From Podarcis erhardii (taxonomy: Eukaryota), in NCBI GenBank assembly GCA_964252035.1, contig OZ176201.1: 64,000 nt of DNA; one strand, written 5' to 3'. The translations under genes were made by a program, and so were the position numbers. The notes under the pieces are model-generated. The model ran no database searches. It saw only the letters and a program-made list of their open reading frames with translations, and was not told the origin of the DNA. Below, piece by piece: positions 1-64,000 of this stretch; within the stretch, counting starts at the first letter, position 1; each line of letters opens with the position of its first letter.

Positions 1-961
1 CTGTTGCTGCTATGGCATGCTCTGTGTCTATGAAACTAATGCAGAGGTAAATAACATGTGGGCCATGTGTGGACCCCCCACCAGGTGATTTCTGGTGGCC
101 CCCAACAATTTGGCTGCTGTCATTGTTTACTGAGAAGGACTTGGTGTTGCTGAGCACTGTTGTGTTGTACTGGTGTGAGCATTGGTTCAGCTTAGTGTCT
201 GGAAGGTATATCTTCTGAGTAGCTGTAAATTTTCTTCAGAAAAATGGATTTTCAGGACAGTCAGTTAAGTCATCTATTAACGTCAGTCTTTTTGGGTCTT
301 AAAATTCCATCTCATCCCAGTGTATTTATTAACAGAACAACTGTTAAAACTCCATACGAGATCTGCTCTTCTAGATATATGTCCTCTGCTAAAGGAGATG
401 AGGAAATTGTTTTGTGGGTTTCTTGTCCTGTGAAACTAGAGACATGCTGTCAACAAAGAGGTTCCAGCTCTTGTGCAAAAGGAAGATAATAATAATTATG
501 TGACAATTATGTTTGCTTATATTGGCTTGGTTCTGTGTGTTCTGCTTTAATAACGAAATTGTCTGAAAATATTTGACAAGGAAGGTATCTGTAGAAAAGA
601 ATAGGTAGAGAAGGCACTGCATGTATTTCCAAGTGTTTTCTACAACTACTGATACTTAAGAAAATGAAGCATATTCTTTCATCACACAGCAGTTTCTGCA
701 TTACGTAGTAAACTCAGACGTGCAAGATATTCACCACCTCACACGTAAATGATTTTGATTGGTAAATGGAACAGTTATCGTAGATTAGTCAAATAATTTA
801 GCTTCGAATCTTGACACATATTGACCCCTTTTCCTCTTCCATTATAAGTGCTACTATTATATTTCATGAGAGCAGGGATTTTGGGGTGGCTTCAGAATGA
901 CAACTAGTCCTTGTATGCTGCCATTAGACTGAGTTGTTATTCTTCGCATTTTGTTGTCCAG

Positions 962-3900
962 GGCTAAATATGCTGTTGGTGCAATAAAGAAGAAAGTCAA
1001 CGACAAGAATCCACATGTGGCTCTCTACGCACTAGAGGTAAGCTAAAGTGAACACAACTTCCTCAGGGTGTATTCACTTTCCCAGGTCAATGAGAGAAGC
1101 TTTCTTTCCCTAAACTTGCGAGGGAGATGTGCAGCCAGCCCAATTTTGTTCAAAGGAGGACCAGAACTTCTGCTGCTAATTACTTTTAACTAGGGCAATA
1201 TTAAAAGGGGATTAGACCGATTCCTGGTGGATAAAGCTATCAGTTCCTCTAATACCAGAGGCGGTATGCCTCTCAATATCAGTCCTCTGGGGGAAAACTG
1301 GGGGAAAGGGCTGTTGCATTTGTATTTGTTGCTGGTGGTATTTCCATGGACATCTGGTTGGCAACTGAGGGAAACAGGATACTTGACTATATAGGCCTTT
1401 GGCCTGATCCAGCAAGGCACCTCTTTGGATATTTGGTCAGGGGCAGTTCATGTTCATGAATATATTTTCCTTGTAGGTCTTGGAATCTGTGGTAAAGAAC
1501 TGTGGTCAAACAGTTCACGATGAAGTAGCTAACAAACAGACCATGGAGGAGTTGAAGGAATTGCTGAAGGTAGGAGCTTTTTGGTTGTTTCTCCTCTCCG
1601 TAAACAGCTGTTTAAAGAAAAAGAAATCCAAATTTATAAACAGTGAAGCACCCTCATAGGCCAAACATTGAGTTCCTTTCCAGCAGGAGAAAATTTACAA
1701 GGAAAACCACTCTTTCTGTCCTTCCCACCCCTAGTAGAAGATGAATATATAGGTAGTGAGCAAAGAGAATAACTGAGGTTGGGTTTCTGATACTAGATGG
1801 CAAGGGGCATTTCTCCAAGTGTCATTTCCCAGTTAAATTGCGCTTACGCTGTCCTCTTGGGAGATTGTGGGTTCGTTTCCATTGGGCATATTGCCTGATC
1901 CTGGCTCTGCACATTTCTACAGAGACAAGTTGAAGCCAATGTTCGCAACAAGATCCTGTACTTGATCCAGGCATGGGCTCATGCCTTCCGCAATGAACCC
2001 AAGTACAAGGTGGTGCAGGACACTTACCAGATCATGAAGGTTGAAGGTAAGGATGAGTGACCTGTGCTGTGAAGAAGGGGGGGGGGGAGACGGAGTATGT
2101 TCAGTTGGGGATCTGGAGAAAGCACACTGGTGCATTTGTTTTAAGAAACAGCAATGACCAGCTTCCATGTAGCATGTCAGTGTCTTAGGTATAAGCCCTA
2201 ATGGAACACAGTAGCTTCCAGAGCCAAGAAGAATTTCTGTGATCTTTGTCACTTGTGATATGATGATATGTTGGACTATGGATCAGGCAGTTTGTTGGAC
2301 TTAATTCTGGAAGGCCAATCTATGCAGATCGCTCTAGCCTCATCCCTTCAGTACTTTTGTGGGGATGTCATGTTTTCTTTGGTTGGAAAAGGGAACGTGG
2401 TGAGGAGGTAAATGGCTTGTGTGCACAGCTTCTCAGGTCTGTCACTTGGTGCCCCCATCCCAAGTACCAGCTAGTGCCAGTGGTTGAAGATCCCAACAGA
2501 GTGACATTGTTGATCTTTCCTGCAGGTCATGTTTTCCCAGAATTCAAGGAGAGTGATGCCATGTTTGCAGCGGAAAGGGTGAGTGTCCCAATTGGGAAAG
2601 GGGCACGCCTCACATATGGAAATGATTTGGACTTTTTGTGGTAATTATAATCTGTCTTGATACTTCTGTTGCTGAGTTTGGGCTGAATCAGTCTCCAGTG
2701 AAAATTCAGCTGCCTGGGGGTGGGTGACAGCAAAAATAGAACATATCCCATTCGATTTGTACATTGTGGGCTGTGGGAAGTAAGAGAAGCTAATTGTGTT
2801 ACTTACTTGCTTATCTCGTTTTTATAATGTTCTTCACAACAGCATCCCAGGGTGGTTCACAAAAGGTAAAAAAATGTGCAGAACTAAAGCCAACATTAAA
2901 AGCAACAGCAGAAAGTAAATACTTCTAATAGATTGTTACGGAATCAGATTGCTCATAACCCAGGGGTGCCCAAACTTATTTTTCAAAGAGGGCCAGATTT
3001 GATGAAGTGAACATGCACAAGGGCCGACCAGAATTGTTGAGCTTTTTTTAGAATTGAAGTTGCTGAGCTTTTTTTTAGGATTTTGCCCCGGGACATATAC
3101 TGCCATGGTGCATTTTGAGCAACCTATGTAACTGAAGTAGGAAGGACACCTGGTAGATCTCCAGAGGCAGCGGAATTCCACATGGAGGGTGCCACAACTG
3201 AGAAGGCCCTCACACGGGTCTTTCACACAACCACACCCTACATACCAAGCACTACACAGGGGTGGAACCACAAGAAGGGCCCCTTCCACAGATATTAGCT
3301 TGCAAGTGGCACACAATGAGTGAAGAACTCAAACATATACTTGGGTCCCAAGTCATTTAGTGTAATATAAGCCAATATTAATACCTTGAAGTAGACTTGG
3401 AATCAAATAGCTAGCTGGTGCAGATCACAGAAAATTGATGTAATGCGACTCTGTCTTTGCATCTCATTCAGTAAACAAGCAGCGGCATTCTACACTATCT
3501 GCAGCCTCCTAACCATCTTCTAGGGCAGCTCCACATAGAATGCATTGCAGTAGTCTTAACTGTGAGGCTATCAGAGCATGGATCACTCTTGGGGGTGCTT
3601 TTTTCGGGTTCTTAGGATCACTTCAAGGCTTTGTGACGGCCTTTTTGTTACCCAATACTTGCTTTGTTTCTGTGCGGCAGGCCCCAGACTGGGTGGACGC
3701 GGAGGAGTGTCACCGGTGCAGAGTCCAGTTTGGGGTGGTGACTCGTAAGGTGAGTGGTGCAGCTCCCTGTCCCGACCTGGAGCTCCTTTCCTGTGGCAGC
3801 TGACATGACACAGAGCCATGTTATAATGGCAGCAAGAGGAGGTGGTGGCCGGGAGATTTAAATTCTAGTCAGCTTCTATTCTTGACCTCTCCCTGTGTTC

Positions 3901-6900
3901 GCAGCACCACTGCCGGGCATGTGGGCAGATTTTCTGCGGGAAGTGCTCCTCCAAGTATTCCACCATTCCCAAGTTCGGCATAGAGAAGGAGGTGCGAGTG
4001 TGTGAGCCCTGCTACGAGCATCTCAACAAGTAAGTTTCGGAGCTCAGCTAATGAAGAGGGTCATTGGCACAGAAAGGTTGGGGAAGAATGAGGGGTTTTT
4101 TTGGCAGCCTTTCTTTCTACATGTGCATACTCTGGAGGGAGAGAGTTCTTATTCCTCTAACAGTAAACTGAATACAGTCGTACCTTGGTTCTTGAATGCC
4201 TTGGTACTCGTACGTTTTGGCTCCCGAATGCCGAAAACTCAGAAGTAAGTATTCTGGTTTTCGAATGTTTTTCAGAAGCCGAACGTCCAACACAGCTTCC
4301 GCTTGAGTGCAGGAAGCACCTGCAGCCAATAGGAAGCTGTGCCTTGGTTTTTGAACTGTTTCAGGAGTCGAACGGATTAAGTTTGAGAACCAAGGTTCCA
4401 CTGTAGTCTGGCAAGTTTCAGCTTAAAGAGAAAGAGCTAATTGGCTTATTGCAGACCAACAGATGCTACAATAGAGCAGGTGTTGAGTGGTCCTCTCTTC
4501 CCCCCAAACCCCTGGCCGACCACCAGATTGCAGTTCAGCTGTGGTCATGATCCTGGCTTCTCTGTATACACAGGAAAGCAGAAGGGAAAGGAACTGCAAC
4601 CACGGAGCTTCCTCCTGAGTACCTGACCAGTCCTCTTTCCCAGCAGTCCCAGGTGAGCACTTGGCTGTGATGGCAAGGGATGGGTCTCCAGCTTCACCCG
4701 TCACCTCTTCACCCAGGTTACAGTGACTGCTGTTTCTTCTGCCCTCAGCTGCCTCCCAAGCGTGATGAAACTGCCCTGCAGGAGGAGGAGGAGCTGCAGC
4801 TGGCCATTGCACTCTCCCAGTCAGAGGCAGAGGAGAAGGAAAGGATGGTTTGTGTCTTGAGAATTAGGGGGGGATTCCTGTGACATTAATACTCGGAGGT
4901 ACCCCGCAGGGTTGACTGCCTTGTAGCGCCCAAAGAGCTTAGGTAGCTCAGTGTTCTGCATAAACTCCCTCTTTCACTGCAACAGCCTAGCCCTCAAATA
5001 TGGGAAACTTGTGCTGATGTCGTCTTCCCCCTGCCAAAAGGAGGCATTTTAATTTTGGGGTACTTTGCCAATTGGGTTTTGTAACTACCAGAAGCGATTC
5101 CAGGAAACATACACGTTATGTCGTGTTCAGTTAATTAAAATGCTGCACTAACTTTCCCATTTTGTTGTCTAATTAAGAGCAGGTAAAGACCATGCTGATT
5201 CTGGGTGAATCTTAATTTCATCACTAACTGCACACTTATTTGTGCCATTCTGAGATGCCCGGATGTGGCTGGTAACTTGTCAGGAGGCATGCTTCATGCT
5301 TCATTCCCGATCAGCTTCTGGCTTGCTGGCCGACTGCAAAAGTGGTTCCTGGCTTGCTGTGCAAGTTCAGGAATCGGTGAAGCATTCCTATATCGTTCTC
5401 CCTCTTGCTTTTCCTCTGCAGAGACAGAAAAGCACGTATTCCACATACCCCAAGGCTGAGCCGACACCAGTCACCTCATCGGCTCCACCAGTCAACACCC
5501 TCTATTCCTCACCTGTGGTAAGTGCCCACCCACCTGGAGAGATTTCCCCTTTTGCCATTTAGACACTTCTCCCGTGTCATGAACATTCTGTGGTTCTTTG
5601 GTAAGTCCAATGATGTCCATGGGAGGGGAAGAGAATGTGTGTTGGCTTTTCCTCTCACCTTGCTTCAGCAGCTCCTTCTGCTCACAAGTCCCCTCATGCC
5701 TTGAAGCTTGAAAAAGGCAGCGTTTCAAGCTTGATCTCCTAAGAGAAGGGGAGGCAGTGGGGGCACCCATCTTTGCATGGGTGGTTAATCCTGTAATATG
5801 TGTCTTATTTCAGAACTCCTCTGCACCTCTGGCCGAGGACATTGACCCTGAGGTAAGACCCCCCATCCCCATAAGCCATTTTGTACTCCGCTGGTATCAG
5901 CGACACCCTGGCTAGTGACACCCAGCTTGCTTCCTGTTTCCCAACATCTCCTTGCAGTTGGCTCGGTACTTGAACCGTAACTACTGGGAGAAGAAGCAGG
6001 AGGAGGTGCGCAAGAGCCCCACCCCTTCAGCCCCGCTATCCATGGGGGAGCCAGCAACCCAGAACACCGAGGTCCAGCCTGCCCCGCTCAGTGTGGTGGA
6101 GGTAAGAGCAGCCTTCCTTTCTGTGTGCTCTTAGGATGCTCCACAGTAAGACAGAATTAGGCTCAGCCGCTGGGTTTGTTTGGTTTTTTTCCTGAAATGG
6201 TTGCCAGCTGGTGAGCAACTGCTGTTTCTTTCTCCAATGTGAGCAGCGGGATTAAAGGCCAGGCGTGGAGTGCGGCAAGCTTTCTGTGCTGCATTTGAAG
6301 AGTCTGGAGGTTTAAGGTTTTTACAGGAGATGCATCGCCTTTTAGGGAAACAGGACAGGGTTAACCCAAGGCAGCTGAAGCCACATTGAAAAATGAACTC
6401 TGTTGAGCTTTAACTTAGTTGGAATTGTGGCTTCCAGTTAATGGTCTCCCCATCTCTCTCTGATGGTCTCCCCAGCAGCAATACCAAAACGGCGAGACAG
6501 ACGAGAGCCACGACCAGTTCCTGAAGGCTCTGCAGAACGCCGTCACCACCTTCGTCAACCGCATGAAAAGCAACCACCTGCGCGGCCGGAGCATCACCAA
6601 TGACTCCGCCGTGCTCTCACTCTTCCAGTCCATCAACAGCATGCACCCTCAGCTCCTGGAGCTGCTGAACCAGTTGGATGAGCGCCGCCGTAAGTTCCCA
6701 GGGCCCCGGCCCTTAATGTGGGCAGAGACCTGCGGGAGGAGCTTGTAGCACGGTTGGGATCACCTCTCTCCCCATTAAATCATAGGCGGTTAATTGACTT
6801 CCTTGCGTTGAACCAAAATGGGCATTGGGGCTTCCTTTCCACTTTTGGGGGTGGGAAGGAAGGGAAGATGGCGTGATGCCTTTGGCCCACGCTGAGGAGT

Positions 6901-9619
6901 CTGCCCTGCTTTCCTTGAGGTGAGAGCTATAATATAATATTTTTATTATTTATACCCGGCCCATCTGGCTGGGTTTCCCCAGCCACTCTGGGTGGTTTCC
7001 AACAAAACACTAAAATACAATAACTAACAGGTTATTGTTTAAACATTAAAACATTAAACATTAAAAGCTTCCCTAAGCAGGGCTGCTTTCGGATGTCTTC
7101 TAAAAGTCTGGTAGTTGTTTTTCTCTTTGACATCTGGTGGGAGGGTGTTCCACAGGGCGGGCGCCACTACTGAGAAGGCCCTCTGCCTGGTTCCCTGTAA
7201 CTTGGCTTCTCACAGCGAGGAACCACCAAAAGGCCCTCGGCACTGGACCTCAGTGCTATACCTCCTGTGGATCTCATGGAGGTGGGGCTTCTGACGACGC
7301 CTTTTTTCACCCCTTCCCCCCGCCCAGTGTACTATGAAGGACTTCAAGATAAACTTGCCCAGATCCGGGATGCACGGGGAGCCCTGAATGCTCTGCGGGA
7401 GGAACACCGGGAGAAGCTGCGCCGTGCTGCCGAGGAGGCCGAGCGCCAGCGCCAGATCCAGCTAGCCCAGAAGCTCGAGATTATGCGGCAGAAGAAACAG
7501 GTGAGGTGGCCGGTGCCAAGTGTGTCCGGTACAAAAGGTACACCTGCCCTCTGCAAAATGGTTTGCAAGTGGTGCAGCCTAGTAAAGCATGAAGTCCCAT
7601 GGCTCCCGTGTTGTAATGCATCCCATGTTCTTCTCCAACCTGTAGGAATACCTGGAGATGCAACGGCAGCTGGCGATCCAGCGCCTTCAGGAGCAAGAGA
7701 AGGAGCGCCAGCTGCGACTGGAGCAGCAGAAGCAAACGATCCAAATGCGGGCCCAGATGCCTGCTTTCTCCTTGCCGTATGCTCAGGTATGACGGGTGGA
7801 GAGGCCGAGAATCCCTCCTCCTCTTCCCTTCCGTGGCTGTTCTCTTTGCAAATACATCAGCCAAGTCACCGTCCCTCTCGTAACCTGCTTCCTGTCTCTC
7901 TAGCTGCAGGCCATGCCTCCTGCTGGCGGGGTGATCTACCAGCCATCAGGCCCCACAAGCTTCCCAGGCACCTTCAGCCCAGCAGGCTCTGTGGAGGGCT
8001 CACCTATGCACACAGTGTACATGAGCCAGCCTGCCCAGGGCAGCACCGGACCATACACTGCAATGCCTGTGGCAGGAACAGGTAAGAGCAATAGGATGGA
8101 GGGGGAATGTGTTAGCTGAAAGCACCTGAAACGGGATACTGGGCTACCTGGCCTGGTCTCGGAAGGCTGTCCTTTTCTCATATTTCATCTGTATTTCAGA
8201 TCCCAACATGGTGAGCACCTACATGTACTCAGCAAGCACTAATAATGCCCAGGCAGCTCCGCAAGGGCAGGCTGTGCCCACCACGAATCCTGCCTATTCT
8301 TCCTACCAACCTACACCTACCCAAGGCTACCAGGCAAGTTTGACCCACAGCCCAAATTTCCTCTGCCCCAAATCAGGGGATTAAATCCCAGCAGATTATA
8401 TGTGCTGCTGTGAAAGTGGAGGGGGGAGAGTTCAAGCCAGTGTGGTGATGCTCCTGTTATTATTTAGCTGAAGCACCTATTTTAAACCATTTTCGGAAGG
8501 GTAGCCAAATTAAGTCTGTTGCAGCAAAAATAATGGAGCCTTGTGGCAACATAAAAGACAAAAAATAATAATCTTTGCATCAGCTTCAATGGACTACAGT
8601 CCAGTTCATCACATTATGTGTGTTGTGGTTCAAGCATTTGGATTTGGACCCGGGAAGTCCAGGTTCAAGTCTTCTCATAGCCATCAAGCCCAGTGCAAGT
8701 AGCAAGCTCTCCGTCTTACTTATAGCACCTATGGTAATAAAGTGGAGAGGACTGTACATGCCGCCTTGATCTCCTTGGAAGAAGAGTGGAATATAGTCTT
8801 TGCCAGCTTGCAAGTAGCAAAAGTTTCTCCCTGTGTGTTCTTGCCTGTGTGTTGAAGTTTATCTAGACTTCTCACCCATTCCTGCCTCTTTTACCTTTCA
8901 GAACGCAGCTGCCCCTTCCCAGACCCAGGCGATCCCAGCCATGACACAGGCACCACAGGGTTACATGGGCAATCAGTCGGTCTCCATGGGCTACCAGCCC
9001 TACAATATGCAGGTGAGAGACTCCTTGAAACTGTTGCGCTGTGCCCCTTCTCCAGTGTCCAGCAGACAGGACTGAAGGGGAATTCTTGTATGTGCATAGA
9101 GGCAGCAAAGCCACCCCTAAGCTCCAGGCTGACTCCTGTTATGAATGGAGCCATGTGGATTGGCGGAAAGTCTTATGCCCTCTTCTTTTCCTGCCAGAAC
9201 CTTATGTCAACCCTCCCTGGCCAGGAACAGGGTTTGAGTAACCTGCCACCCCAGCAGCCTTACCTGTCAGGACAGCAGCCTATGTATCAGCAGGTGAGTC
9301 TTCGACCAGCCACTTTGGGGGCAACTTCTTCATTTTATGTTAGGCTGATGCCCTGATTTGCTTCAGCTCAACATTGTTTGGCTTTTTAGCCTCTGTGCCA
9401 TTCCATGGGTTGGAGGACCGTTATCTACAGTAGCTTTAAATGGGGGAGGAGGATGCCTTTTTAAACATGACCTCCTTACTCGCTTCCCCGTTTGCCTCCT
9501 TACAGATGGCACCTCCTGGAGGACCTCCCCAGCAGCAGCAGCAGCCTCAGCAGGCTCCAGTCCAGGTGCAACAGGCACAAGGCGGCAGCGGAGAGGCTCA
9601 GCTGATCTCCTTTGACTAA
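962..9619 (+). CDS. HGS: Hepatocyte growth factor-regulated tyrosine kinase substrate (ESCRT-0; VHS, FYVE, UIM, coiled coil, Q/P-rich tail); 5'-incomplete, spliced
   Basis: Exons: 962-1037, 1477-1569, 1923-2046, 2526-2578, 3681-3749, 3905-4029, 4574-4652, 4749-4847, 5422-5517, 5814-5852, 5958-6101, 6476-6689, 7328-7500, 7646-7786, 7904-8081, 8200-8333, 8902-9012, 9198-9293, 9506-9619 (TAA). The frame is continuous. Recognisable peptides: AKYAVGAIKKKVNDKNPHVALYALE (VHS), WVDAEECHRCRVQFGVVTRKHHCRACGQIFCGKC (FYVE), EEEELQLAIALSQSE (UIM), C-terminal EAQLISFD (clathrin-binding). All introns are GT-AG except 8334-8901 (GC-AG). The first two coding exons lie upstream of the window. Confidence 0.97.
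1209..1424 (+). mobile_element. CR1 LINE 3' end remnant
   Basis: GGATTAGAC...GATAAAGCTATC...CATCTGGTTGGCAACTG...GGCCTGATCCAGCAAGGC resembles the squamate CR1 3'UTR. Confidence 0.6.
2800..3590 (-). mobile_element. Degenerate L2 LINE 3' portion, interrupted by a MITE fragment (about 2960-3110)
   Basis: The minus strand near 3470-3590 translates as VIHALIAS.DYCNAFYVELP*KMVRRLQIV*NAAACLL, the typical L2 ORF2 C-terminal motif. The insert begins CAGGGGTGCCCAAAC (hAT-like end). Confidence 0.65.
4175..4403. mobile_element. Tc1/mariner (Tigger-like) MITE
   Basis: TIRs CAGTCGTACCTTGGTTCT / AGAACCAAGGTTCCACTG; TA on both flanks (4173-4174, 4404-4405). Confidence 0.85.
6932..7254 (-). mobile_element. 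L2 LINE 3' end (5'-truncated)
   Basis: CCATCTGGCTGGGTTTCCCCAGCCACTCTGGG...CACAGGGCGGGCGCCACTACTGAGAAGGCCCTCTGCC is nearly identical to the copy at 34 kb. Possible GCTATA TSD. Confidence 0.8.
8612..8795 (+). mobile_element. Degenerate MIR/CORE-like tRNA-derived SINE
   Basis: Residual B-box GGTTCAAGTC and a tail resembling GCCGCCTTGAT...GGAAGAAGAGTGGAATATA. Confidence 0.45.
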
Positions 9620-10346
9620 TCTCTTGGCTTATGAGGAAAGGGAGGGGTGGGTTTCTAAGACATTGTAACACTACCATCTGTTGGTCACTGCTGTACTCGC
9701 TACACCATTGCTATTACCTTGCGCCATCCCCACCCTGGGGAACGGAGAGCTGAGCCCCCGCTGTCCTAGGTAGTTTCCTGTTGGCTACCTGTACCTCCCC
9801 CCTCCATCCCTCACTAAGTGAGCCTTCTGGGAGGAGCGAGAGACACCTGTGCTCAAATAACCTTATACACTCTTCCTTGGCTGTGGAGAGAGAGTAGCCC
9901 ACTGCCTGATCCTCCTAGCTTTGTGTTGGCTGGGTAGCAGAGCAGAATTCTCAAGGAGTGCCTCCTATGTGCGCCGTTACAGGTTGGAGAGCTGCTCTTC
10001 TCATTGGAAACTGCATTTAAGCATGCTCCAAAGCCAGAGTAAATGGGTCCAGCCCACAGCATGATCTGGGCCTACATCCTTCTCCCCACCTCCCCTTTAG
10101 TACATTCTATGGTTGCATCTTGCCAATCAAGTGGCCTTCACCTCGAACACCACTGCCCCCTCCCCCTCCATGATCTCACAGCCCTCCATGTCTCTTCTCA
10201 GTCCCTTTGGAGAACCCACGACATTGAACACAGCCTGCTCCAGGCCTGCGTTTCTTCTCCCCTTCCTCTTCCCTACTTATGCTCGCTGCTTTTGAAGACT
10301 CATCTCTTGTGTTTAGTGCTGGTGTAGACAGAATGGAACCAGTGAC

Positions 10347-10352
10347 AATAAA
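10347..10352 (+). terminator. Probable HGS polyadenylation signal AATAAA
   Basis: AATAAA about 730 nt after the HGS stop codon, followed by T/GT-rich sequence. Confidence 0.65.
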
Positions 10353-10651
10353 GTATTTAAAACTTTTTTCAGTCTATGCTTCCTCATAGGCCTTGGGTTA
10401 AAAGTTTCTGTCTCTGCAGATCTAGTTGGTGGGTTGTGACCACCAGTGTATGCAACTGGGTACAGGAGGCATTTGTCATCCTGGGGCAGCACAGAGAATA
10501 GAATTTCTTAAAGCCATTCTGAAAACCTTATTTCCCCCCCCCCCCTTCCCCAAAGAAGCTGCAGAAGCATCCATTTCTTTTTCTTAATTTAATTTCCACA
10601 CCCATCCATATAAATAGGGCAGTCCTCCTTTGACTTTTCCGTAGCCAGAGA

Positions 10652-13600
10652 TCATAACTCCCTCCGCCGAAAGATCAAACATTTGGTGTATTCGGGCATC
10701 TCCAGCTGAGGAAGAAAAATAGGCGCCGAGTCATTGCATGAGGGAGGATGAGCAAAATGGAAACCTATGGGAGAAACTGCAGAGCTGGTGGGATCCCCCT
10801 CCCCATGAAACAAAGAGCAAGAGTGGGAAGTGGTGGTTGTGGTTTCTACAGTTCTATTTCATTGCCCCCTACAATATTGTAGGCTGACCTCAGCCTCTTA
10901 CCATGCGCTCGAGCCGCAGTGCATTAGTGTTTGCCAGTTGACGAAGCTCCTCCACATCTCTTAGTCCCCACTCAGGATTTCTGCCATTTTAAAAGTATAA
11001 TGTGTTAAAACAGAACATGGCCTCGTCACAACAAAATCTTTAGAGCCTTTCCCAAGGAAGGGAAAAAAGGCAGTAGGCTAAAAGGCTAAACACGGTCTCT
11101 GCCTGTAACTCATCTTCATCACCTAACACAATCTTGCCCTGTTGTCCATCTTCCATGCTATTACACAACAAGTAAATAGTGAGGAAATAAATCAATGGGA
11201 GCTTTCCAAGAAGCCTTCCCCCACCCCGCCTTGATCTCACTAGGCCTTTGGTGGTCACCGCAAGGAAGACAAGAGATGTCCTTCAGCTCTAACATACCTG
11301 GCCTGGAGCATGTTATCCAGTTGCACATTGCACTCTGGAAGGATGATCCCATTAACGGCGAAGGGCTGTGGAGTGGAAGCAGAGTGGGAATTAATTCCGG
11401 GCCAGCATTCTATGGGGCTCTTAGGCCAAAGGTCTAGAATGAAGGCAACAAGCCTAACATCAGTGATCCTTGAGCAAGCCCCGTTGAATTCAGTAGGATT
11501 TACTTCTGAGGAGGCATTGTGCTGTAAGACTCATGAGCACGGTCACGGAAGAGCAAGAAGTCTTGTGGCAGAACTGGATCAAAATATGAGCTGCTTTCCA
11601 ACCTTAAGGTTCTCCCTTTCCATCAAGTTGATGCAGGGGCGGTGGGGGATACTGCTTAGTGCTGGGCTTGGACATCCGAGCAGAGCAATAAGCAGAAGCA
11701 CTCGGCCTTCCTGTTGGCTGATGTAGAGGACCGTGATACTTGGGGCTACTGTTTTGCACATCAATTCAAAGGCTCCCAACAACAAGCTGGTGGTCGGGCA
11801 CTTTGAGAGCTGCACAAATCAAGACTTCTGGCATACTCCACCCATACCTAGATGTAATGAAATATGACCTTGCAGGTCAGATGGGGAATCCTGGCAAGCC
11901 CAGACTTTGCCTGTGATTGCCTTCCCACTGAGCTTAAGCTGTAATGGATGGTTTTCCTATACTCACCCCATAGGCCAAGCAAATGCCTCCAGGTTTCAGC
12001 AGTTGCCCTATGCCTTTAAACATTCCCTGTAACACAAAAGGTTATCTGTTGAATAAGTTCCTTTGCAGAGGTCAGTTTCCATAATATTGACCTAAGTGCT
12101 TTGTCATACCTCCAGGCCTTGATCAGTCATATGCAGCAGGTTAATAATAATGATGAAGTCACAACAGCCTTGACTCAAGCCAGCCCACTGGTCCCATGGC
12201 TGTGTTACATCTATGGCAAGGGGTTCTCGGACATTGGTCACCTTGGTGGCTTGGATGTAAGCAGAGATGCTGTGGGAAAAGATGGAAGATTCTTATTTTT
12301 GTGTGTAAAGCCATAATAAAAAAAGGGGATAACTACTTTCTCCAGTTTCCTTCCCTCTGGCCCCACAAAAAAGCAGCACTGGGTTTGAAATACAGTCAGG
12401 CAATATGGTGGGATGCTGAACCAGAGAAAGGCTAGACAAGGGTATGATATATGCATCCAACATTGATTCTCCAAGTTAAAGGGGTGGACACATTTTGATT
12501 TTTCCAAGTGACAGCGCTAAGATTTCAGATGTGACATGCTCTATGGATTATGGTCAGTGTAAATGACACAGGCACTCAATCACATGTGTATGTGACGCTA
12601 GCAACAAGCAATACAGCACACTGGCACAATCTCCCATGCCATTTTATGCCCTTCAGTTTCTGTCCTCATCCCTCCCAACACCTCTTGGTGAGCAATGACT
12701 ATTAGAAATGTTATTGCTATTTGAAAAGGAATACCCCACACAACACCCTCTTTACTCCATCTGTTGACTTAAGCTGTTTGCGCCAGATGATTTTTGCACA
12801 GGCCAAGATGCCACCTACAAAATGCTGTTACAATTTTATCCTCACCCTTGCGCATGTTTTGCAAATTGTAAATTTCAGGAATAGCTAACAATAAAATAAA
12901 ATGTAATGAAGGAACGTCTGGAAAAGCCCTTGGATGCTCGTCAACCGTTTGTTCATGTTTATCATACAACAACTCTAAAAAAATAATCCTCATTTCTCAT
13001 ACTGTAATCTAGTGCACATTAACCATGATAATTTTAATCTACCCACAATCCACAGACCCAGGCTAAGCAGTCAAAGCAACACCAGGTATTAAAACCAAGT
13101 TTTTAAAAAATGCATCTACCTTGGCATATACTGTTTTATTGCCAGATTATTCTATAGTCTAAAACAGGTTGCTACCAAGAAGTTCTCATTATTCTGTTTA
13201 AATGTACACATGCCGTTACTGCTTCAGCAGCAAGCCTTTCTTGCTTACCAAGAATATATGCACAGCTAGGATCTGTCCAATGCAGAACAGTCTAGCTATT
13301 TCTTGGAAAGGCATTTTCAGTCTACTGAACACAAGCTGCCATATGGTTTTTGACAGTCCCTTTTGGCTGACTATAAACAAGGACTAAGAGCCAGTTCTTT
13401 TTAGTGCAGATTTTGTGCCAACATTCTGCTGGGGCCAAGGCAAAGCATGGTCTACACGCCACTACAACACCCATCCCTTGCTGTCATCACAGGCCCCAGT
13501 GTACCTCTGTTGAGAAGCTGGGCTGATCTCTGAGGGTTGCCAGATGACCGTGGGCAAGGCCTGAGCAAAGTGCACCACATGCTGTCCTGTGCCAGATCCC

Positions 13601-13698
13601 AGTTCAAGCCCAAAAGCTGAGCTTGTGTCATCCACATAGTCAGCCAGCACCTCGAGGATGGTTTCCTTGTTTCTCTCAGCCATCGGTGAAACTAGCAT
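10652..13698 (-). CDS. METTL26-like (DUF938/UPF0585, 'methyltransferase-like 26 B' type) class I SAM-dependent methyltransferase; 204 aa from the ATG at 13698, possibly N-terminally extended from an exon at 15258-15271
   Basis: Minus-strand exons 13698-13505, 12269-12110, 12026-11967, 11365-11298, 10980-10902, 10705-10652 (TGA), all GT-AG and in frame: MLVSPMAERNKETILEVL...GLELGSGTGQHVVHFAQALPTVIWQPSE...SISAYIQATKVTNVREPLAIDVTQPWDQWAG...DFIIIINLLHMTDQGLEGMFKGIGQLLKPGGICLAYGPFAVNGIILPECNVQLDNMLQARNPEWGLRDVEELRQLANTNALRLERMLEMPEYTKCLIFRRREL. It is colinear with METTL26/C16orf13 as recalled. The symbol is left empty because orthology versus paralogy is untested. Confidence 0.9.
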
Positions 13699-15149
13699 CT
13701 TTTCTGGAGATAGGCTGTTCTCTTCTCCCGGGATTTCTGTTTGCTTTCTGATATCTCCAGCCCTACAATGATGCCCTAAGCTAGATTTATTAAAGCAAAG
13801 GAGATTACACTAAGATGCACTTGGCTACAGCAGGAAAGGCACGTGTTGCCCTTGCACCTGCAGCTCAGACAATCCTGCTGCAAGATTCAACACAATGTTT
13901 TCACTGGGATATTTTGTACAGACCTCTGAGCTGCGTGTTTGCTTCATACACCTGATGATCTATTCTACAAATTAGGCTGATCAAATACTCATCATGCTGC
14001 AATAAGATGGTTGCCTTTTAAGGGGCCACAGAATCCTGTTGTTTTTATTCAGAAACATGTTGCCTTTGGGATCTTGTTTCTGTTGGATTTTTTGTTAGAT
14101 TTTATGTATATGCAAATGCAATACAATAATACATAACATTAACAGCATTATTATACAAGATCACTTTCGTCTAGGAGTTTGTTTTGTGGGCTATTAAGAT
14201 CAGTGCCAGCTATCGGTAATAGGCTGGCTGCAATACTCCTGAATCAGGAATGTGTTCTAAATCAACAGTGCTGAGACTTGCGACCATCACTCACTGTATA
14301 AGAGGTCAAGAAATGGAACTGCTGAAACTAAAAAATACAACTTCATTTTATTGTGAAGGATCACATTAATGAATGCTTGTCTAAAGAAAAATGTTTTAGC
14401 AGGCATTGAAAAACAATACAAAAAGGCACCTTGTTAATAATACTGACAAAGCCTTCGGGGGCAGGATGAGCTCTGCTGTGGGGCTTCTGTTGTGAAGCAT
14501 TCTTTGGGAGCTTTTCCCATGGAGTTCTTCATTTGTGGTGTCTGGTGGGCAACTCTGTTTCTAAAAACATTCAGTTCTTATCAGCATTGGCTAAATTCAA
14601 ACTAATGCAAATCCTTGTCTCTGCATCTCTCCCACACAAATAGCCCTTTGTTTCAAGAAGGCAGACTGGGTGAAACACAAAGCTAATTCTGGATCCCAGC
14701 CAAGTTAGACTGCACATATTTGTGTTCTGTACATATCCAGCACGCTGCTATATATCAAATTACAAAAAAAAAAAAAATGTAAGTCAAGACTAATTCTGTA
14801 CATCACCAAAATCCTTTTGGAAATTATTGTTTACTCAGTAGTAGGTCCCACTGAATCCAATAGGGCTTGCTCCCAAGTGTTTCAAGGCTGCAGCCTTAGC
14901 TTAATTACCAGCTTTGTAAACAACCCGTGATTTGCTAGGCCGAATTTTAATTGTCAGCGGCCCCAGCGCCGTGCTGTTAGTATGTGCACTTGGTAATATC
15001 AAATTATGCCTTCCCAGCTTTTGAATCCCACCGGTCTCCTTGCTAAACGAATCAAACAACCACCTCTGAAGAGCTTAGTGGCACGTTCCGGGAACACCAT
15101 TTTACACCCATTTTACAGTTTACACCGCCTCCATTCCACGGGCTCCAAA

Positions 15150-15800
15150 CGCTCCTTCCTCTTCCCGCGCAAAGAAAACACGCTCCCAAATCCCGCGCGA
15201 CTTCCGCCGTTGCTAACAAACGCGTCTGCCGCCGCCGCCGAGCGCAGCAACGCCTACCATAAAGTCTTCATCCCTAGCGCGGCATTGGGTAAAGGTGGGA
15301 AGCGGCCCCAACGTCATCTCCATCAACCACGGAGATGCACGGCGGGCCGCCTAGAGCGCCGTCGATCGAACTCGGCCGCGATAGGTGCACCCCGCTGGAT
15401 CAGAGAGACGGAGCGGGCAGAGCGTTCCCTCGGCGTCCTCTGCCGCTCGCACGCCGGAGACAGAGGAGAGCGCCGGTGTGTCTCCGTCCTGCCCGCCTCC
15501 TGGAGCTGCCGCCATGGCCATGTTGCCCGCGGGCCGGCTCGGGACCGCTATCCGCCTGCTGCTGCGGTATGCAAGAGGCGGGAGGTGGGCTGGGCGGTGC
15601 CGAGGGGCCCGAAAGAGGTCGAGGTTAGGCGAGTTCACGTGCCAAACTCCCAGCGGAATCCCGCCTTTCCCGCGTGAGGGATGAGGCGCCCACGCGCGCT
15701 TACTCCGCCGTGAAATGTTCAAAGCTGCTTCGGGTGCTTCCCGTTTGGTGGTGCCCGCAACAGCTCTGAAAGGCGGGCCGCCCTCGCTAACCCCAAATCA
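15150..15800. promoter_or_regulatory. CpG island; bidirectional promoter shared by MRPL12 (+) and the METTL26-like gene (-)
   Basis: High GC and CpG density. Divergent ATGs at 15271 (-) and 15514 (+). ETS/GABP-like ACTTCCG at 15200-15206. YY1-like GCCATGTT overlaps the MRPL12 start. Confidence 0.75.
15258..15271 (-). CDS. Candidate first coding exon (MKTL-W) of the METTL26-like gene
   Basis: gggATG AAG ACT TTA TG|gtaggc inside the CpG island. Splicing to the acceptor at 13762 (ttgtag|G) gives an open, in-frame 26-aa extension MKTLWAGDIRKQTEIPGEENSLSPEK ahead of MLVSP. Confidence 0.45.
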
Positions 15801-18800
15801 GCATCGAGGGCGCGAAGCTGGTGGTGGCAAGTTTGCCAAAGGCCGACCTGCTGGTTTTTATGGCTGAGGCGAGACTTAAAACCAGAAACGTCCTGCTTCC
15901 TGGCTCCTGCTTTTAGTCGGTAGGCTAGGAGTGGGTAGGAGCTTAAAACTGAACGAAGGATGGGGTTCCCAAGGGTCATCTAGTCCAACCCCCTGCAACA
16001 CCAAGAGAAGGTCAGCCACTGGGCAGTCTCTGCTGGACAGCTTTGTGGAGCAGAGGACTTCCTTTTTGAAAATTAGAGTAGACCATGCAAGATTGAAGTC
16101 AGTCCACCCTGCACTTCACCTGCTCTGTTGACAACTATCTGCTCTGAGTTATCCCACTATGGAGCTCACAGTGCGAAAACAAATTTCTCTATACCTCACG
16201 TTGGAAAACACTTCAAGCTTTTAAAAATGCCTTTTAGTAATATGGACATTCTGAAGGAAATCAGCCCTGAGTGCTCACTGCAAGGCCAGATCCTGAAGCT
16301 GAGGCCCCAATACTTTGGCCACCTCATGAGAAGAGAAGACTCCCTGGAAAAGACCCTGATGCTGGGAAAGATGGAGGGCACAAGGAGAAGGGGATGGCAG
16401 AGGACGAGATGGTTGGACAGTGTTCTCGAAGCTACAAACATGAGTGACCAAACTGTGGGAGGCAGTGGAAGACAGGAGTGCCTAGTGTGCTCTGGTCCAT
16501 GGGGTCACGAAGAGTCGGACACGACTAAACAACAACAATAATATGGACATCTCCTTACATTTGTTTTTAAAATTACACTACAGTTTTGTCGCTTCCTTTT
16601 CCACAGCACCTACACCAAACCTACCTTCCCCTTTTCCACAGCACCTACACCAAACCATGTTTATATCACCCTTTCTTCTCACTTGGTTGGCCTTGCTGTT
16701 TCTCCTGAAGCACATCTGTTCTCATTTTTTCGTTCATTTACTGCTTGCACAGGTCTTTATGTTGTGAACCATAAAGTGCTGACAAACTCTATGTTGATTT
16801 TTCTACAGGCAGCATCAGCCACGAGCATGTGCTGTTAGGATGCTGAAGACTACCAGCTCACAGCGAAGTGAAGCCTTGGCAACTCCGCCTCTTGATAATG
16901 TTCCCAAGGAGTACTCGCCCAAGATTCAGCAGCTAGTTCAAGACATTGCCAGTCTCACCCTACTGGAGATTTCTGACCTCAATGAACTGCTGAAGGTGCC
17001 AGTGTTTGCATGGGAAGCAGAGTGATTGCTGTACTAGGGAAAGATGGGGCAGCAGACAGCTCATTGTTGGTCATGTCTTTCTCTTTTTCTGTAACAGTGG
17101 GATGGGGTGCTTTGGAATTCCTTCCCCAACTTCTGTGATGCATACGATATATAAGAAGGCTTAATATTTTTCTAACACTGTCTTTTTCTTCAGAAAACCC
17201 TCAAGATCCAAGATATGGGACTCATGCCAATGGCTGGGATGATGCCACCAGCACAAGCAGCAACTCCAGTAAGGGATCGTCCTTTTTACTTGCTGTTTAT
17301 TTGGGCTGAGTAGCAGCTGTAGCTGGGCAAATGTCTGAATGAAAAACTTCAGCAGCCCTACAAATGAGCATTCTGTTGAGAGAGTTGTGTGTGAAGGCAC
17401 CAAAGTATTACATAACAGGCATGTTGATTGCTTGAGGCTGTTGGACTAAGCATGCAGCCAGCCTGTTAGTTCTGCTGCAGTGTCATGGAAAAGGTTGTTT
17501 CAGTGTTGCTAACTCGTCAGATGACATTTTCCTGGATGTTACTGGTGTATAACAAACTCAGCAACTGGAGATGGGAATGCAGGGGTGAGAAAAGTTCTCT
17601 GCTAATAGGGGTTGTGGTTGTGCTTGGTATCGCAATCATCTTGTCACATTTATTTATTTACATACCCTGTCTTATGAACTCTTAAGAAATAAGATGTTCA
17701 GAACCAAAATACCATTTACTGTATATAAAAGCAACACAAAGCCATTAAGCTATCTTAAGAGTAAATAGCACTAACACCAGTGCAATGGGCCTGCCACTTA
17801 TGTGAGGTTCAGTTCCAGGGGTCCATGTGTAAAGGCAAAATCATGAGTATTCTGTCCCTGAAAAAGAGAGTGCCATTGCATCACATATTTTCAGGCCACT
17901 GCAACAATTTAAATCTAGCACATGATGTGTTGGGCCTGCAATAACCAAGGATAACCCTGTCATTATTGTGGACATCACAAAGACCTGAGCTGCAGGTGAT
18001 AGGGAAGCCTGGACATGGATGTTAAAACCCTTTACCTAAGATTGGGCAGATAGTTGTAATAACTCTTACTGCAGTTGACATCTCAGGGCTGATACTACAT
18101 CAAGAATCAAGTTGGGAGCTGTTGGATCAAAACAGGTCGGCTTGAATTATGCACTGAGTTCTTAGTTCTATATTCCTGGACAGTAGCGTTCACTAGAATT
18201 AAATACTCAGTGGTAGATGTTTTGTTGACAGTTGATTTGGCATTAATATGTTGCCCCTTGGCCCCTCACACACGCACAAACAAATCCCACTGCAGCCAAC
18301 CAAAGACAGTCAACCACATCCTAGGCCACCCCAGCCTCTCACACCACCAAGGAAACATAACAAGCGAATAGAAAGAGAACCTGTCCAAGTGACGCTGAAA
18401 CAACCCCCCTCCCCCGCGCACACGCTATGTCAAAGAACATGCACTTTACCATCCCACCCCTCCTCTCCCATCCCCTCCCTCTTTTCTTCCCAATATAAGT
18501 TGCCCCTTGGGGCCACACCTTTCTGTGACCCATTCCCCTTATTAAGATTTTCTAAGTACCATGTCAAGACAGTCTTTATAGTAGCTCTGTTTTGATATCA
18601 TCTTCCCATCCCAAAAAAATGCAGGGATTTGCGTAAACTGCATGCAATCACTTCCAAAGTTGCAGGCAAGTGCTCCTTAAATGTGAAGATTTCCACATCA
18701 AAGTCTCCTTTCTCAAAGGAGGTTACTTATACAACATTATGATACTTCTCCCTTGTAGCCTTAGATCAGTGTTTGCCAACCTGGTGCCCTCCAGGTGTCT

Positions 18801-20722
18801 TCGACTACAACTGCCATCTGGAGCTGTAGTCTAAAACATCTGGACAGCAGCAGGTTAGTGAAAATTGCCTGCTTGTATTACATTGGTTAAGAACTTGAGC
18901 ATTTGTGGAGCAGATGAAATGTCCATTTGGCCCGCCACCTATTTCCCATTGTGGACAATCAGAAGTTTCTGGTCCATATGCTGGGCCTTTCAAGTCAATA
19001 ACAATTCACCTGCTATGACTTCCAGTAACTGATTAGATATGCTCATTGGGCCACTTCCAGTAATAAAAAGCTGGTGTTCAGTTAAGGCAAGGCTTTTGGG
19101 CTGACCTACTGTCTATTCCTTCATCATTAAAGGAGAACTAGCATAGATGGTGAGGTGTTTTAATCTTCTTTCTAGTTTACTGTTGATTTTGATCAACTCT
19201 TAAATGTTTTAACTACTTGCTTCTAACTTTTCATTGATGGTTTTCATTTCTTGTAAACCGCATAACGGTTTTGTTGCAGTCAAGTGCTATATACATTATG
19301 GTTAAATAAAAATAAAGATTCAGCAATGGTCTTGCAGCCCAACACAATAATTTAGGGGAAATAATGAAGGAGTAGCTGGTGCAAGTTTTGTTAGATCTTC
19401 CCTCTGTATTTGGTACTTTGGTACTACCATTGGCTAATGAAACTTCAGGGATGTGAGGGTCAGGCTCCTGTTGCCAATTGTGAGTGGGTTTTTATCTTTT
19501 TTGCTAGGAAGCTGAAGAGGATTTTGTCCCCAAGAAGCCGGAGAAGATAAATTTTACAGTCAAGTTGACTGAATTGAATGCTGCAGATAAGGTGAAACTT
19601 ATCAAGGAGGTGAAGAATTGTATGCAAGGCTTAAACCTTGTCCAGGTAAGCAGATGGTGCTCAAGGTGAATGTGCTAAAGGCTTGAGGGAGGCAAGTTTC
19701 CTTTTACTTGTGCCATACAGAACTTAATTATCAAGTAGCCCCATCTACTTGGGCTACTTTCGTGCATTTAATGGTGGTGCAAGTACTTCCTTGCTCTCTG
19801 CCTCTTGTCTGATATATCCACAAGAGGTCTGCAGTCAGTACTTAGGGCAAATGCACATTTTGCTTGACCTGTACTTTGATTGTATTGTGTACCAATTTAT
19901 TCCCCTGGGTCCGGGAGCTTTTCTTTTTCTGTGGCTGTGCCTTCCGAAAATCTGATCCTACCTGCTGAATTGAAGCTCCATTAAGCAAAATCTCTCTTTG
20001 GATTTTCTGCACATCCATCAAAAAAGATCTGATTCAGTGGGAAAGATCAAATTTTCACAAGGCACAGTTGCAGAACAATGAGGAAAGCCCTGGGACCTTT
20101 AATCAGTACACGGTAATCAGGGGAAATGAATCAGTACACAATACAGGTCAGGTGAAGAGTATAGGAGCCCTTGGTCATACCACTTGGGGGCAGCAAATTA
20201 CAAAGAGATGAGCTGCCAAAGGAACGTTCACACGAGGAAAGTGAGGAGCTAATGCAGAGTTAGTGGAAGCGAATTTGCATCCTTTGAGATAGTACCAGCT
20301 AGTGTGGCAAGTCCCTTGCGAATCATGATACTCCAAAGAGGATTCTTCTAAGCATTTGGACTCTGGTCAGAAATGGCTTACTGTTTCTTGCCAGGAACTT
20401 GGCCAGCTGAAAATTAATACTGCCGCTTCAGCCTAGGAAATGCTTCTGCTTGGCTCATCTTCTAGGCTGCGTGATCTGCGAAGTGGGGAGATAGGGGCGA
20501 AGTCACAGAGGGTCCCATACTAGTGGGAGCAGACAGCAGCGGCTTCTTGGGTTCAGCGTTATCCCTTTCCGTGGCTAACTGGAGTGGCTCTCTTATCTCT
20601 TGCAGGCGAAAAAGTTGGTAGAGTCTCTTCCTCAAGAGATCAAGGCACACGTCTCTAAAGAGGAAGCGGAGAAAATCAAAGCTGCTCTGGAGGCAGCAGG
20701 AGGGACTGTCGTTCTGGAGTAA
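15514..20722 (+). CDS. MRPL12: Mitochondrial ribosomal protein bL12m (39S L12), 189 aa, spliced
   Basis: Exons 15514-15566, 16809-16995, 17194-17268, 19508-19645, 20606-20722 (TAA), all GT-AG. Kozak gccgccATGG (a second in-frame ATG at 15520). Peptides: [87 protein letters not shown]. Confidence 0.96.
16250..16538 (+). mobile_element. BovB/RTE LINE 3' end with 12-bp TSD
   Basis: ORF2 C-terminus [49 protein letters not shown]; (CAA)n tail; TAATATGGACAT at 16238-16249 and 16539-16550. Confidence 0.9.
16596..16656. repeat. Direct repeat, 26 bp, period 35
   Basis: CTTTTCCACAGCACCTACACCAAACC at 16596-16621 and 16631-16656. Confidence 0.85.
18262..18498. mobile_element. Unclassified 237-bp insertion with 12-bp direct repeats
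   Basis: GTTGCCCCTTGG at 18250-18261 and 18499-18510; the interior is strongly C/A-rich on the + strand. Confidence 0.5.
18772..18865. mobile_element. Degenerate hAT-type MITE of the GACTACAACTCCC family
   Basis: CAGTGTTTGCCAACCT...GACTACAAC...TGTAGTC...ACATCTGG matches the better-preserved copy at 44911. Confidence 0.55.
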
Positions 20723-21179
20723 CGGTTGGCATCGGCAGCCAAAGGACTAAAGCAGAGCAGGGGGAAGTCCTGCGCTCTGTCACCCACCTGAAGCTTTTAT
20801 TTGCCTGCTGACTGGTGGTGGTGGGATGCTGTGCAGTTCCATGAAGCTGTGCCCCGCCTTGTTTTCTCTGCAATGTGGTTGTCCACTGAGATGGCCCAGT
20901 GTGGGATGAATGTCTTCGGCACAATGGGGGTCTGTTGTTTGTACCAACACTGCAAGGAACTGAATCTATAAAGAGTATACACGGGGGCAAATGCCTTTAG
21001 AACAAGTGTTGTGTGAGCAGACTTTCTTGCATACCAGTGTCCCTCTTCACCTGGAAGCGCTCCCTGGTTTGTGCGTTTTTGCACCAGATCCTGCTAGCTG
21101 CTCATCTTAGGGTCTCTTGGTGGTATTCAGGGCCACTCTCTTAGCTGCAGTTTCTAACATGACCCACAAGGACAGCCTT

Positions 21180-21345
21180 CCCAGTTGACTGGGAGGCTGT
21201 GGACTCTCCGTCCTTGGAGGTTTTTAAGCAGAGGTTGGATGGCCATCTGTCACAGATGCTTTAGTTGAGATTCCTGCATTGCAGGGGGTTAGGCTAGATG
21301 TCCCTCTGAGTCCCTTCAGACTCTTCAGTTCTTTGATACTGTGAT
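21180..21345 (+). mobile_element. CR1 LINE 3' end
   Basis: GTGGACTCTCCGTCCTTGGAGGTTTTTAAGCAGAGGTTGGATGGCCATCTGTC...GCATTGCAGGGGGTT; homologous to 38620-38770. Confidence 0.75.
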
Positions 21346-24300
21346 GGGACTTGTAGCCCGGGTTGGGGAGAAGCATGTTGACGAAGCATGGTGATGACTA
21401 ACCACTCAACATAGAAGTGTAGTGGTCCAGGGACCTGCCTTGCATTGCAGGCAGCTTTCCCCATCATGAGCTGTTCCTCCCCATGAAAGAGATTGAATGT
21501 GAAAAAGCCTGATCTCTTTTCTCCTCAGGATATTAACTTAAATGACAGGTTTTTCTGCACCAGGTAATCCTGGGCAGGGACGATGCATTGTGTAGGTCCG
21601 CACCATGCACAGATACCCTGAGTAATACTAGTTGCCCTGTTTCTTTCCACCTGTTTTCTGCACCAAGAACCTGAGCTCGTGGGAAAATCTCTCTGGCCAT
21701 CTTCCAGAACTCCTGGCTGTTCTCTGTTACAAGTGGATCAGTTTTACACTCCTTCCCTCAACCCCATCGGATGTGATTTATAGGCAACTCGGCTTTTCTT
21801 ACTGCCGGGCCCTCGCTGGCTTGTAGCTTCACCAAATGAAAATTGGGCAGCTAAATCTATCCAAACAGGAGCTCCTGTTTCAAGGGATGAGGGGAGTCAG
21901 TGCTTGGAAGAGACCGTTCTTGGAAGGAGTGGAGCACAAAGGGAAGGGCCTCTGGGACACAGTGAACCTCTTTCAGCCTGTTCCATGTTCTATTCATAAA
22001 TGACAGTGTGTTCCTTTTCGCTACACTGTTTTGAAGTGGCCAGAATTGATCTTCTCAGTTGGTTTTAGATAAGACACCCAGTGAAACAAGCTGGGTTATT
22101 AGTCCAAAGGCCATATTGTCACACCTTTCACCTTGACTTGTTCCTGAGTTCTATTTGGCAGGTGGGGGGGGGTATGGAAAGTAATGCCGTATTTGACCAC
22201 TTTTGCTTTCTTGCCTTCCTCAGCCTCATAAAAGCTAGTTAGTTCCAAGCAGTCTATCCTGGAAGTGGCCAATTGCATAGGCTTTTTGCTAAGAAGCATG
22301 GAGTTTGGTTTCTCTTTCTTTCTTGAATGTCTCTTATTAGGCATTTCCCATTAAATCAGTTCACTACAAAATGCCAAATATTCCCAGTGAAGAACTAGTT
22401 TAGGATATTTTTGTCCTATGCATCTCAGCGGTTGTGCACAGAACCTATGCTATGATGTAGTCCTCTGTGGATACAGCCATGCCCACTTGCAAGAAATTCC
22501 ACATACTAGGAAGCCCTGATTACTTTCTGCGGTCACATACATCACTTCTAGGAGACCGTGAGTGTGGAGGGAGGCAGCTGCATCCTCCAAAGTTGGCAGG
22601 TGTATTAATAGTGGGGAGAAAATATTAACATGGCTAAAGCACTCCAAATTCCTCCCTCGTAACCATACTGTGTGTCTAAATGCCATTTTGTTTTAAACAT
22701 AAATATGTGGTTTCCTGCTTCCTGTGTCCAGTGAAGTAAAGAACTCTCTTGCATCGCCCTTGTTAGTACATCCATCAAGGTGTGTGCTCTTAAAGCAGTT
22801 TGCGGGGAGTGGAGTGGGAAGGGATGCTTTTGAAGAGAAGGTTGAACAATAAACAGTGTCCCTGGCCAGCTCAGAGAACAGCATGATGCTAACATTCGAC
22901 TTTGAATCAGCTTTGATTTCTGTTTGTTTTGTTTTTTTTAATGCAACAAATAATACAAAATGAAGGAAATGTTTAGAAACATTTATTTCACCCTGCCCAT
23001 GTATTTCCATGCTTTTGCACACTGGGGGCTAGAAACACACAAAATTAAATTTCCACAGTTTTCTACATCGCCTTCAGCTTCAGACATCTCTGAGATGCTG
23101 CATAGTGCAATTGTAGTCAGGCACATATTTAGGTGCTCCTTTCTACTAAAGGTGCTGTAGTGCCACTGTGGCAGTGGCTGCTATGACAAGACTACTGTTT
23201 ACAATCCTAAATACAAGAAGAATTACAGAAACAAGATCCAGTAGCCTGTGGGTGTTTCACTTGCATCTCTGCCAACTGACACTAGCCATAGGCATGTCAA
23301 CCTGCAGCAATGGTACAAATGTCACAGAACACCCCACTCCTGCCCCTCCCACATACAGGTCCTAGCTTCACTCTCTGGGATATCAGAAATACTGGAGAGC
23401 CACAGCCAGTCCAAACAAGACAGTACTGAACTGGATGGACTAATGTTCTGATTTCATGTAAGGTGGTTTCATATGTTCTCTCTACATGCAACAGACAAAA
23501 CTATGAGGTAGCCAGCACTTCCACTGGAAGAGGTCAAGGCCCACCAACAACAAGTACTCCAACATACAAGCGCTCCCAAGGTTTTTCCTCCAAAGGAACT
23601 CAAAAGGAACTCAAATCCCCTGCCAGCCTAACAAGCCAGTATTAACAGCATGAAGGAACATCAGCAGCATTCAGGCTACCATTTAGACAAGGAAAGTGGG
23701 AGTGCCATTCTGGTTGCCAGAGCCATCTGGATCCATGGCCCAGTACATAACAAAAGGTCCATATATGGAATGTTAGGCCACAGGCTCCCCAAGAGAAGAG
23801 GTTGGCTAGGGTAGAGCAGCTGATAACATTCAGATCACAATACAGAATATATTTGTGTTGGTTTCAAGGTGCAGTGGGAGTTTATTGCGAGAGGTGAGGG
23901 TAAGTGGATGGGGACAGAGAGTGTGGGCAAATAAACACTGCCAGGAAGCTTTCAAGAGGCAGGTCAACAAACTATAGTAGCTCAGGGAAAGTGTAAAGCA
24001 ATGAGAAAAATGTTGACCCTCATCTCGGGCAAAGCCAGTAAATTTGATCCTAATCTCAGGCAAAGCCAGTGACCACAGGACTGGAAGAAAAGTGGCAGGA
24101 TCTGATCCAAAGAGCTCTATAACTGGACCCTTGTCCCCCAGGGGCCTGGCCCACTATGCCTTTTTCCTACTCAACATGAACCCAGAAATCTAGCTCAGGG
24201 GTGCTCAAAGGTGGACCACAACAACCATCATCCTTGGCCATGAGAGCACTACATGAGCCACTCCTGTTCTAGGTAGAGCCATTGCTCACTGCACCAGCAT

Positions 24301-25708
24301 AGGATTAGCACATGAACTGGCCTGGATCCCAGCTATCATACTCCTGGCTGAGAAGATGAGAAACCAGCAGACTCTTAGGACAATACAGTGTGGTGCTCTG
24401 TCAGATCACATACGTAATTCAAGGGCTAATGGTCTCACTCTGACAACTGTGGGCCCCCACAATGCCTACAAGTCTGCTTGGTTTCGCTAGACTGTTGTAT
24501 CTTCAGTCTCTGTCAGTGCAAGAGAAATTAGGAACCATCTTATCGCTGGCCAGAAAGCACGTAGCTCAGGGATAGGAGGATCATACTGTTTGCGCTTTGA
24601 TGTGTTAAGAAAGTGAACACTGATAGAGAGCAGATTTCGAGCTGGCGCTGGTACAACAGTGCTTTGATAATTCAGGTGTTGGCTCAAGGTAAGTAATATT
24701 TTGTCAGAGCACACTTTGGTGCTAGTTAAGAATTATATGTTATAAAAATTATTAATCAATTCCCACCCTTCACCCTAAGGTCCAAATTATAAGGTCCACT
24801 ATTTCCTGTTTAGGACAAGTGTGACTCACCAAGAATGGCAGTTCAGCCTAACAGTGGAGTTTGATCTCTTTGCTATCCTGGAGTTAGAGACAAGATGCCT
24901 ATAACAAACACATGCCTGCTTGGGAATGTGGTGGGTTGTTTTTTATTCCTGAAAGGAGCAAATCTCTAGGATCCTATTGATTTTTGAGGACCAGTTTATG
25001 CGCACGTGCAAGCCACTTGACAGCTTGCAGCCAAGAGTGGAAACAGATTATGCTTGTGGGCTGAATGATGCTGGCCTGTGCCTTCAACAGTTCTTATCTA
25101 GTGCCATCATATTAGTGAATATTTCTGCTCCATATGATGAGGATACCCAGTGTGATGGTTGCCCTTCACTGTGTATAGAATTTGCCAAGGGGATGCCATC
25201 TTCTGTGGCATTCAGCTCCCTGCAATCCTAAACGTCAATAAACACAGTAGGACTTGCATCTGAGTAAATATCCATAGACCTGGCCTATGAATACAAGGAC
25301 TGTTGCCAATGAAAGATAGTGTGATTGAGGCGATATGACACGGCTTTGAGATGCGGGGTTAATATTGTAAACAGGTTTTTCAGATATTGCAAACAGTCAC
25401 TGCCAACAGTTTTTTCTTAACAAACATTCCCTGGAAAGGGTAAGTTCTTAAATGAAGGGGCAGGAGACATAAGGGCTGGTATTTTGATGCCAATCATGTC
25501 TGTTACACTTTCACAATAAAAATTTCTCTCAGCACTCCAAAAGTCATATGTAGAACAAGAAACTACAATGGCGTTATGTACAATAAGTATTTGGCTGATG
25601 TAACGCAAGAATAAATCCAGGTTTGCCGCCAAATATACACTTGACAGGGAGTTGTTGTTGCCAGCTAGTGCACTCTTCTCCTTTTGCAATTGTGTTTGAC
25701 CTATCTAT

Positions 25709-26595
25709 TTGTTGTTGTTTAGTCATGTCCAACACTTCATGACCCCATGGACCAGAGCACGCCAGGCACTCCTGTTTTCAACCGCCTCCTGCAGTTTGGT
25801 CAGATTCATGTTAGTAGCTTCGAGAACACTGTCATCCCCTTCTCCTTGTGCCCTCAATCTTTCCCAACATCAGGGTCTTTTCAAGGGAGTCTTCTCTTCT
25901 CCTGAGGCGGCCAAAGTCTTGGAGCCTCAGCTTCAGGATCTGCCATTCCAGTGACCACTCAGGGCTGATTTTCTTCAGAATGGAGAGGTTTGATCTTCTT
26001 GCAGTCCATGGGACTCTCAAGAGTTTCCTCCAGCATCATAATTCAAAAGCATCACTTATTTGGCAACCAGCCTTCTTTATGGTCCATCTCTCACTTCCAT
26101 ACTTCACTACTGGGAAAACCATAGCTTTAACTATAGGGACCTTTGTCGGCAAGGTGATCTCTGCCTTTTAAGATGCTGTCTAGGTTTGTCATTGCTTTTC
26201 TCCCAAGAAGCAGGCATATTTTAATTTTGTGACTGCTGTCACCATCTGCAGTGACCATGGAACCCATGAAAGTAAAATCTCTCACTGCCTCCATTTCTTC
26301 CCCTTCTATCAGTGGCCTAGCGTGGGTTGTCAGCACCCGGGGCAAGGCAAGTAATTTGCACCCCCTAACCCGTGGATTTTAGCACTCAGAGAGCTGCGAG
26401 TGCGAGCGCACCCCCCTCAGATGTTGTGCCCGGTGCGGCCGGCCCCCCACTGCACCCCCCACGCTATGCCACTGCCTTCTATTTGCCAGGAGGCAATGGG
26501 ACCAGTGTTTTTTTTTATGTTGAGTTTCAGACCATATTTCGCGCTCTCCTCTTTCACCCTCATTAAAAGGTTCTTTAATTCCTCCTCCCTATCTA
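25709..26595 (-). mobile_element. BovB/RTE LINE 3' portion with internal deletions, interrupted by a hAT MITE
   Basis: Minus-strand peptides MRVKEESAKYGLKLNIKK, EEMEAVRDFTFMGSMVTADGDSSHKIK, WTARRSNLSILKKISPEWSLEWQILKLRLQDFG; (TTG)n tail at 25709. Confidence 0.9.
26310..26474. mobile_element. hAT MITE nested in BovB
   Basis: 17-bp TIRs CAGTGGCCTAGCGTGGG / CCCACGCTATGCCACTG (1 mismatch); perfect 8-bp TSD CCTTCTAT (26302-26309, 26475-26482). Confidence 0.9.
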
Positions 26596-26649
26596 TACTG
26601 TACCACAAAACCCAAAAAAGGAGTGGGGGGGGGGACGAGGAACTGTGTG

Positions 26650-27450
26650 TGAATTTACAACGAAGGAGTCAGCAGCAGCTTGGCTGCTCGATTTAAACAG
26701 AGCCAGGATTTCCTTCCAGATTAGCCATGATCTCGGCGGGCAGCGGAGATCAGCGGCGCCCGACGCTGCAGAATCCGTCGTCGAAAGGTGATTGTCCAGA
26801 AGCCGGAATGCGCGGGGGCGGACAAAGACGGGGGCTCCGCCTGAGCGGACGAAGGCTGCGTACCGGTTACTCTCCCTCCCCGGTACACCCAGCCGGGCCT
26901 CCGCGTTGCTCTTTTAAGGCGTCCCTCCCATGGCGGGCGTTGCCCCTTTAAGGCCTCGTCGGTTCAGTGCAGGGAGCGGCGGCGGTGAGCAGGAGGAGGC
27001 GGCGGCGGCCGGGCTTCCCGGGTCCGTGCAGCGGGGAGGTGAGGAGCAGCAGCAGCAGCCACGCAGAGCCGGCGGCGCGATGGTGGAGAAACGCGTGTCC
27101 CGCTGGTACTTCGGAGGCCTGGCCTCGTGCGGGGCAGCCTGCTGCACCCACCCGCTAGACCTGCTCAAGGTGCGTCTTTGCGTTAGAGAAACCCGCCAGG
27201 AAAGAAGACGGGGCACCCCTTTCCCCGGCGACGGATGGGGGGGACCTGGCCCCTAAAATCCCTCTCCGGCCCTCTGCCTCCCGTCTTCCCCCTGGGCTCC
27301 CCTGCGCTGATCTCTGCTGGCCCCATCCCTGCTGTTTGTCTCTCGCCGCCCCCTCCGCTTCAATATTGCCGCGTGTTTCCTTTGCAGCTTGGGAAATCCT
27401 TGCGCCGCTTCCTTTCCCCGCTTGGCTGCAGGGAAAGGTGGCTGAACACC
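26650..27450. promoter_or_regulatory. CpG island / promoter of SLC25A10
   Basis: CpG-rich region around the first exon. GC boxes (GGGGGCGG near 26815). TTTAAGGC occurs twice (26913, 26947). Confidence 0.75.
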
Positions 27451-30400
27451 AAAGTGCTCCAAGGAGAGGTTCTTCACCTCTAACCTACCATTTGCGTCTA
27501 AGGCAGCGCGAGCGACGGCAAGGGGAGGAGACACTTCCTTAGCCCACCCCCACTCAGGGTTGGAGACTATAGGGGGCTGACAGTGGTGTGCCATTTCCCT
27601 TTTCTCCTCTCCCCCACCCCACCCCTTACAATGATTTCTATCTGCCATTTTGGCTCCCTTGATAACTAGGAAGTTGGAACTGCCTGGGCACCACCACCAC
27701 CACCGTGGTGCACAGATGTACCCCGTTTCCCAGACAAGAGACATGGCCTGCGGTTGGTATTCTGGCCCTGGCTGGCACCCCTTGGTGTCTCGTTTCCTGG
27801 GCACAGCAGACTGGCATCTGCTGCCGCTGTGTGCCCTGTAGTGGGAGGCTCCCTCTGGCCAGACGGCGTTGGCTGCCTTCCAGGAAGCAGTGCCTAAGGA
27901 GCTAACTGAAGGCAACAGTCTTGAGTCTGTTCAGATTGATTGATTGATTAAATTTGTATTCAGCTGAAGATCACAGGGCAAGTTCGAAACATAAAAATAC
28001 AAAAACGAGAACAGACACCTCCCCCTCATTTCCAGTTCATTCTATGTAAGGTAAAGGTAAAGGACCCCTGGACAGTTAACTCCATTATGTGTAGTATAAT
28101 TTGACCAGCTAGCATTCTCCACTACGAATTAGAGAGCACAGATCAAGGCATAATTATCATCACAGTAGTTGGGCCCCTGCTCTGTTCAATATTACTGTAG
28201 TGTACTTGTAAAACAGGTATAGCCTGTCTGGTTTCTAGCTTCTACTATGTGTCAAGTGATACAGAATTTGCACAGCGTTTTCTTGGTTTGAGAGACTGAG
28301 GCCTAATTGTGTTGGTTTGGAAGTGAGGACTTCCAAGATAACAGCTTGAATTCAGTGGCAGTATCTCCTGGTATGAATGGAGGCCTGCAAAAAGCAAAGA
28401 GGCCCCATTCAGCCACGATTCTGCACTTCTGCCATTGTGCAGACCCCTCACAAGTGGCCAAATACCGTAGCTTCTGCCCTGAAAGGCAAGCGCACAGAGG
28501 GAAAGCGGCATGTCCAAGGTCAGTGGGGCCATTAAGAGTTTCTCTTAATGATCTCTGGCATGCAGCCCTGATCAGCAGATGCAGTGTTTTCCTGTACTCT
28601 GTTGAATGGGTACAGAAATTTATTTTCTTTATCTCTATCTTTATTGCTGTTATTTCTCAGATTCATTAGTCGTCATAGTGGGCGTTCTTAAGTTATTTTG
28701 TTTTCTGTTTTAAAAACAGAATCCAAGGTTCCTCAAATGTACGCAAAAGACATTCGTCCTTGACATGGGGCAAGCCAATCAGAAAGGCCAAAACATGAGG
28801 AAGAATTCAAATGTTGCACTAAAACAAACATTCTGGCAAGGCAAGCATTTCTGTTTGCTCAAGGGAACAGTCCTCCCTTTCCTCCCCCATGTGCTGTTCT
28901 AAGGGTTCTCCTGCTTACTCCCTACAAGCCAATTTGGGGAACGTGGGGTGAGGAGAGAGGAAGAAAGCCCCATTGCACTAGTAGCAGTCCTCGTGTGAGC
29001 TTTTTTGAGCTGTGCCAGTTAGTCAAATCTGTCCTATAATCCAGGAAGAGACCAGTGTCAACAGACCTCTCCTGGCTGCTGTCTAGAGCTCCACACAGAA
29101 GCCTGCTTGGGATTTTAATGATAACTTTTCTAAGCCCTTTTATTACCCAACTGCCCTGCATTTATTTTTTGTGTACCTAGACAAGAGATCTGCCAACTGC
29201 CTTTCTCTGTCTAGGGCCTATTTCTCAGGGGTATCTGTCAGGGACCACACATTGGTGATAAGTGAGGCTACATCCAGTTTCCACCTTTCTTTCTGCCTGC
29301 CCGGCCCCTGCCCCTTTCCCCATCCCTTTGTCACCTGCATGAACTTAGGCCAAAAGATGCATGCAGTCCTCGGGGCATAAGGTTGCCCACTCCAGCAAAA
29401 GTGGTCTCTGAGGTGATACTCATCATCGCACCAAGGTGTCCCCAGCTTTTGTCCTTGCTCTTGAAAGTCAAATGTCGAAGACTGCATACACAACATACAT
29501 CTGAAACACACTTACACACCTTAGAGAATCCTGGGAACCCTAGTTTACTCCCTCACAGACTTACAGTTCTCAGCACCCTTATCAAACTGCAATTCCCAGG
29601 ATTCTGTGGGGGTGGGAATGTATGGTGTGTACATGGCCCAAGTCTGCCCCACAGGCTGCTTTAAAGCTGACAGAAAGGGGATGGACTTGTCAAACTCAAT
29701 AAACTTGAAAGATAGCTTTCTTAGGAGGGGAGTTTGTGGGGCTACCAAGTTTTTCTGCCCAGCCACTGACAAGTTACCAGGCAAGGCCTGTTCTGAGATT
29801 CTCACCCACTCCACCCGCCTCTCCCTGAGCATTCTGCATACTTAGCCCTGGTCCCTAATGGGGTGGGAACATTCTTTTCCCTTGTTATGGTCTGGCAGGG
29901 GCACACTAATGCCAGCATGAAGCTGCTAACCCTGGAGATTCCTGCAGATTTGAGCCTCCATCGTTTGCTTTCCCTGTGTCACTGCTGGGCCTGCCAGCTG
30001 CTTGATGAGCACATTCCAGCTTCATCCTTCACAATGGGATCTTTGAGCTGCCACTGGCTGCCTGGGAACACTGCCCATCTGAGCTGCTGTCCTCTGCTTC
30101 ACTGCCCTCTCCTGGCTACTGGTACTTCTGCAGCCTTAGCTGATGTGTGTTTCCACCGGGGGCTGCTTCAGTCCACTTGCTTCTTAAAAGGGTGGGTCTT
30201 ACCAAAAATGGCGAAGCTGTGGGTCTTCCAGATGTTGTTGAACTCCAACCCCTGCTCCTAGAAGGCTCTTGGATTTATTGATTTATTTATTGTTTTTATT
30301 TAAATTAAATTTATTTAAAATTATATATTTTGATTCTCTGGCCCCATATCTGCACAAATTTATTATCCCAAAATACAGACGTGCTTTTACACTTGCAAGA

Positions 30401-33400
30401 CTGGATGTTTTGCCATCTGCCGTACTTGAGGGTCAGTTCCAAAAGATCCCGCCTGAGAAATGTCTTTGCCCCTGTGGAGATGGTAGCACCGAAACAGCGG
30501 CACATGTCCTCCTGTCTTGTGCTCTCTACAAAGACCTGAGGAACGAGATCATCACCCTACTCGTACTAACCATCCCAGGGTGCTCAACCACTGCCACAAT
30601 GTCCTTTCTTCTATCAGATCAAAATGAGCAGATAACAGCAAAGGTTTCTAGGTTCATAGCAGGGGCAATCAGAATAAGGGCCACTAACTGACAGCTGATT
30701 CAGGACTTTAAATTGTGCTCTTATATCAAACTTCCTTTTCTGCGTATACTGTAATGTTTTACTGTTGCTATGGCCATTGGCTAATGCGAATAAAGTTTTA
30801 TCTTATCTTATATAAAATATATTTTATTTTAGTTATTTATTGCTTTTCTCCCAAAAACTCAAGTACATGGTTTCTGCTCATTTAATCCCCAGGACAACCC
30901 TGTGAGGTAGTGCCTGGCTTTGTGGCCAAGTGAGGATTTGAACCTTTGTCTCCCAGCTGTTAATCCGACACTCTAACAAATATAAAATCACTGTAGATTT
31001 GGAAGGGGCCACAAGAGTCACCTCGTCCAATCCCTTGCAGTGCAGGGATATTTCGCCCAGTGTGAGGCTAGAACCCACAACTCAGAGAGATTAAGAGTCT
31101 CATGCTCTACCAACAAAGCTATCCCCAGCTGCCTATAAAACATCGGTACATTTGCATTCAAGAACCTCCAGTCAGATAATTGCTTGGACTCCTTGTTCCT
31201 TACAGTAATATCATGCAGGATGGGAGAAGGCCAGTGTCGAGAAGTGCAAGTGTTTTGTACTATTTCATTTCTGGGTCCAGTTCAGAACTTGTGTAGGCTA
31301 CAGTCTCTTGTTGCTTGAATTGACCTCTCCCCTTCTTCAGGATAAGGGCTGGTTGGCCAATGGCCCTGCCAAGGTTTTTTTTTTTTTTATCAACGTGGCA
31401 GCCTTTCACCTAAATTCTCTCCAAGATGGCTGTACAGTACTATAAACACGAGCTGCTCCACTGCGAGGTCAGGGTGCTTGCAGGTGGGATGGTAATCTGG
31501 GAAACCAATGTTGACCTGCATTTCTAAACTACAGAAGCAGATGGGTCAGCAGTCGTCTGTGGATGCAGGCACCAGACTGTCCAGGGAAGCCCCTTGCCAT
31601 GGCTGGAACAAGTGCCTTGTGGCTGTGATTGCAAAAACATCCAAAATTAATAGCACCCATTAGGTTATGGGGTGAAGAATGCAGGAATCTTCTTACAGCT
31701 CACTGGGGGGAATAATATCTGGGAGAAATTGGGGGAGGTAGCTGGGAGGTAAGACTTGTCTTTCTGGAAGGAGTGGGTTTTGTTGGGCAAGCCACATGTC
31801 CTGATGGAGGGGAAAGGGTTTTGTAAAAGCAAGGAAACCAGAAGTCACGAATCCTTTTCAAATTTTATGGGGGAGAGTGGAGCAGGATAACAAAATATAA
31901 ATTCTTATGCAAAGGGATTGTCTCTAGGGGGAAAACATCAGTCATGGCTTTAAAAATAGAGAGAATCTCTCCTTAAGCTCTGGTGGGCAGTATTCTTGGA
32001 GTAGAAGATTCAAAGTGGATGTTTACAATGAATTCCTGAGATCTTGTTGATGTGGAGTTGCAGTTTCATTTGTTTGCTGTATCAGTGGTGCATGGGCCGT
32101 GGCTGCTTAATCTTTTCCTTGCCCTGGCCCCCTCAGAGAACAAAGAGCCTGGCAAATCCAGCCTGACCTGTTTGCTACCTGCTTTCCTTGCCTGTAGGTC
32201 CACCTGCAAACCCAGCAGGAAGTGAAGATGCGCATGACGGGCATGGCTTTGCGTGTGATTCGCAATGATGGCTTCCTGGCCCTCTACAGTGGGCTTAGTG
32301 CCTCCCTCTGCCGGCAGGTGAGTTGTTGGGCCGCTGCAACGATTGCTTTAGCCCTGTCTGTTCAGTCCTGCTCCTTTCGTCTGGCTTCCCATGCCAGATT
32401 TTTGGTTCCGTCACGCTACCCGTGAAAGTTCTGCAGCTTCTTCCAGCACCCTTCAAAGCGTATTCCACAGATTTAACACTGAGACTCTGTTTGGCTTCAC
32501 GGACAGAGCTTTGTAAATTAGGTCGACTTGCAGTCTCTGAAACTGAGAGGCCATTTGGTCACAGTTAACGGCAAAAATCCCACAGAATATTGTCAATAGA
32601 ATATAAGGATCCAATAGCCCCTGCCATCTGAGAAGGTCAAGCAGGTTTTTAGACTAGGAATTTCTGAAATGAGGCATGTGCTTCTAAACTATGTCCTCCC
32701 CAAGACTTTGATGAGTCAGGCATCTTGTGCAGATGAGGAGAAGCGACAGCTTCTTGAGTTGGATCCCTCTTCCTTCTTAATATCTTGTTTATTAGCAGCA
32801 CACTGACAGTCACAATGGCTCCCTCCACTCCCGGCACACTGTTGCTTCTCCCACCACTCTGCAAGGGAATTCTCAATCCTTGCAAGTGGCTCTGTAATAA
32901 CGTCACATTGATTTCTGCAGCCACCATAAGCCCTGCTTGAATATCATTCTGCTTGCAGAATCTATGATTCCTGAATAGTTGGGTGTTAGGGTTGGCCTCT
33001 GCTATGGCAAGCAGGGTTCGGGGAAGAAGAGGGCTTCACCTGGGGTTGCACCTCTTGCATATATACCAGGTGGTGCCTGTTGATTGGCGAAAAGGACACT
33101 GCTGCCATGGCTCTTAAGGGCACAAGCACCATAATGCAAAGGCTGTGGCCATGCCAGCGCAGGGGCTGCACCATTGCCAAGCTGATGCCATGGCTGAACG
33201 GTGATTCTGCTGAGCGATTGCCCTGTGCTGGGCAGGACCAGGGCCTGAGAGCGTGCTGCCAACCTGCTCTGACTCTTTCTGCTTCTCCAGATGACGTACT
33301 CCCTCACCCGCTTTGCCATCTATGAGACTGTGCGGGACCACTTGAGCCAGGGTGCCCAGGGGCCAATGCCCTTCTACCAGAAGGTGCTGCTAGGTGCAGT

Positions 33401-36400
33401 AGGAGGTGAGCTGGGGCTTGGCAAGCGCAGGATGACGGGCCACGCCAGTGCAGGCTGCACAGTCCCCTTTCACCTGCTGTTCTCTGGTTGCAGGTTTCAC
33501 CGGTGGGTTCGTGGGGACCCCAGCGGACATGGTGAATGTCAGGTCAGTGGTCTCCTTCCCCATTCCCTATGGCTGTGCTTCAACCTTGCCCAGTTCAGCT
33601 CCCCCTGACCTGTTCACTTGACTCTTCACACTCCTACTGAACTCGGGGACATTCCATGGGGATAAGCCCACACAAGGACTTCCACCAGTTCAGTGGTGTT
33701 TTCCCTCTTCGTGCCCCCTTAAATTGGCTCGGGTGGGCAGGGGGGTTTGGAGAGTCCCTGCAGCTGCATGCGGGTGGAGGAGAGGGCTGATCATTTCACC
33801 ATCAGAAATGCTTCTGCTGACAGAGAAATCTGCTTAGTACCAGCTGGATAGCTCAGTGGGTTAGAGCATGGTGCTGAAAATGCCAAGGCTGCAGGTTTGA
33901 TCCCAGCTGCATATTCCTGTATTGCAGGGGGCTGGATTAGATGATCCGTGGGGTTCCTTCCAACTCGATAATGATGATGATGTACTATTTATACCCCACC
34001 CATCTGGCTGGGTTCACCAAGCCACTCTGGGTGGCTCCCAACAGACTATTAAAAACACCAAACATTAAAAACTTCCCTTCAGATGTCTTCTAAAAGTCAG
34101 ATAGTTGTTTATTTCCTTGACATCTGATGGGAGGGCGTTCCACAGGGCGGGCGCCACTACTGAGAAGGCCCTCTGCCTGGTTCCCTGTAACCTCACTTCT
34201 CGCAGGGAGGGAACTGCCAAAAGGCCCTCGGAGCTGGACCTCAGTGTCCGGGCAGAATGATGGGGGTGGAGATGCTCCTTCAGGTATACGATCACAAAAT
34301 TCCGACCAGCTACACAGAATTTAGCCCATTGCCTCTGCAATTCGCCTTGCTCTGGGGCAAACTCAGCATCCTATTGGGGGGATGATTTGGGAAAGACTTT
34401 TGTTTCCCCATGAAAGTGTCCTTAACGCTGTGATGCTCTTCCCTCCACAGGATGCAGAATGACATGAAGCAGCCGGTGCATCTGCGGCGCAAGTGAGTGT
34501 CCAGATTGCAGAGGGGGGTTGTACAGGAGATGTACAAGTGCGGGAGAGGCAGATAATAGCATTAAGGAGGGGGACCCTGTGAAAGCCTTTATCCCTCCGA
34601 AAAGGATTGTACTGAAGCTGCATGGCCACAGAGGGGCAGCATGGATCCTCAAATTCCAGTTGTTTGAAGCTCAAAGACATCTTTCTGAATCAGGACAGCA
34701 CCCCCTGGCGACCAAAGCCCAGGGTTCTATAAGTCCCTACTAGATCTGGAAGAGTCCATAGTTGCAGCCTTCTGTCTGGTATGGCCAGTGGAAGTAGCAG
34801 CTGCAGCAAGATGGGTTTAGGTGTCTAATATGGTCTCTCTTTGCTTTCTAGCTACTCGCATGCTCTGGATGGCTTGTATCGGGTTCTTCGTGAAGGTAAG
34901 GATTTGGTCAGCGCGCAGTGTGGCTAGTTTGAGCTTCTGAGAGGCCACAGGGAGCTCACCCTGAATGAAAGAAATTGGCCTTGGGGAGAATCTGCTGCAG
35001 CCTCTGCCCCCTTTTCTATACGGAAGTGGGAGCTGTTAGGTTACAGGCCAGTCCCGGTGCCAGGAAGCTGGCAAAACCAGTGCCAGGAGAAGGGGCAATA
35101 CCATCCAAGGCAAACTGCCTGGAAGTAAAGCTGGTGGCAGGATGAGAGCCTGCGAAAGTTGCAGGTACAGCCTTTGTTTAGTGGCTCTTTGGGATCAGTG
35201 ATAGGAGCCCCTTGCAAGCTCCTTTTGAGTCTGGCAGCCGCTGAACGTTTGGAAGGGAGAGGGGTGAGTAAGCTGGTGGGAAGTGCAGGGGAAAATGGTG
35301 ACCTGGAGTTCACATGGGTAGAATTCAGAGTTGACCACATACTTGGCTTCTAGAGCGTCACAGAGAACAAGCATATGGGGCCCAGGGAAAAGGGAAAGAG
35401 GAGACTAAAAGGGTTGTTCCTTCATGTGTGTTAGAGAGAGAGGGGCGGTGGGGGGAGAGGGAGATTGGCAAGTGGAGAAAATAAGACCTACCCCTCTTGC
35501 CTTTAAAGTCCAGTGGAAGGATGAGGAATGGTAGCTTCCTGCTCCATGTTGCTCTGGAAATTGAGGACATGCAGCCTTCACTGGTTCAGATCCACTGTGG
35601 CTTGCCCCCAGGCAAGTGCGCATAGATTGGCAGCTGGACTGGGTTTCAAAAAGTGAAACTGTCCAAGAGCAGAGAGACCCAGTCTGAGCAACTGCCCCTG
35701 TCCTCTGTCCCTGATTAGTTTCAGCAGTGTTCTCTCTTCCACAGGCATCTAATAGGAGACCTTATCTTCTCTGATGCTTTGATTTCTAACCACAGATTTA
35801 TATTTTAATCTTCCAACCACAGATATTTTATTGTGATGGGGCCTCAGTATCTCTGCCCTATCAGGGCTTCTGATCGTCTGGCTTTGGCTAAATGAGGAGC
35901 TATTTCATAACCTTTTAAAACCAACCTGTGCTAGAATACAGTGAAGTCTTTTATGGATTGGCTCTGCTTTCTAAGCACCTAGTAGATTATAACATCATTC
36001 CTGTATCTTTGGGAGCAATAGAGAATATCCATTCCTGTGCAGTGTCTTAGTGGCTGGGAGGCTGTGGTTTCTGAAGAGTTGACGAGCAGAAAAGCACTGC
36101 TGTTTGTAGACTGTGCAACCTGGTAAGCTCTACCCTGTATACCCCCATGCTTTGAATCCCTTTTGTCTTTGCAGAGGGTGTGAAGAAATTGTTCTCGGGA
36201 GCTTCAATGGCAGCAAGTCGAGGGGCCCTGGTTACTGTTGGACAGGTAGTGATACAAAAAAGAACCATAGTTGCTGATGGATGTGTACCTAAATCCAGAC
36301 CACATGTGTGCATATTCAGCTAGGCATATACCCACCGCAATGCACACCAAGGCCATATCTATATGCCCACCTTTCACCCCAGGCATGAAATCGATTGACA

Positions 36401-39400
36401 TGTTCTCTATCCACCTGGGGAGGGAAAATAGAATTTAGTAGAAATCCTGTCCTGTTACAGTCAGATGTAATGGAAGAGACACCTGCTCTGCAGTTGATGT
36501 GGGGAAAGATTTCTAGTCCGGGCATAACCTCCCCACAAGAGCCAGTCTTCCCATTGGGAGGCTATAGGCAGCTGCATTCAGACAGCAGGATGCAGAAGGT
36601 GACATGTATTTGCAAAATCTGCAGACAGCACTAATAGCTTTTGACTCAAAATGTTAAAATGTTTGAAAGCTTCTTTTAGTCTTTGGGCCCAAGGTTAACA
36701 GGCTAGTTTGTAGGTTCCTTCGTACTGTCTCTCCTGTCTCTGGGGCTGCAAGGGGCTGGGGTTGGGGGGAGAGGAGAGGAGAGGAGAGATCAGGCTCTGT
36801 GGGTGAACATCTAGCAATTGTTTTCTCAAGGTGGGAGATTTCTGCGAAAAGGTTCCACTGGTGTAAAAGCACAAGTGACCCAGTGTAGGCTGGAGAATGA
36901 GATCTTATATTTCCCAGTCCACCTGTGTCCTCAGCATAATGGCTTAGGACTCTTAAAGATGGGTTAGGCCAGGGGTGGTGTCCAGATACTGTTGGACTCT
37001 CATCACCTCCAACCAGCAAACATAATAACAAGGGATGGTAGTCTAGAGAGCCCCAAGTTCCCCCGGATTAGGCCTACAACTTATCTCCCTGGCGGTACTG
37101 ATGGGACAGGAGATTTATCCGAGAGGGCTGAGGATTAGTCACACTTTTGCCACTTGTCCTCCTGATACACTGCAGAGGCTGGTGTCACTGTCTTGCCTGA
37201 TCCCTTGTGGTTCAACGGAGAATGGACACTCCGTTTCAGGGCCAGTCTGTCTGCTTGCTCATGAGTGCTGGGAGATTTGGGGCCAGTCTCACAACTTTCT
37301 GCTTCTCTGCAGCTCTCCTGCTATGACCAGGCTAAGCAGTTGGTTCTTGGGACCGGTTTCCTCTCCGACAATATTCTCACCCATTTCTTGGCCAGCTTTA
37401 TTGCTGTAAGTGGATACCTGGGTGTGGGTGCAAAGTCAAGGATTTTATTTTGTTTGTGTGTGTGTATTCATTGGGGTTAAAGCCATGATGCTTGTTCCAC
37501 CTTCTGGGGGAGATGGAGGTCCAAAGTCGAAGTCCATGGAGTTACCAAGAATGGATTGTTACAAAGGTCCAAGTCCTTCCCTGCAAAGACAGCATTTCAA
37601 ACCCAGAAAGCTCATCATTTAAAGTTGGATTGTCTGGCAATCCATAGCTGGGCAGTAAACCAGACCTGCACAAGTGGTAATGCTCCAAGATAAACACAAT
37701 GTTTGGCCTTCCTGAGATTGTAAAAATATGGGGGAGGGTGGTGGATGATGGTGGTGAAGTATCTACCATACTTGACTGGGGCTTGGTGGGGACCATACAC
37801 TGTTTAAGCCTGTACTAGGCTCACGACTCCTTTGTAGCTCCTTTGTAAAGCTATTACATTACTGAGCATCTGCTTGGACCCAGTAGTTATTCTACTGGGT
37901 GCTGTTTGGAATTAATAAGACCATAAGCAAGGTTTGACAAAGGGAAAAACGGAAAAGGGAAGGTAGGGCTAATAACAGGTACTGCAGTGTAGAAGAGGCT
38001 GTTGTGATTCTGAAACGGTTTTGCCCAAGAAGTTGGTTTTATAGAAGGCTTTGAAAGGTTGGTGAGAAAGAGAATTAGCCGGATAGAGGGATGGGGTTCT
38101 TTAAGGTCTGGGGCACTGTGAAAGAGGCGCTTCAGGGAACTAACTATATATTCCAGTGCAGATCATGCAAGATGATTTTGTGGCCTCTTCCCATTTATTC
38201 TGCTCCATGGCATAAAAACACAGCACGCGCCACACACTAATTTAAGGTAACTGTTTGGTAAACCAGTGGTCTGCAAGTAGAGAGAGAAATGCCTTGCCCC
38301 TCCCCTGTTTCATCACTGGATTTCTACTTTTAACACAGCGGTGGAGTGAGATATTGCCCTTTCCTCCAACTACCATGGCTAAGGGAGCTGGGCATGTTTA
38401 GCCTGGAGAAGAGGAGGTTAAGGGGTGATATGATAGCCATGTTCAAATATATAAAAGGATGTCACATAGAGGAGGGAGAAAGGTTGTTTTCTGCTGCTCC
38501 AGAGAAGTGGACACGGAGCAATGGTTCCAAACTACAAGAAAAAAGATTCCATCTAAACATTAGGAAGAACTTCCTGACAGTAAGAGCTGTTTGACAGTCG
38601 AATTTGCTGCCAAGGAGTGTGGTGGAGTCTCCTTCTTTGGAGGTCTTTAAGCAGAGGCTTGACAACCATATGTCAGGAGTGCTCTGATGGTGTTTCCTGC
38701 TTGGCAGGGGGTTGGACTTGATGGCCCTTGTGGTCTCTTCCAACTCTATGATTCTATGATTCTATGATTCTACTACTTAGCAGTATGTCAGTTAATAACT
38801 AGCTTATCATGTGGGCATGCTTCTGGTGACATTCGCGCCATGCCCTGTAACCCAGGATTTCAAAAAGGCTCTGCTGCCATCACACCCTCCCTTTTCATTG
38901 CAGGGAGGATGTGCCACATTCCTGTGTCAGCCCTTGGATGTGCTGAAGACACGCCTTATGAACTCCCAGGGGGAGTATCGGGTGAGTGATCTGATCCCTG
39001 TCAATGGCTGTCCCGATTTCCAGTCTCTTGATTCATTGGTTGCTTGAACTAAGCATCATCCTATAGATATCACTGGCCTTCTGGCCAGCTTTCTGTTTTT
39101 TCTTTTGCTGCTGCTTGATGCCATGCCTCTGAGCATCATTCTGGCTGCTGCAGCTCTTCAGCAGTTTGTGACTGGCAGAGATTGAGCCTTGTAAGGAGAG
39201 GAATGGGATCTGTACTGGGCATGGGCATGGGCTGACTTCTTTCTCATTCTCTCTCAGGGTGTCGTGCACTGTGCAGTGGAGACGGCCAAGCTTGGGCCAC
39301 TGGCTTTCTATAAGGTAATGCGGATGCAGCAGGAGCGTTGATGGGTGATTGCACCAAGTAGACCAGGCACGCAATGCAGACAGCACAACTCCTAGCCCTT

Positions 39401-39854
39401 CCTAGTCCTGCATTCCGGCCCTTTTGGTCCCTAGCCACTGTGCTTCTCCAGTTTGCCTCCCTATTCCCAAGATGGCTTCACTCCTCCATTGCATTCTTTC
39501 CCCTGCCCCAGTTCTGCAGCTGCATGCCAGGCTACCTGGCCTTTAGGTGATGCCAGGTGAGTGAAAAAGCCTCATGTGGCTTCAGATACTGGAGTAGACA
39601 CATGGGATCAAAATCTGGGCTTCTCTCCACTGGGACCCTTTGCCAGCTGCCTCTTTTTCAAGCCCCACCTTCCCTCCTCGGTCTAGCTGTGCAGCTTGCA
39701 GCCACGATTCCAGGATTGACAGAAGCTGACCATAACCAATTTCCTCTTCTAGGGCCTTGTTCCTGCTGGCGTCCGCTTGGTCCCTCATACGGTGCTCACC
39801 TTTGTTTTCCTGGAGCAGCTGCGCAAAAACTTTGGGATCAAAGTGTTGGCCTGA
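27080..39854 (+). CDS. SLC25A10: Mitochondrial dicarboxylate carrier (DIC), 286 aa, spliced
   Basis: Exons 27080-27169, 32198-32317, 33291-33405, 33494-33542, 34451-34492, 34852-34895, 36175-36245, 37313-37405, 38904-38981, 39258-39314, 39753-39854 (TGA), all GT-AG, 861 nt. Three carrier signature motifs: PLDLLK, PADMVNVR, PLDVLK. N-terminus RVSRWYFGGLASCGAACCTH; C-terminus EQLRKNFGIK. Confidence 0.97.
30332..30816 (+). mobile_element. 5'-truncated non-LTR retrotransposon (ORF2 C-terminus with CCHC knuckle; clade uncertain, L2/Crack/Daphne- or RTE-X-like)
   Basis: Open frame to TGA at 30691: YRRAFTLARLDVLPSAVLEGQFQKIPPEKCLCPCGDGSTETAAHVLLSCALYKDLR (C-x-C-x9-H-x4-C). Short 3'UTR, AATAAA at 30789-30794, (TCTTA)n tail. 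Possible low-complexity TSD ATATATTTT. Confidence 0.75.
30826..30980 (-). mobile_element. Degenerate MIR/CORE-like SINE
   Basis: CATTTAATCCCCAGGACAACCCTGTGAGGTAG core and GGATTTGAACC B-box complement. Confidence 0.55.
30988..31133 (-). mobile_element. tRNA-derived SINE with CR1-type tail (Squam3-like)
   Basis: Reverse complement reads CAGCTGGGGATAGC...GGTAGAGCATGAGACTCTTAATCTC...GTGGGTTCTAG...GGACGAGGTGAC...CCCTTCCAAATC; possible TATAAAA TSD. Confidence 0.7.
33841..33970 (+). mobile_element. tRNA-derived SINE with CR1-type tail (Squam3-like)
   Basis: CAGCTGGATAGCTCAGTGGGTTAGAGCATGGTGCTGA...GCAGGTTTGATCCC...GGGGGCTGGATTAGATGATCC...CCTTCCAACTC. Confidence 0.75.
33975..34290 (-). mobile_element. 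L2 LINE 3' end
   Basis: Minus-strand peptide HPHHSARTLRSSSEGLLAVPSLREVRLQGTRQRAFSVVAPALWNALPSDVKEINNYLTFRRHLK; near-identical to 6932-7254. Confidence 0.85.
38378..38772 (+). mobile_element. CR1 LINE 3' end
   Basis: LRELGMFSLEKRRLRGDMIAMFKYIKGCHIEEGERLFSAAPEKWTRSNGSKLQEKRFHLNIRKNFLTVRAV; (ATTCTATG)n tail. Confidence 0.92.
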
Positions 39855-41701
39855 GGGAGAAGAGGGTCTGCCTTAGTTAGAGGCATAAACCTGGAGGACC
39901 GGGGGCGGGGAGGGCTTGGACACTACGACCCCCCACAGTGCCCGGGTATCACACACTATTCCTTTGCCAAGGTGCGGCATTCTTAACAGTGCCCCTTTTA
40001 GCCCTGCGGCACCAGCTGAACTCTCGCCGAATGCCCACTTTCAGTGCCTGACAGTCTCTCACAGCTGCTAGCCAACCCTATGGCATTGCTTGGTGCCTGA
40101 TGGTATGACAGCCAGCCAATCAGAACTCTCTCCTTTAGTGCCCAGTAGCAGTGAGCAGCCAACCTCTTCCCACAATGCCTTTCTCCTATGCCCAGCAGTT
40201 CACTGGAGCCTCCATTCCTTGCCGTTAGCAGCAGCACCACAATACTGTCTGCCGTGCAGTAGTAACCCTGCTGACCCCACAGCATCTCCTCTTAACGCCC
40301 CACAGCCCCACGAATGCCCTCGTCTTGTCCATCGGCATTGCAACCACTTGCTACAGGAGCCCTGAAAGACTGGAGTTGCTTCTGCGCTGTGCCATGGGCA
40401 GTAACTTGCTTCTTCCGCAATACCACCATCTTTCTCTGTCCTCCCAGTCTCCTTTGTTGTTTCTTGGGGGGGGGGGGGGAGTTGGGTGCCACGGCCTCCC
40501 AGCTCCCAGTCACCTGGCCATGCTGAGCACTGCTTTCTCCCCTGTTCTTCTGGAGCAGAAGTGCGTCTCCATGTGGGGAGGTAGAAACTTAATAATAATA
40601 ATAATGTTCTCTGTCCATTTTTAAATGTTTACGAGTGAGCTGGAGAGAAGTTCTGTTAGTTAATGATGGGGCTGCCGATAGCAATACACCTGGCGGGCAC
40701 CTTTTCCTTCTTACCCTTCAGCGTCCCAGATTTTTAAATGTTTCTACGAACACAAGGTCCGGCCTCCTCCCTTTTTCCTACCTCAGTCTCCTCTTACCCC
40801 TCAGGTCTACTGTGTGAGGCAGGGATGGCCCCTTGTATTTAACTGTGACTGGTAGTAGTGGTAGCGTAGGGCAAGCAACACCACAGTCTATGGCCAGCCT
40901 AGGAAGCCTTGCCTCCTTCATTTTGCTTCTCGCTTTAACCTTGTTCAGCCAAAGCCTCCTGAAACCAAAGGGCCTCCTGGAGGAGGGACACTAATGAGAG
41001 CAGAGAATAGGTTTCTGAGGTATTCCTCTAACTAGCAAGAGTCAGGTTACTCAGCCTGGGGGAGAGAACGTTTGAATCCCTTGTGACACCTCCTTCGCTT
41101 CTCATGTACCCCAAGTGAGCAGGCCTCTTGGCATATGATAGTGGAAGGGTGGTGGGGCTGTCGTTAAGTCGGCAAGGCCTTCACTGAGGATCTGGGACGG
41201 GGAGAACATGGTCCGTATTTTGACCCATGGCATGGGCTAAGGTTGCAGGGCAGGGGGAGGCCCTCTGTTTACTAGGTTTACTCTAGAGTAGGTGTCACAG
41301 ATAGACATTGTGTGCCTCTTAAGCTGCCAAACTTTCCCTACTCCCTGCCTGATTTATCCTCTGGCAGTTCCTCTGAGCCTCTTGGCAGTTTTGGAGGGAG
41401 CCTAGACGGCTGTGAAATCTTTCCACGTTGCCTTGCTTTTTCTGTGATGTTGTCAAGGCCCCGTTCTGTAGCACTGATTTTTTTTTTTTAAATGCCTCTG
41501 GATCTGGCCCACGCCTAATGAAGTGATTGTCGTATCGGCCGTTTGTCCCTTGTTTCTGCTGGCCTTTGTTTTGCCAGCATGTGGTGCCCCCCTCACTGGT
41601 CAGCCCCCCCCCCCCCGGGTGTGAAGCGTCATTCCAGAGGATAATGACTCTGCAGGGTCGAAGAGCCAGAGCAACTAAATCAGCACTTTTGTAATCATGA
41701 C

Positions 41702-41707
41702 AATAAA
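41702..41707 (+). terminator. Probable SLC25A10 polyadenylation signal AATAAA
   Basis: First canonical AATAAA seen after the stop codon (about 1.85 kb 3'UTR), followed by T/GT-rich sequence. Confidence 0.55.
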
Positions 41708-42288
41708 GTAATTTTGAAAAGCAGGTGTTGCTCGTTCCTGAAGCACCAGTCCCTTTCAACTTGTGTCATATGACTTCGGATTTACATCCTCCAAGTTCGC
41801 TCTGTTGGGAAAATGACTGAGAAGGCTAAACGGTTTTGTACAGTGCTGTTATTTAAAATGTCCCTCAAATGTGGCGTATTGAACCATTTTTAGTTAACAG
41901 TTTCCACAGAGAGAGAGAGACGTATTCTCATTTTCAACAGGTGCCAACCTAGCATGGTTGAGTAAGCAGGGCTAGTCCTTGTTGCAGCAAGTTGCTTCTC
42001 TTGCCAGACTTTAAGGAATTTGATGTCCAAATTGTGCAGATCCACTTTCTCCTATGCAGAATCTTGCTGTGGTACAAAGTGCAGCAGGAAGCTACAGGAC
42101 TTAAGATTGAGTCCCTTCATTGTATGAGGCAAATGGTATAAACCCACGTAGGGGGGTGGACCAGTGTTAGAGCCTCCGCCTTACATACAGAAGGTCCCAG
42201 GTTCAGTCCCTGGAATCAGCAGGATTTTAGTGGGCAGCCCTGTTCTGTCTCAAACAGAGCATGAGGAAGCGGTGTCTCAAACACAGGT

Positions 42289-42451
42289 ATAGATTGGTAG
42301 CCGTGTTGGTATCTGAAGAAGTGTGCATGCACACGAAAGCTCATACCTAGAACTAGGTATCTGAAGAAGTGTGCATGCACACGAAAGCTCATACCTAGAA
42401 CTAACTTAGTTGGTCTTTAAGGTGCTACTGGAAGGAATTTTTTTATTTTGT
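42289..42451. mobile_element. Short Penelope-like element insertion (forward stub plus inverted fragment) with 12-bp flanking direct repeat
   Basis: GGTAGCCGTGTTGG stub, then hammerhead units and ACTTAGTTGGTCTTTAAGGTGCTACTGGAAGGAATTT. Flanked by TCAAACACAGGT at 42277-42288 and 42452-42463. Family assignment is from recall of squamate Penelope ends and the hammerhead. Confidence 0.7.
42308..42403 (+). ncRNA. Tandem pair of minimal hammerhead ribozyme motifs (Penelope-derived), able to form a double hammerhead
   Basis: Two identical 48-nt units. Each reads GGTAT (helix I) - CTGAAGA (core CUGANGA) - A - GTGTG/CATG/CACAC (helix II) - GAAA - GC - TC (cleavage after C) - ATACC (helix I). AGCT is palindromic. 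Confidence 0.75.
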
Positions 42452-42775
42452 TCAAACACAGGTGTTGTCCCTATGCTATGGCTGCCAACATTTATCTACC
42501 CCATACTGTGTGGCTTGCATGAGAGGTGCGTCTGGACAAGGCGCTAATTGGGCAGTAGAAGAAGGCCAAGGGAATGCACATTCGTCATCTTAACAAAGCT
42601 TAATTAGGTCTGGCAATAACAGCGCTTTGTTCCCAACCCTGCTCTTTGTGCCACATTCCAATATCTCCAGGTAAGAACAACCTATGGACCTCTTAAGTGG
42701 CTGAGGCACCTAGCGACAAAAAGACTGGAAGTTGTAATGCTGTGGTAGGCGACAGGTGGTTCTGTGCCATATATT

Positions 42776-43082
42776 GCGTGGGTGGCACTGTGGTCTAAGC
42801 CACTGAGCCTCTTGAACTTGCCAGCCTAGCAGTTTGAAAGCACACCAGTGCAAGTAGATAAATAGGTACTGCTGTGGCAGGAAGGTAAACAACATTTCTG
42901 TGTGCCCTGGCTTCTGTCATGGTGTTCAGTTGTGCCAGAAGCGGTTTAGTCATGCTGGCCGCATGACCCAAAAAGCTTTCTGTGGACAAATACTGGCTCC
43001 CTCATCCTGAAGCAAGATGCGCATCACAGCCCATAGTCTCCTTTGACTGGACTTAACCATTCAGAGGTCCTTTACCTTTACT
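42776..43082 (+). mobile_element. Sauria SINE (internally deleted)
   Basis: GGGTGGCACTGTGGTCTAAGCCACTGAGCC head, CAACCTAGCAGTTCGAAAGC-like body, (ACCTTT)n tail. Confidence 0.85.
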
Positions 43083-44910
43083 TTTTTACTGCAACTCTCC
43101 CATCCTTGACCATTTGTCATGCAGGCTGTGGCAGCTGGGATTTGGGAGTCTATAACAACATCTACAGAGCCACAGGTTCTTCACCCCTGGGGATCTGACT
43201 TGCACCCCTTTTAAGATACATTAGATCCCTATGTCTTAGTGTGATTCTGGGGGCCAGCAGCTGTTGGTTGGCACTTATCCTCTGTTCCTTTCCCCTATTT
43301 ATTTAGCCTCTCCAAGTAGGATGCAGATTGGATACTGAAAGCTGCGCTGTTCTGCACAGCACAGAGAGCTTACTGCCCGCAGAGGCAAGTGTGCTGCTCT
43401 TCCTTTCTCCCCAGCTTGATGCATTCAGTCCTAGGTTGCTGCATGATGCATAAAGCACTGGAGCTGTGGAGATGGCTCCAGGCACTGTCGGCACTCAGCA
43501 GATGGAGCTTGGGTGCCGACTGTGCTCTCGGTAGCCCCAATTAGTGATGGAGAGGAGATAAGCATATGTGACTCCTGTCTCCTCTCTCACCCCTTCCAGC
43601 GCGTTGCCAGAATAACCTGGGTCTGGCTGACCTGTGCTGTAGCAGGACAGAGGGAGGTATCACACATTGCATTTGTTTAGAAGCATGTCCTGACGGTGCT
43701 TTCAATGCATGCCAAAAAATGTAGGTCTAGCAAATGCCTGTTTGGCTATGCTTGTCAGGGAGCTAGGATTGAACATAATACAACTGCCTTGTTGGTCGCC
43801 AGCCAGACAATTTTGGGATGTCTACAGGTGGGGCATGAGCACAATACCCCTGTCTTGCTGCTGTTCTCCAGCTGCTGGTTTTTAGAAGCGTGCTGCCTCT
43901 TGTCCTGGAAATAGTATTTGTCCACCATGGCAGGTAATTGTTTGATTTGCTGCTGTGTGTGTAAAATTGACTACAGAACACTAAAGAAGATGTGGTCAGT
44001 CAGTCTTTTATATGAATATATGCAACATCGTTCAGAGATGCCAAGAACCTAAGCCACATGGTGTGGTCCAGCAACTGCACCCCTGTCAATTCACAAAATA
44101 CATGCCAGGGTAGCTGGATGTTTCCTACAAAGGACGCTGGTTTTTCCTAGGATAGAGCAAGGACTGCACAATATCCTGGCTTAGCAGGTGGGGTCAGGCC
44201 AGCAGGAAGCTGGCAAATGCCTCTAACTTCTTGCCATTCAAAACAACTGCCAAATGAGTGTGGAGAGTGCTACAAAACACTGAACAGAACTGCACAATCC
44301 CTGATCTGAGTAGTGTCTTGGCTTTACACATTATTTCTCCTATTTGTGTGTCTCTCTGGCAAACCTAGGCACTGGGATCAGGTATTCAGCTTCTAGTATT
44401 CGTTAGGCTTGACTTAATGGTCATAGTGGTGTAACTTTGCTTAGCCATGGAAAAAACAGCACAAATGACAAATGTCAGCCGGGGCAGTGGCAAGGTGTGT
44501 GTAATTTAGTTCAAGCAACATGTATTTCAAACTCAGCCCCTGTTCTGAGTTGGTGCTTACTCCACAACTAAAAGGGTAGCCAGACTTGCTTTCACCACTG
44601 CTACTGCTTCCACTTGACTAGAGTAGTTTGGTTTAGGTAGCATAAGGAGCCCTGAGTAGTATAAGCAAGGGTACCTGGCAGGGGGGCCAACATGAATAAA
44701 ATATTGGGGGGGGGGAGCTGGTAAGCCCTGCCCCCCATAATCACATGATGGCAATGCCCACCACCTTTTGGAGGGCCTAGCTCCCTCAAAATTTTTTTTG
44801 GGGGGAGGAACCTAATAGTACCTGGGACTGAAGTTGTTCAGCACTGGTGCTTATGAACCCTCATTGACGCAGGATCAAGCTGTGAAGTTTTCCCTGCAGA
44901 GGCTGTAGCA

Positions 44911-45046
44911 CAGGCTTCCTCAAACTCAGCCCTTCAGATGTTTTTGGCCTGCAGCTCCCATGATCCCTAGCTAGCAGGACCAGTGGTCAAGGATGCTGGG
45001 AATTGTAGTCTCAAAACATCTGGAGGGCCAAGTTTGAGGAAGCCTG
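44911..45046. mobile_element. hAT MITE
   Basis: Perfect 16-bp TIRs CAGGCTTCCTCAAACT / AGTTTGAGGAAGCCTG; perfect 8-bp TSD CTGTAGCA (44903-44910, 45047-45054). Confidence 0.92.
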
Positions 45047-45212
45047 CTGTAGCACATCATGCTGCATATAATTTCAGTGCTCCCTCCTGAAACATTTCCC
45101 TTCATTGCATTCTCCTTGTTCACATGACAAATGTGTATGCAAAATGATATTTTTAAGGATGCAGCATGTTTCAATGTGTAATACACATTCCGGTGTGATG
45201 CCTGCTGCCATG

Positions 45213-45410
45213 TGGTTAGAATGTCAGCCTGGGACTGGGCAGACCAGTTTGAAACTCCATCAGCCATGCTCCTCACTAGGTGACCTTTAGCCAGTCATCC
45301 TCTTTTGACCTATCCTAACCCACAGGGTTGCTAGAAGGATAAAATGGCGGGGGGATGGGGACTGTTTGCTCCATCTGGAAAGTCTTGGAAGAAAGGTGAG
45401 ATATTAACCC
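45213..45410 (+). mobile_element. Degenerate MIR/CORE-like SINE
   Basis: GTGGTTAGAATGTCAGCCTGGGACTGGG head; GGTGACCTTTAGCCAGTCA and CACAGGGTTG core-like motifs. Confidence 0.55.
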
Positions 45411-46732
45411 CATTTGATGTTGTTGTTGTTGTTGTTTACAATCAAGCAGTATATAAAGTTGATCAAATAAATAAAAAAAATGCAATAGACAAAAACTTCA
45501 GACTACATACCACAAAACGAGCCTCCGGGTAATGTAATAAAATTTTAACTGACATTTTGTAAATGTTTTCTTTCGTCTGGGATAATGAGACAAGTGTTCA
45601 AAGTGATAGATGAAAACACAGCTGTTCTTGTTGTCCTTTTGCTGCTATATTTCTTACATTTTTTTTTGCCAGGTTTCCCCCCATAGTGGCTCCCACAGCA
45701 GATATAAGTATTCTGGAAGCCTTCCTGAGAGCACCAAGCCAGGCAGCGTGATGCTCTTTCTGGATTCTCATTGGCTCTTAGCTGGCCCCCTAACACAGTG
45801 GGGAGGAGAGAATGGGAGCGATCTCACTGGCCAGCTACTGTTAATTGCATGGTAGGAGCCAGCCATGTTCTTTTGAGTGCGGAGCGAGCCGTCTGCTTGA
45901 ACAATAATGGCTGGGAACTTCAGCATCTCAAAATAGTTGCCAGGAGCTTTTGTTTGTTTGTTGAGATTTGTAGAACTACAAAAAGCGTAGAGAAAGAGAA
46001 TAGAAATGTGTCTGTCTCAGATGGTGCAGTGGGTAAGACGGTGAATTTCTGCACCCTTCCACTGATCCAGCCACCTGCCTGTCACCATTTAGCACGAAGA
46101 GTACCATCACCACTTTGCGGCTGCAACAAAAGGGTCCATGGCACTCCTACAGGGATGTCCTCAGGGCCCTTCCACAGAGCAAGGCGTATGGGGAGAGGGG
46201 GCCACAGAGAATGCCTACACCTCCACATTGCTCTGGCAAATACAGCTTATCAAGCAGGAAACTGTTAAAACTTTAAATAGAGTTTCTTCTATTTGTCACA
46301 ACTGTGACAAAGAAGCAGTGGGAGCAGGCACTCTTTAAGGTCACCACAACCACAATGCCTTGCTGTGGAACAACTCTGCGGTCCCGGTTTGTTTTATTGT
46401 AATTGGATTCAGCAGCTTTACAGCTGCAGCTTGCTATTTAATGTATAGCAAACTGCTTTGTGAGAAGATTGTTCTAAAAAGGGGCATTTTTTAAAAACCT
46501 TGGTCTTCTCTATGTGAGCCTGTCCATTGGTTAAGATAGTGTTTGGATACATTTCTCTGGAGGTCTTCCAAAGCCTTTGGATAATGATGGCTGTCAGACA
46601 AGGGGCCTTTTCTGTGGTGGCAGCAGAAGAATGGATTTCCCTTCCTAGATGTGTTCACCTGGTACCCGTGTTCCTGTATTTTGGCTCCATGCAAAGACTG
46701 TCTTATTCTCTTGTTTGATGGTTCTTAATTGA

Positions 46733-46851
46733 AGGTTAACAGACGTCCCCGTTTCCTGGGGACAGTCCCCGGATTTACAAATCAGTCCCCATACAAAATT
46801 CATTGAAGTTGAAAAGTGTCCCCGGATTCATTGAAAAAAACCTGGTTACCT
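46733..46851. mobile_element. hAT-like MITE
   Basis: Imperfect TIRs AGGTTAACAGA / CTGGTTACCT; internal GTCCCC repeats; no clear TSD. Confidence 0.5.
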
Positions 46852-48211
46852 TATCTTAACTCCCCCTCTGACATTTATTGATTGCTGTTTTATAATTTCT
46901 GCCCCTGGATCATTTCGTGGCTTCTCAGTCACTTTATTCCTGACATGTCATTGCTGTTCTATTATTGTTTTATATTGTGTGGTATACTATTGGTTAACTG
47001 CCTTGAGGCAAATGCAAAAGGCAAAGATATAAAACCATAAAATAAAACAAGAGGCAAATAACGTATTTCTGTTTCCCAGACTGCTGAGACCCACTGTTGT
47101 CCAGTGAGAAAAGTGTAACTTTCAGGACAATAAAAAAGTACCTCCTAAATAATTGATGGTGTTAATTTCCACCTGGTTATGTTGATGGCCACTAGCTCAA
47201 ACAGCTTGGGGGGGGGATAAGATAAATTACTGGAAAGCAGATTGAGAATTAGACAAATTAAGAATTAACAAAATTACTGGAAGTTATGTTTGCAGCTGAG
47301 GCAGAAAAGTCCCACAGGTACCTTTCTCCCTCGTCAGCAGCAACAGCAGCAATATCAAATAAATTACAATTTGCTGCCCTTTCATGACACTCAAAATCAG
47401 TTTCCTGAGATGGCCCACCTCACTGTGCTTAATGGCAAGGTCTACATGAATAATTGCTAAAATTGAACTTGCATGTTCAAAGGCTGTGAGCAAACAATAG
47501 TAAATGGCTGTCTCCAACCTGCCCTGCTTCTGAGCTGACCACCGTTGGAAACAGAGAGCTTCAACTTGATTGCAAGGCAATTCTTGTGGCTTTGGATATC
47601 AATACGTAATAAACTTAGCCAAGCCTGCCCTACCTACTTAACTAACCCACTCAGCGAAGGAGGGTCTTGATTTCTCCCTTCAGTACAACTCTCAGGCTCT
47701 TGGGAGATGCTCTTGTGTAATTCCCAGAGGCAGAAGAGGGGTGGGGGTGGAAAGCCCCTTCAAATGCTGGGTTTGTCATACGCTAAGAGTAGCAGCAGCA
47801 TGAGATTTACAGGCTAGAAGAGCATACAGCTGCAGGGCCAGGAGAATGTCTGGCATTTGTGTCCATCCGTATCCCCGGCAAAGAGGCATCCAGCGGTCCG
47901 ATTAATGAGCACACAGCAGGGTTCCTTGGCCCGACACTGCCATTGTGAAAGGAAAGCTACCACTTAATATGTCTGTGTGTCGGGCGAGACAGGGAGAAGA
48001 GGAGGGGGCCCGGGACACAATGGAGCAGAAGCTCACATAGCCAGAAGGAACAGTATCTAGTCCCAGTGGAAGCGAATTGAGAATCATTGAACCTTGGGCC
48101 AGCCCCTCGGTAAACAGGCCCATGTTTGGCAGCACAGATGAGCGTGAGGAAGCAGACCGAGCTTCTGTGGGGCCTAGCGGTGGGGTGGCCCTCAAAGATA
48201 AGAAGCAAGCA

Positions 48212-48237
48212 CAGCAGCAGCAGCAGCAGCAGCAGCA
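48212..48237. repeat. (CAG)n microsatellite
   Basis: CAGCAGCAGCAGCAGCAGCAGCAGCA, not within any recognised exon. Confidence 0.85.
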
Positions 48238-48263
48238 CGGAACGGCAATATTTGAAAGCATCA

Positions 48264-48379
48264 GACTGTATCCAGCTAACTTTTGCTCAGTAGATCCACT
48301 GAAATGAGTGGACTTAAGTTAGTCATACCCATTGGTTTCAACAGGCCTACTCTGAGCATGAGTAACATTGGATGCAACC
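48264..48379. mobile_element. Degenerate palindromic squamate non-autonomous element
   Basis: Imperfectly self-complementary: GTATCCA...CTCAG...CCACTGAAAT...CCCATTGGTTTCAA...CTACTCTGAG...TGGATGCAACC. Confidence 0.4.
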
Positions 48380-49169
48380 CATGGCGTATTAAGTGGCTAC
48401 AGTGTGTGTTAGAGATCAACATCATCTCCCCTGTTCCCCAAATTAATCAGTACAGCTGTCAGAAAGCGATGATTCTTGGTTGTGGGGCTCTTGTAGGGCT
48501 TACCATCATGAAGCCCAGAGAGATGTCTTGGCTATTTGCTGGCTGCACCAGATTTGACGAGAAATAAATTACAACATGACGTTTTCCTCGAGTTTGTATC
48601 CAGTGGCAGCCTTCCAGGAGAAATGATTATGGCTTTCCTTCTGAAGCAAGAACAATTAGAAACTAAAGCAGATGGTCCTTAGCAGAGATGAATGGGCATA
48701 AACTAACCAAGGTTGAACAAAATACTTGATGTCCCGTTGATTTTGACACGAGAGTTACAGTGCAATGCTATGCCTGTCTATTCAGAGTTAGGTTCTGCTT
48801 GCTCAAGGGGGATTATTCCCTAGTAGAGGATGAAAAACTTGTGGCCCTCTATATTTTGTTGGGCCACTTCTCCCATCAGCAGAGGGGATGATTTACTTAA
48901 TAGTTATTTGGATATTGCATATACCACTTAATGTTTTCAGCAACAAACCATGAGCAGTTTACAAAAAATACAGAGTGGAATTCAGCATTGCACTAATACA
49001 ATTGTTCCTTCAGTGCAGGAACTAGAGGTGGAGCAGGGGGAAGCCCCATTGTGCAAGCATAAGTCCTTGTGCTGGCTTCCCCTGTCATGCTGCGTTAGTG
49101 GAAGCCAGCTAAAAAAACCAAACCAAAATGCAATAACTATAATAGATGTCAAATAAATATCAGAATGCA

Positions 49170-49620
49170 ATAAATACATTTTTAAAACCATCATTTAAAA
49201 CAGCAAGTTGCAACTGAGCACAATAGCATTCTCAAACAGACCTGTGTAACCAGCTGATATCTTGGGAAGCCTTTGAAGCATCCAGCAGACGGAGCTTCTC
49301 AGATCTTTTTTGGGCGAGTGCTCCAGACGGTTGGTGCTATAACTGAAAAGGCCCATTTCTGAGAGGTTTCCAGATGGTACGGCCAGCAGGGTCTCCTCTG
49401 ATGAGCATAAAGTTTGATTTGGCCTATAGCAGGGAATGCAGTCTGCTCGGTACCATCATCCCAAGTTGGTTGGGTCTTTATATGTCCATAATAAAACTTG
49501 GAACGTAACTCAGTGGCAAATAGATGGCAGCTGCAGATCCTTAAGAATCACTGTCATATGTGGCCCTGCTAGATGTAGTCAGTAGTCACATCATTCTGCA
49601 CTTGCTGCAGCTTCCAAACC
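49170..49620 (-). mobile_element. Highly degenerate L2 fragment
   Basis: TGGTGCTATAACTGAAAAGGCCC and TTCTGCACTTGCTGCAGCTTCC resemble the antisense L2 3' region seen at 3.2-3.5 kb. Confidence 0.45.
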
Positions 49621-50449
49621 AAACAATAGAGTTTAATATTTGATGTGCCTAATATGGTGGGGTAGGAATGTTAAGGTAGGGCTTTACTTCTCAGCAATGA
49701 CTGGTGGCTTTTGTTTATCAATTGCAAGTGGTCCTTAGAATAATTTTTTTAAAGTATTCTGTTGGGGTCTCGTAGCATACTAGTCAAGTATTTGCATTTC
49801 AACGACTGCTTAGTAGATTGGATAAAAAGCCAGAACATTAATCAGCTAACGATCTTTAATCAGTTGGCAGTCCAGCCTTCTACCCCACTTGCACGTGAAC
49901 AGGTCAATAGGTCATCCCACGCAATGTTTGCTGTCACTGGAATTGAGCACATCAACGCTGCCCTGCTGCCAACTGGCAAGCAATGGAATTGGGCAGCTAT
50001 GAGGGGTGTGGTCGTGCTGCTTAGCTCATTGGACTGTCCTGCAACCGAAGCTCCTGCTCACCATGGGGAATGCAACGACTTGGCCATCTGAGCAGGAAAA
50101 GTATAACTGAGGCAAATCACTGCTGCTACAGTTTTAGAATCTTAAAACTGCTTAGAATAGCAGCAGGGAGGTATTTTAATGGCCCTCCAGATGCTGCTAG
50201 ACTCCCTACTCTCATCAGTCTGAGCCAGCATGGTCAATAGTCCTAGATGATGTAGTCGAGCGACATCTAGGGAACCAAAGCTTAGCCACCCCTGGCTTAG
50301 ACTGTCCTAGCAAGATGCGCTTGAACTTGGGGAACAAGCAATAGTGGAGGGCATAGCGGGTCTTTGCTAGAGCAAATTCAGTGTCCTCCAGTAGGTGAAA
50401 GGAGCATGGAAGGAAATGCTTGCTAGCCAGGTTCTCTCCTGATGTCACT

Positions 50450-50608
50450 TGGGAACCATGGGAGCTGCCTTACACCAAGGCAGATGATTGTTTTTGCACA
50501 GGCAGCATCCTAAGGGTTTCAGACTGGAGGTGTTCACAGTCCTACCTGGGCAAGCTGGGGGTGGAACCTGAGACTAAAGCAGATGCTGTACCAATGAGCT
50601 ACAGCCCT
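50450..50608 (-). mobile_element. Degenerate tRNA-derived SINE
   Basis: Reverse complement begins GGGCTGTAGCTCATTGGTACAGCATCTGCTT and ends GTAAGGCAGCTCCCATGGTTCC. Confidence 0.55.
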
Positions 50609-53181
50609 TTCCCAAGCCAGAACCAACAACCACTGGCAAACATGGGCAGGTGAGCAAAGCAGATGAACTCAAAACCTAGGAGAGTTGGGGTAGCTTTCAG
50701 CCCTGTTCCACAGCATGCTGTTTGTTTGCTGGAGAATGTGAGATGCTCCCAGAGGCCTCCGACACCATTCCCTGACCAAGTTTACTTCACCCAGTTTGGC
50801 CTCTGTGAGTCTCAGTTCTGCTCCTGCTATGTGCCCCTCTTCCCTCCCTCTCTGCCACAGTCACTTCCGATGTCCCGAGACACCCCAGCTGCGGGAACCA
50901 TTCTTAGCCTTTCCGTTCACCCAGAGGAGCAGCTGAGCCCTTTGTTGGGGCCGGGGGTGGCTTTAATTTCTCTTCCACTCTTTTGAGCAAACAAAAGTGC
51001 CAGAGGAACATCTCCTTGGAAGCTGGAGCCCTGTTTAATTTGCAATGATCATGGGCTTGGAGTGGCCCAAACTTAGTTCCAGGACAAGCAAAACAAAAGG
51101 TTTCCTTTTTATCACAGCTTTATGCTACAGAACAGAATCTCTGAGATTATTTTTTTTAAGCAGCAATTTGGCATTCTTAGGCATGTTAACTGTTGTATTA
51201 TTGATTAATTGATGGAGTTTATATACCACCTTTCTTCCAAAAATATTGATATAAAAAACAACAGGGTTTGGCTTTTGCTGCCCAACTCCACATGGGACTC
51301 TGAGTCCCCTAAGTCCATGATCAGTCAGAAAAGAATGGATGGAGGCAGGATTCAGTGGAAAGCAAAACATAATTTTCTTGGCCCCGCATCACCATCACAC
51401 TTTGCATAAGCAATTGCAATATAATTACCATCTGATTAAAAGGATTAAGACAAAACAGGTGACGTTGAGCAGCACCGGGATCTGGTTAGCCATGAGGTCA
51501 GAGTGCTGTCCGAAAGCAGCCTTTGAAGCATAGGGTTTGATGGCATCCACTGTGCTTTCTGCATCAGTCCAATTTGGAGAGAGGTCAGAAGCAGCAGGAG
51601 CTAGTGTGTTGTTGTTTTCTAAAGTGCTATCTCTTTCTGCTTAGAAAATTATTGTGTGCAGAACTTAGCCTCCCCCCCCCACTCCCCATACACACTCACT
51701 CACTAATGAGCCCCAGCTATTCATCGCTATGATGCACCAAGCATGTGTTCTCTCCCCCAGCTCCCAGTATGATGGCTCAGCTGGTCTCCAGGGGAAGCTA
51801 AGTAACTCAGAGGCTGTCCTCACACGAAAACATTACCACTCTCTGGACACTGAGCAGACACCTCTGCCCTTTGCTGCCGTCCTCTAGGAAGCCAAACTCT
51901 CTTCCTAGACCTTTCCCCTGCATGTCTTTCTGAGCAGCGAGACAGGTGTCCCTGAATCCCAACTCAGTGCTCATTTGCTACCAAGATGTAGCACAGTATC
52001 TAACAGCCTATCGGCTGACTTAGCACAGCAGTAAATGCATTTCCCTTTCCCCCAGAGGCTGGTGGAAAAGGGCAGCATATTGAGAGATCCTTCTTAAAAG
52101 GAATTAACAGGCACCCTTTCACTGGGCAGGGGGTGATGCGAGGAGGGCACAGCTCAGATCTAGGACCACATTTCCCAAGCTGTTGTCAACACTCTCATTA
52201 CCTAACTCCCCAGCCATACAAGGGATTTGTGGTCTCTATTACTGCGGCTAATGTGATAAGCTCCCTTTCTTTTGACAGGCTCATCAGCAATAACCAGTTC
52301 AGAGCATGATTGTAATGGCCTCATCCAATTACCGAGGGTCAGTCACTAAAAAATGGCACTGGGGGACTAAGTGGTATTTCTTTAAAGTGTTGTTAACGGC
52401 GAGCATTCGGAAAAAGCTTGCACAGACAATTTGTTTTTAAAAAACTGGTGCTTGATTACTTGCTCTGTAGTATCTCTTAGAAGGGCCTACTTGCAGCGGG
52501 AGGGGAGGGTTCAGAGGGAGAGGGAGAGACAGAACAAATGAGAATGTGGACTACAGCCTTTATCCAAGATCCCATGTAGGATGCTCTATGGCTCAGTGGG
52601 ATTTTCTTCTGTGGATATCCTGGTCTTACCTGCATTTGTCATGCCTTAAAAGTGCCCACTGAACAGAGGGCTCTGGAATTGAGACACAGGTAACACCTCC
52701 ACACATACCCTTCCTCTTCTGTCTCTTGTTGCATTAAAAATGCACTCCAGTTCCCATCCGTGCCAGCCAGAATGGCCAGGAATTATGAGAGTTGTAGTCC
52801 AATAATATCTGGAAAACCACAAGTTAGTCCCCATCCCTGGAATTTCTGTTGTTCATGCTGCAATATATATATAGAAAGAACAGAGACCCATCCTTCTTTT
52901 TCTGCACACATTCTGTAAAGTTACCCCCCAAAAATATTTCAGGAATCTGCACACATTTCTTCTAAGGGTGTCCGCCCCCCCACCCTGCCCACCCATTTCA
53001 ATTTATTCTTTGGAAGCCAAGCTGCCCCGTTTTGATTAACCGTCTCATCGATTTCTAATGGGGTCGTTATCCTCCTACCTATGAAGGATAGCCTGCGTTG
53101 CCACCAGGAAGGCCCTTTGGAGCCAGGCAGCTTCTGTCTGAGGCAGACCCCATGTGTCTGGAATTGCATGTGAGTAATGAC

Positions 53182-53517
53182 AAGTGATGCTGGTGGCGCT
53201 GTGGTCTAAGCCACTGAGCCTAGGGCTTGCTGATCGGAAGGTCGGCGTTTCAAATCCCCGTGACGGGATAAGCTCCCGTTGCTCGGTCCCAGCTCCTGCC
53301 AACCTAGCAGTTCGAAAGCATGTCAAAATGCAAGCAGATAAATAGGTACCACTCCGGCGGGAAGGTAAACGGTGTTTCCATGTGCTGGCCACATGATCTG
53401 GAAAAAAACTGTCTGCGGACAAACATCGGCTCCCTCAGCCAGTAAAGCGAGATGAGTGCCGCAACCCCAGAGTCGTTTGTGACTGGACTTAACTGTCAGG
53501 GGTACTTTACCTTTATT
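53182..53517 (+). mobile_element. Sauria SINE
   Basis: GGTGGCGCTGTGGTCTAAGCCACTGAGCCTAGGGCTTGCTGATCGGAAGGTCGGC...; (ACCTTT)n tail; possible TAATGAC TSD. Confidence 0.88.
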
Positions 53518-54494
53518 TAATGACCACAGCATATGACTAAGTTTAGTCCCTGAGGACTGATATCACCACCAGTGGCTAGGGTTGTTTGTCCTGCTTATAT
53601 GGGAAGTGGATTTTATATATACAGTATATAAAAAACTGGATCACACAAGAGTATACATACCTCCGACAAGGCAGTATCAGTAGCTTTTGGGCTGTTGTGA
53701 ACTAGGTTGCTTTTATAATGCCTTTTGAGTCTTTGTTCCACAGTTCCCTTCCATTATTGCAGTGGCTTCTTTGAGGCATATGTGCCTGAGAAATACAGCA
53801 GCTTTGAATGGGACGGAGGAAAAGCCACCAGAGAGTGTACTCTCCCTGCGGCACATAGGGGAAGGAGAAGGCAAGGAATGAGAGAAATGAAACCCACAAT
53901 GTAGATCTGCACATCCCTGAAATTCAGGAATGACCATGTGAGGAAACTGCCTAGCAATTCCAGAATTAATAGTCTGGAACTTAAGAGTGTGCCATCGTGA
54001 CCTTGCTCAGAGTCACCAAATAGATTTAATTCCATAGCCTAGATCTCCCAGTAGCGATGCACAATCTCTCAAATCTCATCAGCTGTCAAAAATGGCACTG
54101 GTAACCAGAGGAGATAAGTACTCCCCCTGTAGAATCAGCATCCTGCTTCCAACAGCGACCAACTTCTCCAACAATTCTATAGCACCGCCACTCTGCACAC
54201 AAGGAAATAAAAGCAACTTCCACTCATAATAACTGCTGAGCATAAAACTAGCAATGTGAATTGTTTTCAATGTACATTTGAACTTTCCCCAACATTGTAG
54301 GATTCAAGGGATGGAGTAGGGACAGCATCCAATCTCCAACCCAAATTAAAATAACAACTTCCCAAAAGTAGATATATATTTTTTAAAAAAGATTTGTGTA
54401 GCAATTTTGTGCACAAAGACAAACCTATACAGTGTATGAACACAAGTGGAAGATTTTTGCTTATTTGAAGAACAGTTTTATTTCTTTTTATTTC

Positions 54495-54536
54495 ATTCAT
54501 TCATTCATGCTTGCTTGCTTGCTTGCTTGCTTGCTT
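54495..54536. repeat. Compound (TTCA)n(TTGC)n microsatellite
   Basis: Seen directly in the sequence. Confidence 0.85.
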
Positions 54537-54563
54537 TCTATAAAGCACACACCTAGCAATGAT

Positions 54564-54657
54564 TCTAGTTACAGGTAGGTAGCCGTGTTGGTCTGCCAAT
54601 AACAAACTTAGTTGGTCTCTAAGGTGCTACTGGAAGGAATTTTAAAATTTTGTTTCG
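54564..54657. mobile_element. Second short Penelope-like insertion of the same family, without the hammerhead part, 13-bp flanking direct repeat
   Basis: GGTAGCCGTGTTGGTCTGCCA followed by ACTTAGTTGGTCTCTAAGGTGCTACTGGAAGGAATTT, shared with the 42.3 kb copy. ACCTAGCAATGAT at 54551-54563 and 54658-54670. Confidence 0.7.
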
Positions 54658-54749
54658 ACCTAGCAATGATGTCAATCAAGAAACAAAACATGCTTTCTCA
54701 TTGCTATCATTTGTATTCAGAGACACACTGCCTCCAACAGTGAAGGTAG

Positions 54750-55090
54750 AACATAGCCATCATGCCTGGTAGCCTTGTTTTCCACGAATTTATCAAATTC
54801 CCAGAGTGGTTCAACAATCCCTCTTCCCAGAGAACCCTGGGATTGTAAAACAGAACTTCCCTTTGGACAAGCCAGCCTAATTCTTCTGCGCCAACACTTG
54901 CTCTTCTTTATGTTTACTAAGTCTATTTTTAATAACGCCTTCCAGCAATTTATCAAGGCCAAACATTAGGCTAACTGGCCTGTGATTTCCTGGCTTGCTG
55001 CCCTCACCCCTTTATAAAAATTGGTGCTGCGCTGGCTTACTTCCAGTCATCTGGTAAAGATGCTTATTTTAGTTACAAATCTGTTTCTGC
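54750..55090 (-). mobile_element. Degenerate CR1 reverse-transcriptase fragment
   Basis: The minus strand translates as PGNHRPVSLMFGLDKLLEGVIKNRLSKH, matching the CR1 RT motif PGNYRPVSLTS..GK.LE.II. Confidence 0.7.
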
Positions 55091-55375
55091 GAGATGCATT
55101 TCCAGAGGGAGGTATCCATGTATTACCATCACAAATGGGTGGCGTCAATGCTAAATGGAAAGGAAGAAAGGAGGAAGAGACCACAAAATTTGAGCTTGAA
55201 ATTAACAGGCATTAATTGTCACAACTGATATGCCCCCGCACCCACTGCAATAGAAATATTGCCAGAAGAAAAAAAGATATCCACATATTTAATGTTTCAG
55301 ACACCTTCCCTCAGGTGTGAACATCTTTTTTCCAACCAGATGTCCTGCATAACACCTGGATAAGGCGGGTGCAAT

Positions 55376-55494
55376 CATGGGTGCAGCCAGGGTTTTTGTT
55401 AGGGGGCAGGCCTTTTGTGCAGGGGGGGGGCAGAACCTCAGTTAGCTATGATTTTTATTTATTTAGGGGGTGGAGCTGCCCCTCCCTGCCCATG
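55376..55494. mobile_element. hAT MITE (same family as 57795, opposite orientation)
   Basis: Begins CATGGGTGCAGCCAGGGTTTTTGTT, ends GCCCATG; TSD GGTGCAAT / GATGCAAT (7 of 8). Confidence 0.75.
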
Positions 55495-55678
55495 GATGCA
55501 ATTGATGCACTATAAATTGAGTCTGGAAAGAGCCCTAAAGCAGAGTTGGTGTCTTACACAGATGTTCTGTTTTCTCTTAACAATTCAGACCACAGGGCTG
55601 ATCTGCTTAACTTTCTTCAAGCCATATTAGGTAGGGAAGCAGACTTCCAGACCTCACCATAAGCCCATCTGATTCATC

Positions 55679-55817
55679 CAGGGGTTTTCCAAACTTGAGT
55701 CTCCAACTGTTTCTGGACTACAATTCCCACCCTCCCTAACCCCGGTCCTGCTAGCTAGGGATGATGGAAGTTGTAGTCCAAAAACAGATGGAAAGACCCA
55801 AGTTTGGGAAACAACGG
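55679..55817. mobile_element. hAT MITE of the GACTACAA family
   Basis: Imperfect TIRs CAGGGGTTTTCCAAACTT / AAGTTTGGGAAACAACGG; internal palindrome GGACTACAATTCCCA / TGGAAGTTGTAGTCC. Confidence 0.7.
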
Positions 55818-55939
55818 CATTCATTAGTGAGAGAGGAAGGCCTTGAGCTTGATGACCGCCTGGCCAGCCGAGGGCGAGGGCCCTTTGCCCCCTTTCCCTG
55901 ATGCCACTCGCGTGTTTCAAAGAGTACACGCGTCCCAGG

Positions 55940-56700
55940 AACAGGATGGCACCCCCTGACGCGAGGCCCTAAGAAGAATGAGGCGGCCTGAGCCTCGGCT
56001 CCGAAGTTGGGGTGGGCGGGGTGGGCGGGTGGAGAGGAAGGAGGAGGTGGTCTGCGCAGCCCTCCCTGACACCTCCAAGTCTCGCTTTCCTTTTGCGCGT
56101 CAGCAGCAGCAACGGCGGGTGAAAACTTGCGACTCCGGCAGGAGAGAAGGTCCCTTTCTGGAGAGCTGCTTCCCTGGCGCGGGGAGAACGCGGCGCCCCT
56201 CCGGCTGCCCGCCCGCCCGCCCGCCCGCCTGCCCGCACCTGCTGCTCCGCGAAGAGGCTCGGCCGCTGTCTCCTCCTTCTCTCCCTCCGGGCGCCCACCC
56301 CCCCCCCAGCTCGCCGGTCCCTCCCCCCGAAGCCGGCCACTGAGGCTGCATTGAGCCGCGGCTCTGGCAAAAGTTTTGAGCGGAGCGCCAGCGCTCAGGA
56401 GCCGGCGCAGAGCGACCCCTTGGCGGGGAACTTCCTCGACCCTTTGCCCGGCTGCGATGCGCCCGACGGGGAGCGCCGAGAACTGAAGCCACACAGGCAG
56501 GTAGGTCTGGGCCGGCGGCTGAGGGAAGAAGGAGGGCTGCCGTCTTCGCGGGTTTTTCCTTTTCCTTTGGTCACGTCGAGGGGCGCGGGCGCGTGGCGGG
56601 GAGATCCCTCAGCCGGTTCCAGGGGCACCGGAGGCGCTTTCTCTGGGCTCGGTGTGGAAGGGGGCTCTCCCCCCCCTTTTTCTCCCCGTCAGCCTCGGGC
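55940..56700. promoter_or_regulatory. CpG island / promoter of a downstream gene (GCGR expected by synteny)
   Basis: CpG- and GC-rich. Multiple GC boxes (GGGCGG, (CCCG)n at 56208-56229). Followed by a strong donor site at 56500/56501. Confidence 0.7.
56350..56500 (+). other. Probable non-coding first exon (5' boundary approximate); GCGR by synteny only
   Basis: Ends in CAG|GTAGGT inside the CpG island. No recognisable coding exon follows within the window. In human, GCGR follows SLC25A10 on the same strand and has a non-coding exon 1 (recalled). Confidence 0.45.
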
Positions 56701-56789
56701 ATAGCTGTCAACTTTTCCCTTTTCTTGCGAGAAATCCTATTCGGAATAAAGGAATTTCCCTTAAAAAGGGGGAAGCGTTGACAGCTATG
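56700..56789. mobile_element. 90-bp hAT MITE
   Basis: Perfect 13-bp TIRs CATAGCTGTCAAC / GTTGACAGCTATG; perfect TSD GCCTCGGG (56692-56699, 56790-56797). Confidence 0.92.
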
Positions 56790-56952
56790 GCCTCGGGTTC
56801 CCCGCGGTGAACGGGATGGAGCTGAGCACATGCAACAGCCAGCCTCGTCCCTGCCTTGCGCCCCGGGGAGGCGAGGCGACAACGGCCTCGGTCCGGGGCG
56901 TCCACACGGCAGCCGAATATAGCGGGACAGCTTTGTCGAGGGTTAAAGGAAG

Positions 56953-57108
56953 GGACTTCTGGAGAGCTCCGTTGGTTAGAACGTGGTGCAAGGCAAGGTC
57001 TCAGGTTCAGTCCCCATATGGGACAGCTATACATTTCTGCACTGCAGGGTGGGGGATTGGACTAGTTGATCCTTGGTGTCCCTTCCAACTCTACAGTTCT
57101 ATGATTCT
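56953..57108 (+). mobile_element. tRNA-derived SINE with CR1-type tail (Squam3-like)
   Basis: GAGCTCCGTTGGTTAGAACGTGGTGC...GGTTCAGTCCCC...GGACTAGTTGATCCTTGGTGTCCCTTCCAACTCTACAGTTCTATGATTCT. Confidence 0.7.
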
Positions 57109-57794
57109 GCAACTGTTAAAAGGGGAGCAGCGTCCTCTCCCGAGAGGTCAGAGATCCACTTGGACGCCAAGTATATAGTCAACTTTGGCACAATTTCTAG
57201 CGAGCCTGTTAGAATATGCCACGCACCACCCAGTTTGCCTTGCTGGCTTGCTAGTCTGTGGTAAGGTTGCCATATTTCATAAGGTAAAAAAACAGGACAC
57301 CCCGAAAGACATCAAGTCTGCCTTTGTAATGTCCTGGGAAATCTGGACGTATAGCAGCCCTTGTCTCTGGACACACAGGGTAATCCTTGACCAGATAACC
57401 ATACACACACATGTGTCAGTCAAGGACCTCCTTAGCTACTTCTTAAGAGCAACACAATTTTTCCTCCCTTCCCAAGAGCAAACAGTATCAGGTATGATTT
57501 CCAACTCCCCTTTGATCAGCAGTGGCTGCAGCAAAACGAGATGACCCCAAATTACTCTGCCAAATGAAGAATGCTTGAAGGTAACCAGGAGTGGTTTCCA
57601 GGTGGAAGGGCTGTGAGTTCAGTTCATTCTGGTACCCAAAATTAATTCCCTGGATCTGAATTAATGCTACACTGACTCCACTTGGTGGATCTTGTGGGTT
57701 CCCGTTAAACCACCACCACCACCAAGCACATCCTGCAAGCCTGAGGTCTGACCAGCCCTGAAATAGATAGTGCCTTGTTTTCTAGTCCACAGTT

Positions 57795-57898
57795 CATGGG
57801 CATAGCCAAGGGGGGTCAGCTGTCCCCTATGATCAATAAAAATATTTAACTAACTAAGGTTCTGCCCCCCCCCAACAAAAATCCTGGCTATGCCCATG
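57795..57898. mobile_element. hAT MITE
   Basis: TIRs CATGGGGCATAGCCAAG / CCTGGCTATGCCCATG; perfect TSD CCACAGTT (57787-57794, 57899-57906). Confidence 0.88.
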
Positions 57899-58161
57899 CC
57901 ACAGTTTTTTTATGCCCTTTGCTTTGAAAACCCAAACAGGAGAATTGCATCAGTTGCACAGGGAACCTCTGGATTTTTGGAAGAGAAAGTGTGGGGCAGT
58001 AGTAGTTGGAGAACACTGCATGGATGAGGGGGAATGAAAGGAGGCACAAAGGGGTTCACAAGTCACATTAAGCCAAGGCATGGAAGGGGCCACTGAGAAA
58101 GGGGGCACGTATACCCACCATGGAGTTGTGCTTATGGCTAGGCGTGTGTGTGTGTGTGTAC

Positions 58162-58246
58162 CATAGCTGCCAACTTTTTTCTTGCAAGGAATCCTATTCA
58201 GAATAAGGGAATTTCCCTTTAAAAAATGGAAAAGTTGACAGCTATG
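58162..58246. mobile_element. 85-bp hAT MITE (same family as 56700)
   Basis: TIRs CATAGCTGCCAACTTTT / AAAAGTTGACAGCTATG; perfect TSD GTGTGTAC (58154-58161, 58247-58254). Confidence 0.92.
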
Positions 58247-58598
58247 GTGTGTACACATATATACATCTACACAGTACATACAGTTCCTCTTCTGCCCTGC
58301 TTCTCCTCCTCCTCCATGCTAGTATCACATCACAGGGCTATGTTCTTGTCTCCTGCCCACAGCCTCCTGCAGACACCCAGCCACACAATCAGTCACGTAA
58401 CACCTAGCAGAACTTGAACCTAATTAATACTAATGGCAATCTGCTATGTGTGCAGGAGAAAAGGTGGCAGAGGGGAGAGTGTGTGTGCCTGTTGAATGGA
58501 CAAACACATGCCCCGTGTGAACTATAACCCAAAGGTGAAAAAAACAATTCCGGAGACGACAGCCAATTGGTTAAAAAAATCCTTTTTACTTTATGTAT

Positions 58599-58783
58599 GA
58601 CTGGGATAGCTCAGTTGGTTAGAGCAGGAGACTCTTATGCTCTGGGTGGTGGGTTCGACCCACATGTTGGGCAAAAAGATACCTGCATGGAAATTCTGTT
58701 TCTTCCTTAGAATCATAGAGTTCGAAGGGACCACAAGGGTTATCTAGTCCATGACCCTTTTGGTCCCTTTGAACTCTGATTCT
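58599..58783 (+). mobile_element. tRNA-derived SINE (Squam3-like) rearranged by an inverted duplication of its tail
   Basis: A-box TAGCTCAGTTGG (58607-58618), B-box-like GGTTCGACCC (58652-58661); the tail is present in both orientations. Confidence 0.8.
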
Positions 58784-58800
58784 AAGGAAGAAACAGAATT
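58692..58800. repeat. Near-perfect inverted repeat (about 50-bp stem, 7-nt loop)
   Basis: Arms 58692-58743 and 58751-58800. The outer 24 bp pair perfectly; then a 2-nt bulge, 2 G-T pairs and 1 mismatch; loop CTAGTCC. Confidence 0.95.
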
Positions 58801-59896
58801 GGAACGGCCACTTTTACAATATATAAGGACCCGAGGCACAGGGATGTTTGTTTTAATGTGTTACGCACTGTATTGCAAAATCACAAAACATCCATATGAA
58901 AATCTCTGGTTAATGTGACACACTGCTAAACAAAAAACAGACCTGTAAGCCCAGCAGGTTCAATGAATACTGAATTTAAGCATGGTTATACCCATCTCTG
59001 CAAAAGTGGGGTGAACATTGGAGCACAAGGCGTAAGGGAAAGTAATACTGTACAGTATACTGGTCCAGTTACCCATTCAGGCAAATCTGTCCTAAACGCT
59101 TGGCATGTGCGGTATAATCCTACATTGGTAACTTGGGGAAGTTAGGAAGGATAAGTAGGATTTTCCCCTACAGATGCTGTTGTTGTTCAAATAGGAGGTG
59201 TTAAAAATGGTGACCAGTGTATAAATGAACTTCTAAAGATTTATATTTAGGAATGGATTGGTTCAGAGTCCACCCTACCCTGCTTGGGATTACTGTTAAC
59301 GTTACTGCTGTAAACACACGATCTCATGCAAAACTCACTAAATTGCCTATAGCAAGAGTAGTGTGTGGCACTCACCAAGGCAGGATAATTGCAGGACACC
59401 AGATATTAAAATCCCAAGCAAGCCTGACTTTTGCCTTTCTCTTGCTACGATGGACAGTGTTGGGTTAACTCCCTTGCCTTGGATACATTGCTGGTGAGGA
59501 CAGAATTGCAGCCTGTGGGGATCTGGCTCCTCCAGTGTCACTAGTGAGGCAGGATAGGAACCAAAAAGAGACTTGTAGCAGCAATCATGGCAGCCTCTTA
59601 GTGTGTGCACGAGGAGTAGAAATCGCTTCCCATTGGCTTTCAGGGTTAGTTCTGACCTCTGATCCTTATGTACAAGCCCAGAACAGCAGTGGAGTTTAGG
59701 TAACAGCCCCGCTTCTTGCTAGATTCAGTTTCCCTTGTTTGAGTGTGACAACATGTACAGCAAATTCTTGGAAAAGCTGCATGGGAGCAGACAGTCTCCC
59801 TTTAATTAACCTCTTGGTTCTATGTCATGGAATGGAGCATTGAGATGACCTTTCTTAAAATGCCTTGCAGGAATCTCCCCTCCTTGCTGCATGATA

Positions 59897-60121
59897 CAGT
59901 GGTACCTCGGGTTAAGAACTTAATTTGTTCCGGAGGTCCGTTCTTAACCTGAAACTGTTCTTAACCTGAAGCACCACTTTAGCTAATGGGGCCTCCGCTG
60001 TCGCTGTGCTGCTGCCACGCGATTTCTGTTCTCATCCTGAAGCAAAGTTCTTAACCCGAGGTACTATTTCTGGGTTAGCGGAGTCTGTAACCTGAAGCAT
60101 CTGTTACCCGAGGTACCACTG
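59897..60121. mobile_element. Tc1/mariner (Tigger-like) MITE
   Basis: TIRs CAGTGGTACCTCGGGT / ACCCGAGGTACCACTG; TA at both flanks (59895-59896, 60122-60123). Confidence 0.92.
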
Positions 60122-62199
60122 TACAGTCCTCAGCTCCAACCCCATCCCAGTATGGTCCCATCAGGTGGAACTGACAGCACATTTTGTGACTATTTCTGCT
60201 TCTATCCAAAGAGGTGGATTTAAGGGAGTGTGACTGGTTCAGTTGCACTGGGCGCAGAGCCTTGGGGACACCGCAGGGGGGGGGGCGCTGCAACTATGAT
60301 GTAGAATGGAATGTGAGAGGAGGGGGTGCCGCTGAAATTTGAGACCCCCAAATCTATCCACCTACACCCTTCCAAAATGCAGTAGCAGAAGCAAATTACC
60401 AGTAGCAAATTCTTGTAATGTGATCTTGATTTATGCACTTAAAAGCAATCCAGCTCTTAATGAGAAACCTGCAATTCTTCAAGGATCACTTGTGTAAATT
60501 ATGCAGAGATGCAAATATTTCAACATGATGTGAACCCAGAAATATGTTAGTTTTTTAAAAAAAGTGATACTGTGTGCCAGTTTTTAGGGAATTTTAAATA
60601 TTTGGTGGCAGAAACACATGACACAGAGAACAGTGTGTACAAAGGTCTTGAAGGGCATTTATGGGATAGGACAGGAGATATACAGAGCACAGACTTCCTT
60701 GCCTCTGGCTGCCGAAAACCCCATTTACGTTTTCACAACGTTTTCACAAAGTACTGTCCGCACATTTTCACCCCCCCCCCAATAATGCTGATGACTAGAA
60801 ACTTCGGTGTTGCTTTTTTAAAGTAAACCTGAAATTATTGGAAAAAGAAAGATGTCTTGACACCCCAGATTCCATTGCAATTGCAGTTATGAAGATTTTC
60901 AAATGCACATGCCCTTCCCAGACTCATTCACCTAATACTGCCTTTCACTCAGTGTGTTAAGACATCCCCATTACCTATCCCCTCCCAACAGTCCTGACCT
61001 ATTGGATTTTTGAGACCCGATGTGACAATCTCCCATACTCTTTGTCCACTTTACCTTTAGCACATATTTTTCTTGCCCTGTGTATCAAATCCTCTGCTGC
61101 TTGGGGCCCAGAATAGATGTTTTTCACTGTTTGGCTGTGAACACAGTGAAGAGTCTATTCTCTGTGTGCCACAAAATGCCCTGGGTGTAATTGGAGGACA
61201 GTGTATCATGATACCACCCATTCATTTGTCTGATATAATTCAGCTCCTCATGTAGCATGGATGATATGAAAATCCTAATTTCTGATCCCCCATCTGGCAT
61301 AAGTCTCAATATAAGACTCTGGGAAACATATCTCGTTAGATATGTTTGTTAAGCTTGTTAGAGTGTTTCAGCTTTGTGCTTGGTTGGCGGCTGGTGCTTA
61401 ATTTGTAAAATGATGGCCAGAGTTCAGCCCTATCTGGAAGCCAGGCCCTCTAACCAGGAAAACTTATTCTGTAGCCACCAATGAAAACAGAGGGACAGGC
61501 TAGACTTGTTGAGTTTGTGCATGCTCAAGAGGCATGGACTCTTCTCTTTGGATAACCAGAACAAGAAAAAAAGAAAGAAAAAAGGAACCCCAACCCCTAC
61601 TAGTGCAGTATTTGGGAGACTCCGTACACACAGCCCTGCCAGTTTGAGTGAGTTGATTGCATCTTGGGCTGGATTTGGCTGTGTGATTGCTTCACAGAAT
61701 GCTCAAATCACAACTGGGGGAAAAGTCTCCTGGTGTTCTACTGCTGCATCATAAACGCTTTGTAGTTGGACTGCAATAGTAGAGTAAAATCTCAGCTTGC
61801 ATTGAAAAATTATGACTGGAGAGTCTAGAGAACCTATTGCACCATTGTTTCACTGCTTGGTGAAAAGATTGAACAGATTCACTCAATCCGCATAAGGGCA
61901 CCCATCTCCAGTTGTGTGATTTGGACCTCAGATTCCAGGATCCATGACTAGCTTCTCTAGCAGAACCTATGGCTTGACAAAAACAGGTTCCAACTCAAAT
62001 TAAGTAGCAAATCTGGTTCTTCTGTTGTGTCTAGCTGTGGATGTCACCTACTTATTTGGGGGTGTTATATACTTCTTGATATAGACCACTGGTGTCAGGT
62101 GGATGTGTTTTTACATGCTTTCAAGAGGCAACAATTTCTGGAAAACATTCTGGCAGGTCATTGCGTTAAGTTGCCAATACAAATGGATTGAAATCTGCC

Positions 62200-62408
62200 T
62201 TCATTCATTTGCAGCGTTTCTATTCTGCATTTTCCACAAGGAGGGGTCTACATAATTCTACCCTCCCAGGTTATCCTCGAAACAACCCTTTGAGCTAAGG
62301 TAGCTTCAGCTTGTGTGACTGACTCACCTGGCTGAGTGAGTGGGGATTGGAACCTGGATCTCTATCTCTTCCTTTCCTAGTCCAACCCTCTAACCACTAC
62401 ACCACACA
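62200..62408 (-). mobile_element. Degenerate MIR/CORE-like SINE
   Basis: TTATCCTCGAAACAACCCTTTGAG core; GGATTGGAACCTGG; CTCTAACCACTACACCACAC head complement. Confidence 0.6.
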
Positions 62409-63230
62409 CTTGTCTATCAGATTCTGAAGGGAAAAATGTCTTCTGGGGCTGAGCCTGCAAGAGACGCAGTATGTAGTCTTTTGCACACCCTCTAGTTCTG
62501 CCTGCACATGTGCTTCTTGGCATCAGTGCTTGCCTGCTAAGTGGCAGACAGGTAGGCATTCTCGAGCGCTGCTCCTTGCACCACTAGGGCCATGGTGGTG
62601 GGTGAGTGAGTGCTGAGCTATGACCACTTGGTTCTGTGGGGATATTTGCAGTGATGGGAGGCCCTGAGCAGGGTCCTTTAGGTTCAGTCTCAGCCTCTCC
62701 ACTGTGCCCTTTGTGCCTCTGCTCCGAGTTGGGCTGTGTCAACAGAGTGATTGCAAAGTATCCTGTTTGAACAAGTCTTACTCACTACCAGACCTTGCAA
62801 GTTGGGAAGTTGCCTGGTGCATCAGAATAACAACTGCTCCAATCTTGCCCCCTTCAGTTGGGGGTGTGTCTCGTCACCAGCCCCCAAGCAGACGGCAGCC
62901 ACGGATGGGTCAAGTTGCATGCTGGGAGGATGAAGAGGATCCTTTGCCGCCTTTTCTGTGTCTTGCAGGCTCATGGTTTGGGTGTTTGCTTAGAAAAGGA
63001 TTCAACAGTCACCTAACATGGACTCAATTGGTCTGTTCATGAGCAGACACAGATGTATCTATTTCAGAGGCACTGTGTCCAGATGTGCAATGGCAGCAGC
63101 AGCAGCAAGCCCCCTTGCCACTAGCCTCTTACCTTGGCAAAGCAGCAGCAAATCTTCCCATTGAGCCAGTGAGTTATCAATTCCATGTAGAGTTAGCAAA
63201 GCAAAGAGAAAATGGGCTGGAGATTAAATA

Positions 63231-63575
63231 AGGTAAAGGTAAAGCAACCCCTGACCATTAGGTCCAGTCGTGGCCGACTCTGGGGTTGCGGCGCTCATCT
63301 TGCTTTATTGGCCGAGGGAGCCGGGGTACAGCTTCCGGGTCATGTGGCCAGCATGACTAAGCCGCTTCTGGCGAACCAGAGCAGCGCAGGAAACGCCGTT
63401 TACCTTCCTGCTGGAGTGGTACCTATTTATCTACTTGCACTTTGACGTGCTTTCGAACTGCTAGGTGGGCAGGAGCAGGGACCGAGCAAGGGGAGCTCAC
63501 CCCGTCATGGGGATTCAAACCGCTGACCTTCTGATCCTAGGCTCTGTGGTTTAACCCACAGCGCCACCCGCATCC
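63231..63575 (-). mobile_element. Sauria SINE with 14-bp TSD
   Basis: (AAAGGT)n tail at left, GGTTTAACCCACAGCGCCACCCG head complement at right; CTGGAGATTAAATA at 63217-63230 and 63576-63589. Confidence 0.92.
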
Positions 63576-64000
63576 CTGGAGATTAAATATTCAGCCTCAA
63601 AAAATGTGACAATGAGCCCAGGAAGCTACCAAAATAAGAAGAGCCACATAGACATCCTTCTGCAGTTCATATAGCTGGAGCAAATGCTCTTTGCAGGATA
63701 CCTGGGCTGTAAAGCCTTTGGCCATGTCCTCCTTAAAAGGCTCTCCAGCAGCTGTGCTGGCCATTCACCATACTTAACAGGCTGCCAGTGGGAAGGCACA
63801 GTTGGCTCTTCAGAAGGCTGTGCCAGCTCTTCAGCCTGAGTTGATGGAATTTGAAAGAGATTACCTGCAACAGAGTACCAAGCCCTTCATCTACCCCACC
63901 TTGTACAGGGATTCACAAGTCCTGGCAGTCAGGTGATGAGCCTGTGGCTTTGCCCACATGGTTTGATTTCAAACCACACAGGCAAAAAACCTAGGTTACC

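What the first reader, a model, noticed from the sequence alone, without database searches (positions are those of the whole stretch)
42308..42403. Tandem Penelope-derived hammerheads forming a potentially active double-hammerhead ribozyme just downstream of SLC25A10
Seen: two identical 48-nt units, each with every catalytic core element (CUGAAGA at 42313-42319, helix II GUGUG/CACAC, GAAA, UC cleavage doublet, helix I GGUAU/AUACC). A single unit has only a 1-bp helix III, but AGCU is palindromic, so unit 1 and unit 2 can pair into a shared 4-bp helix III. The junction ATACCTA-GAAC-TAGGTAT closes a 7-bp hairpin that serves as helix I for one half, and GGTAT(42308)/ATACC(42391-42395) serves the other. 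Predicted cuts are after C42342 and C42390 (CUC triplets). Established: Penelope-like elements carry minimal hammerheads that cleave as dimers, as do viroid and newt-satellite double hammerheads. Inference: this local duplication builds the dimer in cis on the + strand, about 600 nt past the SLC25A10 AATAAA (41702). It could cut nascent read-through RNA, influence termination, or destroy long-3'UTR isoforms. Activity and function are untested; the CUC triplet and the extra A after the core may slow cleavage.
Basis: partly seen in the sequence, partly recalled or inferred. Interest (0 to 1): 0.8.

Follow-up and report, generated by a model that had tools for sequence, protein, structure and literature searches.

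The report
Tandem hammerheads in young Penelope-type insertion
The two identical 48-base hammerhead-ribozyme motifs are real, but they sit inside a recent 163-base insertion of an extremely abundant lizard Penelope-type retroelement that a sister species lacks at this spot, and nothing found here suggests the pair works as a ribozyme for the neighbouring gene.

Summary
Positions 42308-42403 are two 100% identical 48-nt units, and each meets every descriptor feature of the minimal Penelope-like-element (PLE) hammerhead. The "extra A" is a hallmark of that family.

- The tandem lies in a 163-bp insertion (42289-42451) flanked by a 12-nt target-site duplication.
- A single-copy contig from a relative about 2% diverged runs from 42276 straight to 42452. 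That is an empty site, so the insertion is young and lineage-specific.
- Summed contig depth over the element is 10^4-10^5 times that of the unique flanks, so this is a very high-copy repeat.
- The cis double-hammerhead pairing can be drawn, at -21.3 kcal/mol. Two rival folds beat it: a rod in which the two palindromic helix II segments pair with each other (-40.8) and two separate monomer folds (-28.4). The predicted population of the shared helix III is about 0.
- RNA contigs from a relative end at 41720, just past the AATAAA, with zero depth for the next ~370 nt.
- Published PLE mini-hammerhead dimers cleave poorly or not at all in vitro.

This scan has already logged 280 hammerhead notes in this genome, including 49-nt-period arrays elsewhere (unchecked). 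Verdict: a new copy of a known kind, with no evidence of host function. Logan contigs could not independently confirm the duplication.

The parts
42277..42288 (.). Left target-site duplication TCAAACACAGGT
   Evidence: 12/12 direct repeat with 42452-42463. The contig of organism E joins 42276 directly to 42452.
42289..42451 (+). 163-bp insertion of a Penelope-type retroelement fragment: head, two hammerhead units, then tail
   Evidence: Bounded by the TSD and by the empty site in a relative. Summed contig depth is 0.35-3.2 million against 18-63 in the flanks.
42296..42310 (+). Head motif GGTAGCCGTGTTGGT, shared with copy B. Inferred to be an inverted copy of the distal (extended) tail. It joins the first unit at a GGT microhomology.
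   Evidence: Exact match at 54578-54592. Copy B's head continues as TTGGTCTGCCA, which is the reverse complement of the loose-end consensus that follows 42452 in organism E.
42308..42355 (+). Hammerhead unit 1, a minimal type-I hammerhead. Predicted cut after C42342.
42356..42403 (+). Hammerhead unit 2, identical to unit 1. Predicted cut after C42390. On its own it has an 8-bp helix I (CTAGGTAT/ATACCTAG).
42404..42451 (+). Proximal tail of the element, conserved in copy B. This is where reverse transcription would have started.
   Evidence: 39-nt match at 97% to 54605-54643. This part is about 4x deeper than the 5' part, as 5' truncation predicts.
42452..42463 (.). Right target-site duplication TCAAACACAGGT
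54564..54657 (+). Second copy of the family (copy B), 94 bp. It has the same head and tail but no hammerhead, and is flanked by the 13-nt TSD ACCTAGCAATGAT (54551-63 and 54658-70).
41702..41707 (+). AATAAA of the upstream mitochondrial-carrier gene (SLC25A10-like). The RNA contig of a relative ends at 41720.

Best explanation
Positions 42289-42451 are a young, lineage-specific insertion of a short fragment of a hyper-abundant lizard Penelope-like retroelement (PLE), or of a non-autonomous derivative of its terminal repeat. The insertion landed in a tRNA-derived SINE, about 600 nt beyond the poly(A) signal of an SLC25A10-like gene. It consists of three parts: a ~15-nt inverted piece of the element's distal tail, two identical 48-nt minimal type-I hammerhead modules, and the proximal tail. 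A 12-nt target-site duplication flanks it.

The hammerhead belongs to the life cycle of the retroelement. Its presence here is a by-product of retrotransposition, not a device of the host gene.

The doubling of the module most likely arose during reverse transcription, by a template jump at the 5' end of the module. The left edge of the duplicated segment coincides, within the GGT microhomology, with the head/body junction. This step is inference. Post-insertion slippage is the alternative.

As RNA, the tandem is predicted to collapse into a rod in which the two palindromic helix II segments pair with each other, or into two inactive monomer folds. The cis double hammerhead would therefore be at most a transient, poorly populated state.

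Shown: the repeat, the motif features, the TSD, the empty site, the high copy number and the fold energies. Inferred: mobilisation by PLE machinery, the template-jump origin, and the lack of cleavage.
For: - The tandem is exact.
- All minimal-hammerhead features are present, with none found in shuffles.
- A 12-nt TSD flanks the insertion.
- X11 record 10 is a single-copy contig (depth 63, 718 nt) that runs 41908-42276 and then 42452-807, an empty site. The X4 contig also stops matching at 42276.
- Depth over the element is 0.35-3.2 million against 18-63 in the flanks in three species, with a 3'-to-5' gradient.
- A second copy in the window has its own 13-nt TSD and the same head and tail.
- The head of copy B is the reverse complement of the extended-tail consensus read from relatives. 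This fits a PLE that primes on both DNA strands from two RT start sites 30-40 nt apart (PMC11167929).
- Fold energies are -21.3 (double hammerhead), -28.4 (two monomers) and -40.8 (rod) kcal/mol, with P(helix III) = 0.
- RNA of a relative ends at 41720 and depth is 0 for the next ~370 nt.
- The literature on the known kind is PMC4209133 and bioRxiv 10.64898/2026.07.22.740005.
- The scan's own notes hold 280 hammerhead notes in this genome, including TSD-flanked fold-backs and 49-nt arrays (unchecked leads).
Against: - No PLE reverse-transcriptase or GIY-YIG ORF is adjacent, and no family consensus could be fetched (searches were blank). Assignment to a PLE therefore rests on the hammerhead type, the tail and inverted-head architecture, and the literature.
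- The nearest-neighbour model ignores hammerhead tertiary structure and co-transcriptional folding. The estimated barrier from the double hammerhead to the rod is ~13.7 kcal/mol, so a kinetically trapped active form cannot be excluded.
- No RNA data exist for the window's own species. The RNA run is from a relative 3-5% diverged that apparently lacks the insertion.
- Contigs show presence, not absence.
- Reads could not verify the duplication itself.
Confidence: 0.85

Rival explanations
1. The local duplication builds an active double hammerhead in cis that cleaves SLC25A10 read-through or long-3'UTR RNA and so influences termination or isoform stability.
For: The pairing scheme is complete and nested, with a 4-bp AGCU/AGCU helix III, a 7-bp inner helix I and a 5-bp outer helix I. 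The site is on the sense strand, 606 nt past the AATAAA. Salamander and some Xenopus dimers do cleave (PMC7229834; 1 of 9). The barrier to the rod is about 13.7 kcal/mol, so a co-transcriptional window is conceivable.
Against: The double hammerhead is 19.5 kcal/mol above the rod and 7 kcal/mol above the two-monomer fold, with a predicted population of 0. The insertion is absent at the orthologous site of a close relative. It is one of a vast number of copies. RNA contigs of a relative give depth 0 from 41756 to 42091. PLE mini-hammerhead dimers have low in vitro activity (PMC4209133), and 8 of 9 Xenopus dimers showed none. No Rfam hammerhead model matches even at E<=10.
Confidence: 0.04
2. Micro-retrozyme. 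The 48-nt module is itself a replicating unit. Cleavage at both C17 sites would release a 48-nt RNA that is circularised, or used end-to-end, and re-copied. That would give 48-49-nt-period arrays, of which this dimer is one.
For: By the Li et al. operational criteria, this locus would be called an 'active' non-LTR retrozyme dimer: a TRF tandem, two consecutive complete hammerheads, and a unit MFE of -11.3, below the -5 cut-off. Their shortest family consensus is 51 bp. Other first-stage notes report 49-nt-period arrays of up to six units elsewhere in this genome (unchecked). The duplicated segment has sharp edges with no microhomology at the unit/unit junction, as in end-to-end template jumping.
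Against: The second unit runs straight into the ordinary tail, and the whole insertion carries one TSD, so a normal tail-primed insertion explains it. The unit edges (GGTAT...AACTA) do not coincide with the predicted cleavage site. No 48-nt RNA species has been seen. 48 nt is far below the 170-400 nt circles described (PMC7229834). Cleavage competence is doubtful.
Confidence: 0.06
3. The second unit is an assembly artefact or a rare somatic or allelic variant, and the real locus carries a single, monomeric and therefore inactive hammerhead.
For: Logan contigs of the same species do not bridge 42217-42428, so there is no independent support for two copies at this locus.
Against: An exact, in-register 48-nt doubling inside a 163-bp insertion is easily spanned by long reads and by 150-nt reads. 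Such collapse or expansion errors are uncommon at two copies. Similar tandems are noted elsewhere in the genome (unchecked).
Confidence: 0.05

Closest known systems
Minimal hammerhead ribozymes (min-HHR) of Penelope-like element terminal repeats (Cervera & De la Pena 2014, PMC4209133)
   Same: Type-I topology; CUGANGA and GAAA core; an unpaired base between positions 9 and 10.1; a G10.1-C11.1 pair; a short (5 bp) helix I; a long helix II; a 1-bp helix III with palindromic 15.2-16.2 (AGCU), which implies action as a dimer; massive genomic copy number; and mostly solitary, truncated copies.
   Different: No PLE ORF is adjacent. Here two modules lie head-to-tail only 48 nt apart, rather than one in each pLTR about 3 kb apart. 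Helix II plus its loop is a perfect 14-nt palindrome, which favours an inactive inter-unit duplex.
Non-LTR retrozymes of animals, which are tandem type-I hammerhead repeats derived from PLE pLTRs (PMC7229834; bioRxiv 10.64898/2026.07.22.740005)
   Same: A tandem repeat with a complete hammerhead in each of two consecutive units, a TSD, an intergenic site near a 3' end, and PLE ancestry. It would pass the published operational filter for an 'active' dimer.
   Different: The 48-nt period is below the reported ranges (150-450 nt, and 51-972 bp). The unit holds nothing but the ribozyme and an 8-nt spacer. The dimer is embedded in an ordinary tail-primed insertion. No unit-length linear or circular RNA is known.
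Poseidon PLE of Anolis carolinensis (PAc; PMC11167929)
   Same: A squamate PLE with a hammerhead close to the 3' 'tail'. Reverse transcription starts at two internal sites 30-40 nt apart and on both DNA strands. This would explain why both copies in the window carry an inverted distal-tail fragment at their 5' end and stop at the proximal tail site.
   Different: The sequence family differs: in PAc the ORF starts at stem II and the cut is 26 nt after the ATG, which does not hold here. The PAc hammerhead cleaved only with its protein, and no in vivo reads ended at its cut site.
Double hammerheads of avocado sunblotch viroid and newt satellite 2 (Forster et al. 1988, as cited in PMC4209133)
   Same: An unstable helix III in the monomer is extended by pairing of two units in a multimeric transcript. 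A stable rod competes with the active fold.
   Different: Those RNAs are replicating or abundantly transcribed multimers with shown cleavage. Here there is one DNA copy in an apparently silent intergenic spot, cleavage is untested, and the fold is predicted to be unpopulated.

Membership tests
PLE minimal hammerhead (min-HHR) | Catalytic core C3-U4-G5-A6-N7-G8-A9 and G12-A13-A14 | tested here: met
   CTGAAGA at 42313-19 and 42361-67; GAA at 42335-37 and 42383-85
PLE minimal hammerhead (min-HHR) | [quoted passage not shown] | tested here: met
   A42320, then G42321 paired with C42334. The feature is listed in PMC4209133.
PLE minimal hammerhead (min-HHR) | A15.1-U16.1 pair with palindromic 15.2-16.2, and a cleavable H17 | tested here: met
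   AGCT at 42338-41 followed by C42342
PLE minimal hammerhead (min-HHR) | Type-I topology with a 4-5 bp helix I and a helix II longer than the canonical 4 bp | tested here: met
   GGTAT/ATACC gives 5 bp. Helix II is 5 bp with a CAUG loop, within a 14-nt palindrome.
PLE minimal hammerhead (min-HHR) | Lies in the terminal repeat (pLTR) of an element encoding RT and a GIY-YIG endonuclease | tested here: inconclusive
   No ORF is adjacent and the copy is a 163-bp fragment. The family consensus could not be fetched. The architecture of tail plus inverted head fits PLE insertion.
PLE minimal hammerhead (min-HHR) | Compensatory changes in helices I and II across family members | not testable with these tools
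   Only two identical units are at hand, and the other copy in the window lacks the motif.
PLE minimal hammerhead (min-HHR) | Mg2+-dependent self-cleavage at C17 | not testable with these tools
   This needs in vitro transcription.
Rfam hammerhead families (Hammerhead_1, _3, _II, HH9, HH10) | Covariance-model score at or above the gathering threshold | tested here: not met
   There is no hammerhead hit at the gathering threshold over the window, nor at E<=10 over 42150-42550. These models expect a real helix III and loop contacts.
Non-LTR retrozyme | Tandem repeat with at least two consecutive units, each with a complete type-I hammerhead and an MFE below -5 kcal/mol (criterion of Li et al.) | tested here: met
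   TRF gives 2.0 copies. The descriptor hits both units. The unit MFE is -11.3. The criterion is quoted.
Non-LTR retrozyme | Monomer of about 150-450 nt (PMC7229834), or 51-972 bp (Li et al.), carrying sequence besides the ribozyme | tested here: not met
   The period is 48 nt, made of a 40-nt ribozyme and an 8-nt spacer.
Non-LTR retrozyme | Unit-length linear and circular RNAs in tissues | not testable with these tools
   No RNA run of the window's species was available. Contigs cannot show 48-nt circles.
Double hammerhead (viroid or newt type) | Two units pair into an extended helix III that is adopted by the multimeric RNA | tested here: inconclusive
   The pairing is possible (-21.3 kcal/mol) but is predicted to be unpopulated against the rod (-40.8) and the two monomers (-28.4). 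Tertiary and kinetic effects are not modelled.

The most novel reading that the evidence does not exclude
The 48-nt module (ribozyme plus an 8-nt spacer) is the smallest retrozyme-like replicating unit yet seen. Cleavage at the two C17 sites, or end-to-end template jumping on a discrete 48-nt RNA, would generate the 48-49-nt-period hammerhead arrays scattered through this lizard genome. This dimer would be a fresh product of that process.
Probability: 0.06. Interest if true: 0.6.

Novelty: new member of a known kind. Interest (0 to 1): 0.17.

Why it matters
This copy matters little for the biology of SLC25A10. It is a recent, species-restricted insertion in an apparently untranscribed spot, and the ribozyme pair is predicted to misfold.

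It has modest value as a clean specimen. It comes with a TSD and an empty site in a sister species, so the structure of a fresh insertion can be read directly: an inverted distal-tail head, a doubled hammerhead module and a proximal tail. That structure is what the both-strand, two-start-site priming reported for the anole Poseidon element would produce, so such copies could be used to study PLE integration and template jumping in vivo.

It also warns that pipelines which score any tandem of two complete hammerheads as an "active retrozyme" will count by-products like this one.

Tried and rejected
- Rfam at the gathering threshold and at E<=10 gave no hammerhead model hit, only weak chance miRNA-like matches caused by the long hairpin.
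- I tried to fetch other family copies from public collections in order to test covariation. Exact-pattern scans of metagenome contigs (two patterns) and viral contigs found nothing. The bacterial genome collection was not tried because it is irrelevant.
- Full-text searches for the head motif and the ribozyme sequence in papers gave 0 hits.
- A look-up of earlier scan findings by sequence was blank, which per the operators means nothing. The look-up near this place was also blank.
- Logan contigs could not bridge the repeat in the window's own species, so neither the duplication nor + strand transcription in that species could be checked.
- I considered that copy B is simply a deletion derivative of a contiguous head-plus-hammerhead consensus. 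I rejected this because its 11 nt after GGTAGCCGTG (TTGGTCTGCCA) exactly match the reverse complement of the extended-tail consensus read from another species.
- I considered the minus-strand ORF 42216-42392 (58 aa). I rejected it as an artefact of the repeat, since the peptide repeats itself and has no family context.

Full report
**1. The observation**

The window carries an exact tandem at 42308-42403 with period 48, 2.0 copies, 100% identity and no indels (TRF; the repeat finder). The base before the array and the base after it both break the repeat, so the duplicated segment is exactly 42308-42355.

Each unit reads, from 5' to 3':
- GGTAT (helix I, 5' strand)
- CTGAAGA (core positions 3-9)
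- one unpaired A
- the 14-nt perfect palindrome GTGTGCATGCACAC (5-bp helix II plus a CAUG loop)
- GAAA
- GC, then TC
- ATACC (helix I, 3' strand)
- the spacer TAGAACTA

I wrote a descriptor that requires the core, an optional bulge, a helix II of at least 4 bp, GAAA, a palindromic 15.x/16.x segment, U-H, and a helix I of at least 4 bp. It finds only these two sites on either strand of the 64 kb and none in 100 shuffles. A simpler pattern gives 2 hits against 0.05 expected. The motif is therefore real and not a chance match.

**2. What surrounds it**

The array sits inside a 163-bp block, 42289-42451. The block is flanked by a perfect 12-nt direct repeat, TCAAACACAGGT, at 42277-88 and 42452-63.

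Logan contigs of four public runs were laid on 41000-43500.
- **Organism E.** It differs at about 2% of positions in the flanks. A single-copy contig (record 10, 718 nt, depth 63) runs 41908-42276 and continues directly at 42452-42807. That is an empty site holding one copy of the 12-mer. The block is therefore an insertion with a target-site duplication, made after these lineages split.
- **Organism B.** Its contig also stops matching at exactly 42276 and runs on for a further 355 nt. The tool did not place that remainder.
- **The window's own species (X1, 0 differences).** Its contigs break at 42216 and resume at 42429, so the doubling at this locus is not independently confirmed.

The host sequence at the insertion point is a tRNA-derived SINE (42140-42276).

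**3. Copy number and family**

Summed contig depth over 42260-42511 is 0.35-3.2 million in the three DNA runs, against 18-63 in unique flanks. The tool warns that this is not a copy number, but it does mark a very high-copy repeat in all three species. The 3' part (42344-42427) is about 4x deeper than the 5' part, as expected for 5'-truncated retrocopies.

The window holds a second copy at 54564-54657. It has its own 13-nt TSD, ACCTAGCAATGAT. It shares the head motif GGTAGCCGTGTTGGT and the tail (39 nt at 97%), but it has no hammerhead.

In organism E, many contigs continue beyond 42452 with TTGACTATGGCAGACCAA (table 7). This shows that the tail has an optional extension. Its reverse complement, TTGGTCTGCCA..., is exactly what follows GGTAGCCGTG in copy B. 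I therefore read the head of both copies as a short inverted copy of the distal tail. In copy A it joins the first hammerhead unit at a GGT microhomology.

This is the structure expected from what was shown in vitro for the Poseidon element of Anolis carolinensis. That element cleaves and extends both DNA strands. Reverse transcription starts at two internal sites whose spacing corresponds to the optional 30-40-bp "tail" (PMC11167929). The link to PLE machinery is inference. No RT or GIY-YIG ORF is adjacent, and I could not fetch further copies.

The scan's own notebook holds 280 notes mentioning hammerheads in this genome. They include TSD-flanked fold-backs and tandem arrays of 49-nt period at other loci. 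These are unchecked first-stage notes, which I used as leads only.

**4. Is it a Penelope-type hammerhead?**

Cervera and De la Pena (PMC4209133) define the PLE mini-hammerhead by:
- the core boxes
- an unpaired base between positions 9 and 10.1
- a conserved G10.1-C11.1 pair
- a short helix I (4-5 bp)
- a long helix II
- a palindromic 15.2-16.2, so that helix III exists only in a dimer

Every one of these is met here.

Rfam's hammerhead models do not match, at gathering or at E<=10. This is unsurprising for a motif without a real helix III, but it is recorded as a failed test for those families.

**5. Would the cis dimer work?**

Its nearest-neighbour energy is -21.3 kcal/mol.

Two other folds are more stable.
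- **The rod (-40.8 kcal/mol).** This is the minimum-free-energy structure. The two 14-nt palindromes pair with each other, and that inter-unit pair has probability 0.998.
- **Two separate monomer folds (-28.4 kcal/mol).** Even when both local helix II hairpins are enforced, this is the best structure. Unit 2 then has an 8-bp helix I, and the probability of the helix III pairs stays at 0.

In stepwise folding, the rod becomes the optimum as soon as the second palindrome is transcribed. The estimated barrier from the double hammerhead to the rod is about 13.7 kcal/mol (findpath). A transient active state is therefore not excluded, and the model ignores tertiary contacts.

Published bench results lower the prior further:
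- Dimeric and trimeric PLE mini-hammerheads cleaved weakly and mostly at non-physiological Mg2+ (PMC4209133).
- 8 of 9 Xenopus retrozyme dimers gave no product (bioRxiv 10.64898/2026.07.22.740005).
- The anole PLE hammerhead cleaved only with its protein, and no in vivo reads ended at its cut site (PMC11167929).

**6. Link to the gene**

Exon-sized ORFs upstream on the + strand carry Mito_carr fragments. I recognise their peptides as SLC25A10-like (own knowledge). AATAAA is at 41702-07.

The only RNA run that could be laid comes from a relative (organism H, 3-5% diverged). Its contigs cover the 3'UTR at depth ~96 and end at 41720. Depth is then 0 from 41756 to 42091. A tiny contig (depth 2.1) begins matching exactly at 42452, so that species probably lacks the insertion too.

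There is thus no sign of appreciable read-through reaching the site. Contigs show presence rather than absence, however, and the window's own species was not sampled. The next GC-rich island lies about 13 kb downstream (55.7-56.7 kb).

**7. Origin of the doubling**

The left edge of the duplicated segment (42308) coincides, within the 3-nt GGT microhomology, with the junction between the inverted head and the body. The unit-to-unit junction has no microhomology.

A random later duplication would hit that edge within +-3 nt in roughly 6% of cases (my estimate: 7 positions out of about 115). I therefore favour a template jump during the same reverse-transcription event. In that scenario the enzyme reached the 5' end of the module twice before joining the top-strand product. 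Post-insertion slippage remains possible. With two identical units, neither can be dated.

**8. Comparison and verdict**

The kind is known. PLE mini-hammerheads are massively dispersed in non-mammalian vertebrates, reptiles included (PMC4209133). Tandem hammerhead repeats derived from PLE terminal repeats are described as non-LTR retrozymes, with family consensus lengths from 51 bp upward and an average of 176 bp in reptiles.

This locus would pass the operational filter for an "active" retrozyme dimer. Its 48-nt unit is nevertheless shorter than any described family, and it is embedded in an ordinary tail-primed insertion.

I file it as a new member of a known kind, with no evidence of host function. 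The most novel reading left open is a 48-nt micro-retrozyme unit that would explain the recurrent 48-49-nt arrays, at about 6%.

Noticed in passing
window 54564-54657 (TSD 54551-63 / 54658-70): A second copy of the family has no ribozyme. Its body starts at (CC)AATAACAA, within a few bases of where the hammerhead would cut (C17 | ATACC-A...). The template may therefore have been a ribozyme-cleaved RNA, joined to the inverted-tail head at a CCA microhomology. This is a single case and is suggestive only.
   Followed up: partly
window 42321-42334 and 42369-42382: Helix II plus its loop is a perfect 14-nt palindrome (GTGTGCATGCACAC) with a self-complementary CAUG loop. It drives the inactive rod fold. 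Organism E shows 'opposite strands' joints at 42311/42381 and several odd back-joints, so the palindrome may be a hot spot for fold-back rearrangements in the family.
   Followed up: partly
window 42764-43100: This is another very high-copy repeat (summed depth 0.4-6 million). I recognise it as a Sauria-type squamate SINE (own knowledge). Contigs of all species break here.
   Followed up: no
window 42140-42276; 33848-33908; 58607-58663: These are tRNA-derived SINE heads. Two of them reach the Rfam tRNA gathering score (35.1 and 30.2 bits) but are most likely SINE promoters, not tRNA genes. The one at 42140-42276 is the target of the insertion.
   Followed up: no
window 38346-38594 (+): An 82-aa ORF in an intron of the carrier gene has the look of a CR1-type LINE 3' end (own knowledge). 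It has no Pfam hit.
   Followed up: no
window 55750-56700: A GC-rich stretch with long overlapping ORFs on both strands is probably the CpG-island promoter of the next gene, about 13 kb downstream of the finding.
   Followed up: no
window 54506-54537: A (GCTT)n microsatellite lies just upstream of copy B.
   Followed up: no
window 42512-42763, run X4 (organism B): Depth is 0 in organism B over 250 nt that are single-copy in organisms A and E. Yet the organism B contig that stops at 42276 has 355 further bases. The cause may be a lineage-specific replacement or a filter effect, and it remains unresolved.
   Followed up: no
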